From: a virus
Taxonomy: Duplodnaviria; Caudoviricetes
Length of the DNA stretch: 30,043 nt
Virus record (IMG/VR): IMGVR_UViG_3300043414_000885
Coordinates: 1 to 30,043 of that record
Direction: 5' to 3' (one strand)
Positions 1 to 30,043 of the stretch are shown here, one piece after another. The position numbers and the translations under genes were made by a program. The notes beneath the pieces are model-generated. The model was given only the letters and a program-made list of their open reading frames with translations, had not been told where the DNA came from and made no database searches. The number at the start of each line of letters is the position of its first letter. The stretch's first letter is position 1.

Positions 1-13
1 AGCAGTTTCTTCC

Positions 14-82
14 ACGTACGTTTCCCCGACTTCTGTACGGATGGGGGCTTATGTACGTTTCCCCAGGTAGATGTACGTTTCC
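14..82. repeat. Three direct copies of GTACGTTTCC upstream of terS (candidate terminase-binding/cos-proximal sites)
   Basis: GTACGTTTCC at 16-25, 53-62 and 73-82, plus a partial TGTACGG at 34-40; non-coding and directly upstream of terS. Function is inferred. Confidence 0.6.
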
Positions 83-102
83 GAGCCAGGAAGAGTGGTG
101 CG

Positions 103-546
103 ATGCCGCCTCTGCCGAAGAATCCGAGCACTCGTGCTCGCCGCAACAAGGTGGCCGGCGCCCGGCAGCTGACCACGGCACACGACGTCGAGGTGCCCGA
201 GCTGCCGGATCTCGATGATGTCTATTGGCATCCGCTGACCCGGTCGTGGTGGGCTGACATCTGGGCGTCCCCGATGGCGCCGGAGTTCGACGGCAGCGAC
301 GTTCACGGGCTGTTCGTGATGGCGATGCTCGTGAATGCGTTCTGGAACGAACCGTCGCAGGGGCTCGCAGCCGAGATCAGGTTGCAGCGCCAATGCTTCG
401 GCTTGACGCCGATCGATCGGCGACGGTTGCAATGGGAGATAGACCGCGGGGAAGCCGCGGAACGGGCGACGACCGAGCGTCGTGCCCAGGTCCGGCCGAA
501 GTCGGCGCCGAAAGGTAAGTCGGACCCTCGTTCGCTGCTCGCGTAG
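103..546 (+). CDS. terS: Terminase small subunit
   Basis: Starts MPPLPKNP..RARRN; W..IWASPMA..F and FGLTPIDRRRLQW motifs typical of actinophage TerS; stop overlaps the terL start. Confidence 0.88.
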   Translation: MPPLPKNPSTRARRNKVAGARQLTTAHDVEVPELPDLDDVYWHPLTRSWWADIWASPMAPEFDGSDVHGLFVMAMLVNAFWNEPSQGLAAEIRLQRQCFGLTPIDRRRLQWEIDRGEAAERATTERRAQVRPKSAPKGKSDPRSLLA

Positions 547-2192
547 TGGCGCTGCTGATCACGCCACCGATCGACGATCGCCCGTGGCCGACGCTCGGTC
601 CCGAGTTGTGTGACTGGATCGAAGCGAACCTGGTCTACGGGCCCGGCCCGTTACGTGGCCAGCCGTATGTGATCGAGCCGGAGTTCCGTGCAGAGATCTA
701 CAGGGCGTACGAGGTGTTCCCACGTGGGCATGTTCGTGCCGGCCGCCGCCGATTCAAGCGGGTCGCGTTGGAGAAGCGCAAGGGCACGGCAAAAACGGAG
801 AAGGCGGCGATCCTCGCCGCTGGTGAAGCTCATCGAGATGCACCAGTGCGCTGTGATGGGTGGCGCCGCCAGGGCAGCATCTGGGTGCCCATTGGGCGAG
901 GGGTCGCTGACCCGTATATCCCGATGTTTGCCTACACCGAAGAGCAGGGTGAGGACCTGGCCTACGGTGTGCTGAGAGCGATCCTGGCTGAGTCCGAGAT
1001 CGCTGGCGATTTCGACATCGGTCTGGACCGCATTCTTGTGCTCGATGGTCGTGGCCGTGAGGCTGGCAAGATCGCAGCGCTGGCCGGATCACCGAACGCC
1101 CGTGACGGTGCCCGCACATCGTGGCAGCATTTCGATGAGACGCACCGCATGTTCTCGCCCCGGCTCCGTAAGGCGCACACCACGGCGCTGCAGAACCTGT
1201 TCAAGCGTGTCGACGCTGATGCCTGGACGCTCGAAACGACGACAGCCGGTGAACTGGGGGAGCGTTCGCTCGCTCAGGACACTCGGGAGTATGCCGAGCT
1301 GATCCGGGCCGGGAAGGTCACCGACTCGCAGCTGTTCTACGCAGCCCGGTTCGCACCCGATGACATGCCGCTCGACACGGTCGACGACGTCCGCGCAGCG
1401 CTTGCCGAGGCCACCGGGCCGGCCACATGGTCGGGTGACATGGAACCGTTGCTGGCGCACTGGTTCGAGCCGAAGTGCGACCGGAACTACTACCGCCGGG
1501 TCTGGCTGAACCAGTGGGTCAAGGGCGGCGCGAAAGCATTCGATCCGAAGCTCTGGGAACAGCTCGTGCATCCATCGATGCAAGAGATCGCCGATGGGGA
1601 ACTGATCACGCTCGGGTTCGACGGTGCCCGTCGCCGCGACTCGACCGGGCTGATCGCTACCCATGTCGAGTCCGGGTTCCAGCAGGTCGTCGGCCTGTGG
1701 GATCGTCCGGTCGACGCCGATGACGACTGGGAGGTCCCCGCCGCCCAGGTCGATCTCGCTATCGAGGCGGCGTTCGCCCGGTGGAACGTGTGGCGGCTCT
1801 ACGCAGACCCGCCGTACTGGGATGAATGGGTCGATGCCTGGGAGGGCCGCTACCCGACCCGGGTGCAGCGGTGGTGGACGAACCGGCCGAAACCAATGGC
1901 CTACGCCCTGCAGACGTTCGCTCTGGCCCAGCAAGACCGGGTGCTGTCACACAACGGCGACGACCGATATGCGGCGCACATCGCGAACGCTGTGAGGGAC
2001 ACGATCCATGTCCGCACGCCTGAGGACGAGCCGCTGTGGGTGGTCAAGAAGGAAAGGCCCGATTCGCCGCAAAAGATCGACCTGGTGATGGCGGGATGTC
2101 TGTCGTGGGAGGCGCGTGGCGATGCCATCGCAGCCGGAGTGAACGTGCCGCCTCCTCCGCAGAGGTCGCGGCGTCTGCAGTCGAGGTGGTGA
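546..2192 (+). CDS. terL: Terminase large subunit
   Basis: Walker A-like KRKGTAKT, Walker B HFDETH, coupling motif TTA, nuclease motifs LGFDGA..RDST, ADPPYW and KIDLVMA. Confidence 0.96.
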   Translation: MALLITPPIDDRPWPTLGPELCDWIEANLVYGPGPLRGQPYVIEPEFRAEIYRAYEVFPRGHVRAGRRRFKRVALEKRKGTAKTEKAAILAAGEAHRDAPVRCDGWRRQGSIWVPIGRGVADPYIPMFAYTEEQGEDLAYGVLRAILAESEIAGDFDIGLDRILVLDGRGREAGKIAALAGSPNARDGARTSWQHFDETHRMFSPRLRKAHTTALQNLFKRVDADAWTLETTTAGELGERSLAQDTREYAELIRAGKVTDSQLFYAARFAPDDMPLDTVDDVRAALAEATGPATWSGDMEPLLAHWFEPKCDRNYYRRVWLNQWVKGGAKAFDPKLWEQLVHPSMQEIADGELITLGFDGARRRDSTGLIATHVESGFQQVVGLWDRPVDADDDWEVPAAQVDLAIEAAFARWNVWRLYADPPYWDEWVDAWEGRYPTRVQRWWTNRPKPMAYALQTFALAQQDRVLSHNGDDRYAAHIANAVRDTIHVRTPEDEPLWVVKKERPDSPQKIDLVMAGCLSWEARGDAIAAGVNVPPPPQRSRRLQSRW

Positions 2193-2195
2193 GTG

Positions 2196-3587
2196 ATGGC
2201 CGAACCGTATTCTCCTGAGTGGTGGGCTGATCGCCTGACCCGCCAGCTCGCCGGCCAGCGGTCACGCATCGAGCGGCTTGAGCGGTACTACGCCGGCCGC
2301 ACCCCACTCGCGTATGCGACATCCCGGTTCCGTCAGGAGTTCGGGCAGCTGCTGTCAGCGATCAACGACAACTGGTGTCAGCTCGTGGTGTCCGCTGTCG
2401 AGGAACGACTGGACGTGACCGGATTCCGCCTGGGTGACGATGAGTCTGCTGACCGTGAGGCGTGGGCGATCTGGTCGGCGAACAACATGGCCGAGGATTC
2501 CCAGGTCGGTCACACCGAAGCACTCAAGGTCGGCGAAGCTCACGCGATCGTGTGGCGCCCCGATCCGGACCGGGCCCCGGTGATCACGATCGAGCATCCA
2601 CTCCATGTGTGTGTCGAGCTGGACCCGGAGAACCGGTCACGACGTCTGGCGGCCGTCAAGGCATGGCGCGATGAACGTCTCGGTCATGTCTGCACGGTCT
2701 ACCTGCCCGATGGGATCTACAAGTTCCGGCGCGGCCGTAAAGGCTGGGAACCGCGTCTGGTCGACGGTGAGCCGTGGCCCGTCGAGAATCCGTGGGGTGT
2801 CGTCCCGGTCGTTCCGCTGTTCAACCGGCCCGGCCTGCTCGAGCAGTCGGCCTCCGAGATCGAGAACATCCTCTCGAAGCAGGACATGATCAACAAGCTG
2901 CTGGCTGACATGATCGTCGCCGCCGAGTACGGCGCGTTTCGTCAGCGATGGGCGACCGGCGTCGAGATCCCTGAGGACTCAGACGGGGACGGCCAACCGT
3001 CGGAGCAGTTCATCTCGGCTGTCAACCGGCTGTGGGCGGTCGGGGCTCCCGACGCCAAGTTCGGCGAGTTCGGCCAGACCGACCTGGACAGCTACACCAA
3101 AGCGATCGTCATGCTGGTGCAGCACATCGCGTCGCAGACAGCGACCCCGCCGCACTATCTGCTGAACTCGGGCGTGATGCCATCCGGCGAGTCGCTCCGG
3201 GCCGCTGAGGCACCACTCGTCGCCAAAGCCCGTCGGAAACAGCGGGTGTTCGGCGCGTCATGGTCCGAGGTGATGCGCCTAGCGCTGCTGATGCAGGGCC
3301 GGGAACTGCCGGTCGGGACCACGATCTCGACGGTGTGGGCAGACCCGGAATCTCGCACCGAGTCCGAACACGTCGATGCCGTGATGAAGATGAAGAGCCT
3401 CGATGTCCCGGTGCAGCAACTCTGGGAGCTGCTCGGGTTCACGCCGCAACAGATCGAGCGGTTCAAGTTGATGCGCGTCGATGACGCGTTGCAGCAGCTG
3501 CTGGCATCACCGGCAGTGACCCCGGGCGGATCGGGTGTGGCATCCGCCGCCGGCGGTGTCCAGGAGCAGCCAGCTCAGGTCCTGTGA
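2196..3587 (+). CDS. Portal protein (SPP1 gp6-like)
   Basis: Follows terL; YYAG, NWCQLVV..VEERL.V.GF, VPVVP..NRP, SGESLRAAE.PL..K motifs. ATG at 2196 (GTG at 2193 is an alternative start). Confidence 0.93.
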   Translation: MAEPYSPEWWADRLTRQLAGQRSRIERLERYYAGRTPLAYATSRFRQEFGQLLSAINDNWCQLVVSAVEERLDVTGFRLGDDESADREAWAIWSANNMAEDSQVGHTEALKVGEAHAIVWRPDPDRAPVITIEHPLHVCVELDPENRSRRLAAVKAWRDERLGHVCTVYLPDGIYKFRRGRKGWEPRLVDGEPWPVENPWGVVPVVPLFNRPGLLEQSASEIENILSKQDMINKLLADMIVAAEYGAFRQRWATGVEIPEDSDGDGQPSEQFISAVNRLWAVGAPDAKFGEFGQTDLDSYTKAIVMLVQHIASQTATPPHYLLNSGVMPSGESLRAAEAPLVAKARRKQRVFGASWSEVMRLALLMQGRELPVGTTISTVWADPESRTESEHVDAVMKMKSLDVPVQQLWELLGFTPQQIERFKLMRVDDALQQLLASPAVTPGGSGVASAAGGVQEQPAQVL

Positions 3588-4570
3588 TGCAGGCCACGGA
3601 AGAGCAGCTCGTCGCTCTTGCCCGCCGCCATCAGGGGCAGCTCTTAGCGATCCGTGATCGGACAATCATCACGCTCGACCGGTTATGGGCTGCGCTGGTC
3701 ACGGACCCGACCTCGCTGACCGAAGCCCGCTTCGCCGCAGCTGCCGCACCGATCTTGAATGGTGCAGTGTCAAGCGCCGCTGCCGCAGCGACGACCTACA
3801 CGGCGATGTACGTCGGTGCCGCCACCGGCACCGCTGCAGTCCCAGGGACCTTCACACCGGAAGCGTTCCTGACACCAAGAGGGCTTCTCGCGGTAGATGT
3901 GCTCGCCAAGCCGATCGTCACGATGCGCACCGCGTTGGCTGCCGGCCGACCGTTCCCCGTTGCTCGTGACCTTGGACGGCGACGCCTCGAGCAGATCGCA
4001 TCAACCGATCCGATGCTCGCCGCCCGGGCAGCGACCTCGACAGCGATGCAAGCCGAACCGCGAGTCGTCGGCTACCGGCGGTTGCCGGACAGCTCCGCCT
4101 GCTCGTTTTGTCTGCTGGCTGCAACCCAGCGCTATCACGTCACCGACCTGATGCCGCTCCACACCAGGTGCGGATGCACGACCGCCCCGATCATCGGCAC
4201 GAAAGACCCAGGCCAGGTGATCGATCGGACCACGTTGGCCCGACTCAAGGCCGACGGGGTCATTGACGAAATATCGCTCCGACGCTATATCGCTGACACC
4301 GGTGATGTGGTCCAGACCTATCAGGCCAAGGCCGTGCACTGGGCCGAGCAGGCTCGCACCACCACCGACCAGATCGCCGAGACCCGCTACGCCAAGCGTG
4401 CAGATGAGTGGGCAGCCAAAGCCGACCGACGGTCCGCCCAGCTCGATCGTGCCCGTGGGCAACTCCGTGCCGTGCAATCAGGCCGACTTGAGCGGCTCAC
4501 CGCGGTGCACGACCATGGCGAACTCGGCCCGGTGCTGTATCCGGCCGGAACCCATTTCGAGGCCCTGTGA
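3584..4570 (+). CDS. MuF-like minor head protein
   Basis: Position after portal; GYRR..ACSFC..(A)TQRY and PLHTRCGC Cys/His motifs; ends HGELGPVL as in actinophage homologues. Confidence 0.8.
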   Translation: MMQATEEQLVALARRHQGQLLAIRDRTIITLDRLWAALVTDPTSLTEARFAAAAAPILNGAVSSAAAAATTYTAMYVGAATGTAAVPGTFTPEAFLTPRGLLAVDVLAKPIVTMRTALAAGRPFPVARDLGRRRLEQIASTDPMLAARAATSTAMQAEPRVVGYRRLPDSSACSFCLLAATQRYHVTDLMPLHTRCGCTTAPIIGTKDPGQVIDRTTLARLKADGVIDEISLRRYIADTGDVVQTYQAKAVHWAEQARTTTDQIAETRYAKRADEWAAKADRRSAQLDRARGQLRAVQSGRLERLTAVHDHGELGPVLYPAGTHFEAL

Positions 4571-4626
4571 CGCCTCACATGATGTCGCCGCCGCGATGGC
4601 AGCGCTCACCACAGAAAGGTGCTGCG

Positions 4627-5256
4627 ATGGCACCCACACGCCACACCCAAATCATCAAGTGCATGTTCCGACACCAGGACGACGATTCCAGCGGCGACAC
4701 CGGTGACAGCAGCGGGGATCTCGGCGCCGCCGGGAAAGCTGCGCTCGACGCTGAGCGCCGGGCCCGTAAGGATGCCGAGCGAGCGGCCAAAGCCGCGACG
4801 GATGAAGCAGCCCGCACCAAATCTGAGCTGGAAGCGCTCCGGGTTCAATCGATGACCGCCGACGAAAAGGCGTTCAATGAGCGCATCGCTGCCCGTGAGG
4901 CGGAAATCCGCACCGAGGTCGAAGCCAACGCCGCGAGCCGGATCGCCGCGGCGGAACGCCAGATGCTGTCCGCCCGAGTGCTCGCCAAAGCTGCAGGCCG
5001 ACTCGCCAACCCGGCTGACGCTGCAGCATTCCTCGATCTCGACAGCCTGGAGCGCGATGCTCAGGGGGCTGTCACCGACGACACCGTCCAGGCGGTCGTC
5101 GATGGGCTGTTGAAAGAGCGGCCCTACCTCGCTGCGAAGGCGGGAAACACAGGCTCTGCCGATCAGGGTTCGAGGCGCGACGCCCCAGCCGATCTGCGGG
5201 ACCGCAAGCAGTTGGAATCTGAGCTCGCCAAGTTCGGCGTCCGTCCCCGCGCATGA
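4627..5256 (+). CDS. Capsid scaffolding protein with N-terminal RH-terminated leader
   Basis: AGAAAGGT SD before ATG 4627; acidic linker, LG.AGK.AL.AER..RK coiled coil, LANPADA..FLD and LL..RPYL motifs. Confidence 0.88.
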   Translation: MAPTRHTQIIKCMFRHQDDDSSGDTGDSSGDLGAAGKAALDAERRARKDAERAAKAATDEAARTKSELEALRVQSMTADEKAFNERIAAREAEIRTEVEANAASRIAAAERQMLSARVLAKAAGRLANPADAAAFLDLDSLERDAQGAVTDDTVQAVVDGLLKERPYLAAKAGNTGSADQGSRRDAPADLRDRKQLESELAKFGVRPRA

Positions 5257-5441
5257 TTCGGGCGTCGGTTGTCGAGAGCCACGGAGTCTGGCTGCTGAGA
5301 ATCGCCGGGCACGCCGATCCGTCGGTGTGCGCAGCGGTCACCGCTGTGGAGCAGTCCATGGCGATCTGGCTTGAGCAGCTCGCCGAGCTGCAGCCGGAGC
5401 ACATCACCTTCACCTACTCGCAGGAGACATCACCATCATGA
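5253..5441 (+). CDS. prp: Minimal Prp-like (phage-related ribosomal protease, peptidase C108) cysteine protease
   Basis: IAGHA(H20)..VC(26)AAVTA catalytic signature and C-terminal LEQLAELQPEHITF resembling the Prp L..ia..YP..I tail; ATGA overlaps with both neighbours. Confidence 0.75.
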   Translation: MIRASVVESHGVWLLRIAGHADPSVCAAVTAVEQSMAIWLEQLAELQPEHITFTYSQETSPS

Positions 5442-6757
5442 ACACCACCATCATTCGCCGCACTGCTGTGCGTGCCAGTTTCGACCGTCACGCAGTCAAC
5501 ACGCTGCTGCCGGCCGCTATCCGGGCCATCATCCAGGACGGCCTGCTCGAGGCAGCGTTCGACAATGCGTTGATCCCCGACTTCCTGTTCCCGCGAGCTG
5601 CCGATCTCGAGCAGGTCCCGGGCCAGAAGGGTCAGCGTGTCACCCGGACCCGCACCGGTCTGCTCACCCCGCAGACGACCGCTCTGACCGGCGACATCGC
5701 ATCGGCTGACAGCTACTCGGTCGAGCAGTTCTCCGGCGTGCTCGACCAGTACGGCAACTCGATCGACACGAACATGTTGGGGTCGAGCGTCGCTCAGGCC
5801 TCAAAGTTCGTGCAGGACGTGCAGACGCTCGGCATCAACGCCGGCCAGTCCCTGAACCGGATCGCCCGCAACCGGCTGTACGCCGCGTACGCCGGCGGCC
5901 GCACCTGGGTCCGGACCGCTGATGGCGCTTCGAACACCACGGTCGATGTGCAGACCGTGGACGGGTTCGGCACCGTTCTCGTCAACGGTGTCCCGACCGC
6001 CGTCTCGGCGTCGAACCCGCTGACGATCACGATCGCCGGTGTCGCGAATACCGTGACCGGTGTCGATACAACGAACCGCCGTCTGACGCTCGGCACGGCC
6101 AGCGTCGACACGCTCGGTGCAGCGATCATCGCGGCGAACGCCCCGACGTCGATCCGCCCGAACGCCCGGGCCAGCGCTTACAACCTCATCAGCACGGACA
6201 CCGCCACGGTCGGCTTGTTCTTCGACGCCGTCGCCCGGCTTCGTAACATGAACGTGCCGCCGTTGCCGTCGGGTAACTATCAGGCACACGTCGACCCGTT
6301 CACGATGCGTCAGCTGCTCTCGGACACCGAGTTCCGCCAGGCGTTCCAGTCGCAGGGTCCGTCGGACACCTACGCCAACGGTCGCCTGACCATCTTCGGC
6401 GGCGTCGAGTTCCTACTCAACAACGAGGTCCCGACCGTGACTGGTGACTCGATGACGGTGACGCTCGCCCGCCGCCCGATCGTGTTGGGTGGCGGTTCGC
6501 TGATCGCGATGCCGCTGGAGTCGCAGGGCATGATGCTCGACGGCACCGGGGTGCAGGACGTGCCCGGCATCAGCGTCATCGACGCCGGAACCTCCGGGAT
6601 CCAGGTCGCACTCATCGTGCGTCCCCCGCAGGACCGCCTGCAGCAGGTCGTGTCGAGTTCGTGGGCGTGGACCGGCGACTTCGCTGTCCCGACCGACTCG
6701 CTCGCCAACAGCGACGCTGCGCTGGTGAAGCGCGCCGTCGTGATCGAGCACGCCTGA
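5438..6757 (+). CDS. Major capsid protein (HK97 fold inferred) with N-terminal leader and beta-rich insertion
   Basis: 439 aa after scaffold; strongly biased codons; CAGGAG SD; Y.AHVDP...QL, G.L..FGGVEF and terminal RAVVIEHA are typical capsid elements. Confidence 0.9.
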   Translation: MNTTIIRRTAVRASFDRHAVNTLLPAAIRAIIQDGLLEAAFDNALIPDFLFPRAADLEQVPGQKGQRVTRTRTGLLTPQTTALTGDIASADSYSVEQFSGVLDQYGNSIDTNMLGSSVAQASKFVQDVQTLGINAGQSLNRIARNRLYAAYAGGRTWVRTADGASNTTVDVQTVDGFGTVLVNGVPTAVSASNPLTITIAGVANTVTGVDTTNRRLTLGTASVDTLGAAIIAANAPTSIRPNARASAYNLISTDTATVGLFFDAVARLRNMNVPPLPSGNYQAHVDPFTMRQLLSDTEFRQAFQSQGPSDTYANGRLTIFGGVEFLLNNEVPTVTGDSMTVTLARRPIVLGGGSLIAMPLESQGMMLDGTGVQDVPGISVIDAGTSGIQVALIVRPPQDRLQQVVSSSWAWTGDFAVPTDSLANSDAALVKRAVVIEHA

Positions 6758-6768
6758 CCCACCCGTTC

Positions 6769-6802
6769 GTGCCGGCCCTCGTCTCCAGGCGGGGGTCGGC
6801 AC
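6769..6802 (+). terminator. GC-rich hairpin after the capsid gene (attenuator or mRNA stabiliser)
   Basis: GTGCCGGCCCTCGTC-TCCA-GGCGGGGGTCGGCAC forms a 15-bp stem including G-U pairs; no U tract. Confidence 0.5.
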
Positions 6803-6825
6803 ACCTCGACCCGAAGGAGGTCACA

Positions 6826-7116
6826 ATGGCCAGGAAAGTCATGACAGAGGATCCCAGCGCAGTGGATCCAGCAGTCACCGAGGTCGCCGAGGTCGCCACG
6901 ACGCCCGAAGAGGTCGTCGAGGTCGCCGAGGTCGCCACGACGCCCGAAGAGGTCGCCGAGGTACCCGCCCCGGAGCCCGGGAAGCAGTATGTCGCTCGTG
7001 TGGCGTTCTCGGCGATGGTCGGTTCGCAGCTGTGCACGTTTGCTGCCGGGACCGAGATCGACGCTATGGCTGGCGCTTTGCTGGCTCATGGCGGCGCCCC
7101 GATCGACGTGGTGTGA
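6826..7116 (+). CDS. Small acidic head-associated hypothetical protein
   Basis: AAGGAGG SD then ATG 6826; MARKVMTEDP..., Glu/Val/Ala repeats; lies immediately after the capsid gene. Confidence 0.8.
   Translation: MARKVMTEDPSAVDPAVTEVAEVATTPEEVVEVAEVATTPEEVAEVPAPEPGKQYVARVAFSAMVGSQLCTFAAGTEIDAMAGALLAHGGAPIDVV
6879..6960 (+). repeat. 39-bp in-frame tandem duplication (EVAEVATTPEEV-x twice)
   Basis: CGAGGTCGCCGAGGTCGCCACGACGCCCGAAGAGGTCG at 6879 and again at 6918. Confidence 0.9.
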
Positions 7117-7119
7117 CCA

Positions 7120-7857
7120 GTGGGGCAGACGCTCGTGGCGTGGACCTCGCGCACGCAGCTGCTGCTGCGTGACAGCGGGGCCATCGATGTGGACGCCACG
7201 CTGGTGGCAGAGGTCGGTGTCAAGCCGGCCATCGCCCAGTTCTCCATCGATCGACCGCGGATGGCCGCTGTCGATGTCACAGCGTCTGCCCGTTTTCTGC
7301 CATTCCCGACCGAGGCTCAGGGCTGGATCGAGGGGTTCTCGACCGTGCAGCGGATCGAGGCCCCGGCCGGGCTCGCTGACCCTCGTCCGCTCGCCGACGG
7401 TGACTGGTCAGCGACACGCGATCCGGCGAACGCAGCGGTCGCCAGGATCCTGATCGCTGCTGGTGTGGCTGGCGAGACATGCCGGATCATGTTCACATCG
7501 GCATGGCCGACGCCGACGGCGACAGCAGCCGATGACCTGATCGGATCGATCGGGTTCAACGCCGTCACATCGCTCGCCGCTGCGATGGTCCTGACGGCTC
7601 TGTCCGCCGAAGCAGCACGGGACCGTCAGGGGGCAATGCCCACTGATTTCGTGTCAGGGTCTGATCGGGCCCGCATGTTCTTGGATGCTGCCGCAGCCCA
7701 GCGGGTCATCTATCACACGTTCATCGGTCTCGGGTCGGTCTCTCCGGGGCAGCAGTCAGGGTCCCGGCAGGTGCGGTCCGCTCCGATGGGCAGCGCAGCG
7801 AAGCGGCTGGCCAGCACGGCATCAGCGACCGACCCTCGAGGTGTTCCGTGGACGTAA
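7120..7857 (+). CDS. Putative head-to-tail adaptor
   Basis: Synteny between capsid and tail tube; 245 aa with coding-like GC3. No diagnostic motif recognised. Confidence 0.55.
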   Translation: MGQTLVAWTSRTQLLLRDSGAIDVDATLVAEVGVKPAIAQFSIDRPRMAAVDVTASARFLPFPTEAQGWIEGFSTVQRIEAPAGLADPRPLADGDWSATRDPANAAVARILIAAGVAGETCRIMFTSAWPTPTATAADDLIGSIGFNAVTSLAAAMVLTALSAEAARDRQGAMPTDFVSGSDRARMFLDAAAAQRVIYHTFIGLGSVSPGQQSGSRQVRSAPMGSAAKRLASTASATDPRGVPWT

Positions 7858-8312
7858 AGATTGTGGTGTCCCCCGCATTGCATCGGGCATTGGAGCAGTC
7901 TCTCCACCGGTGCGAGCAGATGGCGCATGACGGTCTGCTCGAGATGGGCAGCGAATGGTTGCGTCACGCCCAACAGGGGGCACGCACAGCCGATTACGCA
8001 GCGTCGATGGCAGTGTCAGACCTGGGGGTCGGCCAGTCCGTCCTGGTCGGCTCGAAGTCGCCGCTCGGCGCGATCCTCGAACGCGGCCGTCACCCAGGCG
8101 CACCGCCACCGGTGCGGTCAATCCAGAAACGGTCTACCAGCGGGCATGATGCTGCCAAGGCCGCAAAAACGGTCGGTGAGCGCGGTACCCGTGGCCGATG
8201 GGTGGTCCGCAAAGCACGCCAGGCTGTCTACGACTCGGGGGCGCAACAGGACATCGCCCGCCGGACGTTGAAGCGCATCACCGAACTCGGTGGCGGCGAT
8301 GGCATCGGCTGA
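7848..8312 (+). CDS. Putative neck / HK97 gp10-like tail completion protein
   Basis: RTADYAAS..V, VGS.SP.GAILERGR.PG..PP and IG/VG.RGT motifs reminiscent of HK97 gp10-like proteins; synteny. Confidence 0.65.
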   Translation: MDVKIVVSPALHRALEQSLHRCEQMAHDGLLEMGSEWLRHAQQGARTADYAASMAVSDLGVGQSVLVGSKSPLGAILERGRHPGAPPPVRSIQKRSTSGHDAAKAAKTVGERGTRGRWVVRKARQAVYDSGAQQDIARRTLKRITELGGGDGIG

Positions 8313-8772
8313 TGTCTCGGCGGTCACCGCCCGGATCGTGACCCGGATCCAGTCCGTGTCCGATGTCGGGCTGGTCTGGGAACATGATGTGTTCTCGCGT
8401 CGGGATCTCCGGCAGATGCTGGTGTCAACCATTGCCGGATCGGCCACGCTGCGCGCCTGGTGGATCACCGGCCCGACGATGTCGGCCCGCAAGCTGGTGC
8501 AACGCCCCGGCGGAAGCATCGAGCGTGTGTGGCGTTACAGCATCCACGGGGTGGCAGGTCTCAGCGATGACGGGGATTCGGTCCTGACGCTGCGCAACCT
8601 GGCGGTGTCGGTCTGCGATGCCATCGATCTCGATGAGACGCTCGGCGGTGCGGCGATCCGCACCGCGCCGTGTGAGTGGGCGATCGCCCCAGAGAACCGG
8701 GCTGCGTTCGCCGGTATCGGCGCCAGCTATGTCGCCATCACTAAGACCGTGACCACGGTCTCGACCCCGTAG
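8299..8772 (+). CDS. Putative tail terminator
   Basis: About 157 aa upstream of the tail tube; I..D.TLGG motif common in tail terminators. Confidence 0.65.
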   Translation: MASADVSAVTARIVTRIQSVSDVGLVWEHDVFSRRDLRQMLVSTIAGSATLRAWWITGPTMSARKLVQRPGGSIERVWRYSIHGVAGLSDDGDSVLTLRNLAVSVCDAIDLDETLGGAAIRTAPCEWAIAPENRAAFAGIGASYVAITKTVTTVSTP

Positions 8773-8780
8773 GAGTGCAC

Positions 8781-9002
8781 GTGCCGAAGCAAGCAGCAGA
8801 ACCACCGATCGCCGGGCCCCGTCGTGCCCGATGGGTCGACGTACAGACCGTCTTTGTGCCCGATCAGGGCATCGTCGCGTATGGCGACGAGATCTGGGTG
8901 TCGAGCGAGCAGCTCGAAGCACCTGAACACCCCACAGTCCCGTGGTCCGATGATTGGGCGGCGGACACGGCAATCGCGGCGCAGGCCGCACAGGAGGGAT
9001 GA
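8781..9002 (+). CDS. Small hypothetical protein
   Basis: AGGAG SD at 8771-8775, GTG 8781; fills the gap before the tail tube. Confidence 0.65.
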   Translation: MPKQAAEPPIAGPRRARWVDVQTVFVPDQGIVAYGDEIWVSSEQLEAPEHPTVPWSDDWAADTAIAAQAAQEG

Positions 9003-9004
9003 CC

Positions 9005-10081
9005 ATGGACCGCACGCAGCCACTGAGAGGCCGGACCGCGGTGCACGCGACGCTGTTGCGTCACGCCTACCCGCGCGCCAGCTCTTCGCTCTCCCATTAT
9101 CTGGGGCTGGCGAAGCAGACAGTCAAGGGCACCGGGGTCGTCCCGACGTTGTTCGTGCCCTATCAGGGGTCGATCGATCTGTCGGCCGGCCAGGATGGCG
9201 ACGATGTCCGCCAGGCCGGGACGGGCACCTATGTGAACCGGACCATGAAAACGAAGCACGATCCGTCGGGCGCGTTCGGGATGGCGGCCCGCCCGAAGAC
9301 GCTGGCACAGCTCGTCGCATGGTTCCTCGGCGCCGATGCGTCGGTGGCGTCCGGGTCGTTGTGGGATCACACGGCCACCCCAGCTGAGGCGAACACGTGG
9401 CTGACGGTCGAGCAGGCCGCCGGTGTGTCCGGCGACATCATCGAGCGGTACACCGACGCGTTGCTGACCTCGTTGTCGTTGTCAACCGACGGCAACGGCG
9501 ACCTGATGACCCAGTTCGGCTGGATGGCACTCACCCCGGGATGGCAGAGCACAGCAGCAACCCCGACCTACGAGACCGGGGTGTCGGGAACATCGCCTGG
9601 CGGTCCGTATCGGGCCACCGAGGCGACCTACACGGTCGACGGGTCGGCCGCGACGAACGTGCAGTCATGGTCGGTCGATCTCGAATGGAAGCTCGATGAC
9701 GACATCCGGCTCTCCAAGGTCACCCGCGCTGACGCGTTGAAGCTGGAACTGACCGGGAAGGTCAAGATCAAGCAATTGCTCGACGCTGCTGCCGCGACCG
9801 AGTACCGGAAAATCATCTACGGCTCGACATCAGGCACCGCAGCCGCGAAGAACTTCTTCCAGGGCGGATCCTGGGCGGTCGTGTTCGATAACGGGCTGGC
9901 GACCACGAACCAGCGGACGTTGTCGATCTCGTGCCCGGTGATCGACTGGAAAGACGCGCCGTACACGGCGTTGAACCCGGACGGCGAGACGATGTACATC
10001 GAACGTGAAGGCGTGATCCGCAAGGACTCGGGGGCGTTCGTCACCATCGTGTCGAAGACCTCCGACGCTGTGGCCTACTGA
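9005..10081 (+). CDS. Major tail tube protein with N-terminal RH-terminated leader
   Basis: CAGGAGG SD; YLGLAKQTVKGT near the N terminus is typical of phage tail tube proteins; directly precedes the chaperone and tape measure genes. Confidence 0.85.
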   Translation: MDRTQPLRGRTAVHATLLRHAYPRASSSLSHYLGLAKQTVKGTGVVPTLFVPYQGSIDLSAGQDGDDVRQAGTGTYVNRTMKTKHDPSGAFGMAARPKTLAQLVAWFLGADASVASGSLWDHTATPAEANTWLTVEQAAGVSGDIIERYTDALLTSLSLSTDGNGDLMTQFGWMALTPGWQSTAATPTYETGVSGTSPGGPYRATEATYTVDGSAATNVQSWSVDLEWKLDDDIRLSKVTRADALKLELTGKVKIKQLLDAAAATEYRKIIYGSTSGTAAAKNFFQGGSWAVVFDNGLATTNQRTLSISCPVIDWKDAPYTALNPDGETMYIEREGVIRKDSGAFVTIVSKTSDAVAY

Positions 10082-10446
10082 TGTTGGATCGGGCCAAACT
10101 TGACCGGCTGATCGCGTCTGCGGTCCACCCGGAAATTGTGCGTGTCGATCTTCCAGTGATCGGTGAGACCGTGTCGCTGCGACGCCCGAACCGGGCTGAA
10201 CTCACCCGGATCATTGCTGCTGCCGGCACCGACCTCGACTTCAACGCTCAAGTCATGGTTGGAGTGTTGCGGTTCGCGATGGTCGATGATGCGGGGGTCC
10301 CGTTGCTGCGGTCCTTCGATGAGGCGGCGCAGGTCATGAACAGCTTCGCTGATGGCGACATCGCTGTGTTGCTCGAGCATCTCCAGCAGCTGTTCACCGC
10401 GGCCGCTGATGGTGGCGGGGATGTCGATCTGGGAAAAGCGCTCTAA
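10081..10446 (+). CDS. Tail assembly chaperone (lambda gpG equivalent)
   Basis: Between tail tube and TMP; ends ...DLGKAL across a slippery heptamer. Confidence 0.85.
   Translation: MLDRAKLDRLIASAVHPEIVRVDLPVIGETVSLRRPNRAELTRIIAAAGTDLDFNAQVMVGVLRFAMVDDAGVPLLRSFDEAAQVMNSFADGDIAVLLEHLQQLFTAAADGGGDVDLGKAL
10431..10437 (+). other. Programmed -1 ribosomal frameshift site G GGA AAA
   Basis: X XXY YYZ heptamer in the correct phase (CTG GGA AAA) of the chaperone ORF. Confidence 0.85.
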
Positions 10447-10697
10447 GAGCGAACCCGGATCTCCTCGCGCTGTATCACGTCTGCTACGAGCTGGGCCGGT
10501 TCCCGGCCGAGCTGCCATCCGGCCTCCCAGACGAGCAGCTGATCCTGATGCTGGCATACCTGTCAGTGCGTCAGGAAGAGAACGACAACGATCGCAGAGG
10601 GCAGGTGTCGAGCCGGGCACGGTCCGCTGAGGCGGAGCTGCAGTCCGCCGAGGCCGCTGCATGGGGTTCGACCCGAAAGGAGGTGCAGCGTGGCTGA
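10431..10697 (+). CDS. Tail assembly chaperone -1 frame extension (gpGT equivalent; fused to 10081..10437)
   Basis: Hand translation of the -1 frame gives GKSALRANPDLLALYHVCYELGRFPAELPSGLPDEQLILMLAYLSVRQEE...QRG*, open to TGA 10695-10697 and overlapping the TMP start. Absent from the ORF track. Confidence 0.82.
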   Translation, partial: GKSALRANPDLLALYHVCYELGRFPAELPSGLPDEQLILMLAYLSVRQEENDNDRRGQVSSRARSAEAELQSAEAAAWGSTRKEVQRG

Positions 10698-12672
10698 CGA
10701 GTTCGTCGAAAAAGTGCGCTACGTCGCTGACATCTCCGACATTCAGGACAAGATCGGGCGACTCAAGAACGATCAGGCCGGGCTGTCATCGGCGACCGGG
10801 AGCACCGCCTCCCGGATGGGGTCGGCGTTCGGGCGGATGGCATCGGGGATCGGGATGGCAGCCGTCGTCACCGGGTCCGCTGTCGCTTCGGTCGGCGCTG
10901 CAGCGGTGGTGTTGGGCCCGAAGATCCTGGAGCAGGGCGCCGCTCTGGAAGCGATGGGCAAGAAGTCAGCGACGGTGTTCGAAGGGTCGCTCGGTTCGGT
11001 GCAGGCCTGGGCGACCGTAAACGCGAAGTCGTTGGGAATGACCCAGAAAGAGCTGGTCGGCACCGCGGCCGGTGTCGCCGATCTCTTGAAGCCGATGGGG
11101 TTCTCAGCCACTCAAGCGGCCGGGATGTCGGAAAACATGCTCGATCTGTCGGGTGCGTTGTCGGCATGGACCGGCGGGACGCGCAGCGCCGCAGATGTCG
11201 CCGGCATCATCACCAAAGCAATGCTCGGGGAGCGTGACGGCCTGAAAGAGCTGGGCGTGTCGATCTCGGAGGCCGACGTGCAGGCCCAGCTGGCAGCGAA
11301 CGGTCAGGACAAGCTGACCGGCGCAGCGCTCGAGCAGGCCAAGGCGCTCGCCACCCAGCAGCTGATCATGGGCAAATCAGGTGACGCCCAGAAGGCCTGG
11401 GCGAACGGGTCGATGGATGCCATCAAGCAGCAGAACGGCACCCGGGCTGCGATCTCCACCCTGAAAGAGACCCTGGTCACTGAGCTGTATCCGGCGCTGC
11501 AGGGGCTGCTGCCGTACATCACGACCGCCGCCGAATGGCTCGGGAAGAATCTCCCGGCAGCGATGGCAGTCGTGCGGGACTGGGTGCGCGAGCACTGGCC
11601 GGCGATCAAAGCGGTCATCATGACCGCTGTCGACAAGATCCGTGAAGGGATCTCCGGGTTCGTCACGTTCGTCCAGGATGCCTGGGCCAAGTGGGGCGAC
11701 AAGATCATGGCCGTCGTCAACTTCGCGTGGCCCGCGATCCGTGACCTGATCGGAGCGACGATCGAGGTCATCCGAGGGATCATCAAGACCGTCACAGACC
11801 TGATCACGGGCGACTGGTCCGGGGTATGGAACGGCATCAAAGACATCGTGTCCGGCATCTGGGACGGCATCAAGGTCTATATCGAGACAGCGATCAAAGC
11901 GATCGGGCTGGTCATCTCCGGAGCTGCTTCGGTCATCACTGGTGCTGCGAGCGCGATCTGGGATGGCATCACGGCCGGGGTGTCAGCCGCGTGGAATGGC
12001 ATCAAGACCGCGGTCAGCACAGCGATCGACGCGGTCGTCGGGTTCGTGACCGGGATCCCCGGCAAGATCGGGTCGGCTGCCAGCACAATCTGGTCAGGGA
12101 TCACAGGTGCAGCGTCCACCGCATGGTCTGGCATCAAGACCACCGTCAGTACCGCCATCACCGACATCGTCGGGTTCGTGACCGGCATCCCCGGCAAGAT
12201 CGGCGAGCTAGTCACCAATTTCGCGACGATGGGCAAGAACCTCGGGTCAGCGATCATCAACGGGGTCGGCGACGGAGTCGAGACCCTGCTGACCCAAGCA
12301 ACCGACATCGCGAAGAAGTTCGTGAACTCGATCATCGGGTTCATCAACACGAACCTGATCGACAAGATGAACCGCCTGTTCGAGTTCACGATCCCGGTCC
12401 CGTTCTCCGACGGCATCAAGATCAACCCGCCGGACATCCCGAACATCCCCAAGTTCCATTCGGGTGGTGTGGTCCCCGGCGGGTCCGGCCGCGAAACCCT
12501 GGCGCTGCTCCGCTCTGGCGAGGTGGTGTTCACCCGCGACCAGATGCAGGTTCTCGGTGATGTGATCAGCGGATCACGGTCGACTGGTGGGACCGTGATC
12601 AACGGCATGACCGTCAGCACCCCCGACGCCAAGTCGTTCCTCGACGAAGGCATGTGGAGGCTCGCAGGATGA
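10690..12672 (+). CDS. Tape measure protein
   Basis: 660 aa, Ala/Gly-rich helical; periodic Trp repeats (W.GI...S..W); AMLGERDGLKELGV; ends IPKFHSGGVVPG..ET.ALL..GE.V. Confidence 0.95.
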   Translation: MADEFVEKVRYVADISDIQDKIGRLKNDQAGLSSATGSTASRMGSAFGRMASGIGMAAVVTGSAVASVGAAAVVLGPKILEQGAALEAMGKKSATVFEGSLGSVQAWATVNAKSLGMTQKELVGTAAGVADLLKPMGFSATQAAGMSENMLDLSGALSAWTGGTRSAADVAGIITKAMLGERDGLKELGVSISEADVQAQLAANGQDKLTGAALEQAKALATQQLIMGKSGDAQKAWANGSMDAIKQQNGTRAAISTLKETLVTELYPALQGLLPYITTAAEWLGKNLPAAMAVVRDWVREHWPAIKAVIMTAVDKIREGISGFVTFVQDAWAKWGDKIMAVVNFAWPAIRDLIGATIEVIRGIIKTVTDLITGDWSGVWNGIKDIVSGIWDGIKVYIETAIKAIGLVISGAASVITGAASAIWDGITAGVSAAWNGIKTAVSTAIDAVVGFVTGIPGKIGSAASTIWSGITGAASTAWSGIKTTVSTAITDIVGFVTGIPGKIGELVTNFATMGKNLGSAIINGVGDGVETLLTQATDIAKKFVNSIIGFINTNLIDKMNRLFEFTIPVPFSDGIKINPPDIPNIPKFHSGGVVPGGSGRETLALLRSGEVVFTRDQMQVLGDVISGSRSTGGTVINGMTVSTPDAKSFLDEGMWRLAG

Positions 12673-13517
12673 GCGCAGGCGACCTGATCACAAGCGCCTG
12701 GCAGATCGAGATGCAGGGTCTGCTGCTCGGCGCCGGCACCAGCTATGTCGTGCGCGGGTTCAACCCGTGGGCCGCCCCGGTCGTCAGACCTGGCGACCAG
12801 GCCCGCTCCGGCCAGCATGGCGTCAGCGCCGGAGAGGACTGGCTTGGCGAACGCCCGATCACGATCGATGTGCTCGTGAGACCATCGACCGACGCTGCGG
12901 AGCAGGCAGCACGCCGGCTGCTCGCCGGGGCATTCCGACCGTTGACCTCGACCGCTGTCGTTCCGCTCGTCTGGATGGAAGACGACGGCGTCCGCTATCA
13001 GCTGTTCGGAAAGCCTCGGGCAGCGTCATCGCAGCTCGCCCCGACGTTGCCGACCGAAGCCCGGTTCTTGGCGACCGACCCTCGCATCTATGCCGCGGCA
13101 GCGAAGAGCCTGTCGGCTGCGTTACCGACGTTGTCGGGTGGCCTGACGTTCCCGGCTGCTGCACCGTTCGTGTTCGGCGCCGCCGGCGCCGGGGGAGCGA
13201 TCGCCGCGACGAATGACGGCACGATCGATACCCCATGGGTGATCACGTTCACCGGGCCGCTAGTCGCCCCGACCGTGGAGCACACAGCGCAGTCCCGCAC
13301 GTTGTCGTTGTCGGGGGCGACGCTGGCAGCGGGTGAGACAGTGGTGATCGATAGTGCGGCGCGCACGGTGCTGCTGAACGGCACAACGAGCCGCTATTCG
13401 TGGCTGTCGTCGTCGTCGCAGTGGTGGACGCTTGAGCCGGGAGCGAACGCTCTGCGGTTCGGTGCGGCGAGCGGTTCCGGAACGTGCCAGGTCGCATACC
13501 GCGACGCATGGCTATGA
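12669..13517 (+). CDS. Distal tail protein (Dit)
   Basis: Follows TMP with ATGA overlap; F.ATDPR.Y, N.G...TPW.ITFTGP..P and L.PG.N.L.F...YRDAW are typical Dit motifs. Confidence 0.88.
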   Translation: MSAGDLITSAWQIEMQGLLLGAGTSYVVRGFNPWAAPVVRPGDQARSGQHGVSAGEDWLGERPITIDVLVRPSTDAAEQAARRLLAGAFRPLTSTAVVPLVWMEDDGVRYQLFGKPRAASSQLAPTLPTEARFLATDPRIYAAAAKSLSAALPTLSGGLTFPAAAPFVFGAAGAGGAIAATNDGTIDTPWVITFTGPLVAPTVEHTAQSRTLSLSGATLAAGETVVIDSAARTVLLNGTTSRYSWLSSSSQWWTLEPGANALRFGAASGSGTCQVAYRDAWL

Positions 13518-13527
13518 GGGGAGAATC

Positions 13528-14631
13528 ATGACGGTCGAGACATTGCCATGGTCGGTGCAAGGGCAATCCCACCCGGCGACAGTCGCCCGGAACGCGCAGG
13601 CGGGCCTGCTGGGCGCACCCGTCGCTGCTGTGTCCCCGGCGGTGCAGATCCTGACCGCCGGTGGCGGCCATGGTGTGACCGGCTCGGGCGATCTCGCTGT
13701 CGCCCAGAACGGGACCCCGAACATGTCGGTGAACGTGGCCGCCGGCCGGGCGTTCATCCGTGGGACCGAAACCGCGTCGCTCGGGCAGGGGGTCTACAGC
13801 TTCTTCAACGACGCGACCGTGAACCTGACGATCGGCGCAGCGGACCCGACGAACCCTCGTCGCGATCTGATCGTCGCCCAGGTCCGCGATCTCAACTATT
13901 CAGGTGCTGTCTCAGACGCCCGTCTCGCTGTGATCGCCGGGACCGCCGCAGCATCACCGAGTGATCCGACCCCACCGGCAAACGCGCTGGTGTTGGCTCG
14001 CGTCACGGTCGCTGCCGGGGTCACCTCAGTGACGACCGCCGCGATCACCGATCTCCGGACCCGGGCAGCAAGCCTCGGCGGGGTGCAGGTCTGCACCTCC
14101 ACGACCCGGCCATCAGGTGCCAGCCTCGATGACGGCGATCTGATCTACGAGACCGACACCAAAGAGATGCTGCAATGGTACGCGACACCTGCCGTGTTCC
14201 GCCGGCCGTGGAACATGCCTTGGGGTCGTGTTGCGACGGGGTCGTCCGTGACGCCGGCAGCGTCCGGGGTATCGAACACACTTGTCGATATCGGTTTGTC
14301 CGCGACATTCACCGCAGTAGCGAACCGCCGCTACAAGGTGAACGTCCTCATCGCCCGAGCCACGGCCCCGGCATCGAACTGCACGTTCACCACGACCCTG
14401 GTGAACGCAGCCGGGACATTGCTCCAATACCTAGCCTTCAACTCTGTCCCAGCGTCCAACTCATTCCCCATCAGTTCGGCGGGCGAGTTCACCGGTATCG
14501 CTGCTGGCAGTTACACGTTCAAGGTGCAAGGCACCACCGACATTGCGTCGGCAGGCACGTACCAGACCTCCGGCTTCGGTTCCTCAATCCTGGTGGAGGA
14601 CATCGGTCCGGCGTCGAGCACGCCTGCCTGA
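13528..14631 (+). CDS. Minor tail / baseplate upper or receptor-binding protein
   Basis: ATG 13528 after GGGGAG; MSVNVAAGRAFI, AADPTNPRRDLIVAQV and P.NALVLARV.V....I.D.R are common in actinophage minor tail proteins; divergent beta-rich C terminus. Confidence 0.8.
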   Translation: MTVETLPWSVQGQSHPATVARNAQAGLLGAPVAAVSPAVQILTAGGGHGVTGSGDLAVAQNGTPNMSVNVAAGRAFIRGTETASLGQGVYSFFNDATVNLTIGAADPTNPRRDLIVAQVRDLNYSGAVSDARLAVIAGTAAASPSDPTPPANALVLARVTVAAGVTSVTTAAITDLRTRAASLGGVQVCTSTTRPSGASLDDGDLIYETDTKEMLQWYATPAVFRRPWNMPWGRVATGSSVTPAASGVSNTLVDIGLSATFTAVANRRYKVNVLIARATAPASNCTFTTTLVNAAGTLLQYLAFNSVPASNSFPISSAGEFTGIAAGSYTFKVQGTTDIASAGTYQTSGFGSSILVEDIGPASSTPA

Positions 14632-15740
14632 TGGCGGTCTGGCGGTATCTGGCGCGTGATTTGCGCACGAACCTTGCGCTGGCAGAGTTGCCGCTCACTG
14701 ATGTGTCATTCGGTGAGGTCCTGAACGGTGCCGGCCAGTTCTCGGCCACGTTGCCATTGGTGTCCCGCGCAGCGTCGTCGGGGTCGACCACCACGCCTCA
14801 GGCTGCACTGCTCGCCGCAGCAACCCAGCCGGAACGCACCGCAGTGTTCGTCGAGCGTGACGGGGTGATTGTGTGGGGTGGGATCATCTGGTCACGGACC
14901 CGGGGTAACGGGCGATCAGCCCGGCTCGCCGGGGCGTCATTCTGGTCGTTTTTCCGGGCGCAACACTTGCGCACGACCCGCACCTACTCCGGTGTCGATC
15001 AGTTGCAGATCGCCCGCGATCTGATAGCGGCTACCGCGGCCGTGACCGGCGCTGACATCGGGGTGACCGTCGGGACCGAAACATCGGGCGTGCTCAGGGA
15101 TCGCACCTACGCCGCGTACGAAATGAAACAGATCGGCGAAGCGGTCGAGCAGCTCGCCGCGTGCGAAAACGGGTTCGATTTCGGGATCGATGTCGGGCCC
15201 GGCTGCACGAAGACACTGACCCTGGGCTACCCGCGCCGCGGTCGCATCGCCGGATCGACCGGCCTCGCGTTCGTGCACGGCAAGAACCTGCTCGATTACG
15301 AAGCGGTCGAGGACGGGACACGGTCAGCCCGGGTGTTCTCGGCACTCGGGTCGGGCGACGGCACCGACATGCGTATCTCGACACAGACCCGCACGGATCT
15401 CGTCGACGCCGGGTGGCCGCTCACCTCGGCCGTCGGCAGCTGGAAAGATGTGTCGGTCCAAGCCACGCTCGATGGGCACGCCCGGGCCGGAGTGAACGCC
15501 CGTGCGATCACCCCAACGTTCTGGAAAGCGGTGGTCGACGCCAACGACCCCGAAAGCGGGCTGGGCCAGTTCATCGCCGGAGATGACGTGATCATCGAGA
15601 TCGGTGACGACGCCAACTTCCCACGCCAGACCGACGGTCTGCCGGGGTTCCGTGGGGCGTTCCGTGTTGTTGGATGGCAGGTCCAGGTCCCGACCGACGG
15701 CCGCGAAACGGTCAGCGTCGATCTCGGAGCGGTCCTGTGA
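14631..15740 (+). CDS. Minor tail hub protein (ReqiPepy6 gp37-like / Tal position)
   Basis: True start is ATG 14631 (MAVWRYLARDLRT...AELPL..V.F...LN.AG); VERDG.IVWGGIIW, GFDF and G.G.G motifs. Confidence 0.82.
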   Translation: MAVWRYLARDLRTNLALAELPLTDVSFGEVLNGAGQFSATLPLVSRAASSGSTTTPQAALLAAATQPERTAVFVERDGVIVWGGIIWSRTRGNGRSARLAGASFWSFFRAQHLRTTRTYSGVDQLQIARDLIAATAAVTGADIGVTVGTETSGVLRDRTYAAYEMKQIGEAVEQLAACENGFDFGIDVGPGCTKTLTLGYPRRGRIAGSTGLAFVHGKNLLDYEAVEDGTRSARVFSALGSGDGTDMRISTQTRTDLVDAGWPLTSAVGSWKDVSVQATLDGHARAGVNARAITPTFWKAVVDANDPESGLGQFIAGDDVIIEIGDDANFPRQTDGLPGFRGAFRVVGWQVQVPTDGRETVSVDLGAVL

Positions 15741-16285
15741 GCGAGCAGCTCCGCCCAGACGACCGTTGGCAAGCAGAGATCGAGCGCCGCCTCCGGGTCC
15801 TTGAGACCGCACCCCGTGTCGGGCTGTCCGGGCTCCGGTCGGCATGGCAGACCGCTGCAGCATCACCGTCGTCATTCGGGGCGTTCGAAGCGGGGCCCGT
15901 CGCGGCGACATGGACAGATGACCAGGGAAACACGGGGACCGGATACCCGACACTCACGGTCACCACCGGCACCCGGTATCTGCTGCTGTGGTCTGCCCGA
16001 CCGTCCGGGCTTGCCACCGCAGCCGCGTACCGGTCAGCGTCGGTCGAGATCTCAGTCCAGATCGACGGGGTGAGCGTGCCCGCACTCCCGAACGCCCTCC
16101 GCACCGTGCAGCAGCTCGCTGCGACCGAGTTCAACGCCCCAGCCTCAGCGATCGTGGCCCGGACCGCTGTCCCGGGCGCACACACATTCGGGCTGGTCGC
16201 ACGATGGGCGAACAGCCAGCCGGCCGGGCTGACACTCCCAACGCTCACCGAGGTGCACCTCGCGGTGCTCCCGATCTCCACCTGA
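15737..16285 (+). CDS. Minor tail protein
   Basis: GTG 15737 overlaps the preceding stop; IERRLRVLETAPR N-terminal coil as in actinophage minor tail genes. Confidence 0.7.
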   Translation: MSEQLRPDDRWQAEIERRLRVLETAPRVGLSGLRSAWQTAAASPSSFGAFEAGPVAATWTDDQGNTGTGYPTLTVTTGTRYLLLWSARPSGLATAAAYRSASVEISVQIDGVSVPALPNALRTVQQLAATEFNAPASAIVARTAVPGAHTFGLVARWANSQPAGLTLPTLTEVHLAVLPIST

Positions 16286-16309
16286 CCAGACCTGACCCCG
16301 GAAGGCCAC

Positions 16310-17038
16310 ATGATCAACACCGCCAAGTTCACCGACTGGCCGCGACTGCCAGCAGCGACGATGCAACGGTTCCGGATGTCATCACCGAACCTTGTCAAGA
16401 TCCAGGAGCACTGCACCACCAGCTGGCAGGGCACCACAGGTCTCGGGATCTGGGGTGTGCGCCGGATGCGAGGATCGGCGACCGTCTGGTCCGTGCACTC
16501 GTGGGGCGCCGCACTCGATTTGTCATGGCGTGGGCTGCCACGCTCAGTCGCTGTCGAGATCTGCGACTGGCTGGTCGAGCACTCAGCCGATCTTGGGATT
16601 CAGGCCGTGCACGACTATGGCGGCTGCCGGATCTGGCGCTCCGTGCGTGTCGGCGCACGCGCCGGATGGCAACAGCAAGCGATTGACGCCGAGGGAATGG
16701 GTCAGCCGTGGGGGGACTGGCTCCACATCGAGGTCACCGAGGACGCCTGGGCTGATAGCCGCCCGGTCCCGCTCCGCATCGGATCAGTCCGCCCGGTCCT
16801 CCGGCGGGGCGCGACCGGCCCGGCAGTGCTCGCGCTGCAGCAGATCATGGCCGAGAAAGCCGGGCAGCCGATCGGGCGGCCCGACGGCCAGTTCGGGCCC
16901 CGCACCCTGTCGGCCTGGCGGAACGTTGCGGCGTTCGCGAAGCTCCCGGCCGACGATGCCGTCCAGGCCGGGGACTGGGATGTGCTTGCCTGGATCGATG
17001 GTGGTTGGGGTCGGCTGAACGCTGCCGGGGTGTCCTGA
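16310..17038 (+). CDS. Endolysin: M15-like Zn peptidase plus C-terminal peptidoglycan-binding domain
   Basis: R.MRG...SVHSWGAALD...WLHIE Zn-peptidase motif; LRRGATGPAVLALQ...DGQFGPRT is the PG_binding_1 signature. Confidence 0.85.
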   Translation: MINTAKFTDWPRLPAATMQRFRMSSPNLVKIQEHCTTSWQGTTGLGIWGVRRMRGSATVWSVHSWGAALDLSWRGLPRSVAVEICDWLVEHSADLGIQAVHDYGGCRIWRSVRVGARAGWQQQAIDAEGMGQPWGDWLHIEVTEDAWADSRPVPLRIGSVRPVLRRGATGPAVLALQQIMAEKAGQPIGRPDGQFGPRTLSAWRNVAAFAKLPADDAVQAGDWDVLAWIDGGWGRLNAAGVS

Positions 17039-17039
17039 C

Positions 17040-17333
17040 ATGCTCGGGCTATCTGATGGTGCATGGGGGTTCTTCGGCGTTCTCGTCGTGCAGCTCGCCG
17101 GCATCCTGCTGCTGATCATCCGGCTCGGTCGCACCCAACGCGACGTAGCCCAGGTCAACCGGGCCGTGAACCATGTCGCCGCCGGCGAACCAACACTGGT
17201 CCAACGCGTCGCACTGCTCGAGCAGCAGCAGTCGCGTCACCGCGAATGGACTCATCGAGCGATGTGTGTCATCGCCCACCAGCTCGGCGTCGCCCTCGAC
17301 CCGATCGACCCAGACCCGAAAGGCACCCCATGA
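17040..17333 (+). CDS. Lysis-cassette membrane protein (one TM plus coiled coil)
   Basis: N-terminal hydrophobic helix AWGFFGVLVVQLAGILLLII; located between lysin and holin. Confidence 0.7.
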   Translation: MLGLSDGAWGFFGVLVVQLAGILLLIIRLGRTQRDVAQVNRAVNHVAAGEPTLVQRVALLEQQQSRHREWTHRAMCVIAHQLGVALDPIDPDPKGTP

Positions 17334-17509
17334 ACCACGCCAAGTTCTTCGCAGCGATCTCAGCGGCCCTCGGAGTGGCCGTCAGCGTCACCGCTGACGG
17401 CGCCGCAACGCTGAACGACTGGATCGCTATCGCCGCCGCAGCTGTCGGGGCGCTCGCCGTCTACCAGGTCCCCAACAAGCCGGCCACGGCCGCCACCGAA
17501 GGAGAGTGA
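17330..17509 (+). CDS. Holin
   Basis: ATG 17330; 59 aa, two hydrophobic segments, DG..T..DW and VYQVPN motif typical of actinophage holins. Confidence 0.8.
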   Translation: MNHAKFFAAISAALGVAVSVTADGAATLNDWIAIAAAAVGALAVYQVPNKPATAATEGE

Positions 17510-17510
17510 C

Positions 17511-18704
17511 ATGCCAGCAGGCCTCAACATCGACAAGGCTTACTCGGAGGCCGACAACGCCTACCAGGTCCGGTCCGTCCAGAAGAAGTTCCGTGACTCG
17601 TTCACCGCCGCGTCGCTCGACGCCACGAAGTGGAAATCGCAGATCGGGTCGGGTGCGGCGATCAGCCAGTCGGCTGGGACGCTCATCATGACGTCCGGGA
17701 TCGTCGCGAACGCTGAGACCTTCGTGCTGTCCGAGGAGACGTTCACGGTGCCGTGCCGGATCGCGATCGGCCTGACGTTGTCGCAGCGGATCGCCAACCA
17801 GGCGTTCTACGTCGAGCTGGTCTCGATCGACACCACCACCGGCCAGCCGGACGGCAAGCATTCCGCCGCGATCCGGTTCGATGGCACCGTTGCCACCACC
17901 GCAATCTACGAGGTCCAGAACGGTGGCCTGGCCCGTCTCGCATCGGGCGCTGTCGCGTTCCCGACATCGGCCGCCGGCTCGATGTATGAGCTGGAAGCAT
18001 TCGCCGACGAATGCTGGTTCCACGGCCAGGCATTGGATGCCGTGAACGCGCGTGTGAACTCGTGGCGTCGCCATCAGCAGATCCCTGACCCGAACGCGGT
18101 CTACAAGATCCGTCTCCGCTGGCTCAACGGGGCATCGGCCCCGGCCTCGACAACCACGATGACCGCCCAGTACCTGATGGTGCAGGACTACATGGAGCTC
18201 ACCGCCGAGATCACCGCCGGCCGTGGCCAGACCGTGGCGGGCCAGTCAATCGGGGTTTCGTTCGTGAACGCCATCCCAGCCGGGGCCAATGCGATCGGCT
18301 CGATCCTTGCGTTGCCGGCTGGCACCAACCTCATCGGTGATGTCGGAGTGCAGTACCGGGCGAACGCCACCGGGGCAGCCAGCGGCGCGCATGTCGTCGC
18401 AGCTGCCACCACGAACCCGACGATCGTGAAGGCTGCCGCAGGACGGGTGCTCGGCTGGGTGCTGGCGAACACCACCGCCAGCTGGGTGTACGTCAAGCTC
18501 CACAACTCCGCCACAGCACCCACAGCAGGCGCCGGAGTGGTCCGCACGATCCCGATCCCCCCGAACGGCCTGGCACAGCTTGCCATCGAGGGCGGTATCG
18601 CGTTCTCGACCGGGATCGGGCTCACGACAGTCACCGGGTCAGCAGACGCTGACGCCACCGCAGTGACCGCCGGAGCGATCGTCGGCGAAGTCTTCTTCGC
18701 CTGA
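17511..18704 (+). CDS. Putative virion appendage / fibre-like protein
   Basis: GGAGAG SD; 397 aa, Ala/Thr/Gly-rich beta character; two PAG.N.IG repeats; last late-strand gene before the terminator. Function is inferred. Confidence 0.55.
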   Translation: MPAGLNIDKAYSEADNAYQVRSVQKKFRDSFTAASLDATKWKSQIGSGAAISQSAGTLIMTSGIVANAETFVLSEETFTVPCRIAIGLTLSQRIANQAFYVELVSIDTTTGQPDGKHSAAIRFDGTVATTAIYEVQNGGLARLASGAVAFPTSAAGSMYELEAFADECWFHGQALDAVNARVNSWRRHQQIPDPNAVYKIRLRWLNGASAPASTTTMTAQYLMVQDYMELTAEITAGRGQTVAGQSIGVSFVNAIPAGANAIGSILALPAGTNLIGDVGVQYRANATGAASGAHVVAAATTNPTIVKAAAGRVLGWVLANTTASWVYVKLHNSATAPTAGAGVVRTIPIPPNGLAQLAIEGGIAFSTGIGLTTVTGSADADATAVTAGAIVGEVFFA

Positions 18705-18762
18705 CCGCCGCCTAAAGCTGTGGCAAATATGCCACGGGATATGACAACCCGGTCCGCCGCCG

Positions 18763-18806
18763 AGCAGGCCCCGCCCCGTCACACGGGCGGGGCCTGCTGC
18801 CGTTTT
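18763..18806 (+). terminator. Late-operon intrinsic terminator
   Basis: Perfect 14-bp inverted repeat AGCAGGCCCCGCCC (18763-18776) / GGGCGGGGCCTGCT (18785-18798), followed by GCCGTTTT. Confidence 0.7.
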
Positions 18807-18849
18807 CACCCCACGACAGCAGTGACCTCCACTGGTGCAGAGCCTCATG

Positions 18850-18884
18850 GCCGTCCACCGGCCATCCACCGGCCATCCACACTT
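18850..18884. repeat. attP left-arm integrase-binding repeats (GCC[AG]TCCAC x3)
   Basis: GCCGTCCAC 18850, GCCATCCAC 18861 and GCCATCCAC 18872, with an 11-bp period. Confidence 0.75.
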
Positions 18885-18977
18885 GCCACCACGGGTGATG
18901 CAAAATCGGGTAGCGTGCTGACCGGGTCATCCCAGGTCAGAGCGTTATAGGGCGTTTCGGGGCAGTGTTCGAACAGG

Positions 18978-19022
18978 TTCACACCGTAGAGGTCATGGGT
19001 TCGAGCCCCGTATCGCCCACCA
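18978..19022 (+). mobile_element. attP: attP core = 3' half of tRNA-Val(CAC)
   Basis: TTCACAC anticodon loop, CGTAG, AGGTC variable loop, ATGGG-TTCGAGC-CCCGT T arm, ATCGCCC-A-CCA acceptor strand; no 5' half upstream; adjacent to a tyrosine integrase. Confidence 0.88.
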
Positions 19023-19032
19023 CAAAGCACCT

Positions 19033-19073
19033 GATCAGAGGCCCTGTCCGACTCTCGGACAGGGCCTCTGATC
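19033..19073 (+). terminator. Perfect 19-bp hairpin downstream of the att core (replacement tRNA terminator)
   Basis: GATCAGAGGCCCTGTCCGA-CTC-TCGGACAGGGCCTCTGATC. Confidence 0.75.
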
Positions 19074-19087
19074 GTTCCAAGGGGCAC

Positions 19088-19149
19088 GCCATCCACACTT
19101 CCATCCACACTCACTGCGCAACACCCCCCTGTGATGATCCACCATCCAC
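19088..19149. repeat. attP right-arm repeats (CCATCCAC x3)
   Basis: CCATCCAC at 19089, 19101 and 19142; GCCATCCACACTT at 19088-19100 is identical to 18872-18884. Confidence 0.75.
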
Positions 19150-19173
19150 CAAAACGCACCACCTGGAGGGCAC

Positions 19174-20304
19174 ATGGCCGGATCGATTCGACATCTCAAA
19201 TCAGGCGGCTGGCAGCTGCGTGTTGCTGCCGGGTTCGATGACAACGGCCGACGCCGCACCATCGTGGAGACCATCCACGGGTCCCGCCGCACCGCTGAAC
19301 TCCGCCTCGCCGAACTCGTCAACTCAGTCGCGCATGGGGCACGCCCATCAGCGACCCCGCTCGGCCGTGCGCTCGACGCCTACCTGACGAGTGGCCGTCT
19401 CGCCCGCCAAACAGTCGACAAGGCCACCGCAGTGCTGCGCCACCTCCCCAGCTCGTGGCGGGCCCGGCCGGTAGCGAAGATCCGCCCGCAGGATGTCGAG
19501 GCGTTTTATGCGGGTCTCGTTGCCGCCGGCGTTGGAGTGGTCACGATCCGGAACATGCACGATGTGCTCCGAGCATCATGCTCGGCGTTGGAACGGTTCG
19601 GCGAGATCGACCGGAACCCGTTCCGGCTCGCCCGCCCGCCGGCCCAGCCCCGGTCCCGGGCCACAGCCCCGACACCCGATCAGGTCCAGGAGCTGATCGC
19701 AGCAGCAGCAGCGAACCCGATGCACGCCCTCTGGCTGCGCCTCCACATGTGCACAGGGGCACGACGTGGTGAGGTCCTCGCTATCCGATGGTCATCGATT
19801 GTGGCTGGCCGGGTGCTGATCTCGGCATCGATCGAACGTGACCGGCAGGTCAAGGGGACCAAGACCGGCCGCGACCGGTGGGTCACGATCGACGACGTGA
19901 CACTTCGGATGATCAGCCGGTGGCAGCGCTCGCAACGCGAACGGGCGTTGCAGTGTGGCGTGACGATCGCTTCTGACCCGTGGCTCATCTCGAGCGCAGC
20001 GGATTCCGGGATGCCATGGCGGCCAGATGTCGCCACCCAGCTGTTCGCCCGCCTGTGCACCCGGGCCGGGCTGGTCACGACCCGCAAGGGCGCCACCGGC
20101 CGTCTGGTGCACAGCCCCGTCATCCGACTGCACGATCTCCGTCACGGTGCAGCGAGCGAGCTGCTCGCCGCCGGCCTCGATGTGGTCACCGTCGCGAAAC
20201 GGCTCGGGCACGCGAACCCGCGCACCACCCTCGCGATCTACGGCCATGTCATCGAGGGCCAGGACGCCAAAGCAGCACAAATCCTGGCCGACCGGCTCGC
20301 CTGA
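19174..20304 (+). CDS. int: Tyrosine integrase
   Basis: GGAGG SD; N-terminal arm-binding domain GSIR...WQLRV; catalytic TGARRGE, K, HDLRH, LGHA and Y (TLAIYGH). Confidence 0.97.
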   Translation: MAGSIRHLKSGGWQLRVAAGFDDNGRRRTIVETIHGSRRTAELRLAELVNSVAHGARPSATPLGRALDAYLTSGRLARQTVDKATAVLRHLPSSWRARPVAKIRPQDVEAFYAGLVAAGVGVVTIRNMHDVLRASCSALERFGEIDRNPFRLARPPAQPRSRATAPTPDQVQELIAAAAANPMHALWLRLHMCTGARRGEVLAIRWSSIVAGRVLISASIERDRQVKGTKTGRDRWVTIDDVTLRMISRWQRSQRERALQCGVTIASDPWLISSAADSGMPWRPDVATQLFARLCTRAGLVTTRKGATGRLVHSPVIRLHDLRHGAASELLAAGLDVVTVAKRLGHANPRTTLAIYGHVIEGQDAKAAQILADRLA

Positions 20305-20386
20305 CAGATCGCCGCCGGCCGGGACGGTTGTCGTTGATGCACAAGTTGATGTGGCCGACCGGTTGCGGGAAGCGTAGGATGCGACC

Positions 20387-20602
20387 ATGAGCGGTCCCTG
20401 GGTGGTCACCGAGAATCCGGCGAGCAGCGAGATCAGCCATGCCGTCGCAGCGAACGCCGACGTGGACAAGATGGCTGCCGCAGGCGTGTTCGCTGATGCT
20501 GACGCATTCTTCGACGCGTTCGAGATGGGTGCGGACGTGCTCAACGATCACGCCCAGCCGGCCGAATGGGTAGAGCAATTCAAGCTACGTCGCCCGGCCT
20601 GA
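20387..20602 (+). CDS. Small acidic protein, possible antitoxin
   Basis: 71 aa with high GC3; TAGGAT (-10-like) lies 6 nt before the ATG, suggesting a leaderless transcript. Confidence 0.5.
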   Translation: MSGPWVVTENPASSEISHAVAANADVDKMAAAGVFADADAFFDAFEMGADVLNDHAQPAEWVEQFKLRRPA

Positions 20603-20617
20603 TCGGAACTCGCCGAC

Positions 20618-20899
20618 ATGCTTCGCCGCTCTGTCGGCCCGACCGCAACGGTTCTCGACTGGCTTGAACGTCATCCGGACGGCAAGAAGTGGGATGCCCT
20701 GCTTGCCTGGGTGTCTGCGGTATCGATCGACGCAGACATGGTGACCACATCGGTCTACGTCAACCCGCGCAACGGGCGCACGATCCGGGCAGCCGACATC
20801 CCGACAGCCCGAACCCGTGCAGTGTTCATGGTGTTCAACAGCCCGGTGCTGACGGTCCACATCCTCCGGCTTGACGACGACCTATACGCCGGCCTGTAA
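20618..20899 (+). CDS. Small protein with possible RelE/ParE-like fold
   Basis: 93 aa; two N-terminal helices then R.VF.V....V.IL strand pattern reminiscent of RelE/ParE. Family assignment is tentative. Confidence 0.45.
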   Translation: MLRRSVGPTATVLDWLERHPDGKKWDALLAWVSAVSIDADMVTTSVYVNPRNGRTIRAADIPTARTRAVFMVFNSPVLTVHILRLDDDLYAGL

Positions 20900-20934
20900 C
20901 ACCAGCACGCCCGGTGAGGCGACGGACCCGGGTG

Positions 20935-21198
20935 TCAGATCCGGGCGTGGCAGCTCCCGCATTCCAGCCACCGGTCGACACCGGTGACGCGCTTGGAGCG
21001 TGGCCAAACCAGCCACAGCACGAACCCCACCCCAAGGCTGAGGAGGCTGATCAGCACCCAGAACACCCCGAACTTCACCCGGGTCTTTGTGATGTGCTCG
21101 GTCTGCTGAGACCGCAGCGTGCCGACCTGACCGCAGACCGGGCAGGGCTGCGGGGTGGGTGCGGGGGTGGGCGCTGGGGTTGGTGGGGTCATGCTCAT
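20935..21198 (-). CDS. Zn-ribbon membrane protein
   Basis: CPVCG and CGSC flank a hydrophobic hairpin (FGVFWVLISLLSLGVGFVLWLVWP); coupled to the upstream immA-like gene. Confidence 0.75.
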   Translation of the reverse strand: MSMTPPTPAPTPAPTPQPCPVCGQVGTLRSQQTEHITKTRVKFGVFWVLISLLSLGVGFVLWLVWPRSKRVTGVDRWLECGSCHARI

Positions 21199-21680
21199 GG
21201 TGTGCGTCTTTCTGGTCGGGTGCGGGCACCGTAGCCGCTCTGAAAGGGGGCCGATGACGGGTGCATCAGGCGGGCGTGGGATCGAAGCGCAGCGAGAGCG
21301 ATCGACGCCGGAACATCAAACTCGTTCGCGACGTCAGCGCATTCGACCGACCTGTGTCCCTCGGCGCATCGAGCGAGCAGAACCCCGAGCGCATCAGGGG
21401 GGACCAGGCGGCGGATCACCTCGGCCTGGACGGATCGTTCCTCGGTCTGCACCAGCCCGGCCGGGGTGTTGGCATCGAACAACAGGCCGCGTTCGTCATG
21501 AACCAGCTCGTGGGCGAGCGCAGCGCGCCGCGCCCGCCGATCGAGCCGGGCTTCGAGTGTGATCCGCCGCCAACCTCCGCCGAGGTCCTCGATCAACGCT
21601 TCGGCGCCGCCGGCCAGCAGCGCGTACGCCAGCTCGATGTGACTGCGTGCTTCCAGGTCGTGCCACACATCCCAGGTCAT
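21195..21680 (-). CDS. ImmA/IrrE-family metallopeptidase (antirepressor protease)
   Basis: R..R.ALAHELVH.ERG HExxH motif, EE..V...RRLVP, C-terminal VANEFDV HTH-like segment; start MTWDVW at 21680. Confidence 0.88.
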   Translation of the reverse strand: MTWDVWHDLEARSHIELAYALLAGGAEALIEDLGGGWRRITLEARLDRRARRAALAHELVHDERGLLFDANTPAGLVQTEERSVQAEVIRRLVPPDALGVLLARCAEGHRSVECADVANEFDVPASIALAALRSHARLMHPSSAPFQSGYGARTRPERRTP

Positions 21681-21711
21681 CTCCGCACCATAGGAAGGGG
21701 GTGCGCGATAG

Positions 21712-22113
21712 TTAGGTGTGGTGGTCGTCAGGATCGGCCGGGTCGGGCTGCGGTCCTGACACCGGGACAACGATCGCAGTCAGGTGCGACCCAGCCGGAC
21801 CCTGCGCGGCCCGCAACACCGGCCGTGCTGTCCGTTCAAGCTCTGCCATTCGAGCCTCAAGCGCAGAGAGTCGAGTTCTCAGCTCGATGACGTCAGCGTG
21901 CCATGCGACCTCAGCGAAAGCACGAAGGGTGACTCCGAGCGCCGTTTCGATCGCAGGCCACAGCTTCGGATGTGGCGAGTCGTCGCCGGCCAGCCAGCGG
22001 TAAACGGTCCCAGGGTGCACCCCGATCATCGCCGCCAGGTCTCTGACGGACACTTCGCGATGATCGACAGCAGCCCTCACTGCCTCGTTGACGTGGGGAT
22101 ATTTGGCAGGCAT
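21712..22113 (-). CDS. XRE-family immunity repressor (ImmR/CI-like)
   Basis: SVRDLAAMIGVHPGTVYRWLAG..P HTH with a C-terminal coiled coil; divergent from the cro-like gene and upstream of the immA-like gene. Confidence 0.88.
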   Translation of the reverse strand: MPAKYPHVNEAVRAAVDHREVSVRDLAAMIGVHPGTVYRWLAGDDSPHPKLWPAIETALGVTLRAFAEVAWHADVIELRTRLSALEARMAELERTARPVLRAAQGPAGSHLTAIVVPVSGPQPDPADPDDHHT

Positions 22114-22202
22114 GGCGCAATATTCACACATCATCTGTACTTATGCCGTAAGTCTTGCTTACATCTTGCACATTCCCGCTGATTTGCGCGATACTGCGAC
22201 AC
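22114..22202. promoter_or_regulatory. Divergent lysis/lysogeny switch region
   Basis: AT-rich; rightward TTGCAC(22166)-18 nt-GATACT(22190)-7 nt-ATG; overlapping palindromes ACTTA-N5-TAAGT (22139-22153) and GTAAG-N5-CTTAC (22148-22162). Confidence 0.65.
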
Positions 22203-22496
22203 ATGAACAGAGCCGAAGGTCACCAATTGGGGCTCGATCAGTACCGACGTCTGGCGAGCAAGTGGGCGATCGATTGCGGGGCACGGGTCCAGGAGACTCG
22301 TTGCGTTCGTGGTCTGTCACGCCAAGAGCTGGCCAGCACCGTGGGCACGACCGAGGCCACCATTCACCGTGTCGAGTCCGGGAGCATCAACCCTCGCGAC
22401 TTTCTGAAATTCGCGATCGCTGCGGCGTTGCAGGTCTCAGCTGCAGAGCTGTGGCCGTTGCCGGCGCAGCCTGCCGAGATGGCTGGTGCAGCATGA
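22203..22496 (+). CDS. Cro-like XRE HTH regulator
   Basis: RGLSRQELASTVGTTEATIHRVESG...P....IAAALQV...LWP. Confidence 0.85.
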   Translation: MNRAEGHQLGLDQYRRLASKWAIDCGARVQETRCVRGLSRQELASTVGTTEATIHRVESGSINPRDFLKFAIAAALQVSAAELWPLPAQPAEMAGAA

Positions 22497-22690
22497 GTGC
22501 TGACAAGCTGGTCCTGACAGCTGCCGAGGCTGCTGCGGTGCTCGGCGTGTCCCGCTCGACGGTGCAGCGGCTCACTGCTGCTGGCTGGTTGCGGACATTG
22601 CCCGGGTTCACGGAGCGCCGCTACGGGCGGGCCGAACTGCAACGGTACGCCGCCGGCACCGAGGCCCCGATCAGGTCGGTGGCGTCATGA
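22493..22690 (+). CDS. xis: Excisionase-like HTH protein
   Basis: ATG 22493; LTAAEAAAVLGVSRSTVQRL...G.L......RRY (HTH_17 pattern); follows cro. Confidence 0.8.
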   Translation: MSADKLVLTAAEAAAVLGVSRSTVQRLTAAGWLRTLPGFTERRYGRAELQRYAAGTEAPIRSVAS

Positions 22691-22920
22691 GGATGGCGGT
22701 GTCGAGCGTCGGGCAGGAATGCCAGCCCGTAGCGCGTCGCGATTCGCACGAAGTCTCGGGCCGGATGCACATCCGGTTGGGCGATGTGTCGCTGTTCCTC
22801 ACCCGGGACGAGCTGCGACTCTTGACGATCTCGCTGCTCGACATCATGCGGGGCGTCGATCCTGAGGTCCCCAGCGTGTCAGCAGCCGAGCAGGCCGCAC
22901 CGCACGAGGTGCTGTCATGA
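22687..22920 (+). CDS. Hypothetical protein
   Basis: ATGA overlaps at both ends within the early operon. Confidence 0.7.
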   Translation: MRMAVSSVGQECQPVARRDSHEVSGRMHIRLGDVSLFLTRDELRLLTISLLDIMRGVDPEVPSVSAAEQAAPHEVLS

Positions 22921-23099
22921 CGCTCACCCGATGGATCGCCCGGCTCGCCGGATCGGTCGCCGGTGGTTGGCTGATCACCGCATGGCTCTGGCAGGGCCTG
23001 GACGCCTCCGCCCGAGAAGCTGGGATCACCCTGGTCGTGGTCTCCGGGGTGCTGCTCGCAGCGTGGCTGTTCCTCGACCACCTCGAGGTCCCGTCATGA
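22917..23099 (+). CDS. Small two-TM membrane protein
   Basis: Two hydrophobic segments; ATGA overlaps. Confidence 0.7.
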   Translation: MTLTRWIARLAGSVAGGWLITAWLWQGLDASAREAGITLVVVSGVLLAAWLFLDHLEVPS

Positions 23100-23533
23100 T
23101 GCGCCTCGCAGTCGTGATGATGTCGCTGCTCCCAGCTGTCGCCCAGTGCGACCCGCCGCCCCCACCGCCGGCAGCGGACGCTGATGCCCCCACCGGCTCG
23201 AAATGCGGTCAATGGTTCGATGAGGCCCTCACTGCCGGATGGTCACCGGAGCAATGGCCGATCCTGGATGCGATCATGTGGCGCGAATCGCGCTGCGACC
23301 CGACCGTCTACAACGGTCGCGGCCGCGACCGTTCCTACGGGCTGCTGCAGCTGAACATGAAGGCACACCGAGCCTGGGTGAGCCCGCTCGTCGACGCCGA
23401 CTTCACCCGGCTCTGGGATCCGGTCACGAACCTGACGGTCGGCCGGGCGTTGTTCACGATGGCCGAAACCCAGATGGGGTGCGGCTGGCAGCCATGGGTG
23501 ACCCGCCGCACCCGGGTCTGGTGCCACCGATGA
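23096..23533 (+). CDS. Exported lytic transglycosylase (SLT/lysozyme-like)
   Basis: Signal-like N terminus then Pro linker; IMWRES (catalytic Glu), SYGLLQLN, LWDPVTN and GWQPW motifs. Confidence 0.85.
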   Translation: MMRLAVVMMSLLPAVAQCDPPPPPPAADADAPTGSKCGQWFDEALTAGWSPEQWPILDAIMWRESRCDPTVYNGRGRDRSYGLLQLNMKAHRAWVSPLVDADFTRLWDPVTNLTVGRALFTMAETQMGCGWQPWVTRRTRVWCHR

Positions 23534-23859
23534 GCAGCCCCGAATCGAGCAAGCTGATCATCGACCCATTGGGCGCCCCATGGATCGTCCAGGGCCGCCC
23601 CGACACCGGTTACATCACCCACCGGGTCATCGTTCTTCCCGGCCAGCACTTCAAGAGGTCGTGGCAAGCCGTCGAAGCTGCCGCGAACACGAACCCCGAC
23701 CTCGTGCACGCTGCCCTCGCAGCGATCATCGAACGGGCACTCGACGCAGCAATCGCCGCCGGCATCTCACCTATCGACACGGAAATGCTCTCTGACGAGG
23801 TCGCTGACGCACTGCGCTGGTTACCCGCAGCAATGGCCGACTGGGTGGAAGCATCATGA
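23530..23859 (+). CDS. Hypothetical protein
   Basis: ATG 23530 overlaps the previous stop (MSSPESSKLIIDP...). Confidence 0.7.
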   Translation: MSSPESSKLIIDPLGAPWIVQGRPDTGYITHRVIVLPGQHFKRSWQAVEAAANTNPDLVHAALAAIIERALDAAIAAGISPIDTEMLSDEVADALRWLPAAMADWVEAS

Positions 23860-24599
23860 GCCCCGCCGAAACGCTCACCTCCGTGATCGTGACCCTCGAC
23901 GAGCAACGCCGAGATCTCCGCTGGCGGATCCGTCGCCTCGAAATCGCGATCGCAGCGATCACCGAGGCCCGCGAACACATCACCCACACCCCAACACCGG
24001 CAGAGATCACGACCGACGATGTCATGTCGGTCATCCCGGGCGTCCGGGCCGGGCTGGTCGAGGCCGGTCACGATCACTCCGAACCGGTCGACACAGAACA
24101 GCCCGACTCACCCCCAGCCGCACCCGACTCGCCGCCAGCCTTCGACCCCGTCGGGCCGCAGCCGAAGCGCCGGTCCCGCACCGGGGCATCCACCCCGGAC
24201 TGGCAAGAGGTCGCCGAGGTGATCGCCGTCCTCAAAGCCGACGGGATTCCGCTGGCGTCCGGTCTCGCTGCCGAGTTCGGAGTCCCCGAATCAACGACGA
24301 AGAACTGGTCCTCGCGAGTCGCCCGGCTCGGCCTCACGCCTGCACCCACACCTCAACCCTCGGAGCCGGTTACCCCAGCGCCGGCCGTTGCCACGGCTTA
24401 CCGACCGGCCACCGCCAGCGCCCGGGGCCGGTCCGTGACCGGGCTGATGTGTCTCAGCTGCGACTGGCATGTCTTGACGACCGACCAGGTCCCCGGCATC
24501 AAGATCGAGCAACACGTCCGCCAGACACACAACCGGCGAGCCACCGCCACCGAACGCACACCCGTCGCGATCCCCACTGACACCCAGGCCACCGAGTGA
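23856..24599 (+). CDS. Coiled-coil / HTH / C2H2-type Zn-finger protein
   Basis: N-terminal coil, LAAEFGVPESTTKNW HTH, CLSC...HVRQTH. Confidence 0.7.
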   Translation: MSPAETLTSVIVTLDEQRRDLRWRIRRLEIAIAAITEAREHITHTPTPAEITTDDVMSVIPGVRAGLVEAGHDHSEPVDTEQPDSPPAAPDSPPAFDPVGPQPKRRSRTGASTPDWQEVAEVIAVLKADGIPLASGLAAEFGVPESTTKNWSSRVARLGLTPAPTPQPSEPVTPAPAVATAYRPATASARGRSVTGLMCLSCDWHVLTTDQVPGIKIEQHVRQTHNRRATATERTPVAIPTDTQATE

Positions 24600-24868
24600 G
24601 CACCATGCACCCCACGAACCTCCGCCGACCGATCATCGAACCCGGATCGAACATGCGGCTCCTCCGCCCAGTCCCAACCCCCGACCGCGTCTACGACCAG
24701 GACACCCAAGGACGCCACGAATACACCCTGGCGCTCACCGACGTCGAATGGGCACTCCTCGTCGCCACATTGCGCCGCCCAGACCAGGCCACCCCGGTCC
24801 ACGACCTCGGGATCACGATCTGTTCACAGCTTGCAGCTGCAGCCCGCACCCGCCGGAACAGCTCATGA
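24596..24868 (+). CDS. Hypothetical protein
   Basis: GTGA/ATGA overlaps with neighbours. Confidence 0.65.
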   Translation: MSTMHPTNLRRPIIEPGSNMRLLRPVPTPDRVYDQDTQGRHEYTLALTDVEWALLVATLRRPDQATPVHDLGITICSQLAAAARTRRNSS

Positions 24869-25173
24869 TCGCGCAGCGGCTTCCCCGAGCCACTGCGCAG
24901 GCCGCGGTTCCCGACGTCCCCACGCCGGTCGAGCCGCGGCCAGACACGCACCACCAACCCCACCACACCACAGCGATTTACGCACTCCCAGCCGGCCATC
25001 ACCGGCGAGCCGACAACCGTGTCCGGCACATCGCCGCCCACGACATGCCCCGCGTCCGCGCCGCGTACGGCCAACTGCGCGCCAACGGTCACGCACCCCT
25101 CACCGCACGAGTCGCAATGACACCCCTGATGATCCGCGTCCAGATCACCCAGACCCAAAGGCCCGCCCAATGA
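24865..25173 (+). CDS. Hypothetical protein
   Basis: ATG 24865 (MIAQRLPR...), ATGA overlaps at both ends. Confidence 0.6.
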   Translation: MIAQRLPRATAQAAVPDVPTPVEPRPDTHHQPHHTTAIYALPAGHHRRADNRVRHIAAHDMPRVRAAYGQLRANGHAPLTARVAMTPLMIRVQITQTQRPAQ

Positions 25174-25553
25174 ACCACACATGGACAGTGCGCACCTCCA
25201 CCCCCGACGCCTGGCTGATCGCCTACGGCACCACCACCGTCGCCGAACTCATCTGGATCCGAGATCTCACCCACCCAACACTGACCATGGCCCGCGTTCA
25301 GGACGGACTCAACGGCCTCCACCAGGACACACCACCAGCCCAATGGGCACTCGGCCCCGAAACAACCCCTGGCCGCCACGACATCCTCCACGCCGGCGAA
25401 CTCGTCGCCGAGATCGCCTGGACCCGACCCCCAGCAGACCCGCACCGCTGGCTCCACCGAATCATCGAGGGCCTCAACTGGCGCTCATCCGCCGCCGGCC
25501 ACGTCGCCGCAACACTCGCCCCACACACCACGCACAGCCGGGCAGCATCATGA
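25170..25553 (+). CDS. Hypothetical protein with an internally duplicated ~45-aa domain
   Basis: ATG 25170; two copies of W..TP...I...VAE..W.R....P.....R..[DE]GLN. Confidence 0.7.
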   Translation: MNHTWTVRTSTPDAWLIAYGTTTVAELIWIRDLTHPTLTMARVQDGLNGLHQDTPPAQWALGPETTPGRHDILHAGELVAEIAWTRPPADPHRWLHRIIEGLNWRSSAAGHVAATLAPHTTHSRAAS

Positions 25554-26020
25554 CCGACCAGCACACATGCCTCATCGAGTACCACGGCCAGCTAATCCCC
25601 GGCCAGGTCCGCCGCATCTACGCCGACGGACGCGCCGAGGTCGAGTTCCCCGGCGGCGGCTGGCTCATCATCCCACCCTCAATGCGAGTCGAAGACCGCC
25701 ACCGCACCCACGACCGGCCCACCGCCATCGCCGCCGGCCGATCACTCAGCCACAACCGGCTCACCGAGATGCAGCTCCAGGTGCTCCGCTGCCTCAACCA
25801 GGTCGGCATCTACGGCCTGATCGACGACGACTATGAACGCATGTGTGGCCTCCGTGCCGACTCAGCCGGCAAACGCCGCCTCGAACTCGCCCGCAAAGGA
25901 CTCGTCACATCCACCGACGGCCGCCGAATGACAAGACGCGGCGCAATGGCCCAGATCTGGGTCATCACCCGAACCGGCGAAGACGCACTGGCCAACAACA
26001 ACGTCTGGCCAGCCGCATGA
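25550..26020 (+). CDS. Winged-helix DNA-binding protein
   Basis: ATG 25550; Q..VL..L...GL.D.D....SAGKRR.EL.RKGLV...RR.T..G..A.IW, a common phage wHTH pattern; beta-rich N terminus. Confidence 0.72.
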   Translation: MTDQHTCLIEYHGQLIPGQVRRIYADGRAEVEFPGGGWLIIPPSMRVEDRHRTHDRPTAIAAGRSLSHNRLTEMQLQVLRCLNQVGIYGLIDDDYERMCGLRADSAGKRRLELARKGLVTSTDGRRMTRRGAMAQIWVITRTGEDALANNNVWPAA

Positions 26021-26277
26021 CCCCGACCCAATGCCCGACCTGTAACACCGCAGTGATCTGGACCCACACCGTGCTCGGTACCAGGATGTTGGTCGACGCC
26101 GTCGCCCAGTACGGTGCGCTGCTTCGCCTGACCACCGAAGCCGACATCGTGCGAGCCACCCCCGCCGGCCCAGCCATCGACCTGTTCGACCTGGACGACG
26201 ACGGCACCCGGCACCAACTCCACCAGTGCCCACCAGACCGGGTCATCATCGCCCCGACCCGAGGTGCAGCATCATGA
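26017..26277 (+). CDS. Zn-binding hypothetical protein
   Basis: CPTC...IW.....G.RM.VD ... H.CP pattern. Confidence 0.7.
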   Translation: MTPTQCPTCNTAVIWTHTVLGTRMLVDAVAQYGALLRLTTEADIVRATPAGPAIDLFDLDDDGTRHQLHQCPPDRVIIAPTRGAAS

Positions 26278-26534
26278 CCGGGGTATACCGGTCAGGGCTG
26301 ACGCTGACCCCACCCCTCGGGCTCGGCGGACACGCATTCACCCCCACCCGCACGATCAGCGGCCAGTGGACATGCCACCGCTGCCACATCGTGACCCACA
26401 CCGTCACCGCCACCATCACCGCCGGCCGCTGCACCGGGACCGCACGAGCACTCAACCCGGCGGAACCCAATGCCCACAGGTCAACCCAGCTCGACCTCTT
26501 CACCGATTGGCAGGAGGCCCGTCGTGAGCGGTGA
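26274..26534 (+). CDS. Hypothetical protein (CxxC; C-terminal QLDLF)
   Basis: ATG 26274 after GAGGTG SD; WTCHRC; QLDLF near the C terminus. Confidence 0.65.
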   Translation: MTGVYRSGLTLTPPLGLGGHAFTPTRTISGQWTCHRCHIVTHTVTATITAGRCTGTARALNPAEPNAHRSTQLDLFTDWQEARRER

Positions 26535-26757
26535 CTGGCATTGGTTTAGATGGGCGCTCGACGAGCGTGGAAAGCCGTGGGTCATCCACCAGTGCTTGAC
26601 GCTGATGGCGTGGAGACTCCCTCCGCCCTGGACGATGCAGGATGGTCGCCCTTACCCGTCGCTGGATTGTGCTGCTTGTGGCTGCCATGTCTTTGTGACG
26701 GTCGCTGATGAAGTGCCGATGACAGAGGTTGAGGCAGTGTTGGAGGCCCGCAAGTGA
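26524..26757 (+). CDS. Cys/His-rich hypothetical protein
   Basis: GGAGG SD, GTG 26524; HQC...PSLDCAACGCH. Confidence 0.65.
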   Translation: MSGDWHWFRWALDERGKPWVIHQCLTLMAWRLPPPWTMQDGRPYPSLDCAACGCHVFVTVADEVPMTEVEAVLEARK

Positions 26758-27320
26758 GCGGTGACCTGAGTTGGCACTGCAAGCAGATCCCCAACGGCGA
26801 TAATCCGATTGTCGTCTGCGAGCGCGAAACATTGCAGGCCGAGATTGAGCGGCTGACGGCTTGGGCCGTTTTGCAGGACGCGGCCGATGATGAGCACCTG
26901 GCCGAGATCGAGCGGCTGCGGGCCGAGGTAGAGCGGCTGCGGGCTGTGCGTCCCACTCTGTTGCCATCGGCACACGAACTGCTCACCGACGAGATCGACG
27001 AAGACAGCCCCGATAAGAGGACGCTGACACAAGCCGGCAACGAGATCAACCGCCTGAGTGCATGGAAAGCCGAGGCGACCGAAGTGATCGAGCGGTGGGA
27101 GACGCTTGTGCCGTTGTGTGACTCAACGGTTCTCGACTGGCTTGGCAGGCCGAAGGCCGATCAGGTGGCAGCGCACATCGCCACCCAGGCCGCTGAGGTG
27201 GAGTTCTTGCGCTGCGCCCTGGCACAGGCCGCAGGGGTGCTGTCGACGTTGCCACCGTTCGAGCACACTCACCCCGAAGTGGTCATGGCATGGCTCATCG
27301 AGCGGGTCCCTCGTGGATGA
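26754..27320 (+). CDS. Coiled-coil hypothetical protein (AEIERL repeats)
   Basis: GGAGG SD; repeated AE[IV]ERL heptads typical of phage early mosaic genes. Confidence 0.7.
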   Translation: MSGDLSWHCKQIPNGDNPIVVCERETLQAEIERLTAWAVLQDAADDEHLAEIERLRAEVERLRAVRPTLLPSAHELLTDEIDEDSPDKRTLTQAGNEINRLSAWKAEATEVIERWETLVPLCDSTVLDWLGRPKADQVAAHIATQAAEVEFLRCALAQAAGVLSTLPPFEHTHPEVVMAWLIERVPRG

Positions 27321-27594
27321 GCCGGGAGCGCATTGGTCGACGTTCGCCGAGTGTCGTGGCCTCGACACCCGGCTCTTCTTCCCCGAGTTGGGCGATGACA
27401 CCCGGGCTGCGAAAGCAGTCTGTGCGGTATGCCCAGTCCGCGCTGAGTGTCTCGCTGACGCCCTCGAACAAGACGATCACCACGGCATCTGGGGCGGGAC
27501 GTCCGAACGCGAACGCCGCAACATCCGCCGCACCCGTGCCAGGACGCTCACCATCAGGATCCCGCCGCTCCGACAGGACCGCAATGCCATCTAA
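27313..27594 (+). CDS. whiB: WhiB-family transcription factor
   Basis: W...AEC....LFFP...AKAVCAVCPVRAECL..AL....GIWGGTSERERR: four Cys plus the G[IV]WGG turn. Confidence 0.95.
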   Translation: MDEPGAHWSTFAECRGLDTRLFFPELGDDTRAAKAVCAVCPVRAECLADALEQDDHHGIWGGTSERERRNIRRTRARTLTIRIPPLRQDRNAI

Positions 27595-27967
27595 CGCACC
27601 GCCGATCATCATCACGTTCCGTCAGCCATCCCCACTGATGTCGATGAACGACCGCACCCACTGGACCGCTCACGCCCGATCGGTCAAGCGGTGGCGGTCA
27701 GCAGCACGCCTCGCCGGGGCGACCGGTGACACCCCGAGCCGGCCGCTCACCCCATCGACCGTCACGATCACCCTGCCCGTAACCGACCGCCGCCGCCGCG
27801 ACCCTCACAACTACTTCGCGACCGTCAAGCCAATCATCGATGGGCTCGTCGACGCCGGCCTCTGGCCCGACGACACCCCGGCTTGGGTGACCACCACCGA
27901 GCCAGCGCTCCGGATCACCTCGGACCAGACCGTCACCGTCACCATCACCCCCCGGCACACACCATGA
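27584..27967 (+). CDS. rusA: RusA-like Holliday junction resolvase
   Basis: ATG 27584; S.N.R.HW, RRRDPHN...TVKPIIDGLVDAGLWPDD. Confidence 0.85.
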   Translation: MPSNAPPIIITFRQPSPLMSMNDRTHWTAHARSVKRWRSAARLAGATGDTPSRPLTPSTVTITLPVTDRRRRDPHNYFATVKPIIDGLVDAGLWPDDTPAWVTTTEPALRITSDQTVTVTITPRHTP

Positions 27968-28878
27968 CCACACCACGCCCCACACGAGCGACCAACACCA
28001 CCGCACCATCCCACGACGGCCGCCCGATGAAATACGACCACGGGCAACGCGCCGCCTACTGCCTCGATCGGTGCCGGTGCGACGAGTGCCGAGACGCGAA
28101 CACCATCATGCAGCAAGCCGACCGGAACCGCATCGCACCCACGACCGTCGACGCCGACCAGGCCCGCGAACACCTTGCCACGCTGTCAGCTGCCGGGGTC
28201 GGCTTGAAGACCGTCGCCCGCCGGTCCGGCGTGTCACACGGGGCGCTATCGAAGCTGGTCCATGGGACAGCCACAACCGCCCCATCGAAACGGGTCCGGG
28301 CCACCACCATGGCCAAGATCCTGGCCGTCACCCCGGCCGACGCCGCTGCCGGCGCCCGAGTCGATGCCGCCCCGCTCTGGGCGCTGATCCACGACATGGT
28401 CACCGCAGGCGTCCCCCGCCGCCGTATCGCGGAACAGCTCGGCCAGAAAGGCCCGGAGCTGCAGCTCGGCCCCCAAACGATGACCGCCGCGCACTCACGC
28501 CGCATCCGTGAGATCCACGCCGGCTGGATCGCAGGCGAGATCACATTGGCTCGCCGCTCCCGCCATGGTGACACCACCATCACCGCCCCATACCGGCCCA
28601 CGGCGCGGATCTACCGCTCAGAGATCCTGATCCCGCTCGCCGAGCTGCTCGAGGCCAGCAACGACCAGCCGTGGCGTCGTGACGCGGCGTGCCGCGGATG
28701 CGACCCGGAGATCTGGCACCCCGCTCCGGCCGATGCCCGCACGGTCGCAGCAGCAGTCAAGATCTGTCGGGGCTGCACAGCACGACCCCAGTGTCTCGCA
28801 GCCCATCTCGATCAGCCCGACGGCATCTGGGGCGGCCTCACCCCGACCGAACGAGCCCATGCCCGGGCAGCAGCATGA
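27964..28878 (+). CDS. Zn-finger / HTH / WhiB multidomain regulator
   Basis: HG..AY...CRCDECR finger; AREHL..L..AG.G...VARRSGVS HTH; second HTH-like segment; C-terminal WRRDAAC...ICRGC..RPQCL...GIWGGLTPTER WhiB domain. Start 27964 or 28027. Confidence 0.82.
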   Translation: MTTPRPTRATNTTAPSHDGRPMKYDHGQRAAYCLDRCRCDECRDANTIMQQADRNRIAPTTVDADQAREHLATLSAAGVGLKTVARRSGVSHGALSKLVHGTATTAPSKRVRATTMAKILAVTPADAAAGARVDAAPLWALIHDMVTAGVPRRRIAEQLGQKGPELQLGPQTMTAAHSRRIREIHAGWIAGEITLARRSRHGDTTITAPYRPTARIYRSEILIPLAELLEASNDQPWRRDAACRGCDPEIWHPAPADARTVAAAVKICRGCTARPQCLAAHLDQPDGIWGGLTPTERAHARAAA

Positions 28879-29714
28879 CCTGGGTGAAGCTCGACGACAA
28901 GCTGACCACCCACCCGAAATGGGTGGGGCTGTCGCTGCAGTCGAAATCACTCTGGTTCCACACCGCTGTCTGGGCCGGGGCCCACAACACCGACGGCCAG
29001 ATCCCTGACCACGTCCTGCCTCTCCTCGGGTTCCAGTCATCGCTGACCGCGGCCGAGGTCCAGCCCGCCATCGATGGTCTGATCCGTGCCCGCATGTGGC
29101 GGCGGGTCGCGAAGAGCCGCGGCGGTGGATGCGAGATCTGCAACTGGCTGGACTATCAGCCGTCCAAGGTCCAGGTCCAAGCGAAGCACGAGGCAGACGA
29201 CAACAAGGCCGAACGCAAACGCCTCCACGACTGGCTCCACAAATCACCGATCGGGCGACGGGTCAAGGATCGCATCGTGGACCGCGATGGATTGTGGTGC
29301 CGCTACTGCGGAGAGATGTGCGTCGTGTCCGGCGACCGCCGGTCACCAGCGCGACGCACGTTCGACCTCATCGACCCGGCCTCTGTGTGGGACCGCTCCG
29401 GAACTCCGCTCGCCTCCATCGAGATCGAACGCATCGCAGAACTGTGGGTCACAGCGTGCGGATGGTGCAACGCGCTCAAGAGTTCGCGCACACCCGATGA
29501 AGCAGACATGCGCATCATCCCAGGTCGCAGGCATTCTCCGATCTGCCGCGATCTGCCGCGATCTGCCGCGAACGGTTCGCGAGCCGTTCGCGACCCCGGG
29601 TCGGACCTGGTCGGACCTGATCGGGTCGGGCCTGAGTCGGGTCAGGCCGGGAGCGGGTCAGGTCAGTTCGGGCAGGGCCAGGCACGGCACAGCTCACATC
29701 TGGTCGACCTATGA
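28875..29714 (+). CDS. Replication initiator-like protein fused to a degenerate HNH domain
   Basis: MTWVKLDD....HPK...LW......TDG.IP...W.DYQPS actinophage Rep-type N domain; RDG..CRYCG...ACGWCN..K..RTP.EA.M HNH-type Zn scaffold. Confidence 0.75.
   Translation: MTWVKLDDKLTTHPKWVGLSLQSKSLWFHTAVWAGAHNTDGQIPDHVLPLLGFQSSLTAAEVQPAIDGLIRARMWRRVAKSRGGGCEICNWLDYQPSKVQVQAKHEADDNKAERKRLHDWLHKSPIGRRVKDRIVDRDGLWCRYCGEMCVVSGDRRSPARRTFDLIDPASVWDRSGTPLASIEIERIAELWVTACGWCNALKSSRTPDEADMRIIPGRRHSPICRDLPRSAANGSRAVRDPGSDLVGPDRVGPESGQAGSGSGQFGQGQARHSSHLVDL
29539..29668. repeat. Repeat cluster in the 3' end of the rep-like gene (candidate origin)
   Basis: CGATCTGCCG x3 in tandem from 29539, CGCGAAC/GTTCGCG inverted repeats, then multiple GGTC[GA]G units. 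Confidence 0.6.
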
Positions 29715-29736
29715 AACCCATCACCCTGGAGGAAGC

Positions 29737-30043
29737 ATGAACCCCGCTGTCGAGATCGAGCGGTTGTCGCAATGGTTGGTGGATGCTGCTGCTGATGCGC
29801 ACCGGGCAGTGCGCAACATGCGCGAGGCCGGTCCCGGGTTCCCATCGTCGACCCCGGGATCAGGTTCGGTCGGCGGTGGCGGTGGCGGCGGTGGCATCGA
29901 CTCAATCACCGAACGGCTGGCGTTGTCCGGCGAGGTGACCTGTGATGACGCGGTGGTCGATCTCGCCGAGATCCAACGGCTCGTGAACGAGCTGCGGCCG
30001 CGTGTCGATCGGTTACGGACCGTCACATCGCGCTGGGGTTATG
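29737..30043 (+). CDS. Hypothetical protein, truncated by the window end
   Basis: GGAGG SD, ATG 29737; MNPAVEIERLSQWLVDAAADAHRAVRNMREAGPGFPSSTPGSGSVGGGGGGGGIDSITERLAL..., open to the edge. Not in the ORF track because it has no stop. Confidence 0.75.
   Translation, partial: MNPAVEIERLSQWLVDAAADAHRAVRNMREAGPGFPSSTPGSGSVGGGGGGGGIDSITERLALSGEVTCDDAVVDLAEIQRLVNELRPRVDRLRTVTSRWGY

What the first reader, a model, noticed from the sequence alone, without database searches (positions are those of the whole stretch)
4627..9067. Candidate virion-wide maturation system: phage Prp protease plus one shared RH-terminated leader on scaffold, capsid AND tail tube
Seen in sequence: three abundant structural proteins begin with a 16-20 aa basic leader that aligns without gaps on an Arg-His. 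Capsid: MNTTIIR-RTAVRASFDRH-AVN. Tail tube: MDRTQPLRG-RTAVHATLLRH-AYP. Scaffold: MAPTR-HTQIIKCMFRH-QDD. Capsid and tail share 8 of 12 residues (RTAVxA[ST][FL]xRHA), and all three fit T-x-[VI]-x-x-[STC]-[FLM]-x-R-H. Synonymous codons differ between the capsid and tail copies, so the conservation looks protein-level. A Prp-type protease gene is translationally coupled between scaffold and capsid. Established: Prp removes the N-terminal extension of ribosomal protein L27 in Firmicutes, and host Prp cleaves a similar motif on S. aureus phage 80alpha scaffold and capsid. From memory, the pneumococcal phage Cp-1 Prp cleaves its head protein after a His. Inference: this phage carries its own Prp with a private recognition motif and cuts after RH. 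That would license both head and tail-tube assembly. I do not know of a described case of Prp processing a tail tube protein.
Basis: partly seen in the sequence, partly recalled or inferred. Interest (0 to 1): 0.9.

Follow-up and report, generated by a model that had tools for sequence, protein, structure and literature searches.

The report
Half-size phage protease tags three proteins
This uncultured phage encodes a 62-residue, half-length relative of the bacterial protease Prp, and its scaffold, capsid and tail-tube proteins all begin with a matching short leader ending in Arg-His that the enzyme likely cuts off, a self-contained variant of a known phage maturation scheme that has not been tested at the bench.

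Summary
Observation confirmed. A motif profile built from relatives ranks the three RH sites 1st, 2nd and 3rd of 48,602 12-mers in the window. The protease gene between scaffold and capsid is only 62 aa, about half of a canonical Prp, but keeps Gly-His...Cys.

Among 196 capsid loci, 141 of 141 with the mini-Prp have a capsid leader (136 end in RH). None of 50 Prp-less loci with enough flank has an RH leader. On the capsid tree this is one evolutionary gain.

Of 72 tail-tube homologues, 14 carry a leader, all ending in RH at the position where 55 of the other 58 have their start Met. The tail leader is a late, labile add-on: present in 4 of 5 Prp+ loci, at least 3 changes on the tree.

Cleavage after RH is likely. 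'Licensing of head and tail assembly' is not supported: in phage 80alpha cleavage is dispensable. Precedents exist: Cp-1's own Prp cuts after His48, and an L27-type motif on the phi13 major tail protein is in print. The scan noted the half-size enzyme and Prp-tagged tail tubes before, on other DNA. New variant of a known kind.

The parts
4627..5256 (+). Scaffolding protein (209 aa)
   Evidence: PF06810 E=8e-6, phrog_4708 E=1e-19
4627..4674 (+). Scaffold leader, 16 aa ending in RH, followed by an acidic linker; predicted cut after His16
   Evidence: rank 3 of 48,602; equivalent H/F-ended leader in 124 of 127 Prp+ scaffolds
5253..5441 (+). Half-size Prp-like cysteine protease (62 aa; Gly19-His20, Cys26, Thr30), ATGA overlaps at both ends
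   Evidence: PF04327 E=1e-4, below cut-off; 26 of 26 aligned relatives hit PF04327; hhalign to Cp-1 orf13 probability 88.5%; AlphaFold2 pLDDT 94.8, strand-strand-helix
5438..6757 (+). Major capsid protein (439 aa; phrog_1357, weak N4-gp56-type hit)
5438..5491 (+). Capsid leader, 18 aa ending in RH; predicted cut after His18
   Evidence: R17 and H18 invariant in 25 close capsids; leaderless homologues begin within a few residues of this register
9005..10081 (+). Tail tube protein (358 aa)
   Evidence: PF18906 above cut-off; position before the predicted chaperone gene and the tape measure gene
9005..9064 (+). Tail-tube leader, 20 aa ending in RH; predicted cut after His20
   Evidence: 14 of 14 leader-bearing homologues end in RH at the position where 55 of 58 leaderless ones have their start Met; rank 1 of 48,602
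3584..4570 (+). VG15-family head gene labelled 'head maturation protease' in PHROGs; rival candidate enzyme, not favoured

Best explanation
The phage's 62-residue Prp-like protein is likely an active His-Cys cysteine protease that likely removes the N-terminal leaders of scaffold, capsid and tail tube by cutting after Arg-His. Shown from sequence: enzyme gene and leaders entered this capsid family together and are kept together, and the leader ends where the leaderless ancestral protein begins. Inferred: the half-size chain (strand-strand-helix plus a predicted last strand) oligomerises to rebuild the Prp sandwich and reads a hydrophobic P4 plus Arg-His at P2-P1. Scaffold and capsid are the original substrates. 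The tail tube was recruited later, probably by copying the leader from the capsid gene, and some relatives lost it again. The leader more likely serves folding, timing or chaperoning of self-assembling proteins, with cutting as clean-up that restores the native N-terminus, than acting as a strict licence for assembly. My odds: scaffold and capsid cut after RH 0.85; tail tube also cut 0.7; cutting essential for tail assembly 0.3.
For: Catalytic residues: 128 of 130 distinct mini-Prps have GH...C, all 128 with Ser/Thr at C+4 (the essential Ser38 position of S. aureus Prp); the 2 exceptions are a contig-edge fragment and an apparent frameshift. Linkage: 141 of 141 Prp+ capsids have a leader, 136 ending RH; 0 of 50 Prp-less loci with over 400 nt upstream have an RH leader. 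Scaffolds: 124 of 127 (RH 110, RF 9, other 5). Motif variants are shared within genomes: capsid-scaffold identity 234 against 191.7 shuffled, 0 of 20,000 shuffles as high, 47 non-redundant loci; deviant motifs mostly sit on long Prp branches. Tail register; at least two separate RH clades on the tail tree. P1 assignment: His/Phe interchange at that position, Phe is P1 in L27, His48 is the last residue removed in Cp-1. In 5 of 5 actinobacterial lysogen genomes tested the only PF04327 match is the prophage gene (positions compared). The rival VG15 gene is absent in L049 and L281, which keep Prp and leaders, and present in L218 and L229, which lack both.
Against: No cleavage measured. The Prp-leader link is one phylogenetic event (1 change on a 75-row quick tree, support 92), so the counts are not independent. 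The protein lacks half of the canonical C108 fold and scores below the Pfam cut-off. P1' is Pro in most close relatives and Asp in most actinophage relatives, while known Prp substrates have small P1' residues. Tail leader absent in Prp+ L002 (in-frame stop two codons upstream) and in 58 of 72 homologues, most of which have no known genomic context. In-genome capsid-tail similarity is only p=0.058 on the 5 sure pairs (0.004 with 4 more pairs guessed from contig length). In the conserved WF-motif core the capsid-scaffold excess is small (175 against 168; 840 of 20,000 shuffles as high). In 80alpha, cleavage of capsid and scaffold is dispensable. The window's host is unknown.
Confidence: 0.72

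Rival explanations
1. The enzyme cuts scaffold and capsid only. The tail leader is a by-product of copying the capsid gene's 5' end (ribosome-binding site plus leader) and is tolerated, cut or not.
For: Tail leader is derived and labile: 6 changes, 3 forced by well-supported branches. Codons are identical at 8 of 8 shared residues in L004. Two tail leaders carry the same kind of hydrophobic segment as capsid leaders.
Against: All 14 leaders join at the exact Met position and keep RH while the rest of the leader diverges. In the window 4 of 7 shared residues differ at synonymous sites. All 3 Prp-less loci with this tail tube and enough context are leaderless.
Confidence: 0.17
2. The leaders are binding tags, and the half-size Prp acts as a peptide-binding chaperone that cuts slowly or not at all.
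For: Half fold. A chaperone role is proposed for S. aureus Prp. In 80alpha the scaffold leader is needed but its cleavage is not. Pro or Asp at P1' is unusual for Prp.
Against: His, Cys and the C+4 hydroxyl residue are kept in 128 of 130 sequences. The exact junction with the ancestral N-terminus is what removal predicts.
Confidence: 0.07
3. Another protease makes the cut: the upstream VG15 gene (3584-4570, labelled head maturation protease) or a host enzyme.
For: Within this capsid family VG15 co-occurs almost as well: 111 of 113 Prp+ loci, 0 of 43 Prp-less loci with at least 3 kb upstream.
Against: L049 and L281 run portal to scaffold with no VG15 and keep Prp and leaders. L218 and L229 have VG15 with no Prp and no leaders. 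No host Prp in 5 of 5 lysogen genomes tested.
Confidence: 0.04

Closest known systems
Streptococcus phage Cp-1 protease (orf13; MEROPS clan CR)
   Same: Phage-encoded Prp-type enzyme with GH...C (hhalign probability 88.5% over 42 columns). It removes 48 residues from the major head protein (PMC12445089), and residue 48 is His.
   Different: 104 aa, full length. Podovirus, gene distant from the head gene. One substrate in the texts I saw, and no similar leader visible on its scaffold. Site is ARINH, not an RH motif.
Staphylococcus aureus Prp (MEROPS C108, PF04327) acting on L27 and on phage 80alpha capsid and scaffold
   Same: His-Cys dyad, Gly before His, hydroxyl residue at C+4; one shared leader on scaffold and capsid; hydrophobic P4 (and P6 in the actinophage relatives).
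   Different: Host-encoded with a seven-element fold. Cuts F|A. Here the enzyme is phage-encoded and 62 aa, the motif ends in RH, and the Phe42 position is Gln in 116 of 128.
Staphylococcus phage phi13 major tail protein with an L27-type motif
   Same: A Prp-type leader on a tail tube (PMC5744158; record checked).
   Different: Host-type motif; no Prp annotated among the 19 genes of the region fetched; cleavage not shown in the passages I saw.
Streptomyces phage Kromp gp5-gp6-gp7
   Same: Same scaffold, 62-aa 'protease', capsid layout; both structural proteins have RH-ended leaders. Culturable test system.
   Different: WFxLxRH motif; tail tube of another family with no leader. Annotation only; I found no study of it.

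Membership tests
Prp / MEROPS C108 (PF04327) | Gly-His ... Cys catalytic dyad with Ser/Thr four residues after Cys | tested here: met
   G19-H20, C26, T30; 128 of 130 relatives
Prp / MEROPS C108 (PF04327) | [quoted passage not shown] | tested here: not met
   62 aa; AlphaFold2 gives two strands and one helix (pLDDT 94.8); 134 of 139 relatives measure about 60-69 aa. It works like Prp but is not a canonical C108 member.
Prp / MEROPS C108 (PF04327) | Pfam gathering score of 27 bits | tested here: not met
   22.9 bits for this protein; five actinophage relatives pass at 27.6-33.2
Prp / MEROPS C108 (PF04327) | Structural likeness to solved Prps | tested here: inconclusive
   Single-sequence model only: VIA Z 3.8 to 2g0i (N-terminal half, rmsd 3.4, 57 aligned) and Z 3.7 to 2idl (C-terminal half, rmsd 3.0, 58 aligned), tied with unrelated folds. 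Profile search hits 2g0i E=0.002 and 1s12 E=0.02.
Prp / MEROPS C108 (PF04327) | Homodimer binding the substrate at the dimer interface | not tested
Prp / MEROPS C108 (PF04327) | Cys-dependent removal of an N-terminal extension | not testable with these tools
   Needs a bench assay; only comparative evidence here
Cellular L27-processing Prp | Gene between rplU and rpmA; L27-type LQ[FL]F|A substrate motif | tested here: not met
   Gene lies between scaffold and capsid; motif ends in RH (cellular context from PMC12324487)
Cp-1-type phage-encoded clan CR head protease | Phage-encoded Prp homologue with a capsid leader ending in His | tested here: met
   the cleavage itself is inferred

The most novel reading that the evidence does not exclude
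A minimal 62-aa half-Prp, equal to one repeat of the Prp fold and possibly the building block of the family, is an active protease with a private RH motif. Phages move its leader as a portable cassette onto capsid, scaffold and tail tube. In the sister lineage, where 15 of 25 capsid leaders and 2 tail leaders begin with a membrane-anchor-like hydrophobic segment followed by basic residues, the cut releases membrane-tethered virion precursors. One tiny phage enzyme would then time both head and tail assembly.
Probability: 0.25. Interest if true: 0.8.

Novelty: new variant of a known kind. Interest (0 to 1): 0.55.

Why it matters
Why Prp leaders sit on phage structural proteins is an open question: PMC5744158 calls the role unclear, and host Prp is essential in S. 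aureus, so it cannot simply be deleted. Here the enzyme is a phage gene, the five lysogen genomes tested have no other Prp, a culturable relative exists (Kromp on Streptomyces lividans), and natural variants with and without the tail leader are at hand. The question becomes directly testable. If active, a 62-aa sequence-specific protease would be unusually small and would bear on how the Prp fold arose.

Tried and rejected
Foldseek with the single-sequence model gave no match at E<=0.001; the better alignment-based model could not be searched because the queue was full. tblastn of the 62-aa protein against annotated phages found nothing, although Kromp has the gene. The first genome scan with the single capsid found nothing. 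The first permutation test had roughly a third of 48 scaffold sites mis-registered and was replaced, which dropped 3 of 127 loci (L045, L078, L260; L260 shows an RH leader by eye). Three 'motif' hits among 41 called Prp-less scaffolds span the start codon and were rejected as false. Five Prp-less capsid loci with under 400 nt upstream were left out of the linkage count; one of them (L041) has an RH leader and is cut off 88 nt upstream. Four capsid-tail pairs were matched only by longest-contig length and are tentative. Sequencing runs: no RNA holder listed. A search for further substrates found none: the profile gave no further high-scoring N-terminal site in the window or in five sister contigs, and a pattern scan of Prp+ loci gave one tail tube and one spurious hit but missed two known tail leaders, so it is not exhaustive. 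PMC12578639 was not relevant. Martin 1998 (Cp-1) and Wall 2015 were not held.
Full report
Setting. The window is a 30,043-base virus record, 84% complete by CheckV. It holds a siphophage-like morphogenesis operon on the + strand (terminase, portal, VG15, scaffold, small ORF, capsid, connectors, tail tube, tape measure) and a tyrosine integrase. The host is unknown. The closest capsids with named hosts are in actinobacterial prophages at 48-59% identity.

Observation. The three leaders are present as described: 16, 18 and 20 residues, each ending in RH. No in-frame start codon lies between the RH and codon 44 in any of the three genes. A profile built from 23 capsid leaders of relatives, leaving out the window's own, ranks the tail, capsid and scaffold sites first, second and third among 48,602 six-frame 12-mers. 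The scaffold site is only slightly above background on its own. In five sister contigs the same kind of profile puts the capsid, scaffold and tail sites on top wherever they exist, and three loci without the enzyme give no high score.

The enzyme. ORF 5253-5441 overlaps both neighbours by ATGA and encodes only 62 residues. It hits Pfam Peptidase_Prp at E=1e-4, below the cut-off; 26 of 26 aligned relatives hit that family. Canonical Prp has seven secondary-structure elements (PMC9405229). The AlphaFold2 model has two strands and one long helix (pLDDT 94.8). A profile search aligns the N-terminal 45 positions to the first half of S. mutans Prp and, weakly, the last positions to its C-terminal end. 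A structure search with a weaker single-sequence model matched one Prp by its first half and another by its second half, at Z 3.7-3.8, no better than unrelated folds. That fits a one-repeat version of an internally duplicated fold, but it is only a lead. Of 130 distinct mini-Prps, 128 have GH...C, all with Ser or Thr at C+4; the position of Phe42, which contacts the Phe-Phe of L27, is Gln in 116 of 128. I infer an active enzyme with a polar S1/S2 pocket.

Linkage with head proteins. Among 196 non-redundant capsid loci, all 141 with a mini-Prp have a capsid leader; 136 end in RH and the rest in RF, SH, LH or AH. None of 50 Prp-less loci with over 400 nt upstream has an RH leader, and their capsids start within a few residues of the predicted cut; 5 loci with short flanks were set aside. 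Scaffolds show the same leader before an acidic linker in 124 of 127 Prp+ loci. On a 75-row quick tree of mature capsids, enzyme plus leader form one side of one branch (support 92). So this is one gain, kept in all 49 Prp+ rows of that tree, not 141 independent tests. Motif variants are shared between capsid and scaffold of the same genome (234 identities against 191.7 shuffled, 0 of 20,000; within the WF core only 175 against 168, 840 of 20,000), and deviant motifs mostly sit on long enzyme branches (few columns, mostly unresolved). Shared ancestry and gene conversion can contribute to this. The VG15 gene co-occurs nearly as well (111 of 113 against 0 of 43), but L049 and L281 lack it and keep enzyme and leaders, and L218 and L229 have it without either. 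In five actinobacterial lysogen genomes the only Prp match is the prophage gene.

The tail tube. Of 72 homologues, 58 are leaderless and 14 have a leader. All 14 end in RH with His at the position where 55 of the 58 leaderless proteins have their start Met; the other three begin one or two residues earlier. Cutting after His would therefore give the same N-terminus that Met removal gives in the others (Met removal before Ala, Pro, Gly or Ser is recalled knowledge). With genomic context, 4 of 5 Prp+ loci have the tail leader (window, L003, L004, L089; not L002) and 0 of 3 Prp-less loci do. The tree needs 6 changes, at least 3 forced, with leaderless forms basal at the midpoint root and two separate RH groups. 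Fifteen tail tubes of the Kromp family in Prp+ loci have no leader. In L004 capsid and tail leaders use identical codons at 8 of 8 shared residues, in the window at 3 of 7. I infer that the leader was copied from the capsid gene and then kept at the protein level.

Mechanism. Shown: anatomy, conservation, register and linkage. Inferred: the enzyme oligomerises, binds the leader and cuts after His. The register rests on His/Phe interchange at that position, on the hydrophobic P4 (and P6) spacing shared with L27, and on Cp-1, where the last of the 48 removed residues is His. Against it, P1' is usually Pro or Asp in relatives, while known Prp substrates have small residues there. Licensing is doubtful: 80alpha with uncleavable capsid or scaffold is viable, although the scaffold leader itself is required, and the tail leader can be lost.

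Sister lineage. Fifteen of 25 close capsids and two tail tubes carry a 17-residue hydrophobic segment at the start of the leader, with net charge 0 to +1 before it and +3 to +6 after it. By the positive-inside rule (recalled) this would tether the precursor to the inner face of the membrane until the cut. The window's own leaders lack this segment.

Comparison with the literature. Phage-encoded Prp (Cp-1), shared scaffold and capsid leaders (80alpha) and a Prp motif on a major tail protein (phi13) are each in print. Nine literature searches found no description of a half-size Prp, an RH motif, or a phage-encoded Prp with a tail substrate. The library lacks most subscription papers, and I saw no supplements. 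What I read: PMC9405229 parts 1, 3 and 4 of 7 plus passages; PMC5744158, PMC12445089, PMC12324487 and PMC12578639 as passages only; Martin 1998 and Wall 2015 not seen. Earlier notes of this scan report the half-size enzyme in actinophage relatives and L27-type Prp leaders on tail tubes in gut phages; they are unchecked and not counted as support.

Verdict. A real feature and a new variant of a known kind. Cleavage of all three leaders after RH by the phage enzyme is likely (0.72), its necessity for assembly is unshown, and interest is 0.55.

Noticed in passing
L001:5914-6033, L002:5908-6036, L089 capsid leader; proteins P0163, P0167: Long hydrophobic, signal-anchor-like segments at the start of 15 of 25 sister capsid leaders and 2 tail-tube leaders, with basic residues after them; possible membrane tethering of precursors.
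   Followed up: partly
L106 and L165, capsid N-terminus: Tandem duplicated leader: two WFxLxRH motifs in series before the mature capsid.
   Followed up: no
L064, L072, L079, L082, L058, L211 scaffold N-termini: Several Prp-less scaffolds of the proteobacterial-type clade start with a different basic-hydrophobic stretch ending near RYM or SYV before a Gly/Pro linker, perhaps a leader for another protease.
   Followed up: no
L051:6432-6803: Mini-Prp split across two frames (frameshift or sequencing error) while capsid and scaffold keep their leaders.
   Followed up: no
L218, L229, L231: The same tail-tube and connector module is joined to unrelated head modules, showing head-tail module exchange.
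   Followed up: partly
window 19174-20304: Tyrosine integrase; the phage is probably temperate.
   Followed up: no
window 10446-10690: Gap between the predicted tail assembly chaperone ORF and the tape measure gene, where a frameshifted chaperone extension would be expected.
   Followed up: no
window 3584-4570: VG15 gene labelled 'head maturation protease' in PHROGs; conserved residues include two Cys pairs and a His, more like a metal-binding minor head protein.
   Followed up: partly
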